A stretch of 20,004 nucleotides of DNA. Source: a virus (taxonomy: Duplodnaviria > Heunggongvirae > Uroviricota > Caudoviricetes). The DNA is taken from IMG/VR virus record IMGVR_UViG_2698536418_000005; one strand, 5' to 3'. Positions 1 to 20,004 of this stretch are shown here, in pieces. The notes below the pieces were generated by a model. That model made no database searches and was not told the origin of the DNA. It saw nothing but the letters and a program-made list of their open reading frames with translations. The position numbers were made by a program, and so were the translations under genes. Within the stretch, counting starts at the first letter, position 1, and every line of letters starts with the position of its first letter.

Positions 1-1342
1 CGGTATCGGTAGCGACGTTGCTCGGCATGTTCTCAAGCTGCGACGCACCTGTAATTTGCTGAATAGCCGTTCCGGTGTACTGCAATAGCCCAGCAAGAGC
101 AGGAGGCATTTGTGTCGGAGGTGTCCAGCCAGCAACCTGAGCCTCTGAAATGACCGTTCCGTTTTTGTCCTTCTTGCTGGTCATGGGAAGAACTGCAGGT
201 CTTTTCTTATTCCTCTCTGCCCAGTGATTCATTAATGGACCGGGAATGAAATCAACATCCACGATAGGAATGCCATCGCCGCCAGCCTGAGTAGCGTTAT
301 CTGCAATCATGGAAACCATCAGGTTCTCAAGACGCTGTGCATCCATCGCTTTTGCTGCGTGGCCTTCGATTCGCTCCTGATTATCAACAAATGAACGACG
401 CCCATATACCGGGATGAGAGGAATATGTTCGCCCGGAATACGTTTCGGTTCTTCCAGCCATTCAGCGCCAGACAGAAGACCGCAATAAACTCGGCGTTTC
501 TTCACCGTTCGCTCGCCAATCAGTTCGAATGCACCATCGGTCAGCTCGTCGACAATATCTTTGATTTGCTCTTCATCATAAATTGCCGTTTCTCCGCTAA
601 CAGGGTTGCGCCACGCCGTGAGCTTCACCTTCTCTATGCGAACTTCGTAGTAGCGTCCAACATAGATGGCATCGGGCGTTGACCAGTCATACTGAGTACC
701 AGTGTCATCACGAGAAAGGCTTGCTGCGATGGAATCAGGGTATTCAGCCTCGAACGCTTTGGGCGTCATGGAGAACATTTCCATAGCCCACATGGCATCA
801 GAGCGGTCATATTGCTTGCTGTCCTGATCGAAGAAGACGCATGTCGCCGGGTCGTAAACAGGAAGAAGGCTGATGCGTCGCTGCTCGTTACTCGGATCCA
901 TTTCATCTTCGTAATCGGCACACATGCGGAAACAACCGAATCCGCCCGTTACGGCATCATCAAATGCGTTATCACACGCTTCGCCACCGGATGTTTCCTG
1001 ATAGTCAGCGCGGAATTTGCCGTTCATCTTTTCGGCTAACGCTTCCGATGCCTTATCGTCCTTAGGCCTGAATTTAACGCTGATGCGATTCTGTCGATAC
1101 TCGCCAATGATGCGATCACATTCACGGGCAATCTTATTCAGTTCAAAGCGCGGGTAATGCTCAAACCTGCCTTCATCAAATGAGTAACCAGCGTTTGTGC
1201 TGCCTTCCCACTGTGCGCCGGACACCCGGACGAAACGTTGAGCCTCAATAATCTGCTCACGCATATCCTTCGTTGCTGACCAGGCATTATCAAAGTTGCA
1301 CAGCACCTTGCGATGCCAGTCAGTCATCTTTTTTTCTGCCAT
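1..1342 (-). CDS. Probable portal protein, partial (C-terminus lies beyond the window edge)
   Basis: Open frame on minus strand starting ATG at 1342 (MAEKKMTDWHRKVL...) one nt after the terminase large subunit stop, running without a stop to position 1. Not in ORF track because it has no stop in the window. Portal call rests on position downstream of TerS-TerL; no motif recognised. Confidence 0.5.
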   Translation of the reverse strand, partial: MAEKKMTDWHRKVLCNFDNAWSATKDMREQIIEAQRFVRVSGAQWEGSTNAGYSFDEGRFEHYPRFELNKIARECDRIIGEYRQNRISVKFRPKDDKASEALAEKMNGKFRADYQETSGGEACDNAFDDAVTGGFGCFRMCADYEDEMDPSNEQRRISLLPVYDPATCVFFDQDSKQYDRSDAMWAMEMFSMTPKAFEAEYPDSIAASLSRDDTGTQYDWSTPDAIYVGRYYEVRIEKVKLTAWRNPVSGETAIYDEEQIKDIVDELTDGAFELIGERTVKKRRVYCGLLSGAEWLEEPKRIPGEHIPLIPVYGRRSFVDNQERIEGHAAKAMDAQRLENLMVSMIADNATQAGGDGIPIVDVDFIPGPLMNHWAERNKKRPAVLPMTSKKDKNGTVISEAQVAGWTPPTQMPPALAGLLQYTGTAIQQITGASQLENMPSNVATDT

Positions 1343-1343
1343 A

Positions 1344-2759
1344 TCAACCTACACCACAAGGAATTGAGTAACTGGAATAGTCGGGTTGCGAAGCCGACTC
1401 CGGGCAATGCATACACATCATCAGCGCATCAGCCAGGTTAGGAGATGGAATACCGAGCTTCTGCTTCATTTCGACCTTAGTCATAAGCTCCAGCTTCCCG
1501 TTATTATTGAATTTGCGCTGAATCTGCGTCAGTTCTGCAAACAGCTTCTCCAGCATCTTCTCGCCTATCACTTCTTTGTCGAAACTCAGCATGTCGTCGG
1601 GGTCTGCATACTCACCGTGGACAACCGCCCGATATGTCAGATACAGCCTGTCAGCCAGCGCGTAATAGAATTGCGCTCGCTTATTGCGGAATACATCGCC
1701 AATAGTACGAACGTTGTCGCCCTGTACGACTTCATCGGCCCATGCTCCGGCCTGATATGGTGCATCTTCATCGAATGGCGATTCGCTGCCCTTGAACATC
1801 GTGGCGGTGATTTTCTTGCCGGAGAACGCTTCCGTTGTCTGTCTGCGTAGCCCCGCACCAACACCATCACCATCCCACAGGTAATGGTCAGCGCCGTCTT
1901 CAATCGCCAGCGAAGTAGCCCAGTCAGCACCATCGTTGATGTCCATCAGCAGACCTTCGGCAATGCGCTTAACCACCGAACCGTGACGCGATGCGTAACC
2001 TTTAGCATCCGGCCCTGTATCTGACGGGTCATGTGCAGAAACAACCGCGCCTTTCGCTTTCCATCCGAGTTTCTTGTGCGCATCGGTTGCGGCTTCAAGC
2101 CATTCACGTTTGATGATTGCCATATCACTTGCGCTTACTGGCTCACCAAGCCAGATGTGACGATACAGTGTCGGATTTCTGCGTTTGCACTCTTCCATCT
2201 CCAGACGGAGAACTTCAGGAAAGTGCGGGTTGTCGGTGTAGTTCACCGTCAGCAGACAAATATCATCAGGAGGGTTTACGACGAATCGCTGATAGGTATC
2301 GTCGAGGATGTTTTTCGGGTTGAAGCTCACCCATATTTCAGAGAACGGCTTACGGATGGTTGGTATCAGGATATCCCACGATTCCTTTGTTACCGCTTCC
2401 GCTTCTTCCACCCAGCAGATATCAATACCTTCTAGCGATTTAATCTTCGTCGGGTTGTTTTTGATGCCGTAGAACATGAATTCAGCATTCGTTCCGAGAT
2501 GACGAATCATTGAACGCTGAATTTCAAACTCAGCCGAATACCCTTCACGCTCGATGGTATCTTCAAGCAACCGGATTACCGAATCGCTGATACTGTTTTG
2601 CAGTTCACGAGCGCAGAGAATACGCACTGGCTGCCGACGCACCGCTTCAACAAGCAGTCTCGCGATTGCCCATGACTTACCGCTACCTCGACCGCCTTTG
2701 GCGACTTTGTAGCGATGCGCCTCAATGAACGGTTCAAAGATAGGATTAATCGAGGTCAT
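1344..2759 (-). CDS. Terminase large subunit (PBSX/Terminase_3-like)
   Basis: 471 aa ORF; Walker A-like KGGRGSGKS near N-terminus, acidic nuclease-type C-terminal half; start overlaps upstream small-subunit stop (ATGA). Confidence 0.9.
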   Translation of the reverse strand: MTSINPIFEPFIEAHRYKVAKGGRGSGKSWAIARLLVEAVRRQPVRILCARELQNSISDSVIRLLEDTIEREGYSAEFEIQRSMIRHLGTNAEFMFYGIKNNPTKIKSLEGIDICWVEEAEAVTKESWDILIPTIRKPFSEIWVSFNPKNILDDTYQRFVVNPPDDICLLTVNYTDNPHFPEVLRLEMEECKRRNPTLYRHIWLGEPVSASDMAIIKREWLEAATDAHKKLGWKAKGAVVSAHDPSDTGPDAKGYASRHGSVVKRIAEGLLMDINDGADWATSLAIEDGADHYLWDGDGVGAGLRRQTTEAFSGKKITATMFKGSESPFDEDAPYQAGAWADEVVQGDNVRTIGDVFRNKRAQFYYALADRLYLTYRAVVHGEYADPDDMLSFDKEVIGEKMLEKLFAELTQIQRKFNNNGKLELMTKVEMKQKLGIPSPNLADALMMCMHCPESASQPDYSSYSIPCGVG

Positions 2760-3196
2760 TTTCCGAATAGAGTGCTCATCGGTGATGTTTCAATCTGAAT
2801 TGCGCCGCCGTCTTTGCCTGTTAGCTCGTGATCAACCTTGTCGCGCCATTTATCCTTCTGTCGGTTCTTAAGCCAGAAAATGGCAGCGGTTGTATCAGGC
2901 GGGTAATACTTCTCAAGCGGAGTTTCGACAATTCTGTTTTCAATAACACGAATATCGATATCTGGAGCCACGAAGCCCATAGCGCGTTGATAAAGACGAT
3001 CACTAACTTCTGCATCAGCGACGGCCTTACCCTTTTTTATGGACTCCGAAAACTTAGGATAATCAAGCTTCCACTTGTTAATAGTTGACTCACTGACTTC
3101 GAAGAAATCAGCAAGCTCTGCATCGGTGTAGCCCAGCAAGCACAGTTTGCGTGCCTGTTCGGCGTACGCCTCTTGATACTTTGTTGGGCGCGCCAT
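2756..3196 (-). CDS. Terminase small subunit (HTH-containing)
   Basis: 146 aa ORF immediately upstream of and overlapping TerL; N-terminal HTH-like segment (PTKYQEAYAEQARKLCLLGYTDAELADFFEVSESTINKW). Confidence 0.75.
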   Translation of the reverse strand: MARPTKYQEAYAEQARKLCLLGYTDAELADFFEVSESTINKWKLDYPKFSESIKKGKAVADAEVSDRLYQRAMGFVAPDIDIRVIENRIVETPLEKYYPPDTTAAIFWLKNRQKDKWRDKVDHELTGKDGGAIQIETSPMSTLFGK

Positions 3197-3198
3197 GT

Positions 3199-3441
3199 TT
3201 ATGCTCCGGTAGTGAACAGGTCTAACGCTTCCTTCGATTTACGCACCGCTTCGATTGTGCGGGTCGTGATATCTGAATTAGCGCCGCCTGACTGGAAGTG
3301 AATTTTGAATAGCTCAAGCTTCAACTCGTCAGTGCCGATGAATTGAAATGCTTCTTCTGCGGCTGCGTTCTGGTTCATGACCAGTTTGTAAATCTCTAAC
3401 TGGAATTTCTGTTCTTCAGTCATGGGAATAATCTCTGCCAT
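3199..3441 (-). CDS. Hypothetical protein (80 aa) upstream of terminase genes
   Basis: ORF with GGAG RBS about 8 nt upstream of ATG, tightly packed 2 nt before TerS; no recognisable motif. Confidence 0.5.
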   Translation of the reverse strand: MAEIIPMTEEQKFQLEIYKLVMNQNAAAEEAFQFIGTDELKLELFKIHFQSGGANSDITTRTIEAVRKSKEALDLFTTGA

Positions 3442-3798
3442 TATTGGCTCCGTTTATCCGTTAAAAGGGATATCAGTTAAGTTATCCCGTGTAGGGTATA
3501 AGCCATTGTCGAGACCACTCATTGAATGGTCTCTGCAATAACCGATGTCTTTCCATCAGTCCGCCACCACAAAGAATCTTTTTTGCCATAAGGCTGGAGG
3601 TTCATCTTTCAGTGGCTGCCAGTGTTATTTCCCCACTTACTGGCTTGGGTTGTTTCGCTGTACTGCCGTAACTGGTTACCCAGAATAAATTCCGGTTTCA
3701 TTATCAAGCCCACCCGTAGATGGGCTTTGTAATGGATAGCCGTTGCTCAGTTCTCGTAATGCTTTGATTTTTCCGATAACGCAGTTTTGCGTTTGCCA

Positions 3799-4320
3799 TC
3801 AGCACGCGATATCGAGAGTCAACTGCAGTTGCTCGCGCCAGTACTCAACATTTGCTTCAATAACCGGCTTATCCCATCGCCAGCGAGCCATCTCTCTTGC
3901 CCCATTGCTGGCTTTTGATTTCCGGTCATCGCGAATGCGACATGCTTGCTCATATTTCTGCTGCTCAGTCAGTTCACCGCGAAGCAGACTATCAATGTGC
4001 AGGTCGCACCATACGGAGAATTTCGGATCGCACCATCTTGCAAAGGCAACTGATAACTTTGGATGCAGCCATGTTCCGCCGCCCCTGTCCTTTCGTGCCT
4101 TGCTTGTTTTTACATACCCGGAATCACGGGTATGTAGAATTTTCGATGGTTCACCTGAATAAACCTCATCCAGAGCTCTAACGTATTCGAGAGTTTCAGC
4201 ATTGGACAACCAGTGATCCAGACGCTTCCCGAAACGTTTTGCAATATCAGTGGCATTAATCCAGCCATCAGTATTGAAGCGGATAGGTTCGCCTTTGTAA
4301 TTTAGTGGAACGATATTCAT
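3799..4320 (-). CDS. KilA-N domain protein
   Basis: 173 aa ORF; N-terminal region has the KilA-N/APSES-like pattern (INATDIAKRFGKRLDHWL ... GTWLHPKLSVAFARWCDPKFSVW). Confidence 0.7.
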   Translation of the reverse strand: MNIVPLNYKGEPIRFNTDGWINATDIAKRFGKRLDHWLSNAETLEYVRALDEVYSGEPSKILHTRDSGYVKTSKARKDRGGGTWLHPKLSVAFARWCDPKFSVWCDLHIDSLLRGELTEQQKYEQACRIRDDRKSKASNGAREMARWRWDKPVIEANVEYWREQLQLTLDIAC

Positions 4321-4664
4321 AGCGTCTTACCTTTTAGAAAGATGAGCCTGTTCGCACAGAAAAGCCGCCCCGAGATGGTCGCCACCATATACGGCAGTTC
4401 TCAGGCTCAGCTTTCTGAAAGACTCGGGATTGTTACGCGCTGCGATGCGCGGTTTACTGCAGATGTAAAAAAGCCCCGCTAATGCGAGGCTAAATCCTGG
4501 TATTTGTAATGACTGGCTCTTATCTCAACGCAGCCCCTTACCGCGCGCCAGATGCTCAATATCAAGCATCAGCAATGAGATGTTTAATCTGGATTCACTC
4601 CAGAAGTGATCACCACCCTGTCTACAGAGCCAGATGTGAAGGATGATGAGTAAAATTATCGCTA

Positions 4665-5102
4665 TCATCGAAGGCATTGCGTCCTGATGTATTCCTGCAA
4701 GTAGTTAACCTGCGCGGTTATCTTGTCGATTCCACTTCGGAGACGGTAATAATTGAGTTCAGCATCTGCTGTAAGTCTTGGGCTTTCTCCATCGCCCATG
4801 CCGCTGGCTCCGGTCGTTGACTTTGCACAGGTGGCGGCGACTTGCAGGCGCTTACGCCCAGCAGAAACATCAGCACGGAGACTTTCGATAGTCGCGTTAG
4901 CATCAGCAAGCTCCTTTGTGTATCTGGCGTCAAGTTCTGCTACATCACGTTGACGCTTCTGCATATCAGCGATGATGGACGTGGCTTTATCGCGCTGCTC
5001 TTTGTAGGCGATGGCGTTATCACGGTAGTGATTAACAGCCCATGACAGGCAAACGATGATGCAGATAACCAGAGCGGAGATAATCGCGGTTACTCTGCTC
5101 AT
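4665..5102 (-). CDS. Rz: Rz-like i-spanin (lambda-like N-terminus, divergent C-terminus)
   Basis: 145 aa ORF; start overlaps R stop (ATGA); N-terminal TM segment [31 protein letters not shown] matches lambda Rz as recalled, remainder diverges. Confidence 0.8.
4718..4903 (-). CDS. Rz1: Rz1-like o-spanin lipoprotein embedded in Rz (+1 frame)
   Basis: 61 aa ORF from internal Met of track ORF 4718..4933; signal-like segment with lipobox-like VSAC followed by Pro-rich stretch; fully nested inside Rz as in lambda. Confidence 0.65.
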
Positions 5103-5575
5103 ACCTCAATCTCTCTGACCGTTCCGCCCGCTTCTTTGAATTTTGCAATCAGGCTGTCAGCCTTATGCTCGAACTGACCATAACCAGCGCCCGGAAGTGA
5201 AGCCCAGATATTGCTGCAACGGTCGATAGCCTGACGAATATCACCGCGATCAATCATCGGTAAAGCGCCACGCTCTTTAATCTGTTGCAGTGCCACAGCG
5301 TCCTGGCTTTTCGGAGAGAAGTCTTTCAGGCCAAGCTGCTTACGATAGGCATCCCACCAACGGGAAAGAAGCTGGTAACGTCCGGCTGCTGTTGATTTGA
5401 GTTTGGGGTTTAGCGTGACAAGTTTGCGAGGGTGATCGGAGTAATCAGTGAATAGCTCTCCGCCAACAATGACGTCATAACCATGATTTCTGGTTTTCTG
5501 TCGTCCGTTATCTGTTCCCTCTGACCACGCCAGCATATCGAGGAACGCCTTACGTTGATTATTGATTTCCACCAT
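5099..5575 (-). CDS. R: Endolysin R (lytic transglycosylase), lambda R-like
   Basis: 158 aa; sequence [39 protein letters not shown]... matches lambda R from memory; overlaps S by 17 nt as in lambda. Confidence 0.95.
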
Positions 5576-5882
5576 CTTCTACTCCGGCTTTTTTAGCAGC
5601 GAAGCGTTTGATAAGCGAACCAATCGAGTCAGTGCCGATGTAGCCGATGAACACGCTCGTTATATAAGCGAGATTGCTACTTAGTCCGGCGAAGTCGAGA
5701 AGGTCACGAATGAACCAGGCGATAATGGCGCACATCGTTGCGTCGATTACTGTTTTTGTAAACGCACCGCCATTATATCTGCCGCGAAGGTACGCCATTG
5801 CAAACGCAAGGATTGCCCCGATGCCTTGTTCCTTTGCCGCGAGAATGGCGGCTAACAGGTCATGTTTTTCTGGCATCTTCAT
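5559..5882 (-). CDS. S: Holin/antiholin S (dual-start S107/S105), lambda S-like
   Basis: 107 aa; Met1-Lys2-Met3 dual-start motif ([10 protein letters not shown]...), three hydrophobic segments; matches lambda S from memory. Confidence 0.95.
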
Positions 5883-6298
5883 GTCTTACCCCCAATAAGG
5901 GGATTTGCTCTATTTAATTAGGAATAAGGTCGATTACTGATAGAACAAATCCAGGCTACTGTGTTTAGTAATCAGATTTGTTCGTGACCGATATGCACGG
6001 GCAAAACGGCAGGAGGTTGTTAGCGCAGCCTCATGCCACCCGCTTTCACGAAGGTCATGCGTAGAAGGCCGCAGCATAACTATCACTGATGAGTTCAGGA
6101 TAGCCAGTGGCTACGGCTCAGTTTGGGTTGTGCTGTTGCTGGGCGGCGATGACGCCTGTACGCATTTGGTGATCCGGTTCTGCTTCCGGTATTCGCTTAA
6201 TTCAGCACAACGGAAAGAGCATTTATGGCTCGCATCGCGGGAAAAAGCCCACGGTAGAGAGTCGAACTCTACAAATGATCTTACCTGTTGCACAGACA

Positions 6299-6360
6299 TA
6301 AAAAATCCCGAAACCGTTATGCAGGCTCTAACTATTACCTGCGAACTGTTTCGGGATTGC
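6299..6360 (-). terminator. tR'-like rho-independent terminator
   Basis: On minus strand: TCCCGAAAC...GTTTCGGGA stem followed by TTTTTTAT; matches lambda tR' as recalled. Confidence 0.75.
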
Positions 6361-6491
6361 ATTTTGCAGACCTCTCAGCCTGCGATGGTTGGAGTTCCAG
6401 ACGATACGTCGAAGTGACCAACTAGGCGGAATCGGGAGTAAGAGCCGCCTCTTTTCATCTCACTACCACAACGAGCGAATTAACCCATCGT
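6299..6491 (-). ncRNA. 6S-like PR' leader transcript (qut-dependent late leader RNA)
   Basis: About 193 nt from predicted PR' start (ACGATGGG...) to tR'; sequence closely resembles the lambda 6S RNA region as recalled. Confidence 0.65.
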
Positions 6492-6498
6492 TGAGTCA

Positions 6499-6527
6499 AA
6501 TTTACCCAACTTTATTCAAAAAGTCAA
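6499..6527 (-). promoter_or_regulatory. Late promoter PR' with qut site
   Basis: Minus-strand TTGACT -35, 17-nt spacer, TAAATT -10, immediately downstream of Q; lambda PR' arrangement. Confidence 0.7.
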
Positions 6528-6569
6528 TATTATGCCGTTAATATGTTGCCATCCGTGGCAATCATGCTG

Positions 6570-7193
6570 CTAACGTGTGACCGCATTCAAAATATTGTCT
6601 GCGATTGACTCTTCCTTGTGGCATTGCACCGCCAGAGCGTCATACAGCGGCTTAACAGTGCGTGACCAGGTGGGTTGAGTAAGGTTTGGGATTAGCATCG
6701 TTACAGCGCGATATGCGGCGCTTGCTGGCATCCTTGAATAGCCGACGCCTTTGCATCTTCCGCACTCTTTCTCAACAACTCTCCCCCACTGCTCCGTTTT
6801 GGCTATATCAACCGCACGGCCTGTACCGTGACAATCTCTGCATCTTGCTCCCGGCGTCGCAGCACTACGGCAATAATCCGCATAAGCGAATGTTGCGAGC
6901 ACTTGCAGTACCTTTGCCTTAGTATTTCCTTCGAGCTTTGCCACACCACGGTATTTCCCCGATACCTTGTGTGCAAATTGCATCAGATAGTTGATAGCCT
7001 TTTGTTTGTCGTTCTGGCTGAGTTCATGCTTACCGCAGAATGCAGCCATTCCGAATCCGGCTTGTGATTGCGCCATCCCCATAGCAGCCATCACATCAGT
7101 ACCGGAAAGAGAGTCAGAAGCCGTAGCCCGTGGTGAGTCGCTCATCATCGGGCTTTTTGGCGAATGAAATTTAGCTACGCTTTCGAGTCTCAT
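6570..7193 (-). CDS. Q: Late antiterminator Q, lambda Q-like
   Basis: 207 aa; MRLESVAKFHSPKSPMMSDSPRATASD... with Cys-rich Zn-binding segment (CRDCHGTGR...CGRCKG); matches lambda Q from memory. Confidence 0.9.
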   Translation of the reverse strand: MRLESVAKFHSPKSPMMSDSPRATASDSLSGTDVMAAMGMAQSQAGFGMAAFCGKHELSQNDKQKAINYLMQFAHKVSGKYRGVAKLEGNTKAKVLQVLATFAYADYCRSAATPGARCRDCHGTGRAVDIAKTEQWGRVVEKECGRCKGVGYSRMPASAAYRAVTMLIPNLTQPTWSRTVKPLYDALAVQCHKEESIADNILNAVTR

Positions 7194-7306
7194 GGCCTTC
7201 CCCTTTTGCCCTGTTTGACCATCAGGACGCCGTTAACTATTACGTGACGCTCGCCTTTGCTGTCTCGGTTGTACTTGAGCACTGTTCCTCTTGCGCAGGA
7301 AAGCAT
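7190..7306 (-). CDS. Possible small ORF (38 aa) between rusA and Q
   Basis: ATG..TGA frame whose stop overlaps the Q start (ATGA); poor SD spacing; below ORF-track size cutoff. Weak. Confidence 0.25.
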   Translation of the reverse strand: MLSCARGTVLKYNRDSKGERHVIVNGVLMVKQGKRGRP

Positions 7307-7374
7307 CCTTGCCACTTCGGTCTGATTGCCTCGTGTCTAGATAAGAAGCTCTGGTATCGTTTGAATTGTGGCGT

Positions 7375-7737
7375 TCATACGTTCTCCAGTTCGGTGATTT
7401 TTATTCCAAGCCTTCCGCCTGGTACTTTCACGCCACGAATTACGCGAATGTCATCGAATTGCTCGTCGTCTTCCGCAAATCCGGCGTGGATAAGGGAGTC
7501 GAGTAAACCTTTCAGGATGTTATCGAGGTCGCGGCGGCGGGAGTCTGGAACGTCTGCGATGACTTTGATACGGAGTCGTGATTTGGTGAAAATGTCTAAC
7601 TTGAGTTGGCGGATGATTTGCTGAACGTCTTTTCGGTATTTCTGGCCTTTATCGCTGATGTAGTATTGGCTTCCCCGTCTTCGCCAGTAGGTGTTCACCG
7701 ACGGCGGGTAAGGAAGCACAAACTGATATTCTTTCAT
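7375..7737 (-). CDS. rusA: Holliday junction resolvase RusA
   Basis: 120 aa; RusA-type sequence with RRRDLDN motif (MKEYQFVLPYPPSVNTYWRRRG...DSRRRDLDNILK). Confidence 0.9.
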   Translation of the reverse strand: MKEYQFVLPYPPSVNTYWRRRGSQYYISDKGQKYRKDVQQIIRQLKLDIFTKSRLRIKVIADVPDSRRRDLDNILKGLLDSLIHAGFAEDDEQFDDIRVIRGVKVPGGRLGIKITELENV

Positions 7738-8024
7738 GGCTTAATCTTCCCCTCCTTCAGCAGGATCGCCTGCGTCCTGATCACGCCTTCGAGGTGATAA
7801 AGTCTGGCGTCTTTGTTGTCGAGATTATGGGTGCGTCGGTCGATTTCATCGTGACACGCGCTACAAGCCCATGCGCCGATCAGGTCGTCAGGCTTCATTC
7901 CAGTTCCGCAAATTCCAGCCATCCGGTAATGTGCCAGAACTGTAGTTTCAGGATTGCCATTGCATACGCCGTAAATACGTACCTGGCATTCTCTGCCGCG
8001 CGCTTCTTTGCGTAGGTTAGCCAT
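7734..8024 (-). CDS. YbcO/DUF1364-like Cys-rich protein (putative nuclease)
   Basis: 96 aa; Cys/His-rich (CQVRIYGVCNG...CSACHDEID); resembles DLP12 ybcO-type proteins that sit next to rusA; overlaps rusA start (ATGA). Confidence 0.6.
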   Translation of the reverse strand: MANLRKEARGRECQVRIYGVCNGNPETTVLAHYRMAGICGTGMKPDDLIGAWACSACHDEIDRRTHNLDNKDARLYHLEGVIRTQAILLKEGKIKP

Positions 8025-8746
8025 TAAGCAGCCTCCCCTGTTACTTTCAGCATTCTGTTATCGAGCAGCTTTCTGGTCAGCCACTGTTGACCACGCCCGG
8101 TGATTTTTGTGGTGAACGATATCTGTATTCCGTGATTTGTGTTGACCGCTGTTTCTTTCACTGTGAAATAGCCGCGCTCCATATATTCCTGCATTGGCAC
8201 ATTGCGCCGGGAACCTGAAGCAATAAGGATTTTGTGATCGCGCATCCACGCAAACAGTTTGTTTGGACCAATTCCAACAACCTTTGCAAAGTTTCCAATC
8301 AAAATTCCGCTGGCCTCGCCAACGCGATCGGCAAACTCAACTTTAGGTGCGACAATTGCGAGCTGGTTTTCCAGTTGCATTTTCTGCTCAGCAAGATCGG
8401 CAGCAAGGCGCAACGCTTCCGGTAGCGTTTTGGGGATATTAACCGCAGCTTCTTCAAGATCTCGCCAGCGGTCAACAAGGCGAGCGGTGAACTCTGGCGA
8501 CAACTGGGCAACAACGACAATACTGTCTCGCTTACCTTGTTCGCCCTCGAAGACGTAATGCTCGTACTGAACATTGAACCCTAAGTTATTGATTCTTTCG
8601 GAAACCTCAATTTGAGGAAGCCGGATAACACCATTTTTAGCCAGCGTTTCTATGGTACGTTTCACATTGTCATGGCGCTTACCCACCAACTCAGCGATTT
8701 CAATGCTTGTCATTTTGATGGCATTGCCATTTATTAACTCATTCAT
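8024..8746 (-). CDS. Rha-family regulator / antirepressor (Rha N-domain + KilAC-like C-domain)
   Basis: 240 aa; N-terminal Rha-like segment (TSIEIAELVGKRHDNVKRTIETL), C-terminal antirepressor-like region; GAGGAAG RBS. Confidence 0.7.
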   Translation of the reverse strand: MNELINGNAIKMTSIEIAELVGKRHDNVKRTIETLAKNGVIRLPQIEVSERINNLGFNVQYEHYVFEGEQGKRDSIVVVAQLSPEFTARLVDRWRDLEEAAVNIPKTLPEALRLAADLAEQKMQLENQLAIVAPKVEFADRVGEASGILIGNFAKVVGIGPNKLFAWMRDHKILIASGSRRNVPMQEYMERGYFTVKETAVNTNHGIQISFTTKITGRGQQWLTRKLLDNRMLKVTGEAA

Positions 8747-8909
8747 CGTCTTCTTCCTCGTACATTGAGCTATTCGGATCGCTCATCAGTTCTGCGCAGC
8801 AATCGGAGCACACGTGAACTTCCAGCACATGCAGCTTCTGACCGCAGTTAGCGCACGTTAAAGCTCGCTCGACACTTCCTTGTTCGTAACTTCGATTTTG
8901 GTCAATCAC
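8739..8909 (-). CDS. Possible small Zn-ribbon protein (56 aa, GTG start), NinD-position
   Basis: Frame [41 protein letters not shown]...EEEDDE; start overlaps NinE stop, stop overlaps next gene start; below track cutoff. Confidence 0.35.
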
Positions 8910-9088
8910 CTTGTTTTCCTCGCACGTTCTCTAAGCCACCGGATATCCCACAGGTGAGCCGTGTAGTTGAAGGTTTTTACGTCAGATTCTTTTGGGATTG
9001 GCTTGCGTTTATTTCTGGAGCGTTTCGTTGGAAGGTATTTGCAGTTTTCGCAGATTATGTCGGTGATACTTCGTTGCTGTCGCCTCAT
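8906..9088 (-). CDS. ninE: NinE
   Basis: 60 aa from internal Met of track ORF 8906..9178 ([32 protein letters not shown]...), matching lambda NinE as recalled; ATGA overlap with upstream methyltransferase. Confidence 0.8.
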
Positions 9089-9612
9089 TCCGCCCTCCTG
9101 ACGCCCTGCCCGATCGCCATCAATGCCGCTTTGGATACGGTAGTAAACATCCGTCGAGGACTGATGAACGGTCGCCAAATCAGCAGCATGGAGCCTTTGC
9201 TGTTTCCCTTCTTCTCCAGCCCTGTCGATGGTTCGATAAAATTAATCCGTCCATCAGTGATAATGCGAACTTCGTCGACACTCTCCAGAGCCTTGCTGAA
9301 CCATCCGACTGACATATCCTCTGGCACAAGCATCACTACCGTCTGTCGCTGTCGTATGCACTGCTCAGCGGCTTTTTCCACCCACGGCCTGATATTGCTG
9401 TACGGTGGGTTATTCCAGATTGCACCGTGGCTTACCCACTCAGAATTGAGCGCGTCGTCGGCCTCAGTTAGCCAGTGAGCACACAGAGCATTTTTGTCGC
9501 TCGCTGCCGAATCCAGCCAGAATCCAAACTCAATATCCAGTGCATCAAAAAGCCAAAGCGGCGTTTGCCAGCAGTCCTTGTCGTGTGATGGCGTATTTGA
9601 TTTGATAGTCAT
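9085..9612 (-). CDS. Phage orphan DNA N6-adenine methyltransferase (Dam-type)
   Basis: 175 aa from internal Met ([18 protein letters not shown]...); NPPY catalytic motif ([10 protein letters not shown]); no adjacent restriction enzyme; ATGA-coupled to ninB. Confidence 0.8.
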
Positions 9613-10055
9613 GCAGCTCTCCCTTTTCGTTGTGACCATTCATACTCTCGCCAGGAGTCATCACTCCACCGCACGTTGCGCTCTGAGCCGAACCAGAACA
9701 TGATTTCGATAAGCTCAGTCATGCTGGCCTTCCGCATTTTGCTGGTACGCACGCCAAGCATGACAACGCCACCGTCGATACCAGGCACACTTCGTTGCTC
9801 CAGTTTTTTGGTCTTAAGCCACAGGGCAGTGAACAGGTCTTTCCAGTCTTCCGGCGCCAGCCGTTGACCATGCCATAGCACCTGACGCGAAACATCGTTC
9901 AGCATCGGCCACATACGGTCATTCTGCGCTTTGCTGCGCTTGGGTTCTTTAACGTGGACTTCGTGGGGTGACTTGTCGTCGATGGGTAGTGAGAGAATGG
10001 CGTCTATGGCGTTATTTCTGATTGCTTCGTTGCGAAGCAGAAAGGTTTGCTTCAT
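9609..10055 (-). CDS. ninB: NinB (Orf recombination mediator family)
   Basis: 148 aa from internal Met MKQTFLLRNEAIRNNAIDAILSLP...; resembles lambda NinB (…VSRQV.WHG…WKDLFTA…) as recalled. Confidence 0.8.
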   Translation of the reverse strand: MKQTFLLRNEAIRNNAIDAILSLPIDDKSPHEVHVKEPKRSKAQNDRMWPMLNDVSRQVLWHGQRLAPEDWKDLFTALWLKTKKLEQRSVPGIDGGVVMLGVRTSKMRKASMTELIEIMFWFGSERNVRWSDDSWREYEWSQRKGRAA

Positions 10056-10248
10056 CTCCTGCTCTCCGGTTCCATTTTTCAGCCGCCGCAGCAACTGATG
10101 GTGCCCATGCCCCCCTGGCTTCACAGAGGTCACATTCTGCATAGCCCCACACATCAATATTTATTCCGGCCTCAACCCACAGACGAGCATTACCGCCGCA
10201 AAACGGACATTCTTTTAGCTTTGGCTGGGTTAATGATAGGTCGCTCAT
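10012..10248 (-). CDS. Lar-family restriction alleviation protein (zinc ribbon)
   Basis: 78 aa from internal Met of track ORF 10012..10455 (MSDLSLTQPKLKECPFCGGNARLW...ECDLCEARG...AAAEKWNRRA); CPFCGG and C-terminal WNRRA are Lar-family hallmarks; AAGGAG RBS 5 nt upstream. Overlaps ninB start by 44 nt. Confidence 0.55.
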   Translation of the reverse strand: MSDLSLTQPKLKECPFCGGNARLWVEAGINIDVWGYAECDLCEARGAWAPSVAAAAEKWNRRAGDEANLSASQRSNQK

Positions 10249-10258
10249 GCTCACTCCT

Positions 10259-10474
10259 TCACTTAAAATCCAGACTCCGGATAATTCTGTTGCGCTGAAA
10301 CTCATTGTTGAGTTTGAACAACCGTCGAAGAACACGGTCACGCGGATAGCGTCGTGCGGCAGGTGAATGCTCATACAACTCATCAAGCGGCAAACTGGAC
10401 GATGAACGATACCGATACCAACGCACCAACTCTTCACGAAAATTAGCCCTGACAAGCTCAGCTATCGTACTCAT
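10259..10474 (-). CDS. Hypothetical Arg-rich small protein (71 aa)
   Basis: ATG with GAGGAGG RBS about 9 nt upstream; occupies the ren-like slot between helicase and ninB; no recognised motif. Confidence 0.45.
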   Translation of the reverse strand: MSTIAELVRANFREELVRWYRYRSSSSLPLDELYEHSPAARRYPRDRVLRRLFKLNNEFQRNRIIRSLDFK

Positions 10475-10606
10475 TTCTTAAAACCTCCTCAAACGCATTC
10501 TGACGCATTTTTCATTCTCGCTGCTTATCGGCATGCCTTGCACGTGCTTACCTCACCACAGAGCGATTGTGATGCCTTAAAAGCGATTTATTGAAGTGAT
10601 ATTTGC

Positions 10607-10885
10607 TTAATCGAAATTCTTTTCTTTGATTCCTGCGGCCCTGATGGCTTTCATTACTGCAATTACCGTTTTGTCACGCCCATCCTCATAACCCATCGCA
10701 TAAGCACCTTCTTCACCATCTTTCCAAAGGTCGTCATTCGATTCGGGCCAGTCGATATCCAGTTCAATAGCAGAGCGCGATGCCTGCCATATCACCCAGG
10801 CAAACTCTTTTAATTCATCGTCTCCCGTGAACTGGCTTTTGTCTTTTGACCACCAGTTTTCAAACTGTCGGTAGCTATCGTTCAC
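10607..10885 (-). CDS. Hypothetical acidic Trp-rich protein (about 92 aa, GTG start)
   Basis: Track ORF 10607..10900 begins at a TTG inside the terminator T-tract; in-frame GTG at 10885 with GGGAGAGGG RBS is the more plausible start. Confidence 0.45.
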   Translation of the reverse strand: MNDSYRQFENWWSKDKSQFTGDDELKEFAWVIWQASRSAIELDIDWPESNDDLWKDGEEGAYAMGYEDGRDKTVIAVMKAIRAAGIKEKNFD

Positions 10886-10898
10886 TTCCCTCTCCCCC

Positions 10899-10929
10899 AA
10901 ATAAAAAGGCCTGCGATTACCAGCAGGCC
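10899..10929 (-). terminator. tR2-like rho-independent terminator after helicase gene
   Basis: Minus strand: GGCCTGC-TGGTAATC-GCAGGCC stem-loop followed by TTTTTATTT, about 25 nt after helicase stop. Confidence 0.6.
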
Positions 10930-10955
10930 TGTTATTAGATCAGTGATGTAGATGG

Positions 10956-12332
10956 TCATACGTCAGCCCCTTGTGCATATCGTCTGCCACGCGAAGCAGG
11001 TGCATTTGATGCTGTGCAAATCTGTCTGGCTTCATCCTGGTCACATGCAACAAAGTGTCCGTTGCAGAACCGCTGGTAAACCGTACCAAGCGAGCCAAAA
11101 CGGTTTTTCGTCACAATGATTTCAGCAAATGGCGCGGCGCTACTGTTCTCGTCATATACCGCCTCCCGATAGAGCATGATGATTGAGTCTGCGTCCTGCT
11201 CAATGCTTCCTGAATCACGCAAATCTGCGTTTGTCGGGCGTTTGTTTGGTCGCTTCTCAACATCGCGCGAAAGCTGACTCAGGGAGATAACAGGCGTTTT
11301 CAGGTCTTTCGCCATCGCCTTCAGGCTTCCGGAGATGTGAGCAATTGCGAGGTCGTTGCGATCTGCTTTCGGCTTCTCAATCAGGCCAAGATAATCCGCC
11401 ATGATGAGTGACAGGTTTGGATTTTCCTGTTTGTGCCGTTCTGCGATTGAGCGAATTTCTTCGACCGATAACCGCGAGGCATCGACTACCCATACATCCA
11501 AATCTGCAAGCTGACTCATGCCGTTAGCAACACGCGCCCAGCCTTCGTCATCCATCGATGCAGGATTTCGCAGTACGCTAACCGACATCCTCCCGGCGTT
11601 GGCAATGCTTCGCTCTGCAATCTGCAATGCGCTCATTTCCATTGAGAAAATCAATACTCCGCGCCGAACGTCAGAACCAGGAATAACGCGGCTTGCAACG
11701 CCTTCGGCAATATTCAGAGCCAGTTCGGTTTTCCCCATACCAGGACGAGCAGCGATTATCACCAGGTCTTCCGCGTTCATCCCTCCGGTGATGGCATCAA
11801 GTTCTTCGATTCCGGTCTTCAGGGTATCTGACTCTTCTCCGTTCCTCAGACGCCTGTCAAGCGTGTCAGTGTAGTCAGTAATGATTTCCCCTAACCGTAC
11901 AGGTTTTACTTCGTCACGGGGCTTTCTGATGGCTGAAAGACGCTTTACAAGCTCATCCATCGCCTGACTCGATGCGTCGATGGTCCCGCCCTGAATTGGT
12001 TCACGCATTTCATCCATGATTTCCAGCACCAGACGGCGGTGATAGTTATCCGCGACCATTCCGGCATATCCTTTCAGGTTTGCGGCACTCGGGCAGTTTT
12101 TGCTGGTCATCAGGATTGACGTGAAATGCTCCTCTCCGCACGCCTCGGCAACCATCAGCGCGTCGATTAGGTTTCTGTTTCGCGCCTGCTTGCGGATAAC
12201 CTCGAAGGCTTTCCGGTAGAGCGGAATTGAAAACGCTTCCGGCTCCAGCGTTGCAAGAACGTCACTGGCGGTTGGAGTTAATCCACCAATCAGCAGGCCA
12301 CCGATAACGCTCGCTTCGATATCCTGTCTCAT
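10956..12332 (-). CDS. Replicative DNA helicase (DnaB family)
   Basis: 458 aa; Walker A ARPGMGKT, DnaB-like N-terminal domain and RecA-like C-terminal core; start overlaps O-like gene stop. Confidence 0.9.
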
Positions 12333-13276
12333 GCAATCCCCCTGTCTGCAAACTTCCCTTCCCGTACTCCCGTTAACGAATCTTCCCTCAGCAGGTAATC
12401 AAAATCTGCCGTCCAGCCAGTGTCGTTGTCTCCGAAGTAAAACGGCTTGGCCTGATGCACAAACGCCCTGACATACGCTCTGAAACCGTCCACGTTTGGC
12501 GTTTTCAGTTGCGGGATGATTTTCTTCAGGCGGCGTTTGCGTTTCTCGTTGACCGCAACAGCATGCGGAAGTCTGTCACCGACTTCGGTGTTGTAGGCGT
12601 TCAGGAAGGATTCGTAGTCGATTCGTTCTGCCTTGCGACGTTCAGGTTTAACCTGCCCATCGCCTCCCCCATTGGGGGGTAGGGGGGTATTATTTATATT
12701 CTTGTTAATACCTTCTTGTTCATGATGTGCGGTTGTTTGTGCGGCTTCATGTGCGCTTTCATGTGCGGTATGTGCGCTGAAAGCCGCGCCATTACTGGCT
12801 TCGTCATGTGCGGCATCATGTGCGGTTGTTTGTGCGGCTTCATGTGCGGGTGAACTGTCCATTTTTTGAGCATATTCATGGTAATTTGTGATGGTTATCA
12901 CACGACCTTTTTGCTTCTCCCCATCAATGGAGATCATCCCCTCTTTCACAAAAACCTGAAGCATCCGCTCAACCTGATCACGGCTTGCCGGCTTGCCATG
13001 CCTGTCGCATAACTGAAGACCTAAATCAGCTGCTGTCACAACCAGTTGACCGGGTTGCAGATGCCATTCATGACCTTTGAAATTCGCTTTGTATGGCTTT
13101 CTGGCGGCATTCAGGAGAAGGTTTTCCCACAGGGTGCGAAGATAAACATCTTTCGCCCATGACTGTTTCAGAATGCTCCGGTACAACGGAATGTAACCAG
13201 TTTTCTGGTTCTCCATCCTGTTGCTCCTGCGCTCGTGTGCGGCGCTGAAATCGTAGATTTTTGCTGTATTGCTCAT
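12329..13276 (-). CDS. Replication initiator, lambda O-like (different iteron specificity)
   Basis: 315 aa; N-terminus [10 protein letters not shown] resembles lambda O start (MTNTAKILNF as recalled); central His/Ala-rich linker encoded by the iteron DNA. Confidence 0.75.
12721..12850. repeat. Origin of replication iterons inside the O-like gene
   Basis: About 9-10 copies of (C)ATGTGCGG at roughly 11-12 bp spacing, flanked at 12670-12720 by GGGGGGTAGGGGGGTA and an AT-rich stretch; analogous to lambda ori within O. Confidence 0.65.
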
Positions 13277-13278
13277 AA

Positions 13279-13551
13279 CTACCTGCCTTGACGAAAGACC
13301 TTAAGAACATCGTTAAACTGACTTACGGATATGTCTTCTTTGAGAAGCTTTTCCAGAAATGCGTTTGGAATGAACGTATATCCCTCCTCTTTTGGTAGAG
13401 ACGAGAGCAACGCCCTCGCCTCAGCCTTCAGAAGCTCAGTTCTGGCAACTTTCACAAAAGAGATTTGAGTTCTTTCATCAATGGAACGAAGGAAGCGCAA
13501 ACGCTTAGCTTCTTTGTGTGTATCAGGTGGATTAAAGCCTTTGTTTCGCAT
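13279..13551 (-). CDS. Hypothetical protein (90 aa) between cII and O-like gene
   Basis: C-terminal 90 aa of track ORF 13279..13860, starting at in-frame ATG with GAGGT RBS; the upstream part of that track ORF is an alternate frame through cII. Confidence 0.45.
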   Translation of the reverse strand: MRNKGFNPPDTHKEAKRLRFLRSIDERTQISFVKVARTELLKAEARALLSSLPKEEGYTFIPNAFLEKLLKEDISVSQFNDVLKVFRQGR

Positions 13552-13559
13552 ATAATTAC

Positions 13560-13628
13560 CTCGTTGGATGTTGTTAAAATTCCATTTGTATTTGATCAGA
13601 ACGCTCGGTTGCCGCCGGGCGTTTTTTA
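13560..13628 (+). ncRNA. oop-like antisense RNA with terminator
   Basis: Plus-strand ...TTCAGAACGCTCGGTTGCCGCCGGGCGTTTTTTATT matches lambda oop 3' end/terminator as recalled; perfect TATAAT at about 13551-13556 upstream; antisense to cII 3' end. Confidence 0.45.
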
Positions 13629-13867
13629 TTGGTGAGAATCGAAGCAACTTGTCGTGCCAATCGAGCCATGTCGTCGTCGACAACACCCCATTCAAGAACA
13701 GCAAGCAGCATTGAGAACTTTGGAATCCAGTCCCTCTTCCACCTGCTGATCTGCGACTTATCAACGCCCACAGCTTCCGCTGTCTTCTCAGTTCCAAGCA
13801 TTGCGATTTTGTTAAGCAACGCACTCTCGATTCGTAGAGCCTCGTTGCGTTTGTTTGCACGAACCAT
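13574..13867 (-). CDS. cII: Transcriptional activator CII, lambda cII-like
   Basis: 97 aa from internal Met of track ORF 13574..13927: MVRANKRNEALRIESALLNKIAMLGTEKTAEAVGVDKSQISRWKRDW... matches lambda CII from memory. Confidence 0.95.
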   Translation of the reverse strand: MVRANKRNEALRIESALLNKIAMLGTEKTAEAVGVDKSQISRWKRDWIPKFSMLLAVLEWGVVDDDMARLARQVASILTNKKRPAATERSDQIQMEF

Positions 13868-13877
13868 ATGTAAGTAT
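13845..13877 (+). promoter_or_regulatory. PRE-like CII-dependent promoter
   Basis: Plus-strand TTGC-N6-TTGC (TTGCGTTTGTTTGC) overlapping the cII start, with AAGTAT -10-like element downstream; directed toward cI through cro antisense, as in lambda. Confidence 0.6.
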
Positions 13878-13936
13878 TTCCTTAGATAACAATTGATTGA
13901 ATGTATGCAAATAAATGCATACACCATAGGTGTGGT

Positions 13937-13969
13937 TTATTTTGATGCCCTTTTTCAGGGCTGGAATGT
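13937..13969 (-). promoter_or_regulatory. nutR (boxA + boxB) N-utilisation site
   Basis: Minus strand: AGCTCTTAC (boxA-like), then GCCCTGAAAAAGGGC (boxB hairpin), between cro and cII; followed by weak ATGCA/TGCAT hairpin at tR1 position. Confidence 0.75.
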
Positions 13970-13986
13970 GTAAGAGCTGGAATGTC

Positions 13987-14202
13987 TTAAGCGGCTTTGT
14001 GTTCCGGAGGGAACACGTCATCAAGACTGACTTTTGCGCCTAACTTGTTTAGGCATGCAACAAGAGCGCGGCATGTTTTAAGGTCTGGGAAGCGACGACC
14101 AGATTCCCAATGCCCAATAGCTCCCTGTGTGCATCCAACCGCCTTAGCAAGTGTTGTTTGAGAGATATTCAGTGACTCTCGATATTTTCGTAGGTTGCTC
14201 AT
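13987..14202 (-). CDS. cro: Cro-like repressor (HTH_XRE type, not lambda Cro)
   Basis: 71 aa from internal Met of track ORF 13987..14442 (MSNLRKYRESLNISQTTLAKAVGCTQGAIGHWESGRRFP...); divergent from cI; GGAGGG RBS. Confidence 0.8.
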   Translation of the reverse strand: MSNLRKYRESLNISQTTLAKAVGCTQGAIGHWESGRRFPDLKTCRALVACLNKLGAKVSLDDVFPPEHKAA

Positions 14203-14228
14203 ATGCCCTCCATAGTAACCATGAGACA

Positions 14229-14257
14229 ATAATACGATATGTACTTTTGAAATGCAA
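14229..14257 (-). promoter_or_regulatory. PR promoter with overlapping operator (OR1-like)
   Basis: Minus strand TTGCAT -35, 17-nt spacer, TATTAT -10; spacer/-10 region AAAGTACATATCGTATTAT closely resembles the PL spacer AAAGTACAAATCGTACTAT. Confidence 0.5.
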
Positions 14258-14313
14258 ACAAAAAATACATCTTGTGCATGGATGGTTTTAGTACAGAGCG
14301 TAATAATAAGGGT

Positions 14314-14973
14314 ATGAAAATGAAATGGTATGAACTGGCTAGATCCAGAATGAAAGAGCTCGGCATAACTCAAGAGAAGTTGGCTGAAGAGCTTGGTATG
14401 ACGCAGGGTGGAATTGGTCACTGGTTGCGCGGATCTCGTCATCCATCTCTTGACGAGATTGGTGTGGTGTTTAAATACCTTGGTATTGATAGCGTCTCAT
14501 TCAACCACGACGGTACATTTTCACCTGTTGGCGAATACTCATCTATCCCCGTTAAAAAACAATATGAGTACCCTGTTTTTTCTCATGTTCAGGCCGGGAT
14601 GTTCTCGCCTGAGCTTAGAACCTTTACCAAAGGTGATGCGGAGAGATGGGTCAGCACAACCAAAAAAGCCAGTGATTGTGCGTTCTGGCTTGAAGTTGAA
14701 GGTAATTCCATGACCGCACCAACAGGATCCAAGCCAAGCTTTCCTGACGGGATGTTAATTCTCGTTGACCCTGAGCAGGCTGTTGAGCCAGGTGATTTCT
14801 GCATAGCCAGACTTGGTGGTGACGAGTTTACTTTCAAGAAACTGATCAGGGATAGCGGTCAGGTGTTCCTACAACCACTAAACCCGCAATATCCAATGAT
14901 CCCATGCAATGATAGCTGTTCCGTTGTAGGGAAAGTTATCGCCAGCCAGTGGCCTGAAGAGACATTTAGTTAA
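14314..14973 (+). CDS. cI: CI repressor: novel HTH_XRE N-domain fused to lambda-like S24 autopeptidase C-domain
   Basis: C-terminal half ([36 protein letters not shown]...[26 protein letters not shown]...[26 protein letters not shown]) matches lambda cI from memory incl. Ala-Gly cleavage site and Ser/Lys dyad; N-terminal domain differs. Start 14314 or 14320 (track ORF begins at TTG 14272). Confidence 0.9.
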
Positions 14974-15004
14974 CAGCCTCACCACTCTAAAGCACACAAC
15001 AATA

Positions 15005-15033
15005 ACCCGACCTTAGTGTCGGGTTTTCTTTTT
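15005..15033 (+). terminator. Rho-independent terminator after cI
   Basis: ACCCGAC-cttagt-GTCGGGT stem-loop followed by TTTCTTTTTT, about 30 nt after cI stop. Confidence 0.65.
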
Positions 15034-15098
15034 CCAAAATATAAACCCATTAAATACAAAGCGTTATAAAAAACCAATTATATTTAGAACAGTTTGTA

Positions 15099-15127
15099 TT
15101 GACTCGATAAAGTACAAATCGTACTAT
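15099..15127 (+). promoter_or_regulatory. PL promoter with overlapping operator palindrome (OL1-like)
   Basis: TTGACT -35, 17-nt spacer, TACTAT -10; palindrome AGTACAAATCGTACT at about 15111-15125 overlaps spacer/-10. Confidence 0.5.
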
Positions 15128-15166
15128 TTAGCCATCAGCAGGACGCACTGACCACCATGAAGGTGA

Positions 15167-15197
15167 TGCTCTTAAAAATTAAGCCCTGAAGAAGGGC
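15167..15197 (+). promoter_or_regulatory. nutL (boxA + boxB)
   Basis: TGCTCTTAA (boxA-like) followed by GCCCTGAAGAAGGGC (boxB hairpin), upstream of N; matches lambda nutL from memory with one boxA mismatch. Confidence 0.8.
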
Positions 15198-15369
15198 AGC
15201 ATTCAAAGCAGAAGGCTTTGGGGTGTGGTGAAGGGTTCATGGATGGGAATATGTCGCACGTAAAGCGGCGAGGCCTGCGGAACTATTGCCGAATTGAAGT
15301 CGGCCGAAGCAGGTCGAAATGGGTCTCCCACCTACCACACCACCAAAGCTAACTGACAGGAGAATCCAG

Positions 15370-15702
15370 ATGGATGCACAAACACGCCGCCGCGAACGTC
15401 GCGCAGAGAAACAGGCTCAATGGAAAGCAGCAAATCCCCTGTTGGTTGGGGTAAGCGCTAAACCAGTTAACCGCCCTATTCTCTCGCTGAATCGCAAACC
15501 GAAATCACGAGTAGAAAGCGCACTGAATCCGATAGACCTTACAGTGCTGGCTGAATACCACGAACAGATTGAAAGCAACCTGCAGCGTATTGAGCGCAAG
15601 AATCAGCGCACATGGTACAGCAAGCCACGCAGTGAAATGGGTGTGACTTGCTCAGGCCGCCAGAAGCAACGCGGAAAATCAATTCCAGCTTATTACGATT
15701 GA
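15370..15702 (+). CDS. N: Antiterminator N, lambda N-like
   Basis: 110 aa from internal Met of track ORF 15319..15702: MDAQTRRRERRAEKQAQWKAANPLLVGVSAKPVNRPILSLNRKPKSR... (Arg-rich boxB-binding motif); CAGGAG RBS; C-terminal about 20 aa diverge from lambda. Confidence 0.95.
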   Translation: MDAQTRRRERRAEKQAQWKAANPLLVGVSAKPVNRPILSLNRKPKSRVESALNPIDLTVLAEYHEQIESNLQRIERKNQRTWYSKPRSEMGVTCSGRQKQRGKSIPAYYD

Positions 15703-15710
15703 GGTGAGCC

Positions 15711-15848
15711 ATGCTCAAGACAGTCAAACGCCGACTTTACAAAGAAGGTAGATATTCATGCCAGTTGCCAAAATGCGACACAACAAAATGGAGTGTCGAT
15801 GATTGGTGTAACTGGATAGATAGATGCGGAACTTGGTGGGATAAATAA
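15711..15848 (+). CDS. Possible small Cys/Trp-rich protein (45 aa)
   Basis: ATG 8 nt after N stop, GAGGTGAG RBS overlapping the N stop; MLKTVKRRLYKEGRYSCQLPKCDTTKWSVDDWCNWIDRCGTWWDK; below track cutoff. Confidence 0.35.
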   Translation: MLKTVKRRLYKEGRYSCQLPKCDTTKWSVDDWCNWIDRCGTWWDK

Positions 15849-15902
15849 CAGGTAACTTAAGCGGATTTATTTTCGCAGCAAACCACTTATTTGAGGTGAG
15901 AT

Positions 15903-16373
15903 ATGACAAAATCATGGAGCGTACCTTTTCCTGAATCAGAAACTGAACATGATGGAATGCCTGTTTTCTGGAGATTCCAGGCGACAGTTGAAGAAGATGG
16001 GATAAAAATATTCGCACTTCAATATATAGCTTTTCATCAGACAGACCATTATGCATGGTTGGTTCCTGCGCATTGGATTGTTAATTTTAAACCAGTACCA
16101 AATCAGTGGTTACAGGAATGGAAACAAAGGAGAAATAGATATGCAATTAAGAAAGTAGCAAAAAATGCAGAAAGATCTTTTGCATTCCCAACGAAGAAAC
16201 TTGCCATTGAAAGTTTATTGCGCCGGAAGAAATACCATTTAATGAGAATCAAACAAGATTTGGCTGTTGTATCAACTCTTGTTGATGGGATGAAGAATAT
16301 TGATACATCAACACCAGATATTGAATATAACTTTGGACACAACCAAGAAACAGAAAATTGGGTATTCTACTAG
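15903..16373 (+). CDS. Hypothetical protein A (156 aa), AT-rich accessory cassette, first gene
   Basis: Track ORF with GAGGTGAG RBS 4-5 nt upstream of ATG; AT-rich DNA unlike flanking phage DNA; no recognisable motifs; basic C-terminal half. Confidence 0.6.
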   Translation: MTKSWSVPFPESETEHDGMPVFWRFQATVEEDGIKIFALQYIAFHQTDHYAWLVPAHWIVNFKPVPNQWLQEWKQRRNRYAIKKVAKNAERSFAFPTKKLAIESLLRRKKYHLMRIKQDLAVVSTLVDGMKNIDTSTPDIEYNFGHNQETENWVFY

Positions 16374-16420
16374 GACGCATAGTCGGCCTTTATTTTTGGC
16401 ATAAACAATATGGGGTAAAA

Positions 16421-16747
16421 ATGAAAGTTTTAATGGTTTATGAAAATGTTCCAGAGTCGACTGAAATCTATATTTTTGATGCCAATGAAGATGAAGTTAA
16501 CGATTTGAAATTGTCTCACGGCAATTACACAAATGCTAATTGCGATGAAAGTATCGAAAAAGCACTATCACGAGTTCTTGTCAGAATTAGTGTTCCAGAA
16601 CATTGTGATGATGATTGGCTTTCTTATTGTGGAGCGGTAAAAACTGATGCAGGAAAATGGAGTAAAAGTAAAGTTGATAACTCAACTCCAATCATTATGA
16701 AAGATAGTGATATTGAAATGGTAATAATAACCGGAATGATTATGTAG
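16421..16747 (+). CDS. Hypothetical protein B (108 aa), AT-rich accessory cassette, second gene
   Basis: Internal ATG of track ORF 16358..16747 preceded by GGGG(T) RBS-like element; acidic, Cys-containing (NANCDE, HCDDDWLSYCG); no recognisable motifs. Confidence 0.55.
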   Translation: MKVLMVYENVPESTEIYIFDANEDEVNDLKLSHGNYTNANCDESIEKALSRVLVRISVPEHCDDDWLSYCGAVKTDAGKWSKSKVDNSTPIIMKDSDIEMVIITGMIM

Positions 16748-16852
16748 GCTGCGAATAAGCACTGTGTATTCATTCCAACGAGTGAATACACGGAGCAATG
16801 TCGCTCGTAACTAAACAGGAGCCGACTTGTTCTGATTATTGGAAATCTTCTT

Positions 16853-16876
16853 TGCCCTCCAGTGCGAGGGCTTTTT
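16853..16876 (+). terminator. Rho-independent terminator downstream of accessory cassette
   Basis: GCCCTC-cagtgc-GAGGGC stem-loop followed by TTTTTTAT, about 105 nt after gene B stop and before cIII. Confidence 0.6.
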
Positions 16877-16943
16877 TATATGCATACCAATAACGCTTCA
16901 CTTGAGGCGTTTTCGTTATGCAATCAAACAGAAGGAGCATCCT

Positions 16944-17114
16944 ATGCAACAGTTCGCTATTGCAGGGGCGGCATCGGTTCGCCCTTTCAACCCGATTTTA
17001 TCGGTGCAGCATTCACGAAAAAATATTTTAACCGGAGCAGACTTTAAACAACCAAGAATGAAAAGTTTGCTCGAAAAGCTTTGGGATATTTTGAAACAAC
17101 AAGGCCGTCCATGA
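16944..17114 (+). CDS. cIII: CIII-like protein (FtsH inhibitor), lambda cIII-like
   Basis: 56 aa from internal Met of track ORF 16839..17114 (MQQFAIAGAASV...LLEKLWDILKQQGRP); resembles lambda CIII (MQYAIAGW...) as recalled; AGGAG RBS 7 nt upstream. Confidence 0.7.
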   Translation: MQQFAIAGAASVRPFNPILSVQHSRKNILTGADFKQPRMKSLLEKLWDILKQQGRP

Positions 17115-17269
17115 GTTTTACAGATAACTGGTCAGACGAAGAATTCATTCGTCAGATGAAAGAATTAATCGGTAACGAAGGAGATATTCATGTCACTTGC
17201 AACCACAGTGAAGGAGAGCAAGTTACAGAGACGCATGTACACGCAGAAAGCTCTCTGGTATCGCCATAA
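17111..17269 (+). CDS. Hypothetical small acidic protein (52 aa), kil/ea10 slot
   Basis: ATG overlapping cIII stop (ATGA): MSFTDNWSDEEFIRQMKELIGNEGDIHVTCNHSEGEQ...; no recognised motif. Confidence 0.4.
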   Translation: MSFTDNWSDEEFIRQMKELIGNEGDIHVTCNHSEGEQVTETHVHAESSLVSP

Positions 17270-17368
17270 TGGCGACCGCGAAGGAATGCGGGTATGCCTT
17301 AATTTGTCCCGAGTCGAAGTATTAAATCAGCGTTATTTCCTTGGGCCTTGTCCATTCTGAGGTGAATT

Positions 17369-18076
17369 ATGGATTTGAACAAATTCGATGAGCCATTCAG
17401 CCCTGAAGATATCGAATGGCGAATACAGCAAAGCGGTAAAACACGCGATGGCAAGGTGTGGGCTATGGTGCTGGCTTATGTCACGAACCGGGCAATCATG
17501 AAACGCCTGGACGATGTTTGCGGCAAAGCAGGATGGCGCAATGAATACCGCGATATTCCCAACAACGGCGGCGTTGAATGCGGCATATCAATAAAGATTG
17601 ATTCCGAATGGGTAACCAAATGGGATGCTGCTGAAAACACGCAGGTAGAAGCCGTCAAAGGTGGTCGTTCCGGTGCAATGAAGCGCGCTGCCGTTCAGTG
17701 GGGAATCGGTCGGTATCTGTATAACCTTGAGGAAGGTTTCGCACAAACATCTCTCGATAAAAAGCAGGGGTGGCACAGGGCAAAACTGAAGGATGGAACA
17801 GGATTTTACTGGCTCCCTCCATCGCTTCCGGGATGGGCAATCCCAGCATCAGATAACAAACCATCACCAGAAAATACCAACCAGAAATCTCCATCGGTTG
17901 ACTGCGAACAAATCCTGAAAGACTTCAGCGATTATGCGTCAACAGAAACTGACAAGAAAAAACTCATCGAGCGTTATCAGCGTGACTGGCAATTAATGGC
18001 TGGCAATGAGGATGCGCAGGCTAAATGCGTTCAGGTAATGAGCATCAGAGTTAACGAACTAAAACAGGCGGCATAA
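17369..18076 (+). CDS. Single-strand annealing recombinase (Rad52-family SSAP), Bet-analogous position
   Basis: 235 aa; GAGGTGA RBS; Rad52-like core with VQWGIGRYLYNL motif; directly followed by ssb. Confidence 0.65.
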   Translation: MDLNKFDEPFSPEDIEWRIQQSGKTRDGKVWAMVLAYVTNRAIMKRLDDVCGKAGWRNEYRDIPNNGGVECGISIKIDSEWVTKWDAAENTQVEAVKGGRSGAMKRAAVQWGIGRYLYNLEEGFAQTSLDKKQGWHRAKLKDGTGFYWLPPSLPGWAIPASDNKPSPENTNQKSPSVDCEQILKDFSDYASTETDKKKLIERYQRDWQLMAGNEDAQAKCVQVMSIRVNELKQAA

Positions 18077-18583
18077 ATGGCAAGCAGAGGCGTAAATAAG
18101 GTGATTATCCTTGGTCGGGTAGGACAAGACCCGGAAGTTCGATACTCACCATCAGGAACAGCGTTCGCTAACCTGACAATAGCCACGTCAGAACAATGGC
18201 GAGATAAAAATACTGGCGAGCAAAAGGAATTGACTGAATGGCATCGTGTTGCTGTATCCGGGAAACTGGCTGAGGTCGTGGGGCAGTATGTGAAAAAAGG
18301 TGATCAGATTTATTTCGAGGGAATGCTGAGAACCAGAAAGTGGAAAGACCAGTCAGGGCAAGACCGTTACACAACCGAGGTTCATGTCGGAATTAATGGC
18401 GTGATGCAGATGCTTGGCGGCATTGGCGACAGCAAACAACAAGCAGCCAGCAGGCAATCACAGAAGCCACAGCAGCAATCATCACCAGCACAACACAACG
18501 AACCTCCGATGGATTTTGACGACGATATACCCTTTGCACCAGTAACTCTCCCCTTCCCTCGTCACGCTATTCACGCAATTTAA
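18077..18583 (+). CDS. ssb: Single-stranded DNA-binding protein SSB with C-terminal extension
   Basis: 168 aa; N-terminal OB fold matches E. coli SSB as recalled ([18 protein letters not shown]...TEWHRV...GQDRYTTEV), Gln-rich linker, acidic DFDDDIPF motif, then 15 extra residues ([15 protein letters not shown]) before the stop. Confidence 0.9.
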
Positions 18584-18596
18584 TCAGGAGAAAATC

Positions 18597-18893
18597 ATGC
18601 CAGCGCCTCTGTATGGTGCGGACGACGCGCGCCGCTGTTCCGGCAATTCCGTATCGGAGGTGCTGGATAAATTCAGAAAAAACTACGACCTGATAATGTC
18701 GCTACCGCAGGAAACGAAAGAGGAAAAGGAATTTCGCCACTGTATATGGCTTGCAGAGAAAGAAGAACGCGAGCGAATTTACCAGACATCAATCCGACCA
18801 TTCCGCAAAGCCACATATACCCACTTCCCTGAATATATCGACCCGCGCCTGCGTAATTACCGCTCACGCTATGGCGCTATCAGTAATGACTGA
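18597..18893 (+). CDS. Hypothetical protein (98 aa)
   Basis: ATG with AGGAG RBS about 7 nt upstream; no recognised motif. Confidence 0.5.
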
Positions 18894-18903
18894 GGAATTT
18901 ACC

Positions 18904-19071
18904 ATGAGAGGACTTGCATACAATCCCGGAATTCTTCCGGCAGAAATGATTATTCGCCAACGCGTAAAGCCAATGCCATCGATAGAGGAATTGCTTAAGA
19001 GAAATTCTTTTCCATCAGTGAATCAAAACAAATATCTGAATGCGATGTGGCGTAAAGGAGGCAAGCAGTGA
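18904..19071 (+). CDS. Hypothetical small protein (55 aa)
   Basis: Internal ATG of track ORF 18751..19071 with GAGG RBS about 8 nt upstream; the earlier part of the track ORF overlaps the preceding gene. Confidence 0.4.
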
Positions 19072-19322
19072 GTAATTCCGCACGACTACAGCTTGGTTTT
19101 TCACCGCTATCAAAAACTATCATGCTGGCAAAAATGCGCGATGTTGAAGGTGGACGTATGCGCGTTGGCAATGATCCAGGTCGTGATGTTACCAATGAGG
19201 CTGCTCAATTGGTGTGGCGACTGGTCATGGCTGAAGGTGGTGAGATCGCGTGGGAGCTGGATGATGGTTCTCGCATGGTGTTGAAGGCAGAAAAGCAGGA
19301 GGCAACCAGTGAGCAAGATTGA
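19068..19322 (+). CDS. Hypothetical protein (84 aa, GTG start)
   Basis: Track ORF; start overlaps preceding stop, stop overlaps next gene start (operon packing). Confidence 0.45.
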
Positions 19323-19953
19323 TTATCAAAAGCTTCGTGAAATCGCTGAAAAAACAAAAATTGCCGGTGAAGCACCTGTAATGCCTTGCGATCAGCGAAT
19401 TAATGCGCTTAACGATTTTATGAAGCACTTTTCGCCAGATATCGCGCTGGCATTGTTGGATGAACGGGAAAGAAACCAGCAATACATCAAAAGCCGCGAT
19501 CAGGAGAACGAGGATATTGCGCTTACGGTTGGGAAGCTGCGCGTTGAGCTGGAAGGCAAAGACAGCAAAATAGCCAATCTTACCGCCGAACGCGATGCTC
19601 TTCGTGAAGGTGAGATGGGCGACGCTAGGCATAGCAACACACGGGCCGCAGCTGATATCTACTTCCAACTGGTCGAGGAGTGCGAAATTCCTGCTGGCGG
19701 TTCTCTGGTCGAGTACGTTGACGATATGCGCGAGAAGCTGGAAGCCGCAGAGAAGCGCATTGCAGAGTTAGAAAGTGGTTCTCAGGCACAAAAGTTAGTT
19801 GAAGCAATCATTGTTGCGATAGAAAACGAACAGGAAAGGCTTTTTGATGAAGATTACCTAATGGATTCGAAAGAATGCATTGACGTAATTCGTGAAGAAG
19901 TAAAGCGATGGAATGATTCCCGCGCCGCTGGCATTCGCATCAAAGGAGAGTGA
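19309..19953 (+). CDS. Ea22-like coiled-coil protein
   Basis: 214 aa, GTG start; heptad-rich coiled-coil segments (EKLEAAEKRIAELES...); resembles the ead/Ea22-like family common in lambdoid PL operons. Confidence 0.5.
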   Translation: MSKIDYQKLREIAEKTKIAGEAPVMPCDQRINALNDFMKHFSPDIALALLDERERNQQYIKSRDQENEDIALTVGKLRVELEGKDSKIANLTAERDALREGEMGDARHSNTRAAADIYFQLVEECEIPAGGSLVEYVDDMREKLEAAEKRIAELESGSQAQKLVEAIIVAIENEQERLFDEDYLMDSKECIDVIREEVKRWNDSRAAGIRIKGE

Positions 19954-19954
19954 T

Positions 19955-20004
19955 ATGGACGGACAAATATCAATCGTTCGACCAGGAGCATGTGACGATC
20001 GCGA
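19955..20004 (+). CDS. Start of an ORF running off the window (MDGQISIVRPGACDDR...)
   Basis: ATG 2 nt after Ea22-like stop; only 16 codons in window. Confidence 0.3.
   Translation, partial: MDGQISIVRPGACDDR

Follow-up and report, generated by a model that had tools for sequence, protein, structure and literature searches.

Leaders that occlude the ribosome-binding site (RBS) and adopt alternative folds are known from the lambda cIII mRNA, the MS2 maturation-gene leader and the hok mRNA. A prophage example is the IsrK-orf45-anrP leader of Salmonella prophage Gifsy-1, for which two alternative structures have been described, a silent one in which the RBS is occluded and an active one (Hershko-Shalev et al. 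2016, PMC4825925). The lambdoid morons, in the Juhala/Hendrix definition used in the epsilon34 paper, are a second point of comparison, as they are accessory genes that are present, absent or replaced among late-operon genes. In phage P22, the abundant small RNAs P22F and P22G were recovered at 488-2054 reads per million in infected cells and also in vesicles; that study assigns them no function and presents single-sequence MFold structures for both (Naaz et al. 2026, PMC13397905).

The window described here, i.e., the whole 20,004-nt stretch of DNA that was analysed, is an E. coli prophage of the P22-like type (Lederbergvirus), in which a KilA-N gene likewise occupies an accessory position among late genes. 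Covariation supports two incompatible folds in the leader of its mRNA, a long hairpin and a helix named Pa. The interpretation favoured here, with moderate confidence, is that both flanks of the gene act in cis, as RNA elements within the late transcript, and that the leader restrains translation of the regulator gene.

The accessory slot and its borders

On the minus strand, the gene order is Q, holin, lysozyme, Rz, KilA-N, DUF2560, terS (CUS-3 type) and terL (Table 1), and the KilA-N gene thus sits, as the first-pass annotation had it, between the lysis and packaging modules. The protein matches PF04383 over residues 7-114 with 85.5 bits, against a curated cut-off of 23.8, and its C-terminus shows a weak ORF11CD3 match. 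The first-pass annotation had also reported about 350 bp of noncoding DNA on each side. The flanks measure 357 bp (3442-3798) and 344 bp (4321-4664) and lack long ORFs, but the upstream one is not wholly unannotated, a 50-aa ORF being present there. Both flanks fold more stably than shuffled sequence, with z = -6.7 downstream (0/100 shuffles equally stable) and z = -3.0 upstream (1/200), and the three hairpins listed in the first-pass annotation are all present within 1-3 nt of where they had been placed. A search for tRNA and tmRNA genes returned none. A consensus scan of 3100-4800 found no sigma-70-like promoter, and the candidate promoter hexamers inspected by eye in the leader alignments were poor and showed no conservation.

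Table 1. Features of the KilA-N cassette and its surroundings, in window coordinates
Feature	Position	Strand	Remarks
Rz	4665-5102	-	
50-aa ORF	4525-4677	-	Overlaps Rz end; full-length phrog_11822 match, E 3.9e-38
T1, predicted intrinsic terminator	4465-4491	-	Stem 4472-4491, from terminator scan; after lysis genes
P0, GC hairpin CGCGC-AUCGCA-GCGCG	4436-4451	-	Between T1 and leader
Structured 5' leader of KilA-N mRNA, ~120 nt	4318-4439	-	Ends at ATG (4318-4320)
Helix Pa	4369-4428	-	CCCGAG (4423-4428) pairs with CUCGGG (4369-4374)
Long hairpin (state A)	4330-4422	-	P3 small hairpin at tip
KilA-N gene, 173 aa	3799-4320	-	Pfam PF04383, E 2.8e-24
D1 hairpin CAUUACA-AAGCCCA-UCUACGGG-UGGGCUU-GAUAAUG	3699-3734	-	3' end of cassette
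D2a noncoding core, 125 nt	3544-3669	-	P22G homologue
Hairpin GAGACCA-UUCAAUGAG-UGGUCUC, extended stem	3505-3539	-	Inverted repeat I2
Alternating inverted UAUCCC/GGGAUAA motifs	3454-3501	-	Just upstream of DUF2560 Shine-Dalgarno
DUF2560 gene, 80 aa	3199-3441	-	Pfam DUF2560, E 1.1e-43; downstream neighbour of the KilA-N cassette

The gene held in this slot is interchangeable. In epsilon34, a T5orf172/GIY-YIG gene takes the place of KilA-N between the window-equivalent positions 3670 and 4313, while P22, Sf101 and others carry Rha genes there; altogether, genes of six or more families serve as exchangeable cargo between leader and D1. Mosaic joints were placed near 4490, 4314, 3735, 3669-3676, 3544, 3490 and 3192-3199, and the short repeats GAUAAUG and GACAAUG occur at two of them. 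One locus, L059, was considered as an ancestral empty slot and rejected, being a deletion derivative that keeps just the 5' part of the leader and is joined at a GAA microhomology. The cargo genes behind the leader belong to the Pfam families KilA-N, Rha, P22_AR_N, ANT, T5orf172 and ORF11CD3, which are domain-shuffled phage regulators; these families describe proteins, and a common RNA leader in front of them lies outside that description. The resemblance to morons has its limits, since the KilA-N cassette has no promoter of its own detected within 3100-4800 and its predicted terminator, T1, lies upstream of the gene rather than downstream. Behind the gene, the hairpin D1 is conserved but lacks a U-run. 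According to a citing paper, P22 rha (orf201) is harmful to lytic growth without host IHF and is IHF-regulated. No IHF site was found in the leader, and the single perfect consensus match at 3757-3769 belongs to a whole-window count at chance level.

Between Rz and the leader lie three smaller elements. The 50-aa ORF is the counterpart of epsilon34 gp67, for which the epsilon34 record notes a likeness to Sf6 gene 65. The frame stays open throughout 37 distinct gapless homologues, and its coding status is uncertain because the variable sites are distributed 11:9:14 over the codon positions. The terminator-like element noted after Rz at first pass proves to be a canonical minus-strand intrinsic terminator by prediction, with a G+C-rich 8-bp stem (6 G-C pairs), a loop of 4 and TTTTTT directly behind, and the epsilon34 record annotates the same element as a Rho-independent terminator. 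Its stems vary yet stay paired across phages (AGCCUCGC/GCGGGGCU, AGCCAGC/GCUGGCU, AGCCCGG/CCGGGCU), and a terminator-like hairpin with a T-run is found within 90 nt upstream in 48/61 leaders. Nearly all leaders are also preceded by a GCGC-loop-GCGC hairpin, the counterpart of P0, whose variants UGUGC/GCACA and GCUC/GAGC are still paired. A 46-aa plus-strand ORF with an HTH-like segment (4342-4482), raised as a possible gene in the first-pass annotation, did not hold up: it has no family match, runs antisense to the conserved leader and is broken by 1-nt indels in homologues. A small plus-strand ORF is also annotated in the record of another phage, in a different frame.

A leader family with two predicted folds

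Within the window, the leader is the sole match of covariance model R1 (133 bits). Homologous leaders with 77-100% identity, together with far more diverged forms, stand before Rha, KilA-N, P22_AR_N, ANT, T5orf172 and HNH genes. Identities of 77-99% are found in Stx2 phages, Enterobacter phage CobraSix and a Klebsiella phage, and the strongly diverged versions lie upstream of Rha homologues. Among 120 viral contigs, 67 distinct versions were found, and the BLAST-detectable form alone is present in 916/5426 complete E. coli genomes (~17%). The family probably extends to phi80, judging from a match next to a Rha gene in NEB5-alpha. For part of the sample, the search patterns took some leader positions as given, which does not apply to the Rha-based sample; a scan of genome contigs with a pattern in which just 14 bases were specified gave chance matches, which were discarded. 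Rfam, at gathering and at permissive thresholds, yielded nothing for the leader, D1 or D2a, the weak matches to mir-10, Proteo-phage-1, AbsR28, RsmY, isrJ and isrK being noise, and RefSeq annotates no RNA in this region; by these two resources, the family was not previously catalogued.

The long hairpin brings an anti-SD, UCUUU (4418-4422), onto the Shine-Dalgarno (SD) sequence AAAGG (4330-4334). Across the alignment, 83.6% of its cells are paired, against 73.3% in shuffles (0/500) and 39-50% with the partner slid, although shuffle controls overstate significance here, and for Pa below, as many of the sequences are closely related. Changes on both sides occur in 27/32 pairs, with a covariation score of 0.299 versus 0.157. 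The long hairpin with the SD paired is the predicted minimum-free-energy fold in 16/16 diverged representatives, and the SD is predicted to be unpaired with a probability of 0.05-0.21.

The competing helix Pa was assessed mainly by a window-based helix search, because a second covariance model left ~40% of the rows out of register, with 62.7% of Pa cells paired there. An unbroken helix of 5 bp or more was found in 60/62 sequences, in 17 distinct helix sequences (19 listed minus two spurious short matches), such as CCCGAG/CUCGGG, CGAGAG/CUCUCG, CCAAGAG/CUCUUGG, CACAGAA/UUCUGUG and CGUCGA/UCGACG; with shuffled 3' windows, a score of 6 was reached in 7% of trials. Counted on the CM alignment, paired cells make up 71% for Pa and 56.7% in shuffles, and Pa is part of the fold predicted for the nascent 5' domain in 9/16 representatives. 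A putative third helix of this domain, P2, is weak. Pa and the long hairpin appear mutually exclusive, since they cross in sequence order and rough helix-length estimates point the same way, the alternative being a pseudoknot. In diverged leaders, compensatory changes have preserved the one fold as well as the other, the kind of covariance across relatives to which the first-pass annotation had looked.

The predicted cost of opening the RBS falls when Pa is enforced in 10/14 representatives, the ranges being 1.9-6.2 kcal/mol with Pa and 4.3-19 kcal/mol in the free ensemble; in the other 4/14, it is equal or within ~1 kcal/mol either way. The SD is predicted to remain mostly paired with Pa enforced, in a weak local hairpin. 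For both reasons, the ON state of the leader is not clear-cut.

Two other readings of the leader were tried and set aside. A 23-codon minus-strand uORF overlapping the KilA-N ATG is lost or frameshifted in homologues and was rejected as a leader peptide. A GCCG...CGGC-UUUUCUG feature inside the leader was rejected as a second terminator, as the U-run is missing from diverged leaders and the Us base-pair with an AGAA upstream of them.

Like IsrK, the element would be a prophage leader RNA before an antirepressor-like gene with two folds, one of them RBS-occluding, to judge from covariation and prediction. It differs in several respects. Even with E values up to 10 allowed, Rfam RF01394 finds nothing in the window; its one match elsewhere lies off the leader and, at 20.9 bits, falls short of the gathering score of 50. 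An upstream ORF that could couple translation is not conserved, the 23-codon uORF being the one that homologues lose or frameshift, and the 3100-4800 scan detected no promoter belonging to the leader itself. Outside type-1 sequences there is no sign of a short terminated isoform, and the element is shorter (~120 nt) and follows the lysis genes within the late operon. The modelled arrangement, in which long-range pairing would sequester the SD and a competing or transient fold would permit translation, also resembles that of the cIII, MS2 and hok leaders, to which the leader has no sequence relationship.

Hairpins of the downstream flank and the P22 small RNAs

The AAGCCCA/TGGGCTT hairpin (3706-3727) seen at first pass is the inner stem of the 14-bp imperfect stem of D1. 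D1 was matched 64 times, behind different genes. Over the 23 distinct variants of its 7-bp stem there are 145 Watson-Crick pairs, 16 G-U pairs and 0 mismatches, the U of the G-U pairs always lying on the 5' strand while the loop varies freely, and one variant is doubly compensated (AAGCGUC/GGCGCUU). These changes preserve the pairing on the minus strand alone. No U-run follows the hairpin. The next hairpin, at 3511-3533, occurs as GAGACCA/UGGUCUC, as GAGGCCA/UGGUCUC, which contains a G-U pair and is the commonest form, and as GAGGCCA/UGGCCUC, a single variant that is probably P22's. This compensatory series, from A-U through G-U to G-C, pairs solely on the minus strand. Nearest to DUF2560, the GGGATA/TATCCC hairpin (3467-3488, inverted repeat I1) is the central one among several possible pairings of the alternating motifs, and motif pairs of the form UAUCCCC-N4-8-GGGGAUAA, two copies, recur elsewhere upstream of the next gene with different spacers.

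D2a is almost invariant in 74 distinct contexts with differing flanks and therefore gives no covariation; its conservation could stem from recombination rather than function. An ORF starting at 3589 stops after 10-45 codons in most variants, with indels in an A-run, and its ATG is sometimes replaced by AAG. Two variants reach 118 aa and have an internal Met at the usual DUF2560 start. The view of the downstream flank as a relic of an orf118 N-terminus was rejected in favour of a conserved noncoding region.

Both flanks have counterparts in P22, whose small RNAs flank ORF201/rha in the slot that KilA-N occupies here. Nucleotides 59-204 of P22G are 96.6% identical to window positions 3669-3526 over 146 nt. 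P22F (21301-21389) falls within the P22 copy of the leader, which the covariance model matches at 21274-21397 with 86.5 bits; the leader in the window is too diverged from P22F to give a BLAST match. On the coordinates reported, P22F begins inside a stem, and its 3' end lies within the lower stem, immediately ahead of the start codon, which fits a decay fragment as well as it does a functional species. The passages of PMC13397905 available contain no covariation analysis, no link to the RBS and no family-wide distribution, unlike the present analysis. As the P22 counterpart accumulates as a discrete small RNA, D1, D2a and the further downstream hairpins are probably stability or processing determinants.

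Possible roles of the flanking elements

Altogether, these observations suggest a model in which the region is an accessory-gene slot between lysis and packaging genes that would be transcribed on the minus strand, as part of the Q-dependent late operon if the analogy with lambdoid late operons (epsilon34, P22 annotation) holds. T1 would then be passed by antiterminated polymerase only. At equilibrium, the leader would fold into the long irregular hairpin, with the anti-SD on the SD, and KilA-N translation would be held low; the structure comes from covariation and prediction, and the effect on translation is what we infer from it. Pa would join the sequence just 5' of the anti-SD to the apical loop of the long hairpin and, being transcribed first, is most likely a co-transcriptional or factor-stabilised alternative fold. 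By lowering the cost of RBS opening, it may make the leader a two-state translational gate. The recurrence of one terminator-leader unit before interchangeable DNA-binding, antirepressor-like and nuclease genes in many enterobacterial phages suggests that potentially harmful regulators are silenced in the lysogen and limited in lytic growth.

The first-pass observation is thus partly confirmed and its interpretation partly supported. Of the roles it had proposed, that of late-operon processing or regulatory signals survives in spirit, in that compensatory and G-U-only changes fit a minus-strand RNA and the P22 counterparts of both flanks accumulate as discrete small RNAs during P22 infection (PMC13397905). 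The suggestion of a recombination scar is right about the mosaic joints, but the conserved segments are RNA-constrained rather than inert.

A related proposal, that the flanks are linker or boundary sequences kept by the recombination that swaps the gene between them, the hairpins being incidental, appears doubtful. It draws on the coincidence of mosaic joints with conserved-block edges, on the swapping of cargo among at least six families, on the near-invariance of D2a amid 74 different surroundings, and on the GAUAAUG/GACAAUG repeats at two joints and the GAA microhomology of the deletion variant. However, both folds are kept through compensatory changes in diverged leaders, the D1 stem admits 16 G-U pairs and 0 mismatches with U on one strand and a free loop, and the 3511-3533 hairpin shifts from A-U through G-U to G-C; such strand-specific pairing is unexpected for DNA homology blocks. 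Roles as linkers and as RNA elements are not mutually exclusive.

It has also been implied, by the 2026 P22 study, that such RNAs act in trans, and the flanks might then encode P22F-like and P22G-like small RNAs that base-pair with host or phage targets. We regard this as unlikely. The abundance of P22F and P22G in infected cells and vesicles, the high degree of structure of both flanks and the conservation of D2a independently of its neighbours would suit it, whereas the lack of a sigma-70-like promoter in 3100-4800 and of a U-run after the leader hairpin in diverged versions would not. The leader, moreover, always ends at the start codon with a covarying anti-SD:SD pairing, and P22F, on its reported coordinates, starts inside a stem like a processing or decay product.

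That the region is where the neighbouring headful terminase recognises the DNA for packaging (pac site), another role raised at first pass, is highly improbable: it lies directly upstream of terS and terL and its repeated inverted GGGATAA/TTATCCC motifs could bind protein, but the same elements adjoin differing terminase and terS types, also in non-P22-like phages (lambda-like siphoviruses, Stx, Klebsiella and Enterobacter phages), the constraints at D1 and 3511-3533 are RNA-like, the window has no copy of the P22 pac 22-mer with 3 or fewer mismatches, and the P22 site lies inside the terS gene (PMC9611059), while the conserved elements here lie outside a terS that is of CUS-3 type, not P22's. 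Just as little credence attaches to protein-coding flanks, be they an N-terminal extension of the cargo (P22 ORF201, whose annotated start lies inside the leader), an N-terminus or relic of orf118 (similarity to the ST64T N-terminus is marked in the epsilon34 record) or the plus-strand 46-aa ORF (a small ORF in a different frame is annotated in another phage record), since indels shift all these frames among homologues, none has a family match, the leader as delimited by the CM runs up to a conserved SD and an ATG that is Met24 of ORF201, and the ORF from 3589 stops after 10-45 codons save in two 118-aa versions with an internal Met at the usual DUF2560 start, and lacks its ATG in some.

On the favoured reading of the flanks as cis-acting RNA elements, a tentative extension, to which we give a low probability, is that the leader is a true two-state RNA switch in which a signal sets the balance between Pa and the long hairpin and thereby times the antirepressor-like proteins. 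Such a signal could be temperature, a ligand, a small RNA or a protein of phage or host. If so, the switch would time Rha, KilA-N and P22_AR_N/Ant in many enterobacterial prophages, Stx phages included, prophage induction or cross-induction would be influenced, and D1 and the P22G-like D2a would be further parts of this layer of post-transcriptional control over the late operon.

Few phage regulators are as common, or as little understood, as the Rha, KilA-N and Ant-type proteins, and a shared leader supported by covariation, present in P22 and Stx2 phages too, offers a testable handle on how their genes are kept in check. P22F and P22G gain a cis-regulatory context, and some start codons, such as those of P22 ORF201 and ST64T-type orf118, are probably annotated too far upstream. 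As a new RNA family, the leader could enter annotation pipelines.

A variable gene slot with conserved flanks

By sequence comparison, the window is assigned to an E. coli phage or prophage of the P22-like type (Lederbergvirus), with its late genes on the minus strand. The top matches of 3199-4700 are Escherichia phages E212 and EC.P3 (98.5% identity), and the terS is of the CUS-3 type (98-99.5% identity). As the first-pass annotation described, ORF listing and Pfam place a KilA-N gene between two stretches of about 350 bp; their hairpins are present, 1-3 nt from where it had put them, and the element near 4472-4495 is a canonical intrinsic terminator on the minus strand, annotated likewise in epsilon34. 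Two short ORFs call for correction of that description. The upstream stretch, claimed to be noncoding, contains a candidate 50-aa ORF at 4525-4677 (-), a full-length phrog_11822 member that overlaps the end of Rz. Its counterpart in epsilon34 is gp67, likened to Sf6 gene 65 in the epsilon34 record, and it is open in 37 distinct homologues, with substitutions distributed 11:9:14 by codon position, i.e., without third-position bias. The 46-aa plus-strand ORF proposed ahead of KilA-N lacks a family match, is antisense to a conserved element and has its frame broken by indels in homologues.

Late genes around the KilA-N slot, assigned by ORF listing and database comparison, with Pfam and PHROGs in agreement
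Feature	Position	Strand
Q	6570-7193	-
holin	5559-5882	-
lysozyme	5099-5575	-
Rz, Rz1 embedded	4665-5102	-
KilA-N protein	3799-4320	-
DUF2560 protein	3199-3441	-
small terminase (terS)	2756-3196	-
large terminase	1344-2759	-

Joints were set by pairwise phage comparison. The Salmonella SE16/ABTNLsp11242 group has only 3490-4490 in common with the window, while epsilon34 matches it over 3199-3669 and 4314-4800, with a T5orf172/GIY-YIG gene at the KilA-N position, which Rha genes fill in P22, Sf101, CUS-3 and others. Given these gene swaps, the slot is a known variable site; the unexpected part is the conservation around it.

The approximately 150 nt from the terminator to the KilA-N ATG recur elsewhere at 77-99% identity, without annotation, and relatives of this leader precede Rha genes in Stx2 phages, Enterobacter phage CobraSix and a Klebsiella phage, in differing genomic contexts. 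Scanning viral contigs with a sequence pattern gave 120 loci, among which the 145-nt stretch has 67 distinct versions; loci retrieved via Rha protein homology formed a second sample, in which leaders are far more diverged and the architecture is the same. A covariance model (CM) built on the long-hairpin structure matches the window exactly once, at 4318-4439 (133 bits), and also matches further copies ahead of other genes. The genes that follow the leader (cargo genes) encode KilA-N, Phage_pRha (with or without ORF11CD3), P22_AR_N+ORF11CD3, ANT/KilAC, T5orf172/MUG113 or HNH_3 proteins. BLAST alone detects the window-type leader in 916 of 5426 complete E. coli genomes; in one of them, NEB5-alpha, the adjoining Rha gene is probably that of phi80.

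In the Stx2a phage Stx2_PV11-77 (locus L004), a diverged second leader copy at 3865-3984 (-; 63 bits) lies directly upstream of a 189-aa P22_AR_N+ORF11CD3 antirepressor-like gene inserted between lysozyme and Rz, giving two leader-gene units in one phage. The window has its own second antirepressor-like gene in the nin/Q region (8024-8746, -, 240 aa), whose C-terminal half resembles an ANT/KilAC protein found downstream of a leader elsewhere. The CM finds no leader ahead of this gene, so antirepressor-like genes do not always come with one.

Two folds of the leader RNA

On the upstream side, 4310-4500 folds better than dinucleotide shuffles (z = -3.0). The long irregular hairpin of the leader, fold A (4330-4422), is built from the helices UCUUU:AAAGG, which pairs an anti-SD with the Shine-Dalgarno (SD) sequence, AGAAAG:CUUUCU, UGAGCCUG:CAGGCUCA, AGAA:UUCU and GCCG:CGGC, with the small hairpin P3 at the tip. 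Among 62 sequences, 83.6% of cells are paired, versus 73.3% in shuffled controls (0/500) and 39-50% when the partner is slid, and both sides have changed in 27 of 32 pairs. Examples of such variants are GAGCCUG/CAGGCUC, GACCUCUG/CAGAGGUC and GAGCCUUUG/CAAAGGUUC, and a second set of GCCG/CGGC, GUCAG/CUGAU and GCCAU/AUGGC. Minimum-free-energy prediction yields fold A, including the paired SD, for each of 16 diverged representatives. With its U-run in the window, GCCG...CGGC was considered as a terminator within the leader and rejected: diverged versions lack the U-run, and their equivalent bases pair with an upstream purine run, which makes the feature a helix strand.

The core of a second fold, B, is the helix Pa, in which CCCGAG (4423-4428), directly 5′ of the anti-SD, pairs with CUCGGG (4369-4374) in the apical loop of fold A. 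Of the 62 sequences, 60 have Pa as an uninterrupted helix of 5 bp or more, and 17 helix sequences occur among them; with shuffled partners, 7% of trials attain a score of 6. When folding of the nascent 5′ domain is predicted, Pa forms in 9 of 16 representatives, and in 10 of 14 the ribosome-binding region becomes cheaper to open, by calculation, once Pa is enforced. Pa-based CM alignment is supportive but weaker (71% versus 56.7% shuffled) because many rows are out of register. In sequence order Pa crosses fold A and, judged roughly from helix lengths, the linker could not accommodate the two at once, so that the two covarying folds appear to be incompatible alternatives; their coexistence as a pseudoknot is possible. 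Short leaders without P3 at two other loci (L008 8525-8625 and L275 3150-3251), upstream of further genes on the same contigs, retain Pa (AGAGAG/CUCUCU and GAAAG/CUUUC) and the long hairpin.

Nearly all leader copies have a small GC hairpin, P0 (4436-4451 in the window), in front of them, and 48 of 61 have a terminator-like hairpin with a T-run at most 90 nt upstream. A consensus scan of 3100-4800 gave no sigma-70-like promoter, and the leader contains no IHF consensus. A perfect IHF consensus match (WATCAANNNNTTR) lies at 3757-3769 (-), between the KilA-N stop codon and the downstream element D1; the whole window holds 18 IHF matches versus 21.8 expected, which is chance level.

Modular elements downstream of the slot

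The downstream stretch is modular, and 3435-3800 folds better than dinucleotide shuffles (z = -6.7). The D1 hairpin (3699-3734) is conserved, with 64 matches, behind cargo genes of many kinds. Its 7-bp stem, compared over 23 distinct variants, shows 145 Watson-Crick pairs, 16 G-U pairs and no mismatch; the U of G-U pairs is always on the 5′ strand, a double compensation occurs in one variant and the loop is free to vary, a pattern that fits RNA from the minus strand only. The D2a core (3544-3669) barely changes across 74 contexts with differing flanks. The hairpin at 3511-3533 passes through an A-U, G-U, G-C series across phages. GGGATA...TATCCC proves to be the central pairing of an alternating UAUCCC(C)/(G)GGGAUAA array (3454-3501). 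Arrays of this kind, their spacers differing, also stand immediately ahead of the following gene's SD at other loci (L030, L118, L256 and L108); they can form two adjacent hairpins or one central one, and are candidates for RNA structures or DNA-binding sites.

In the epsilon34 record, a portion of this region is flagged for similarity to the ST64T orf118 N-terminus. The ORF from 3589 stops after 10-45 codons in most variants, A-run indels occur, and AAG replaces ATG in some. The 118-aa DUF2560 ORFs (L002 2243-2599 and L297; window 3482-3589) have an internal Met39 (MAEITALTE...) at the usual DUF2560 start, and look like in-frame upstream extensions of the 80-aa-type gene; the extension overlaps D2a. 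Early stops, indels, AAG and internal Met together lead us to read the region as conserved noncoding sequence rather than a gene relic. A 47-aa ORF at 3545-3688 (+), antisense to D2a, has its first 28 codons in common with a 63-aa P22 ORF and diverges from it after a 2-nt indel; it was rejected as a conserved frame.

P22 small RNAs and the role of the flanks

A June 2026 study of P22-infected Salmonella reports ten P22 small RNAs (Naaz et al. 2026, PMC13397905); it describes P22F (21301-21389) as 'partially overlapping ORF201, no known function' and P22G as 'downstream of ORF201'. P22F falls inside the P22 leader copy (CM match 21274-21397, 86.5 bits) and P22G aligns with window 3669-3526 at 96.6% identity. 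Homologous RNAs are thus detected in P22, and both flanks yield stable RNA species in a related phage. For P22F and P22G, the sections of the study covered here contain no ribosome-binding-site link, covariation analysis or family description. At the P22 leader copy (L328 975-1098; AF217253), ORF201 (rha) is annotated from a GTG within the leader. The leader model ends in an SD and the ATG at Met24; a start there would give a Phage_pRha+ORF11CD3 protein of 178 aa, and ORF201 has probably been annotated with a start 23 codons too early.

The nearest mechanistic precedent is the Gifsy-1 IsrK-orf45-anrP leader, in which silent and active conformations control an antirepressor-like gene (PMC4825925). 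The Rfam isrK model gives no match here. Sub-threshold matches to isrJ just upstream of a leader (L255 1259-1344, 25.4 bits, gathering 37) and to isrK just downstream of a Rha gene (L259 2004-2087, 20.9 bits, gathering 50) could reflect noise from terminators or a remote relationship with the Gifsy-1 isrK-anrP-isrJ locus.

The flanks are conserved across cargo genes and genera and show strand-specific compensatory change. The best-supported reading is that they are cis-acting RNA elements of the late transcript around a swappable regulator gene; this keeps, in broad terms, the late-operon signals of the first interpretation, and its packaging site and plus-strand ORF are abandoned. The long hairpin would limit translation, and Pa would offer a permissive state, either transient or stabilised by a factor; the upstream terminator would confine expression to Q-antiterminated transcription, and D1 and D2a may act in RNA stability or processing.

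Alternatively, the flanks could be conserved as recombination linkers, akin to the scar first suggested. This accounts for the mosaic joints and perhaps for D2a invariance, but leaves the compensatory changes unexplained. Near-repeats flank the D2 block on the minus strand (CUUGAUAAUG, at the D1 end, and CUCGACAAUG; 3691-3705 and 3504-3512), and other phages have D1 fused directly to the sequence after the second, which suggests recombination at these sites. At locus L059 (3798-3916), the leader is cut at an internal bulge (GUGCGAA) and fused directly to post-D1 sequence (ACCGGAAUUU...), the leader 3′ half, cargo gene and D1 all being absent, apparently by deletion through GAA microhomology. 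A packaging recognition site is rejected: the elements travel with different terminases, and the P22 pac sequence, which in P22 lies inside terS (PMC9611059), is absent from the window at up to 3 mismatches.

The leader, absent from Rfam, represents, as modelled, a new RNA family whose functional type is familiar: a ribosome-binding-site-occluding leader with an alternative fold. This family is widespread and unannotated, and experiments have caught sight of it only recently, as P22F.

Follow-up and report, generated by a model that had tools for sequence, protein, structure and literature searches.

The interval between rusA and Q in the window (by which we mean the whole 20,004-nt stretch of viral DNA that was analyzed) is very probably the known gene ninH, cut by a recent CAG-to-TAG nonsense mutation, with NinH lost and Q kept. 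The gene itself is already known, and its nonsense allele is nearly private to one lineage. The first-pass annotation had placed a possible tiny open reading frame (ORF) of 38 codons in what it took for an intergenic region. Positions 7190 to 7374 are not intergenic; they lie in ninH, a frame of 62 codons belonging to Pfam family PF06322, and the short frame is no novelty either, since it corresponds to residues 25 to 62 of this known gene.

The rusA-Q interval holds an interrupted ninH

The 38-codon frame runs on the minus strand from ATG 7306-7304 to TGA 7192-7190 and has the product MLSCARGTVLKYNRDSKGERHVIVNGVLMVKQGKRGRP; in the ORF list, the same frame extended to GTG 7315 gives 41 amino acids. 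Upstream of it, 24 further codons are open, bar one TAG, back to ATG 7378. Translation of positions 7190 to 7378 in this one frame of the minus strand yields MNATIQTIPELLI, a stop, TRGNQTEVARMLSCARGTVLKYNRDSKGERHVIVNGVLMVKQGKRGRP, and a second stop. The features of the region are the following.

7375-7737, minus strand: rusA, Holliday-junction resolvase gene, intact, directly upstream of ninH (Pfam PF05866, E = 1.1e-16; annotation of relatives)
7375-7378, minus strand: ATGA overlap of rusA and ninH, with ninH ATG 7378-7376 over rusA TGA 7377-7375 (sequence and related loci)
7190-7378, minus strand: ninH, complete frame of 62 codons plus stop, 189 nt, with a single in-frame TAG (translation, Pfam, annotation of relatives, alignments)
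7337-7339, minus strand: amber codon TAG at ninH codon 14, CAG (Gln) in relatives (DNA alignment, allele counts)
7190-7306, minus strand: 38-codon frame, the C-terminal remnant of ninH, residues 25 to 62 (translation; Pfam profile positions 26 to 60 only)
7196-7207, minus strand: purine-rich Shine-Dalgarno (SD) tract of Q, AAAAGGGGAAGG, inside the last ninH codons (anti-SD energy)
7190-7193, minus strand: ATGA overlap of ninH and Q, with Q ATG 7193-7191 over ninH TGA 7192-7190 (sequence and related loci)
6570-7193, minus strand: Q antiterminator gene, intact, 207 codons (Pfam PF03589, Antiterm, E = 2.6e-57)

With the internal stop read as Gln, the conceptual product matches PF06322 (Phage_NinH) over its full length (profile positions 1 to 60 of 60, E = 2e-24), scoring 85.7 bits against a cutoff of 29.8, and it also matches PHROG 268 (E = 3.6e-26). 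The C-terminal remnant alone reaches 43.6 bits over profile positions 26 to 60. The location is likewise that of ninH, in the ninR region with a resolvase gene (rap/ninG or rusA) directly upstream and Q downstream, and the gene order ninB-dam-ninE-ninF-roi-ybcO-rusA-ninH (interrupted)-Q-S-R-Rz is alike in relatives. Together with the annotated relatives, which are nearly identical, the Pfam match settles the identity of the gene. NinH family members have an uninterrupted ORF of about 60 to 68 codons, which in the window is broken by the TAG at codon 14. Because the relatives are uninterrupted, we file the window's ninH as a nonsense allele or pseudogene and not as a functional member of the family.

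Taken as a whole, the window has the mosaic make-up of a P22-like/lambdoid E. coli phage and extends from terminase to the recombination genes, and its coverage by any complete E. coli genome or phage record never exceeds 75%. An antisense ORF at 7244-7624 (plus strand, 126 amino acids, GTG start) was rejected as spurious, being unsupported and lying opposite the conserved ninH and rusA.

Relatives carry ninH in full length

A megablast search with the region gave matches in 132 phage records and 1,687 E. coli genomes, and the closest of them all annotate RusA, NinH, and Q under the match. Eight relatives were aligned, namely, E. coli 755, phiv205-1, Salmonella phage sp11242, mEp235, HK620, HK97, phiKp_30, and HK022. 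Six of the eight records annotate ninH as a gene of 189 nt, with 4-nt overlaps onto the stop of rusA at one end and the start of Q at the other; in those of phiKp_30 and HK022, ninH is unannotated and its frame is intact. Save at codon 14, six of the eight encode a protein identical to the window's conceptual NinH. HK97 gp68 and the NinH proteins of HK022 and mEp235 share 61 of 62 residues with it, the difference being Gln14 (CAG) against the window's TAG, and HK620 NinH (62 amino acids) has in addition Arg62 in place of Pro. The window's gene shares with those of HK97, HK022, HK620, and mEp235 the position between rusA and Q, the length of 189 nt, and the ATGA overlaps at both ends but, unlike them, is truncated after 13 residues.

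For a broader view of conservation, we used 117 IMG/VR loci with the CAG 27-mer and a complete ninH region among the matches listed. In this set, none of the 117 ninH frames contained an internal stop, the ATGA overlap of rusA and ninH was present in all 117, and the ATGA overlap of the ninH end with the downstream gene was present in 115. The same loci, again among the matches listed, held 61 distinct ninH DNA alleles with 29 synonymous and 20 nonsynonymous variant codons, the latter clustering in the C-terminal tail. A tblastn search with the 62-amino-acid product retrieved 486 phage records, in 484 of which at least 80% of its length was covered; the matches reach down to about 54% identity and include P22, 9NA, Stx phages, and an Erwinia phage. 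Met25, the first residue of the 38-codon frame, is replaced by Ile or Val in a number of close relatives and by Arg in lambda; judged from these protein sequences, it is an internal residue and not a conserved initiator.

The first-pass annotation had proposed to follow the short frame through related regions upstream of Q and would have given it up had the frame been disrupted in close relatives with Q intact. What the relatives keep intact is the longer frame, both in the 117 loci among the matches listed and in 484 of the 486 phage records, and the reverse case was found, the frame being disrupted in the window itself beside an intact Q. The suspicion that the ATGA overlap at the Q start might be coincidental did not hold up against its presence in 115 of the 117 related loci listed.

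Translation signals and the junction with Q

The overlap of the short frame's TGA with the Q ATG is present as the first-pass annotation had described it (ATGA, 7193-7190); that is, the upstream stop overlaps the downstream start by 4 nt. Its remark on poor SD spacing was also borne out when the anti-SD pairing energies of the start codons were ranked against all 1,271 ATG and GTG codons in the window, with the following result.

Q ATG 7193: -7.8 kcal/mol, top 2.6%
ninH ATG 7378: -6.4 kcal/mol, top 5.7%
GTG 7315: -5.9 kcal/mol, top 8.8%, but with the GAGG 13 nt upstream
ATG 7306: -2.4 kcal/mol, about the median of the window, 44.6% of the background being at least as strong

The amber codon frees a stretch of 143 nt from translation. 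This stretch is not notably structured (fold z = +1.10; 173 of 200 shuffled sequences gave a fold as good or better), and in the predicted RNA ensemble the Q start is not preferentially paired, its mean unpaired probability being 0.56 against 0.50 overall. No composition resembling a Rho entry (rut) site was found in the 143 nt, where the C/G ratio is 0.75 and G exceeds C in every 78-nt window. The whole stretch of 20,004 nt gave no Rfam match at the gathering threshold, and positions 7190 to 7374 held neither a promoter nor a terminator-like site on the coding strand, with promoter and terminator counts at shuffle level. That Q appears to have a good and unsequestered SD of its own argues against its translation depending on ribosomes arriving from upstream.

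The proposal that Q translation is tied to the upstream frame thus stands in part. In relatives with an intact ninH, such linkage is plausible, because the ATGA overlap with Q is conserved. In the window, most ribosomes entering ninH would stop at codon 14, 143 nt before Q, and coupling is therefore more likely broken than operating. The overlap is also not peculiar to ninH. In lambda, the Q ATG likewise shares bases with the stop codon of the nin gene before it, whose last codons hold a purine-rich SD; the upstream partner is ninI in lambda and ninH in the window. Considering that lambda has the same layout with ninI, the ATGA overlap seems to belong to the boundary of the Q module and not to ninH as such.

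Several further observations concern Q and its borders. The window's Q is identical to lambda Q at 205 of 207 residues (BLASTP), the two differences being L135Q and V188A; in a related contig described below, L009, residue 188 is Val as in lambda, and this accounts for one of the four mismatches between that contig and the window (position 6631). Among relatives, the ninH stop overlaps at least two downstream gene starts, ATGAGAC of the lambda-type Q and ATGAGCA of another type (locus L131, 1485-1490), and the lambda record carries a misc_recomb feature exactly at the Q start (43884-43885). This boundary, the ATGA at 7190-7193 in the window, may be a junction for module exchange. A consensus scan detected a promoter-like TTGACT-17 nt-TAAATT at 6499-6527 on the minus strand; it follows the Q stop by 43 nt, at the place expected of the late promoter pR'.

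Probable loss of NinH with retention of Q

The early-right operon of the window looks otherwise intact, comprising cII, O, a DnaB-type P, ninB, dam, ninE, ninF, roi, ybcO, and rusA; after rusA come Q, S, R, Rz, KilA-N, and terminase. An N gene is present as well (Pfam N36). In lambda, the genes past cro are N antiterminated, and phage from which the entire nin region has been deleted still form plaques unimpaired (bioRxiv 10.1101/2023.05.14.540688).

In intact relatives, 4-nt ATGA overlaps link rusA, ninH, and Q head to tail within the N-antiterminated pR operon. For the window, we propose that ninH would start by coupling from rusA or at its own weak SD and that ribosomes would release a 13-residue peptide at the TAG. 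Little or no NinH would be made. Q would still be expressed despite the amber codon in ninH, given its own SD, an untranslated stretch of 143 nt that is neither structured nor C rich, and an N antiterminator encoded by the phage; on these grounds, Q expression is probably little affected. The mutation would be tolerated because lytic growth does not require the nin region. It is presumably recent, since no other difference from the intact alleles has accumulated in the gene.

The remnant of NinH and possible restart downstream of the amber codon

Lambda NinH is a Fis-like, nucleoid-associated homodimer of 68 amino acids that binds and bends double-stranded DNA, a property demonstrated biochemically for the lambda protein only (PMC7166090). 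Its helix-turn-helix (HTH) comprises residues 17 to 38, and its helices alphaA to alphaC correspond to alphaB to alphaD of Fis (PMC7166090). Alanine substitution at N18 weakens DNA binding at least 40-fold, R30A lowers it by more than 3 orders of magnitude, and with T32A or K35A binding is not detectable (PMC7166090). The lambda protein and the window's conceptual NinH are 53% identical with one-to-one residue numbering, and N18, R30, T32, K35, and the dimerization residue H45 are common to both. They differ at position 34 (Arg in lambda, Leu in the window) and in the C-terminal tail, which in the window is shorter and without H55/R56. The genomic setting differs too: lambda ninH follows rap/ninG and precedes ninI, which in turn overlaps Q, whereas the window's ninH lies between rusA and Q. 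A profile of the relatives' NinH proteins weakly matches Fis, NinH residues 13 to 35 aligning with Fis 68 to 90 (E = 0.014).

Against this background, termination at the TAG might be followed by low-level reinitiation at GTG 7315 or ATG 7306, giving a truncated NinH. Such a product would keep the recognition helix and the C-terminal beta-strands, and ribosome delivery to the Q start would be partly preserved. The in-frame restart codons are close to the TAG (21 nt downstream for GTG 7315, 30 nt for ATG 7306), the remnant retains R30, T32, K35, and H45, and E. coli is known to reinitiate translation after early nonsense codons, as in lacI and T4 rIIB. We nevertheless regard this course of events as unlikely, and its consequence for Q as equally so. 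Neither restart codon has an SD at a functional distance. A start at residue 22 or 25 falls inside the HTH and leaves the product without alphaA, N18, and most of alphaB (which opens the HTH), N18 being a residue whose replacement by alanine alone has the effect on binding given above. Q, with its own SD, needs no delivery of ribosomes. Because it would start inside the HTH without these elements, a product from residue 22 or 25 is expected to be nonfunctional, and as far as can be predicted from its sequence, the restart product from GTG 7315 or ATG 7306 is unlikely to have a NinH-like fold or to bind DNA.

The amber allele is nearly private to one lineage

At 7339, a single base change, C to T as read on the coding strand (G to A on the plus strand), creates the amber codon. 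In the DNA alignment, all eight relatives have CAG at codon 14, and the C-to-T change is the sole difference at that codon. The distribution of both alleles was surveyed by megablast with 41-mers centered on codon 14 and a required exact word of 28 nt; every such word spans the center of the 41-mer, so that only the queried allele can match. The CAG 41-mer was found at 863 places in 800 genomes among 5,426 complete E. coli genomes, in none of which the TAG 41-mer occurred, and the TAG 41-mer was equally absent from 50,697 phage records. As an exact 27-mer, the TAG allele had no match in the species-representative genome set or among metagenome contigs. In IMG/VR viral contigs, the TAG 27-mer was present twice, both times from IMG genome 2579778982, and the CAG 27-mer was present in at least 120 contigs. 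The carriers found are thus the window contig (CYCB01000054.1, assembly GCA_001283405.1, whose gene caller left the rusA-Q gap empty) and one other draft genome only.

The two TAG contigs of IMG genome 2579778982 are related to the window in different ways. One, L009, matches window 849-10938 at all but 4 positions; the other, L010, is common with the window over 6505-10959 and then diverges. Compared with the window, this second assembly has 4 mismatches per 10 kb, and its adjoining replication region and downstream structure are different. IMG genome 2579778982 may belong to a near relative of the same strain, and one mutational event may lie behind the TAG allele. As an observation on this genome itself, L009 5657-10090 and L010 1-4434 are identical (100%) over a 4.4-kb segment from Q to ninB that corresponds to window 6505-10938, and at the edges of this segment each contig either ends or diverges. 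Two related prophages whose shared repeat was collapsed in assembly would give such a picture.

The rarity of the allele, absent as it is from complete genomes, phage records, species representatives, and metagenome contigs, and the draft status of both assemblies that carry it are what would be expected if the TAG were a sequencing or assembly artifact and ninH were really intact with CAG. The same TAG is found, however, in the assembly from a second source, which differs at four positions and in the adjoining replication region. Its presence in two nonidentical assemblies makes a lone base-calling error unlikely, as does the identity of the base hit for a substitution error, and we consider an artifact very improbable.

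A further possibility is that the amber codon is read through, by a host suppressor of the supE type (tRNA-Gln) or by leaky termination, so that full-length NinH and the coupling of ninH to Q are kept. Insertion of Gln at the TAG would restore the wild-type protein, and the remainder of ninH is without decay, which a recent mutation explains equally well. The tRNA search revealed no tRNA gene on the 20-kb contig, and hence no phage-borne suppressor in the window, and the stop is conserved at none of the 863 E. coli places and in no phage record, a pattern unlike that of programmed or suppressor read-through. Amber suppression is not known to be a general trait of natural E. coli isolates. We give read-through very little credence.

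A more speculative view is that selection favored the amber allele because it attenuates a toxic prophage gene, and that the allele passed between two coresident prophages in a small E. coli lineage. Reinitiation or partial read-through would then yield truncated or low-level NinH, a product that might escape the reported DNA-binding toxicity of the full-length protein and keep up ribosome traffic to the Q start. We think it highly doubtful that the allele has this origin.

An exact-protein look-up in a large assembly index returned no record of the 41-amino-acid remnant product and eight matches to the 38-amino-acid one, all of them ordinary ninH genes cut by contig ends. As each of these contigs begins at the Met25 ATG or 1 nt before it, the eight matches are uninformative about the TAG allele. 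The coincidence of these ends is an observation in its own right: the eight contigs come from independent assemblies (NCBI, ENA, and JGI) and all begin at this point of ninH (about window 7304-7310). This recurrent assembly breakpoint suggests that the 3' half of ninH together with Q forms a repeat or mosaic boundary among coresident prophages.

An independent small gene of 38 to 41 codons, translationally coupled to Q through the ATGA, is extremely improbable: the frame and its overlap exist and a GAGG precedes GTG 7315, but the frame equals residues 22 or 25 to 62 of a 62-residue gene intact in hundreds of relatives, Met25 is not conserved in close relatives or lambda, the SD of ATG 7306 is at background level and the GAGG lies 13 nt from the GTG, and the recorded products are absent (41 residues) or derived from cut ninH genes (38 residues).

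Implications

If, as we conclude, ninH has been cut by a recent nonsense mutation with Q kept, the biological weight of the finding is small: lambdoid phages can do without this known accessory gene, and prophages routinely vary by nonsense alleles confined to a single lineage. Its use lies in annotation, where the interval from rusA to Q should be entered as a ninH pseudogene (Q14amber), neither empty nor the seat of a new small ORF. More generally, a short ORF with a neat ATGA junction beside a regulator can be the remnant of a larger gene, and the revealing check for such remnants is to follow the reading frame upstream through the first stop codon.

Follow-up and report, generated by a model that had tools for sequence, protein, structure and literature searches.

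The 20,004-nucleotide stretch of phage DNA analysed here (the window) carries, between a lambda-like cII and a lambda-like N, a cI and a cro that differ from those of lambda, and no rexAB after cI. A sequence-only reading of this locus had described it as a hybrid immunity region, in which a lambda regulatory scaffold holds a different repressor/operator specificity. This raises the questions of which immunity type the locus encodes, where its operators lie and whether another gene cassette takes over the role of rexAB. We conclude that the area 13981-15132 very probably serves a P22-like/lambdoid E. coli prophage as its primary immunity region, with the CI/Cro lysis-lysogeny switch, and that it consists of a specificity module of the VT2-Sakai type set within flanks of lambda alleles. 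The window is oriented opposite to the lambda map.

A lambda scaffold around a non-lambda module

Comparison with lambda by blastn directly delimited the blocks of the mosaic. Four of them match lambda: 13578-13980, with cII, PRE and nutR (lambda 38649-38247, 97.3%); 14563-14967, within the cI C-terminal domain (94.6% DNA identity); 14996-15031, corresponding to the 3' end of rexB and its terminator (lambda 35834-35799, 86%); and 15133-15626, with the PL transcript, nutL and N (lambda 35583-35104, 87%). No lambda match was obtained over 13981-14562 (cro, OR and the cI N-terminal domain) or over 15032-15132 (OL), and these non-lambda blocks are flanked by blocks 87-97% identical to lambda. Both halves of the hybrid proposed earlier, the lambda-like N, cII, nutL, nutR, PRE and cI C-terminal domain and the foreign module made of cro, OR, the cI N-terminal domain and OL, are thus recovered by the alignment. 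Recombination has joined the blocks at four points: the stop codons of cro and of cI, the linker of cI and the start of PL transcription, where lambda homology restarts (15133) with the first position of the lambda PL transcript. This makes the region a clean textbook case of modular exchange among lambdoid phages.

The layout is that of a lambdoid switch, with cI and cro diverging around a tripartite OR (operators within 14230-14305) and a tripartite OL (15052-15126) with PL upstream of N (Table 1). The overall architecture is the same as in lambda, as are the alleles of cII, PRE, nutR, nutL, the arginine-rich motif of N, the cI C-terminal domain and the terminator that follows rexB; OR1 is also placed similarly with respect to PR, and OR2 and OR3 with respect to the start of cI. 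In contrast, the cI N-terminal domain, Cro and all six operators are unrelated in sequence to their lambda counterparts, and OL and OR are separated by ∼0.9 kb instead of 2.4 kb. Identity with imm lambda, which is defined by the lambda cI N-terminal domain, a Cro of family PF09048 and operators of the TATCACCGC... type, was rejected: DNA homology is missing over the two intervals given above, Cro belongs to HTH_3 and not to PF09048, and the N-terminal domain of CI is only weakly similar to that of lambda (1lli, E=0.003).

Table 1. Position and properties of the genes, operators and transcription signals of the immunity region
Feature	Position	Strand	Properties
cII	13574-13867	-	97 aa, lambda allele; Pfam Phage_CII 5e-48
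PRE -35	13845-13858	+	CII-binding repeat TTGC-N6-TTGC (TTGCGTTTGTTTGC), read from sequence; lambda-identical block
nutR	13947-13978	-	boxA AGCTCTTA (13971-13978), boxB GCCCTGAAAAAGGGC (13947-13961); lambda-identical block
cro	13987-14202	-	71 aa, all-helical HTH_3 (434/P22-type), Pfam 4e-12; not the lambda Cro fold (PF09048)
PR	14229-14257	-	-35 TTGCAT (14252-14257), 17-bp spacer, -10 TATTAT (14229-14234)
OR1 (predicted)	14230-14246		TAATACGATATGTACTT (= AAGTACATATCGTATTA on - strand); PWM 18.4, rank 2; overlaps PR spacer and -10
OR2 (predicted)	14263-14279		AAATACATCTTGTGCAT; PWM 11.2, rank 7, weakest, marginal alone; homologous to VT2-Sa OR2
OR3 (predicted)	14289-14305		TAGTACAGAGCGTAATA; PWM 15.2; homologous to VT2-Sa OR3; conserved in relatives; overlaps putative PRM -10
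cI	14314-14973	+	HTH_3 + Peptidase_S24 (Pfam)
cI N-terminal DNA-binding domain and linker	14314-14562	+	residues 1-83, non-lambda; HTH_3 5e-11
cI C-terminal oligomerisation and autocleavage domain	14563-14973	+	lambda allele; Peptidase_S24 9e-29
Intrinsic terminator	15004-15033	+	directly after cI (terminator scan, 15004-15025); homologous to lambda terminator after rexB
OL3 (predicted)	15052-15068		AAATACAAAGCGTTATA; PWM 15.2; homologous to VT2-Sa OL3
OL2 (predicted)	15085-15101		TAGAACAGTTTGTATTG; PWM 16.0; homologous to VT2-Sa OL2; overlaps PL -35 by 3 bp
PL	15099-15127	+	TTGACT, 17-bp spacer, TACTAT (promoter scan)
OL1 (predicted)	15110-15126		AAGTACAAATCGTACTA; PWM 20.7, rank 1; homologous to VT2-Sa OL1; overlaps PL spacer and -10
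nutL	15167-15197	+	boxA TGCTCTTA (15167-15174), boxB GCCCTGAAGAAGGGC (15183-15197); lambda-like block
N antiterminator	15370-15702	+	110 aa; Pfam N36 1.6e-26

Within the scaffold, two of the 97 residues of CII deviate from the lambda protein. The first 60 residues of N, including the arginine-rich motif, are identical to lambda N, whereas the C-terminal ∼25 residues differ and the DNA homology extends to 15626. An N protein with an arginine-rich motif is thus combined with boxA and boxB downstream of both PL and PR, as in lambda N/nut antitermination, and boxB and boxA of nutL and nutR pair as inverted repeats (I1 and I5). A search of 12500-18000 against Rfam (E up to 0.1) returned no family, so that no curated RNA element adds to this picture. 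We take the repeat at 13845-13858 to be PRE, from what is established for PRE of lambda; transcription from it would run to the right in the window, crossing cro in antisense before it enters cI.

Both Cro and the N-terminal domain of CI were assigned to HTH_3 by Pfam, in keeping with their earlier description as non-lambda proteins of the helix-turn-helix type. They are homologous to each other (35% identity, E=7e-13) and share the segment that had been proposed as recognition helix, TQGGIGHW in cI and TQGAIGHW in Cro. When compared with the P22 C2 structure, this segment coincides with helix 3, and Cro aligns to the N-terminal domain of that structure. In 434 and P22, repressor and Cro read shared operators via near-identical recognition helices. 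The CI/Cro pair of the window resembles those pairs in that its two members, Cro and the N-terminal domain of the repressor, are paralogous, all-helical and of the HTH_3 type, with near-identical recognition helices; however, the sequence similarity is remote (P22 C2, E ∼0.01) and the operator sequences differ.

The start codon of cI is ambiguous between ATG 14314, ATG 14320 and ATG 14278, the last being annotated in relatives. Beyond the linker, 133 of 136 residues of the C-terminal domain are identical to lambda cI, and this domain matches PDB entries 3bdn, 8gmu and 1f39. The Ala94-Gly95 cleavage site, Ser132 and Lys175 (numbered from ATG 14314) are present, and the protein has the composition of a repressor, an N-terminal helix-turn-helix followed by a LexA/S24 domain with an Ala-Gly site and a Ser/Lys dyad. 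Since this site and dyad are kept, the prophage should be inducible by SOS/RecA.

Six predicted operators and the proposed switch

To locate the operators, a PWM derived from the published VT2-Sa operators and from no other sequences was scored at all positions of the 20 kb. The six sites of the window, three in OR and three in OL, rank 1-5 and 7. They are also the only matches to WARWACRNNNYGT in the 20 kb, with 8 strand-matches against 1.05 expected. OR1 on the minus strand and OL1 on the plus strand carry AAGTACAWATCGTAYTA without mismatch, 0.04 occurrences being expected with up to three mismatches, and an unbiased repeat search found the same pair as a 20-nt inverted repeat that is 90% complementary (I2). 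The candidate operators of the sequence-only reading are these two; they are real, and they overlap the spacer/-10 of PR and PL as it had stated and as the promoter scan confirms, but a motif search across OR and OL, the check suggested with them, places them as two members of a set of six. Moreover, although the immunity type turned out to be a known one (see below), the operators proposed at that time coincide with its OR1 and OL1.

OR1 is homologous to VT2-Sa OR1 (AAGTACATATTGTATTT) and to a 'putative operator' of AP005153, an entry that annotates the homologous 17-mers as putative operators together with the same PR, PRM and PL. The promoter scan gives PR as TTTGCA-18-TATTAT, at the position of the 'putative major rightward promoter' of this annotation. 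A putative PRM, with poor hexamers, was positioned by lambda-like geometry (-10 TAATAA, 14301-14306). OR2 lies just upstream of the -35 of PR and of that of the putative PRM; its score falls within the range of shuffled sequences (mean shuffle maximum 11.8), and among relatives its ends are conserved and its centre is variable. A further PWM site at the cII stop codon (13577-13593) was rejected as a seventh operator because its score of 12.1 is at chance level when set against the same shuffle maximum; it also lacks the core pattern.

A phylogenetic footprint is seen in the alignments. Between two subtypes, OL keeps its operators and the -35/-10 hexamers, whereas the spacers between operators are scrambled; OL2 appears as a footprint in this alignment and OL3 is conserved while its flanking spacers diverge. 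In OR, the substitutions between subtypes sit at outer or central operator positions. From this set, its conservation and its overlap with promoter-like sites, all observed directly, we infer that the sites bind CI and do so with an order of affinities. In the literature, we found no report of CI or Cro of the VT2-Sakai family binding their own operators, and the EMSAs found used lambda CI on VT2-Sa sites.

The spacing of the operators is unusual (33/26 bp, for OR1-OR2 and OR2-OR3, respectively). From centre to centre, OR1 and OR2 are 33 bp apart, compared with 24 bp in lambda and 1 bp more than in the Sakai subtype, so that cooperativity between OR1 and OR2 in the lambda style is not guaranteed. 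In lambda, OR2 overlaps the -35 of PR, whereas here it does not.

These elements suggest the following switch. CI, which combines a 434/P22-like N-terminal helix-turn-helix domain with a near-lambda C-terminal domain, would bind as dimers to the six 17-bp pseudo-palindromic operators, whose half-site reads approximately (A/T)A(G/A)TAC(A/G), with a core TAC-N5-GTA. At OR1 and OL1 it would occlude the spacer/-10 of PR and PL and would thereby turn off transcription of cro, cII and the replication genes as well as of N and the early left genes. The centre of OR2 is located ∼42-43 bp upstream of the cI ATG at 14314, which by analogy with lambda is likely to be the PRM start too, and this position would suit PRM activation. 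The overlap of OR3 with the putative PRM -10 would provide negative autoregulation. Cro, whose recognition helix is near-identical, is predicted to bind the same operators and to turn PRM off during lytic growth. The lambda-type C-terminal domain should support dimerisation, pairwise cooperativity and looping between OL and OR over ∼0.8-0.9 kb, and cII/PRE, nutL/nutR and N would act as in lambda. With no cargo gene after cI, the PRM/PRE transcript would stop at the terminator that in lambda follows rexB.

Because a near-lambda C-terminal domain is here joined to a different DNA-binding domain, CI might, in polylysogens, combine with lambda-type repressors into mixed dimers, tetramers or OL-OR loops, which we consider conceivable though rather unlikely. 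If true, heteroimmune prophages would show partial cross-immunity, dominant-negative interference or coupled induction. The 33/26-bp spacing and the short OL-OR distance (∼0.8-0.9 kb) of the variant with an empty slot could further change cooperativity and the stability of the switch.

Immunity type and relatives

Judged by sequence comparison, the immunity type is not new: it is the VT2-Sakai / Stx1-converting-phage / Nil2 / 2851 type, already described. What had been read as a different specificity is indeed not that of lambda, but the novelty is gone. The Stx-phage immunity group that includes VT2-Sakai corresponds to 'CI clade I' of PMC8951638. Fattah et al. (2000), as cited in a passage of PMC10742460, compared immunity regions of the VT2-Sakai type with lambda and noted the lambda-like C-terminal domain of cI. 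This domain belongs to the whole VT2-Sakai family, the cI of the Stx1 phage having the same one.

Over cro, OR and cI, the DNA is 92% identical to that of VT2-Sakai (AP000363), Stx1-converting phage (AP005153), Stx2 II, Nil2, 2851, 1717 and YYZ-2008, all of which have a 100% identical Cro and an identical DNA-binding region of CI. The window and the Stx phages of this type share the operator family, the 3+3 arrangement of 17-bp operators at homologous positions and the layout of PR, PRM and PL. They differ in that cII and N are annotated in AP005153 as HK022-like and HK97-like, respectively, whereas both are lambda alleles here; in the presence of ∼1.5 kb of ORFs between cI and OL, of which the window has none; and in OL, which is only 79% identical, with scrambled spacers. 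Within the VT2-Sakai family, only the lambda-like character of cII and N as well is distinctive to the window.

As the DNA-binding regions are identical, homoimmunity with phages of the VT2-Sakai type is predicted. The opposite possibility, that the window represents a diverged subtype with a new specificity, heteroimmune with VT2-Sakai and the Stx1 phage, could be argued from the divergence of the module in DNA, from the one to three bases by which each operator differs and from a few residues by which CI departs from that of the Stx1 phage after position 57. Two subtypes are indeed clear in the OR and OL alignments (window, Louie and phi458 versus Stx1 and VT2-Sakai), and the matches in E. 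coli genomes form two bands, at ≥95% (212 records) and at 90-95% identity (566 records). However, Cro is identical over all 71 residues to that of VT2-Sakai and of the Stx1-converting phage, and CI to that of the Stx1 phage over residues 1-57, which contain the entire helix-turn-helix. In addition, the operator substitutions lie at outer (1, 17) or central, probably non-contacted positions (7-10), the core A-TAC...GTA-T is kept, and the VT2-Sa PWM still finds all six sites. With the DNA-binding regions identical, we regard a new specificity as very unlikely and retain the VT2-Sakai type.

This assignment predicts superinfection immunity and possible repressor cross-talk with the phages of the group. 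It places the prophage in a defined and very common E. coli immunity group, shared with the Stx phages of O157:H7 Sakai; its significance outside annotation is slight, and what it adds is the exact location of six operators, PR, PL, PRE and the nut sites. When the immunity cassette alone is considered, 773 of 5426 complete E. coli genomes (∼1/7) have it; the full mosaic without rex is present, at ∼98% identity, in 73 complete genomes of E. coli as well as in phages Louie, 683R2 and Dewey. The same mosaic of lambda-type cII, cro/OR/cI, terminator, OL and lambda-type N is found at ∼98% in Louie (PQ850616), vB_EcoP-683R2, vB_EcoP-720R6, Dewey and phi458. The flanks differ: in Louie, cII and O are separated by an HNH endonuclease gene, and another gene set follows N.

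A more distant relative is immC of Salmonella phage ST64T, whose C2 and Cro are 45% and 69% identical to CI and Cro of the window; its annotation likens c2 and cro to the phage L genes. ST64T shares the recognition segment (TQGAIGHW/Y), and its OR and OL carry clusters of the same WARWAC-N-YGT operator motif. By contrast, the C-terminal domain of its C2 is not a lambda allele and its flanking genes are of P22 type (c1, gene 24).

Decay does occur in the family, the deposited VT2-Sakai cI having an in-frame stop, and no isolated phage with 100% identity was found, yet the idea that the region is a cryptic remnant with a dead switch and a purely historical conservation is extremely improbable given full-length cro, cI, cII and N with catalytic and cleavage residues intact, intact operators (all six), PR, PL and nut sites, a 97-99% identical module in Louie, 683R2, 720R6, Dewey and phi458, which are deposited as complete genomes, and intact replication, recombination, terminase and portal genes in the window similar to those of CUS-3 and Kapi1.

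The rex position and the cassette beyond N

The succession of cI, a terminator and PL without rexAB, as described in the sequence-only reading, is borne out: the interval between the stop codon of cI and OL3 measures 78 nt and contains nothing but the terminator, and lambda RexA and RexB, used as tblastn queries, gave only noise across the 20 kb. When aligned to lambda, the terminator stems differ on both sides, which is consistent with compensatory changes.

The same reading had suggested that the exclusion function had moved, with the AT-rich cassette beyond N (15800-16850) standing in for rexAB. This cassette is compositionally foreign (GC 0.34-0.39, against ∼0.45-0.5 around it), it is placed where lambda has accessory genes (ral, sieB, ea10), and no function is known for the ORFs of 156 and 108 aa that it contains, Pfam giving no match and PHROGs only families of unknown function. 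However, both ORFs are on the strand of the PL operon, no promoter-like site precedes the 156-aa ORF, and the lone plus-strand site before the 3' end of the cassette sits inside the 108-aa ORF. The cassette would therefore be repressed in the lysogen, unlike rexAB, which is co-transcribed with cI. Neither ORF has a PADLOC match or similarity to RexA, RexB or SieB, and 933W (L0079), Stx2 converting phage I and many further Stx phages have the 156-aa ORF with a DNA identity of 98.6%; a literature search on L0079 of 933W found nothing. To our knowledge, most lambdoid immunity regions lack rex, so nothing needs replacing, and we give almost no credence to a substitution of Rex by this cassette.

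The 94-aa ORF between cII and O has no Pfam or PADLOC match, and the same holds for the cargo ORFs in the rex slot of phi458 and VT2-Sakai. In phi458, this slot is occupied by a 348-aa ORF. Among relatives of the region, the rex position is known in several states, one of them empty, and the site downstream of cI behaves like an exchangeable cargo slot, which can hold rexAB or other ORFs or be empty.

Lambda-like and replaced parts of the immunity region

The window runs in the reverse of the conventional lambda map. Comparison with lambda by blastn returned four lambda-like blocks (Table), and no lambda match was obtained by blastn for 13981-14562, which holds cro, OR and cI residues 1-83, or for 15032-15132, which holds OL. 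Thus, the replaced DNA corresponds precisely to the portion of the switch that determines specificity, with joints at the cro stop codon, the cI linker, the cI stop codon and the PL start. The sequence-only reading of this region, which was largely right, incomplete and extended by an unsupported speculation, had described a hybrid immunity region lacking rexAB. This description is correct, since the blastn mosaic bears it out and tblastn searches of the 20 kb with lambda RexA, RexB, SieB, Ral and Ea10 gave noise only. The elements it called lambda-like (cII, nutL, nutR, PRE, N and the cI C-terminal domain) lie, N for the most part, within blocks of 87-97% identity, and its non-lambda helix-turn-helix proteins, the cI N-terminal domain and Cro, have no lambda DNA match and both carry HTH_3, whereas lambda Cro is a member of another family, PF09048.

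Both sides of the terminator stem differ from lambda, consistent with compensatory changes. The lambda DNA homology in N extends only up to 15626; the last ∼25 residues (15627-15702), which form the end that contacts RNA polymerase, diverge (…SKPRSEMGVTCSGRQKQRGKSIPAYYD vs …SKPGERGITCSGRQKIKGKSIPLI in lambda).

Table. Features of the immunity region and neighbouring cassette, in window positions
Feature	Position	Strand	Details
cII	13574-13867	-	Pfam Phage_CII
Lambda-like block: cII, PRE, nutR	13578-13980		lambda 38649-38247; 97.3% identity
cro	13987-14202	-	Pfam HTH_3
Control region			between cro and cI; 111 bp
PR	14257-14229	-	TTGCAT-17-TATTAT
OR1	14230-14246		predicted operator
OR2	14263-14279		predicted operator; weakest, marginal alone
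OR3	14289-14305		predicted operator
cI	14314-14973	+	Pfam HTH_3 + Peptidase_S24
Lambda-like block: cI C-terminal domain	14563-14967		94.6% DNA identity; 133/136 residues identical; PDB 3bdn, 8gmu
Lambda-like block: rexB last codons and its terminator	14996-15031		lambda 35834-35799; 86%
Intrinsic terminator	15004-15025		terminator scan; between cI and second control region
Second control region			between terminator and N
OL3	15052-15068		predicted operator
OL2	15085-15101		predicted operator
PL	15099-15127		TTGACT-17-TACTAT
OL1	15110-15126		predicted operator
Lambda-like block: PL transcript from its start, nutL, most of N	15133-15626		lambda 35583-35104; 87%
N	15370-15702	+	Pfam lambda N36 peptide family
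45-aa ORF	15711-15848		phrog_1871; precedes the AT-rich block
AT-rich block	15800-16850		GC 0.34-0.39; downstream of N
156-aa ORF	15903-16373		phrog_1636; function unassigned
108-aa ORF	16421-16747		phrog_4658; function unassigned

Predicted operators and switch

The candidate operator of the sequence-only reading matches at OR1 and OL1 (0.04 matches expected), a pair also recovered by an unbiased repeat search. These two sites stood, and the proposed set was incomplete, with two of the six sites. In the 20 kb, the half-pattern WARWACRNNNYGT occurs solely at the six operator sites (8 matches vs 1.05 expected, OR1 and OL1 being counted on both strands). As a non-circular test, the window was scanned with a symmetrised weight matrix derived from the six VT2-Sakai (VT2-Sa) operators in Table S1 of PMC10742460, and the six sites took ranks 1-5 and 7. 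Moreover, homologous 17-mers are labelled 'putative operator' in the record of an Stx1-converting phage (AP005153), together with PR, PRM and PL. The relatives fall into two subtypes, the window, Louie (PQ850616) and phi458 vs the Stx1 phage and VT2-Sakai; between them, the operators and promoter hexamers of OL are conserved and the inter-operator spacers scrambled, and the substitutions in OR fall at outermost or central operator positions. A further 17-mer, AAATTCCATTTGTATTT, overlaps the cII stop codon (13577-13593); its matrix score of 12.1 is on a par with the best shuffled-sequence hit and the TAC core is missing on one side, and it is probably a chance occurrence.

The claim that the operators overlap the promoters also held, OR1 and OL1 covering the spacer and -10 of PR and PL. 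The centre-to-centre distances are 33 bp (OR1-OR2), 26 bp (OR2-OR3), 25 bp (OL1-OL2) and 33 bp (OL2-OL3), and OR1 and OL1 are 880 bp apart; the lambda values are 24 bp and 23 bp for the operator spacings and about 2.4 kb between OR and OL. The cI start is ambiguous, with three candidates: ATG 14314; ATG 14320, preceded by AAGGG at a distance of 7 nt; and ATG 14278, the start given in the annotation of relatives, which falls within OR2. OR2 lies ∼42-43 bp upstream of ATG 14314, and OR3 overlaps a TAATAA that could, by analogy with lambda, be the PRM -10 for a leaderless start at 14314.

Cro is homologous to the N-terminal domain of CI (35% identity, E=7e-13). Both contain, as had been noticed, the segment TQG(G/A)IGHW, which aligns to helix 3 in the solved structure of the N-terminal domain of P22 C2. 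The homology and the shared segment support the earlier suggestion that both proteins would read common operators. In 434 and P22, repressor and Cro read the same operators.

These elements very probably constitute a bistable switch of the lambda kind that has the specificity of VT2-Sakai. Acting at OR1 and OL1, CI would repress PR and PL; at OR2 and OR3 it would autoregulate PRM; and its lambda-type C-terminal domain (A94-G95, S132, K175) would allow its cleavage on SOS induction. Cro would act as counter-repressor, and establishment and antitermination would use the lambda-type cII/PRE and N/nut. We infer binding and its order of affinity, looping, inducibility, and cooperativity across the unusual spacing of 33 bp; the protein in the PMC10742460 EMSAs was lambda CI, and our literature search found no published binding for VT2-Sakai-family CI or Cro.

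The VT2-Sakai immunity type and its distribution

Judged by sequence comparison, the immunity module is of the already known, common VT2-Sakai type. Its non-lambda part is 92% identical to cro-OR-cI of VT2-Sakai (AP000363), Stx1 phage, Stx2 II, Nil2, 2851, 1717, YYZ-2008 and dozens of O157 Stx phages. Cro equals those of VT2-Sakai and the Stx1 phage at 71/71 residues, and CI residues 1-57, with the whole helix-turn-helix, equal Stx1-phage CI. Since the latter also has a lambda-like C-terminal domain, the hybrid repressor is a trait of the whole family; PMC10742460 credits Fattah et al. 2000 with having noted this, and PMC8951638 grouped VT2-Sakai-type repressors with lambda CI in clade I.

The full mosaic (lambda-type cII and N, the module, and an empty position after cI) is present at ∼98% identity in Louie, vB_EcoP-683R2 and Dewey; in 720R6 and phi458 the match comes in more than one piece, and phi458 has a cargo ORF after cI. 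Among 5426 complete E. coli genomes, 73 have the full mosaic, and the specificity module taken by itself is present in 773. Neither the cII-N segment, searched in the E. coli genome collection, nor the whole window, searched in the phage collection, had a 100% identical record.

Salmonella phage ST64T (L007), whose annotation likens its c2 and cro to the phage L genes, is a more distant relative. Its C2 and Cro (45% and 69% identical to the window CI and Cro) both carry TQGAIGHW, and the operator motif (TAATACATTTCGTACTA and others) is clustered in its OR and OL (L007 2751-2827 and 3593-3634). The E. coli VT2-Sakai and Salmonella ST64T types may have shared or overlapping specificity.

As deposited, AP000363 (L004) has an in-frame TAG (GMT*GG, L004 ∼3918-3920) at the Gln codon in the recognition segment of cI, because of which its cI is annotated as a protein of 169 aa, truncated at the N terminus and without HTH; in both the Stx1 phage and the window this codon reads CAG. 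The TAG reflects either a sequencing error or a genuine amber mutation.

The slot after cI and flanking genes

Nothing lies between the cI terminator and OL/PL, and no cargo gene follows the cI stop codon, as the sequence-only reading had stated. At this position, lambda has rexAB, VT2-Sakai and the Stx1 phage ∼1.5 kb of ORFs (in VT2-Sakai orf22 plus others, L004 4989-5510), phi458 (L005) a 348-aa ORF (L005 3519-4565), and Louie, like the window, nothing. The cargo is unrelated between homoimmune relatives; the ORFs of phi458 and VT2-Sakai, without Pfam or PADLOC match, are candidate lysogen-expressed accessory genes.

The suggestion that the AT-rich cassette beyond N replaces rex is unsupported. 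Its 156-aa and 108-aa ORFs lie on the PL-operon strand with no promoter-like site in front and should therefore be silent in the lysogen, in contrast to lambda rexAB. They have no Pfam or PADLOC match, and nothing points to a functional replacement. At the DNA level, the 156-aa ORF matches L0079 of 933W, as well as many further Stx phages, at 98.6% identity.

Overall, the window is closest to CUS-3 and Kapi1, which are P22-like phages of E. coli (97% identity over ∼55% of its length). Its left end (1-3200) holds terminase and portal genes and its right end RecT-type recombination genes, and its replication module is HK97-like and of the DnaB type. The window belongs to a P22-like (CUS-3/Kapi1-like) prophage, and given these likenesses the 'lambda scaffold' holds only for the cII-N segment. 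Between cII and the O-like replication gene lies a 94-aa ORF (13282-13563, minus strand, phrog_2519) with no Pfam match, where lambda has no annotated protein-coding gene and Louie has an HNH endonuclease gene, which makes the cII-O position another variable slot. Finally, the O-like replication initiator gene (12329-13276, minus strand) contains a tandem array at 12738-12849 (12/24-bp period, TCATGTGCGGCT-like, ∼4-5 copies), which encodes a His/Ala-rich repeat; by analogy with lambda O, the array probably represents origin iterons.

What the first reader, a model, noticed from the sequence alone, without database searches (positions are those of the whole stretch)
15849..16760. AT-rich two-gene cassette of unknown function in the N-to-cIII slot: candidate novel exclusion/defence or anti-restriction pair
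Two co-oriented ORFs (156 aa basic-tailed protein A; 108 aa acidic, Cys-containing protein B) lie between N and cIII, where lambda keeps ral, sieB and ea10, a slot in which lambdoid phages commonly carry host-benefiting or exclusion genes. The DNA is markedly more AT-rich than the flanking lambda-like sequence, indicating separate acquisition. Each gene has its own RBS, and a terminator at about 16853 closes the unit. I recognise no family, catalytic motif or transmembrane segment in either protein. Defence or exclusion function is inference from position only.
Basis: partly seen in the sequence, partly recalled or inferred. Interest (0 to 1): 0.8.

Follow-up and report, generated by a model that had tools for sequence, protein, structure and literature searches.

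The report
Unlinked early phage genes, not a pair
The two AT-rich genes between N and cIII are real, conserved phage genes of unknown function, but they are unrelated neighbours joined by a rare recombination, and the "closing terminator" is the known lambda small RNA PreS.

Summary
Both ORFs are real, AT-rich (36% and 33% GC against 48% for the window) and under purifying selection.

They are not a cassette:
- Gene A (15903-16373) is HK97 gp45 / 933W L0079 (phrog_1636). It occurs in about 11% of complete E. coli genomes, almost always alone between N and cIII.
- Gene B (16421-16747, phrog_4658) occurs in 0.3% of those genomes, usually just after ral. Distant relatives lie in early regions of virulent Klebsiella and T4-like phages.
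- The A-B junction is absent from all 5,426 complete E. coli genomes. I saw it in only one other, near-identical assembly.

The terminator at 16854 is lambda tL2a, the 3' end of the lytic-cycle sRNA PreS/LPR1 (112 of 113 bases identical). Compared with lambda, gene B is a 353-bp insertion between the ral-downstream segment and PreS.

No internal promoter was found. The genes lie downstream of pL, nutL and N, and a terminator after cI separates them from the lysogenic transcript. This predicts early-lytic expression, not expression in lysogens.

Neither protein matches any defence, anti-restriction, Pfam or solved-structure family. B gives a pLDDT 96 model with no PDB neighbour.

Best reading: these are independent early accessory genes. 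B is plausibly a host-factor or counter-defence inhibitor, and A a basic protein that may bind nucleic acid. Both functions are inferred.

The parts
15099..15127 (+). pL-like promoter (TTGACT-17-TACTAT)
   Evidence: Consensus scan. It lies just after the cI terminator (15004-15025) and upstream of nutL and N.
15183..15197 (+). nutL boxB (GCCCTGAAGAAGGGC)
   Evidence: Exact match to lambda boxB, with 0 matches expected by chance. This implies N-antiterminated transcription of everything downstream.
15367..15702 (+). Antiterminator N (lambda type)
   Evidence: ORF translation begins MDAQTRRRERRAEKQAQWK. The homologous gene is annotated as N in HK97 and E. coli.
15711..15848 (+). Small Cys-rich accessory ORF (45 aa, DUF5484 / phrog_1871)
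   Evidence: Pfam PF17583, E 1.5e-12, above the curated cut-off; phrog_1871, E 4e-22. It is present in some A-bearing prophages (L021, Bas106) and absent in HK97.
15903..16373 (+). Gene A: 156-aa member of the HK97 gp45 / 933W L0079 family (phrog_1636), with a basic central segment
16385..16405 (+). Remnant of the segment that follows ral in lambda (right arm of a hairpin plus T-run). It marks the recombination junction between the A and B modules.
   Evidence: 21 of 21 bases identical to lambda 34082-34062, which starts 5 nt after the ral stop codon. The left arm of the hairpin has been replaced, and the fold is no better than shuffled sequence (z 0.11). The hairpin is intact in Ral-B loci.
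16421..16747 (+). Gene B: 108-aa acidic protein (phrog_4658), an independent accessory gene
16759..16879 (+). Homologue of lambda PreS/LPR1 sRNA ending in terminator tL2a (hairpin 16854-16871 plus T-run)
   Evidence: 112 of 113 bases plus the T-run are identical to lambda 34045-33923, the ral-ea10 intergenic region. Lambda LPR1/PreS maps there with tL2a as its 3' end, and it is lytic-only and Hfq-bound (bioRxiv 10.1101/2024.10.31.621285). The segment is strongly structured (z -4.75), and the terminator scan finds it.
16892..16911 (+). Second hairpin followed by a T-rich run, upstream of cIII
   Evidence: Terminator-like scan hit. Fold z -2.1. It is conserved in HK97 and L013.
16944..17114 (+). 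cIII
   Evidence: phrog_550 'CIII', E 1e-22. Its position is conserved in HK97.

Best explanation
The region is the variable accessory region of a lambdoid early-left (pL) operon. It is not a two-gene system. It holds three genes that assort independently: the DUF5484 ORF, gene A (the HK97 gp45 family) and gene B (phrog_4658). After them comes the conserved PreS sRNA with terminator tL2a, and then cIII.

Shown:
- A and B have separate distributions and different usual neighbours.
- Their junction lies inside the hairpin that normally follows ral.
- Compared with lambda, B is a 353-bp insertion between that hairpin and PreS.
- Both genes are under purifying selection.

Inferred:
- Both genes are transcribed only from pL with N antitermination, early in lytic growth or after induction. 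They are silent in the repressed lysogen.
- They therefore act for the infecting phage and not as a defence of the lysogen.
- B is a small, soluble, uniformly acidic protein with a compact fold not seen in the PDB. It is shared with virulent phages and usually sits next to ral. It most likely binds and inhibits a host protein, as a counter-defence or host-takeover factor.
- A has a conserved, strongly basic central segment and a long helix, and its distant relatives sit at the head of early operons. It most likely binds nucleic acid or a nucleic-acid-handling complex.
For: Independent assortment:
- A occurs in 593 of 5,426 complete E. coli genomes, B in 16, and the contiguous A+B+PreS stretch in none.
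- The exact A protein is followed directly by cIII in 23 of 24 contigs read.
- The exact B protein is preceded by Ral at a fixed 40-nt spacing in at least 22 of 24 contigs. Elsewhere it is preceded by an Nmad5 protein or by another ORF.
- HK97 has the order N, gp45, terminator, cIII, with no B.

Junction anatomy:
- Window 16385-16405 equals lambda 34082-34062, and window 16759-16879 equals lambda 34045-33923.

Expression:
- The order is the cI terminator at 15004-15025, then pL 15099-15127, then nutL boxB 15183-15197, then N. No promoter-like site lies upstream of A or B.
- Lambda PreS, the conserved segment immediately downstream in the same early-left operon, is detected only in the lytic cycle.

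B in virulent phages:
- Relatives occur in Jedunavirus-like Klebsiella phages, in T4-like JC221 between ndd and the holin gene, and in Stephanstirmvirinae.
- Diverged B genes in other lambdoid phages still sit between N or the repressor and cIII or kil.

Protein properties:
- The B family has net charge -6 to -18 and a pLDDT 96 model.
- The central segment of the A superfamily has net charge +5 to +14.
- dN/dS is 0.08-0.28.

Context from the literature:
- The ral-containing region is a recognised phage accessory region carrying genes associated with counter-defence (bioRxiv 10.1101/2023.04.06.535777).
Against: - No biochemical or genetic function is known for either family, so the functional part rests on position, charge and phylogenetic distribution only.
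- B matches no known anti-restriction or anti-defence protein, by sequence or by fold.
- The Ral-B linkage holds only for the E. coli variant. Diverged homologues lack Ral.
- The promoter scan is a simple sigma-70 consensus search. An atypical internal promoter, such as the one lambda sieB has, cannot be excluded without RNA data.
- Only one of the five AF2 models of A was confident (82.8, against 51-59 for the others), so inferences from A's shape are weak.
Confidence: 0.6

Rival explanations
1. A and B form a two-gene defence or superinfection-exclusion system that the prophage expresses to protect its host.
For: - The N-cIII slot holds sieB in lambda, and nearby slots hold defence genes. 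For example, BstA lies next to the repressor in a Serratia prophage that carries a B homologue (L008).
- AT-rich, separately acquired DNA is typical of morons, including genes that benefit the host.
Against: - The genes do not co-occur.
- There were no PADLOC hits.
- No internal promoter was found, and a terminator after cI insulates the region.
- The adjacent PreS segment is silent in lambda lysogens.
- The B family is present in strictly virulent phages.
- Neither protein has a transmembrane segment, unlike SieB, Imm or Sp.
Confidence: 0.05
2. B specifically alleviates restriction, for example as an inhibitor or modulator of type I R-M that works alongside Ral. A is unrelated.
For: - In E. 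coli prophages B lies 40 nt downstream of ral in at least 22 of 24 contigs. In one diverged locus it lies close to ral (L006).
- The family is uniformly acidic, as many anti-restriction proteins are.
- In T4-like phages B sits in an early region of small genes of unknown function, next to ndd.
Against: - There are no matches to Ral, Lar, ArdA, Ocr or KlcA among Pfam families or PDB chains.
- Net charge is about -10 over 108 aa. From my own recollection, classical DNA mimics are much more acidic than this.
- Diverged homologues lack Ral.
- B is absent from conjugative plasmids, where general anti-restriction genes are common.
Confidence: 0.15
3. A is an early regulator of the phage itself. It would bind DNA or RNA and tune pL-operon expression or the lysis-lysogeny decision, and would not be a factor directed at the host.
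For: - A lies immediately after N in HK97, 933W and hundreds of prophages.
- Distant relatives are the first or second gene of early operons at divergent promoter regions in Vibrio phage PvVp04 and in Bas81.
- The basic central segment is conserved, and a long helix is predicted at residues 98-130.
Against: - Many lambdoid phages, lambda included, lack A, so it is dispensable.
- No HTH, RHH or AP2 signature was found.
Confidence: 0.15
4. The ORFs are decaying or functionless passenger DNA.
For: - Both genes are dispensable across related phages.
- No function is known for either.
Against: - dN/dS is 0.08-0.28.
- Full-length conservation extends down to 25-50% identity.
- B gives a confident AF2 fold.
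Confidence: 0.03

Closest known systems
HK97 gp45 / 933W L0079 (phrog_1636), hypothetical early protein
   Same: Gene A is 98% identical over all 156 residues and sits in the same position, downstream of N and upstream of the tL2a-like terminator and cIII.
   Different: In the window A is followed by gene B, not directly by the terminator, and it is preceded by a DUF5484 ORF that HK97 lacks. No function has been reported for the family.
The ral - PreS/tL2a - ea10 segment of the lambda pL operon
   Same: The window has the same operon and the same flanking non-coding sequences: 21 of 21 bases after ral, and 112 of 113 bases of PreS/tL2a. Gene B occupies the position between them.
   Different: ral has been replaced by A, and ea10 is absent. 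B is a 353-bp insertion where lambda has 16 nt.
Phage accessory regions carrying counter-defence genes (Silas et al. preprint 10.1101/2023.04.06.535777; ral-containing region)
   Same: The region is variable, its genes assort independently, and it is bounded by conserved core genes. It contains ral in most relatives.
   Different: No counter-defence or cell-death-trigger phenotype has been shown for A or B. The one gene from that region with a phenotype, orf184, begins MEALVVERSEDGYWT and is neither A nor B.
Morons as described in the HK97/HK022 comparative genomics literature (definition from my own knowledge)
   Same: Extra genes with an atypical, AT-rich composition, present in some relatives and absent in others, inserted between genes of a conserved operon.
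   Different: No promoter of their own was detected. The flanking terminators belong to the backbone (the ral hairpin and tL2a) and not to the inserted genes.

Membership tests
phrog_1636 (HK97 gp45 family), gene A | Full-length profile match and near-identity to HK97 gp45 | tested here: met
   E 2.2e-111 over residues 1-156 of 156. 98% amino-acid identity to HK97 gp45.
phrog_4658, gene B | Full-length profile match | tested here: met
   E 3.3e-38, residues 1-108 against profile positions 2-109 of 109.
Conserved two-gene system (functional pair) | The two genes co-occur and lie adjacent across genomes, including diverged homologues | tested here: not met
   No complete E. coli genome (0 of 5,426) has the two genes adjacent, although 593 have A and 16 have B. 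A has no B next to it in 23 of 24 contigs. B has Ral, Nmad5 or N upstream in other loci.
Known anti-phage defence systems (PADLOC-DB v2) | HMM match to a component of a known or candidate defence system | tested here: not met
   No families at E <= 1 for A, B or the DUF5484 ORF.
Prophage-expressed exclusion genes (sieB or rex type) | Expression in the repressed lysogen from a promoter of their own | tested here: inconclusive
   The consensus scan found no promoter-like site upstream of A or B, and a cI terminator lies upstream of pL. The neighbouring PreS segment is lytic-only in lambda. There are no RNA data for this phage.
Prophage-expressed exclusion genes (sieB or rex type) | Membrane association (transmembrane segments) | tested here: not met
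   Both proteins are hydrophilic (GRAVY -0.57 and -0.24) and are predicted to be soluble and globular.
Known anti-restriction proteins (Ral, Lar, ArdA, Ocr, KlcA/ArdB) | Sequence or fold similarity to a family member | tested here: not met
Known anti-restriction proteins (Ral, Lar, ArdA, Ocr, KlcA/ArdB) | Relief of restriction in vivo | not testable with these tools
   This needs plating assays on restricting hosts.
Lambda PreS/LPR1 sRNA with terminator tL2a (for 16759-16879) | Sequence identity to the lambda ral-ea10 intergenic segment, ending in a GC-rich hairpin and a U-run | tested here: met
   112 of 113 bases plus the T-run are identical to lambda 34045-33923. The hairpin is at 16854-16871 and is followed by TTTTTT.
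Lambda PreS/LPR1 sRNA with terminator tL2a (for 16759-16879) | Accumulation as an RNA of about 88 or 68 nt, Hfq binding, and regulation of dnaN | not testable with these tools
   There are no RNA data for this phage, and Rfam has no model for it.
Moron | Atypical base composition and presence/absence polymorphism among close relatives | tested here: met
   GC is 33-36% against 48%. HK97 lacks B, lambda lacks both A and B, and L009-L014 lack A.
Moron | A promoter and terminator of its own flanking the gene | tested here: not met
   No promoter-like site was found. The flanking hairpins are backbone sequences shared with lambda.

The most novel reading that the evidence does not exclude
Gene B would be the founding member of a structurally new family of small acidic early proteins, shared by temperate lambdoid phages and by virulent T4-like, Jedunavirus-like and Stephanstirmvirinae phages of Enterobacterales. 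Its conserved polar residues (E12, H33, Y36, N38, T104, G105) might form a binding site, although I could not check whether they cluster in the model. Through them it would inhibit a host immune or housekeeping factor that has not yet been identified. That would make it a new class of counter-defence protein, riding next to ral.
Probability: 0.3. Interest if true: 0.6.

Novelty: new member of a known kind. Interest (0 to 1): 0.3.

Why it matters
As posed, a novel defence pair, the finding does not hold up, so it should not be followed as a two-gene system.

What remains is modest but useful:
- **Mosaic exchange.** The locus shows cleanly how the lambdoid pL accessory region is rebuilt at conserved non-coding joints, namely the ral-downstream hairpin and PreS/tL2a.
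- **PreS.** The recently described PreS sRNA is conserved here and in HK97-type phages, whatever gene lies upstream of it.
- **Two candidates for testing.** Gene A is carried by about one in nine complete E. coli genomes, including Stx phages, and has no known function. Gene B has a very confident predicted fold with no solved-structure neighbour and is shared with virulent phages. That makes B a reasonable entry for counter-defence screens.

Tried and rejected
- **Borderline family hits.** The Pfam and NCBIfam hits for A (Tmem26, zf-H2C2) and B (Rep_fac-A_C, plant ferredoxin, taurine dioxygenase) are all far below the curated cut-offs and were dismissed.
- **AP2 or integrase-like DNA-binding domain in A.** The motif RSFAFPTKKLAIE suggested this. 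hhalign against an HNH-AP2 protein gave probability 0.2, so it was rejected.
- **BFVD Foldseek search for A.** It returned only uncharacterised phage proteins.
- **AFDB50 fold search for B.** The library was not available.
- **Rfam scan of 14900-17400.** Nothing meaningful was found, and there is no PreS model.
- **ORFs on the minus strand across A and B.** No PHROG matches.
- **Literature searches by identifier** (HK97 gp45, L0079, NP_037731, HK97p36, phrog ids, WP_001554880, DUF5484). Nothing relevant was found.
- **Accessory-gene screen (Silas et al.).** I checked whether A or B was among the genes tested. orf184, from the ral region, is a different protein. No peptide or accession match was found in the supplements that are held as text. 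Whether A or B was screened remains unknown.
- **Plasmid search.** Neither gene lies on conjugative plasmids.
- **A count I corrected.** My first figure for A in E. coli, 2,238 genomes, was inflated by matches to the PreS segment alone. The query with A alone gives 593-598 genomes.

Full report
**Setting.** The window is a P22/CUS-3-like lambdoid E. coli phage with an HK97-like early region. On the + strand the order is as follows.

| Coordinates | Feature |
|---|---|
| 14272-14973 | cI |
| 15004-15025 | hairpin terminator after cI |
| 15099-15127 | pL-like promoter |
| 15183-15197 | exact lambda nutL boxB |
| 15367-15702 | N |
| 15711-15848 | 45-aa DUF5484 ORF |
| 15903-16373 | gene A |
| 16421-16747 | gene B |
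| 16854-16877 | hairpin and T-run terminator |
| 16892-16911 | second hairpin |
| 16944-17114 | cIII |

A Rad52-like annealing protein and an SSB follow cIII.

**Checking the observation.**
- Both ORFs are real. Each has full-length homologues, and dN/dS is 0.09-0.18 for A and 0.075-0.28 for B.
- They are AT-rich: 36.1% and 33.0% GC, against 48.3% for the window.
- Minus-strand ORFs across them match nothing.
- Three details in the finding are wrong or incomplete. A's basic segment is central (residues 61-120, net +13) and its tail is acidic. B's cysteines are not conserved. Both proteins belong to catalogued phage families of unknown function, phrog_1636 and phrog_4658, and A is HK97 gp45 / 933W L0079.

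**They are not a pair.**
- HK97 has the order N, gp45, terminator, cIII, with no B.
- Among 5,426 complete E. coli genomes, A is in 593-598 and the B module is in 16. The contiguous A-B-terminator stretch is in none.
- The exact A protein is followed directly by cIII in 23 of 24 contigs read.
- The exact B protein is listed in 785 blocks of the collection. In at least 22 of 24 contigs read it lies 40 nt downstream of ral. In other loci its upstream neighbour is an Nmad5 protein or another ORF (L013).
- Diverged B homologues (46-52% identity) in other lambdoid prophages follow N or the repressor and precede cIII or kil, again without A.
- The only other A-B junction I found is a metagenome scaffold that is 99.95% identical to the window over 8.1 kb. 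The junction is therefore real but is a rare, recent mosaic.

**Anatomy of the junction and the 'closing terminator'.**
- Window 16759-16879 is identical to lambda 34045-33923 at 112 of 113 positions plus the T-run. Window 16385-16405 is identical to lambda 34082-34062, the 21 nt that start 5 nt after the ral stop codon.
- In lambda these two segments are 16 nt apart. Here they are 353 nt apart, and the extra sequence is gene B.
- In Ral-B loci the upstream segment forms an intact hairpin and T-run across the end of ral. In the window its left arm has been replaced by the 3' flank of A, and the hairpin is lost (z 0.11). That places the A/B recombination joint inside the hairpin.
- The downstream segment is the lambda ral-ea10 intergenic region. 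A 2024 preprint maps the Hfq-dependent sRNA LPR1/PreS there. It runs at about 88 and 68 nt, its 3' end is terminator tL2a, it is expressed in the lytic cycle but not in the lysogenic cycle, and it up-regulates host dnaN (bioRxiv 10.1101/2024.10.31.621285).
- The segment is strongly structured (z -4.75). It occurs in about 2,100 of the 5,426 E. coli genomes whatever gene lies upstream, and it follows gp45 directly in HK97.
- The terminator is therefore a backbone element. It is not part of a cassette.

**Expression (inferred).** No promoter-like site lies upstream of A or B. The region as a whole has fewer promoter-like hits than shuffled sequence (4 against 5.4 expected). The genes follow pL, nutL and N, and a terminator after cI separates them from the pRM transcript. 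The adjacent PreS segment is silent in lambda lysogens. The simplest prediction is expression that depends on pL and N, early in lytic growth only. A consensus scan cannot rule out an atypical promoter.

**What the proteins look like: gene A.**
- There is no Pfam, NCBIfam or PADLOC match.
- A profile search of 1.84 billion representative proteins found 96 clusters at E <= 1e-3. Apart from truncated fragments and one 940-aa repeat protein judged spurious (P0103), all are stand-alone proteins of about 130-155 aa, and those tested have no Pfam domain. All fall in PHROGs of unknown function.
- The superfamily keeps a strongly basic central segment (net +5 to +14).
- Conserved motifs are G33, E/Q46-T47, K87 and RFAF-x-TKE-x-A.
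- Distant members lie at the head of early operons in a Vibrio phage and in Bas81.
- The best AF2 model (pLDDT 82.8; the other four models scored 51-59) shows three long strands, short helices and a helix at residues 98-130.

**What the proteins look like: gene B.**
- Relatives at 25-50% identity occur in three groups of virulent phages: Klebsiella phages of about 48 kb, T4-like phages (in JC221 between ndd and the holin gene), and Stephanstirmvirinae, where B sits next to Ter-like genes.
- The family is uniformly acidic (net -6 to -18, pI 4.1-5.0).
- L4, P11, N38 and G105 are invariant. E12, H33, Y36, L56 and T104 are nearly invariant.
- All five AF2 models are confident (pLDDT 94.9-96.0, pTM 0.88).
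- Neither gene is on conjugative plasmids.

**Interpretation.** What the evidence shows is an accessory region made of independently exchanged early genes, followed by a conserved sRNA and terminator. The functional reading is inference.
- Several points argue against a defence role in the lysogen: presence in virulent phages, predicted lytic-only expression, lack of membrane segments and lack of defence-family matches.
- They favour functions directed at the host during infection.
- For B, the linkage to ral, the conserved acidity and the compact fold make inhibition of a host protein (counter-defence or takeover) the leading guess.
- For A, the conserved basic segment and the position early in the operon suggest binding to nucleic acid or to a nucleic-acid-handling complex.
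- The ral-containing region has been treated as a counter-defence-associated accessory region in a functional screen. The one gene from that region with a reported phenotype, orf184, is a different protein. I could not establish whether A or B was ever tested.

**Verdict.** The 'pair' and 'defence' readings are not supported, and anti-restriction or counter-defence survives only as an untested guess for B alone. Both genes are already catalogued hypothetical phage proteins, and the arrangement is a rare mosaic. Interest is low to moderate. The most valuable leftovers are B's confident, unmatched fold and the recognition of PreS/tL2a at this locus.

Noticed in passing
window 16759-16879: This non-coding segment matches the lambda ral-ea10 intergenic region at 112 of 113 bases, that is the PreS/LPR1 Hfq-dependent sRNA ending at tL2a. 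Part of it matches in about 2,100 of 5,426 complete E. coli genomes, and it follows gp45 directly in HK97. Rfam has no model for it.
   Followed up: yes
window 15711-15848: A third accessory ORF lies between N and gene A. It is 45 aa, basic, has 4 Cys and several Trp, and matches DUF5484 (PF17583) / phrog_1871. It is present in some A-bearing prophages and absent in HK97. The finding's coordinates leave it out.
   Followed up: partly
window 16385-16405, and L009/L013 about 5950-5990: The hairpin and T-run just after ral (AAGGCCACC-TGAT-GGTGGCCTT-TATTTTT in L013) looks like an intrinsic terminator and acts as a recombination joint. In the window only its right arm survives.
   Followed up: partly
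window 16892-16911: A second hairpin followed by a T-rich run lies between PreS/tL2a and cIII. It is conserved in HK97 and L013 but absent in lambda. Its role is unknown; it could be another tL2-type terminator or a processing site.
   Followed up: no
window 13947-13961 and 15183-15197: Lambda-type nutR boxB (one mismatch to the nutL boxB query pattern) and nutL boxB (exact) are both present, so this P22-like phage uses a lambda N/nut antitermination module.
   Followed up: partly
window 17081-17269 and 17369-18583: A small ORF (phrog_2123, annotated 'recombinase', probably starting at 17111) overlaps the end of cIII. It is followed by a Rad52/Rad22-type annealing protein and an SSB. No kil gene was seen between cIII and the recombination genes, unlike HK97.
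   Followed up: no
L008 2029-2955 (Serratia marcescens prophage): A protein with a BstA C-terminal domain (the abortive-infection defence BstA) lies directly after the prophage repressor, about 1 kb upstream of a B homologue. In this phage group a real defence gene sits in the repressor-proximal slot, separate from the B position.
   Followed up: no
L015 2880-3503 (E. coli SY038 prophage): A 207-aa 'Nmad5 family putative nucleotide modification protein' occupies the position between N and gene B, where other prophages have ral or gene A.
   Followed up: no
L005 3001-4716 and L031 3501-5272 (Stephanstirmvirinae-like phages): In both loci the B homologue lies immediately upstream of a vWA-TerF-like gene and TerD-family genes, with TelA or TerC nearby. 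This synteny with tellurite-resistance-like stress genes is unexplained.
   Followed up: no
L009 6818-7786, L011 6819-7787, L012 6473-7441, L001 3824-4792: A recurrent 322-aa protein with no Pfam hit sits between the Ral-B (or A) genes and cIII in several prophages and in phage Bas106. It is another large gene of unknown function in this accessory region.
   Followed up: no

Follow-up and report, generated by a model that had tools for sequence, protein, structure and literature searches.

A conserved extension beyond the DDDIPF tip of mobile-element SSBs, at an insertion site of HNH endonuclease genes

INTRODUCTION

[quoted passage not shown] The Escherichia coli protein has the canonical end DDDIPF, which we confirmed in PDB entry 1eqq. 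Partner proteins dock onto the last residues of SSB and hold the terminal carboxylate with a basic residue; in RecO, it is Arg132 that anchors the carboxyl end of the SSB C-terminal peptide (SSB-Ct) (PMC3152348). What, then, does an SSB do in which more protein follows the last phenylalanine of this tip?

The question is raised by a 20,004-nucleotide stretch of DNA from a virus of the Caudoviricetes (IMG/VR record IMGVR_UViG_2698536418_000005), here called the window. The first-pass annotation described an SSB whose DDDIPF is buried under a 15-residue extension, and the list of open reading frames (ORFs) and the sequence itself both bear this out: 18077..18583 on the plus strand is a single SSB ORF of 168 amino acids in which DFDDDIPF is followed by 15 further residues. 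The range originally singled out, 18530-18583, corresponds to P152-F153, the extension, and the stop codon.

RESULTS

An accessory SSB in a lambdoid recombination module

The SSB, its parts, and its two neighbors are laid out as follows.

17369..18076, plus strand: Rad52/Rad22-family single-strand annealing protein, 235 amino acids (PF04098, E=5e-26)
18077..18583, plus strand: ssb gene, 168 codons plus TAA (PF00436; phrog_44, E=2e-66, residues 1-167)
18092..18421, plus strand: OB-fold DNA-binding/tetramerization domain, residues ~6-115 (Pfam and AlphaFold2)
18422..18511, plus strand: short, disordered linker rich in Q, S, and P, residues 116-145 (pLDDT <50 from residue 115)
18512..18535, plus strand: internal canonical SSB-Ct tip DFDDDIPF, residues 146-153 (sequence)
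18536-18580, plus strand: 15-residue extension, residues 154-168, with the TAA stop at 18581-18583 (conserved in 112 of the 120 best homologue clusters)
18597..18893, plus strand: abc2 anti-RecBCD gene (PF11043, E=4e-62; annotated as Abc2 in HK75, mEpX2, and Sf6)

The protein has the PF00436 OB fold of an SSB (Pfam match over residues 6-104, E=1.6e-36), followed by a disordered linker and an acidic DDDIPF (residues 116-153); what it lacks is the tip phenylalanine as the C-terminal residue with a free carboxylate, as 15 residues follow F153. It shares with the E. coli chromosomal SSB the OB fold, the disordered linker, and an identical 11-residue segment, and the overall identity is 61%, calculated against an E. 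coli sequence whose C-terminal 12 residues were confirmed in PDB 1eqq. In contrast to the E. coli protein, its tip is internal with 15 conserved residues after the phenylalanine, its linker spans about 30 rather than about 55 residues, and its gene is an accessory prophage copy. Among homologues, the linker is the most variable part of the alignment.

The ATG of ssb abuts the TAA of the upstream annealing-protein gene, and abc2 lies 13 nucleotides downstream with its own AGGAG ribosome-binding site. The annealing protein also matches phrog_1097, "Erf-like ssDNA annealing protein" (E=1e-129; PHROGs), and its HK75 counterpart is annotated as a recombination protein. The gene order annealing protein, ssb, abc2 is the same in HK75, mEpX2, and Sf6, and a position between an annealing protein and an anti-RecBCD gene in the pL operon is that of SSB-1 in lambdoid Rec modules (PMC12315714). 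The earlier description of a prophage SSB beside an annealing protein is therefore upheld, with the Rad52-like protein, SSB, and Abc2 together in a lambdoid recombination module. By gene content and order, the locus is the recombination module in the pL operon of a lambdoid prophage, matching the HK75 annotation, and the window ssb is an intact accessory SSB of that prophage. Portal, terminase, lysis, and nin genes are encoded elsewhere in the window on the opposite strand, and this remaining part has a mosaic structure when compared with the nearest prophage in E. coli.

Two further observations concern the surroundings and the SSB family. Downstream of abc2 lie ORFs at 19309-19953 (plus strand; 214 amino acids, acidic and coiled-coil-like) and 19068-19322 (plus strand; 84 amino acids), in a region that is mosaic with respect to HK75, Huey, and the E. 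coli PM7 prophage. In addition, the C-terminal end of PHROG 2544, a 362-position profile with no assigned function, matches SSB residues 117-153 (window 18077-18535), which suggests that an SSB-like linker and tip is present in a further family of phage proteins.

Recurrence of the extension

As the alternative to a genuine extension, the first-pass annotation had named an error at the stop codon introduced by sequencing or assembly. Phages, prophages, and plasmids share the same frame in hundreds of independent sequences, a recurrence far beyond chance by which the error reading is refuted and its probability becomes negligible. Near-identical DNA over the whole query is present in 6 phage records, HK75, mEpX2, and Huey have 98-99% identity over the stretch from ssb to abc2, and the ssb gene alone is 99% identical to those of HK75, mEpX2, and mEp235 in nucleotide comparison and 89% identical to those of Salmonella phages epsilon34, g341c, and NM-3. 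At least 80% of the query is present in 272 of 5,426 complete E. coli genomes.

The comparison with homologous prophage SSBs that had been proposed as a check gave the same answer at the protein level: of the 120 best clusters, whose identities range from 66 to 93%, 112 keep an extension of equal length and pattern. The hosts of the clusters with extended SSBs are Klebsiella, Citrobacter, Enterobacter, Salmonella, Kluyvera, Phytobacter, and Pluralibacter. A programmed frameshift at CCC TTT G, which could have yielded a short form of the protein, was rejected, as the zero frame does not read X XXY YYZ and the nucleotides vary among homologues.

The tail motif across phages and plasmids

The extension, here also called the tail, has the core motif IPF-AP-[VI]-[TG]-L-[PQM]-[FY]-[PG] followed by 6 or 7 mostly hydrophobic residues, and it always forms the extreme C terminus. 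A search limited to one genome for each species yielded 80 loci, 12 of which encode extended SSBs; the remaining SSBs listed from this search, chromosomal ones included, all stop at IPF. At the six extended loci whose flanking ORFs were read, these are of phage or recombination type (integrase, Erf, RecT, RdgC-like, DnaQ-like). The extended SSBs of Providencia, Proteus, and Moellerella end in ..DDIPFAPIGLPYPRHAIYVI, and others were found in Enterobacter, Lelliottia, Oceanisphaera, a Vibrio plasmid, Pseudoalteromonas, and Glaciecola. When viral contigs were retrieved with a degenerate DNA pattern for FAPIGLQYP, all 25 carried the tail at the end of an SSB-type protein, and the SSBs of marine phages of Vibrio and Alteromonadales share the motif. 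A profile search confined to the C-terminal 44-58 columns returned extra tail variants, all on fragments of at most 83 amino acids.

The SSBs of F-type plasmids end at DDDIPF. The enteric type of the tail is present in 105 plasmid records, 89 of which are typed as conjugative, and the marine type on 17 Vibrio or Aeromonas plasmids. The SSB of the IncN plasmid pTR4 has the same extension as the window; the neighbors of its gene are repA and antirestriction genes, and no recombinase is close by. Like the products of the leading-region ssb genes of F, pED208, and ColIb, it is an accessory SSB of a mobile element. The tail sequence type tracks the clade of the host (Enterobacteriaceae, Morganellaceae, and the marine orders) rather than element type or gene neighborhood. 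Judged by this distribution, the extended tail, which occurs in many Gammaproteobacteria, is a variant of the SSB C terminus specific to mobile elements among the SSBs sampled. For one plasmid SSB, that of pED208, a role has been reported, in that it suppresses the SOS response that is induced by mating (PMC8406263).

The same survey bears on the idea, put forward in the first-pass annotation, that the extension favors the adjacent annealing protein. More broadly, the tail might be a docking site for a partner encoded by the phage itself, either this annealing protein or Abc2, between whose genes ssb is located. Such docking would parallel the compatibility between single-strand annealing proteins (SSAPs) and SSBs, which is set by the last 7 SSB residues that SSAPs read (bioRxiv 10.1101/2020.04.14.041095), and the last 6 residues of the HK620 SSB (HkaK; NDYPPF) are likewise needed for stimulation of its cognate annealing protein Sak4 (PMC5928155), although this SSB is of another type, with a canonical-like PF end and no extension beyond the phenylalanine. 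The presence of the tail on either SSB or an HNH nuclease of the module, described below, also recalls Red-beta, which binds both Exo and SSB-Ct. However, the same tail occurs beside four unrelated families of annealing proteins (Rad52-like, Erf, RecT, and Bet), beside RdgC-like ORFs, and on the IncN conjugative plasmids with their repA and antirestriction neighbors, so that the annealing protein or Abc2 is unlikely to be its partner. Abc2 is absent from some modules with the tail (L158), among them the Bet-Exo-HNH-SSB module of Providencia phage PSTNGR2lys, whose divergent SSB (142 amino acids, 32% identity) ends in EWEDDIPFAPIGLPYPRHAIYVI, and the Rad52-like protein also pairs with SSBs that have no extension (Sf6, Huey). 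The suggestion of a preference for the adjacent annealing protein was thus not sustained, and we regard docking of a phage-encoded partner as distinctly unlikely.

Several observations touch on the limits of the motif. Three viral contigs of 117-139 kb (L242, 506-531; L249, 2289-2314; L244, 544-569) encode proteins with the non-canonical N termini MNTFKIIQQEVPKE.. and MTKFSGTIEKLYVKY.. and ends of the form ..YWDNDIPFAPIGLQYPQLLWSM-stop, and these may represent the tip-plus-extension unit on another DNA-binding core. Different extensions after DDDIPF, IPF[IL]GHGYGVCRKAIYAIS-stop and IPFQNEFRHYKMLSYVAA-stop, are found in P0190, P0209 (Pantoea and others), and P0219, which share with the tail a hydrophobic end similar to ..AIYAI and lack the AP-x-GL core. 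A prophage module with a Rad52-like gene, a 171-amino-acid extended SSB, and a 3'-5' exonuclease is present in NZ_CM135829.1 (L267), labeled E. coli DH5alpha, and extended SSBs may therefore occur in common cloning hosts.

HNH genes at the boundary between tip and extension

Relatives in which a stop codon directly follows ..DIPF, which the first-pass annotation would have taken as a sign of a local error in the window, do exist (Sf6, Huey, and ES18), but an HNH gene is inserted and the tip recoded in these phages, and the conclusion of a local error does not hold. Two further features are needed here.

18508..18538, no strand: empty insertion site of free-standing HNH genes, probable homing target, recoded in occupied alleles
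18539..18583, plus strand: 14 codons plus stop, shared with the 3' end of HNH genes (Sf6, Huey, and ~75 other loci; DNA alignment)

In Sf6, the SSB (gp27) ends in ..MNFDDSDIPF-stop, and the next gene encodes gp26, an HNH endonuclease of 159 amino acids, before Abc2 follows. No Pfam domain was found in gp26, and its HNH family was given by PHROGs. The last 14 residues of gp26 are those of the window SSB, and the DNA of Sf6 and the window is the same from CCAGTAACT (window 18539) through abc2. Relative to the window, Huey has a 438-nucleotide insertion at 18535, with 9 mismatches within 18508-18537 and 14 other mismatches scattered over the surrounding 1.6 kb (>99% identity); the insertion codes for an HNH protein 48% identical to Sf6 gp26.

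A census of about 155 IMG/VR loci found the site occupied in about 78 and empty in about 77. Wherever the HNH gene is absent, the SSB carries the tail, with the gene order SAP-SSB-Abc2 at 42 loci and SAP-SSB-DnaQ-Abc2 at 31. Where it is present, the SSB ends in DDSDIPF, DDEIPF, DDLDIPF, or DDPDIPF, never in DDDIPF, and at most of these loci the nuclease has the C terminus ..KPIYPDE[EA] followed by the 14 tail residues. Neither protein has the tail at a minority of HNH loci, namely those of several Sf6-type HNH relatives and the ES18-type loci. A link of the extension to the downstream DnaQ-like exonuclease was considered and rejected, as 42 of about 75 extended-SSB loci are without it.

Other states of the site were also observed. 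ES18 gp47 (L269, 2310-2831) and the locus L082 (2734-3231) have a third, unrelated HNH protein of 165-173 amino acids, similar to T7 gp7.7, at the same ssb/abc2 junction; here the SSB ends in DDEIPF-stop, and the tail and the usual start of abc2 are replaced. In Klebsiella phage phiKp_30 (L159, 2350-2553), the HNH gene has decayed, and remnants (MKICSRCH.. and an orphan tail) are left in unannotated DNA between ssb and the gene of a DnaQ-like exonuclease.

The comparison thus finds endonuclease genes present or absent at one exact position and changes of the flanking target in occupied alleles, as expected of an empty allele and its occupied counterparts. We conclude from these alignments that free-standing HNH genes have an insertion hot spot at the boundary between the F153 codon and those of the extension, with the window as the unoccupied allele. 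The presence/absence polymorphism, the recoded target, the several nuclease families at one site, and the decay together probably constitute the signature of a homing-endonuclease gene, with cleavage by the nucleases being putative. Free-standing homing endonuclease genes of the T4 mob/seg type insert into or next to conserved phage genes, and they share with the present site the presence or absence at one position, the recoded flank, the multiple nuclease families, and the decay by deletion. The difference is that insertion here appears to move a conserved C-terminal peptide to the nuclease ORF. Sf6 and ES18 otherwise have the same SSB family and the same module order of annealing protein, SSB, (nuclease), and Abc2 as the window, whose site, unlike theirs, is empty and whose SSB is tailed.

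To which protein did the tail belong originally? The profile of the HNH family (phrog_2340) stops at residue 143, before the tail, while that of the SSB family (phrog_44) aligns through residue 167; some HNH relatives end in ..YPEDLEAA or ..YGEAA without a tail; and deep SSB variants carry the extension without an adjacent HNH gene. On these grounds, the tail is best read as native to the ssb lineage and as captured by the nuclease ORF upon insertion. The opposite history would make the extension a neutral by-product, whereby an ancestral ssb ending in DIPF-stop and followed by an HNH gene lost the nuclease in frame, was fused to the last HNH codons, and then traveled as a mosaic passenger. 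That the identical 14-codon segment closes HNH genes, that such genes decay by deletion (phiKp_30), that enteric phages show almost no variation in their tail DNA, and that the extension is dispensable in occupied alleles would all agree with this history. It does not explain why the HNH family profile stops short of the tail, why the extension is found on very divergent SSBs (such as that of PSTNGR2lys), in marine phages, and on plasmids with no HNH gene on that side, or why the amino acid pattern survives many synonymous changes, and we consider it very unlikely.

Selection on the tail and its predicted structure

The last of these points comes from a crude Nei-Gojobori count on 14 short, diverged alleles, in which the pN/pS of the tail is 0.30 for the enteric and Morganellaceae alleles (45 pairs) and 0.18 for the marine ones (6 pairs). 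Between the window and pTR4, 9 of the 15 tail codons have synonymous differences and 2 have replacement differences. Many synonymous and few replacement changes point to purifying selection on the tail at the protein level, as far as counts from such short sequences allow. Within E. coli and Salmonella phages the argument from conservation is weaker, since in this region (window 18533-18583 and homologous loci) the 45-nucleotide tail DNA is almost invariant, more uniform than the neighboring tip codons, which indicates recent mosaic spread. The tail segment has spread as a mosaic unit with the start of the downstream gene (compare the matches to query positions 423-574), and its uniformity may stem from co-conversion during HNH homing or from the spread of a mosaic boundary segment.

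The tip is under even stronger constraint, with a pN/pS of ~0.015 for DFDDDIPF, which is nearly invariant in homologues though internal. This would be accounted for if the extension were a pro-peptide, with cleavage after F153 in vivo freeing the canonical DDDIPF-COOH at a controlled time; the occupied alleles would then encode the short form directly. A leaving group, however, has no need of 15 specific, conserved residues, and we know of no protease or precedent for such processing of an SSB, so that this explanation is scarcely probable.

An AlphaFold2 monomer model from a 50-sequence alignment has a confident OB beta-barrel over residues 8-115 (strands of the E8-E115 block, pLDDT 70-87), with a pLDDT of 32-41 for residues 115-168. 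According to this model, the extension is part of the disordered tail and would act as a short linear motif. That the tail docks intramolecularly on the OB fold is not supported by the monomer model at these pLDDT values, and the idea was set aside; a PDB sequence search with tip plus tail matched only the canonical tip and no chain with the extension. A beta-clamp-binding motif, the consensus of which we take to be QL[SD]LF or QLxLx[LF], was likewise rejected: by eye, the hydrophobic positions of P-V-T-L-P-F and P-I-G-L-Q-Y are similar to those of Hda QLSLPL, but the resemblance is weak, and position 1 is proline, never glutamine, in the variants seen.

DISCUSSION

Our results lead us to propose that burial of the tip disconnects the element-encoded SSB from the host interactome and that the added motif binds a different, conserved factor, which is probably encoded by the host; we assign this reading a probability of roughly 0.45. 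With the carboxylate of F153 no longer free, DDDIPF would be unable to dock in the usual way in the pockets of ExoI, chi, RecO, PriA, RecQ, and other host proteins, and the SSB of the element would coat single-stranded DNA without recruiting the interactome of the host SSB. The specific, conserved sequence of the tail argues that it is more than a cap and should bind something, and the added short linear motif may accordingly be read by another conserved factor. The correlation of tail type with host clade points to a host-encoded partner, the simplest candidate being a factor that each clade of hosts has conserved. The intermediates of phage recombination, and plasmid DNA entering in single-stranded form, would then acquire a set of partners distinct from that of the host SSB.

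Published data bear on the first of these steps. Earlier SSB fusions apparently required a wild-type ssb copy for viability (PMC7293020), and from such fusion data the extension likely abolishes the docking of host partners that depends on the carboxylate. The expectation in the first-pass annotation of altered host-partner docking through a non-terminal phenylalanine therefore agrees with the literature, in which it was obtained on constructs other than this extension. The restriction of the extension to accessory phage and plasmid copies, and its absence from the housekeeping SSBs sampled, also fits a loss of docking by the capped tip.

Three observations run against our reading. If the tip were simply disabled, one would not expect the internal DDDIPF to be nearly invariant. 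Phages that combine an HNH insertion with an extensionless SSB are common, and the SSB of the module can therefore do without the extension. Finally, the tail on the nuclease also looks constrained, and a pure cap leaves this constraint unexplained. Each of three ideas, a degron, a single bipartite motif of 20 residues, or proteolysis of the extension, would account for some of this combination of an invariant tip with a tail that is dispensable on SSB and constrained on the nuclease.

As a degron, the hydrophobic end of the tail (..AIHAI, ..IYVI, ..LLNCM) would mark its carrier for turnover by a conserved protease of the host, for example ClpXP, ClpAP, FtsH, or Lon, and so limit the level or lifetime of the element-encoded SSB or nuclease. 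Much of what we observed is compatible with this, as the tail is disordered, always at the extreme C terminus and always non-polar at its end, portable between two unrelated carriers, SSB and the HNH nuclease, and independent of neighboring genes in phages and plasmids alike. Its end also bears some resemblance to the MuA sequence RRKKAI, in which AI comes after a basic stretch. On the other hand, the best-conserved part is the proximal AP-x-G/T-L-x-Y/F-P while the last residues vary, an LAA end of the ssrA type is not matched, and the constant position right after DDDIPF in SSBs is left unexplained, and we therefore consider a degron unlikely.

A more speculative possibility, to which we would give only tentative credence, is that tip and tail together form a second SSB tail code of phages and plasmids throughout the Gammaproteobacteria, a bipartite motif of ~20 residues (DDDIPF, AP-x-G/T-L-x-Y/F-P, and a hydrophobic end) that would both disconnect the protein from its usual host partners and link it to one specific, conserved host factor, with homing HNH genes making use of the junction, splitting the motif and bearing its distal half on the nuclease.

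No description turned up in a literature search by peptide string and for prophage SSBs with a C-terminal extension, most subscription journals being outside its coverage; as far as searched, the tail motif and likewise its plasmid form are undescribed, and the HNH insertion site is a new finding. The SSBs of Sf6 and ES18 are described as experimentally unstudied in the 2025 survey of lambdoid Rec modules, in which the analysis of partner-interaction domains was deferred (PMC12315714). The Sf6 record states that gp26 [quoted passage not shown] an annotation puzzle that is explained by capture of the tail.

The insertion site itself defines a hot spot for putative homing endonucleases, at which three nuclease families share one codon boundary. 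In recombineering, the SSB tip determines the hosts in which a given phage annealing protein functions, and in the design of such experiments prophage and plasmid SSBs should not be equated with the host SSB. If our reading is true, the tail of mobile elements shows how phages and plasmids coat single-stranded DNA without engaging host nucleases and mediators or, alternatively, how they recruit a different factor.
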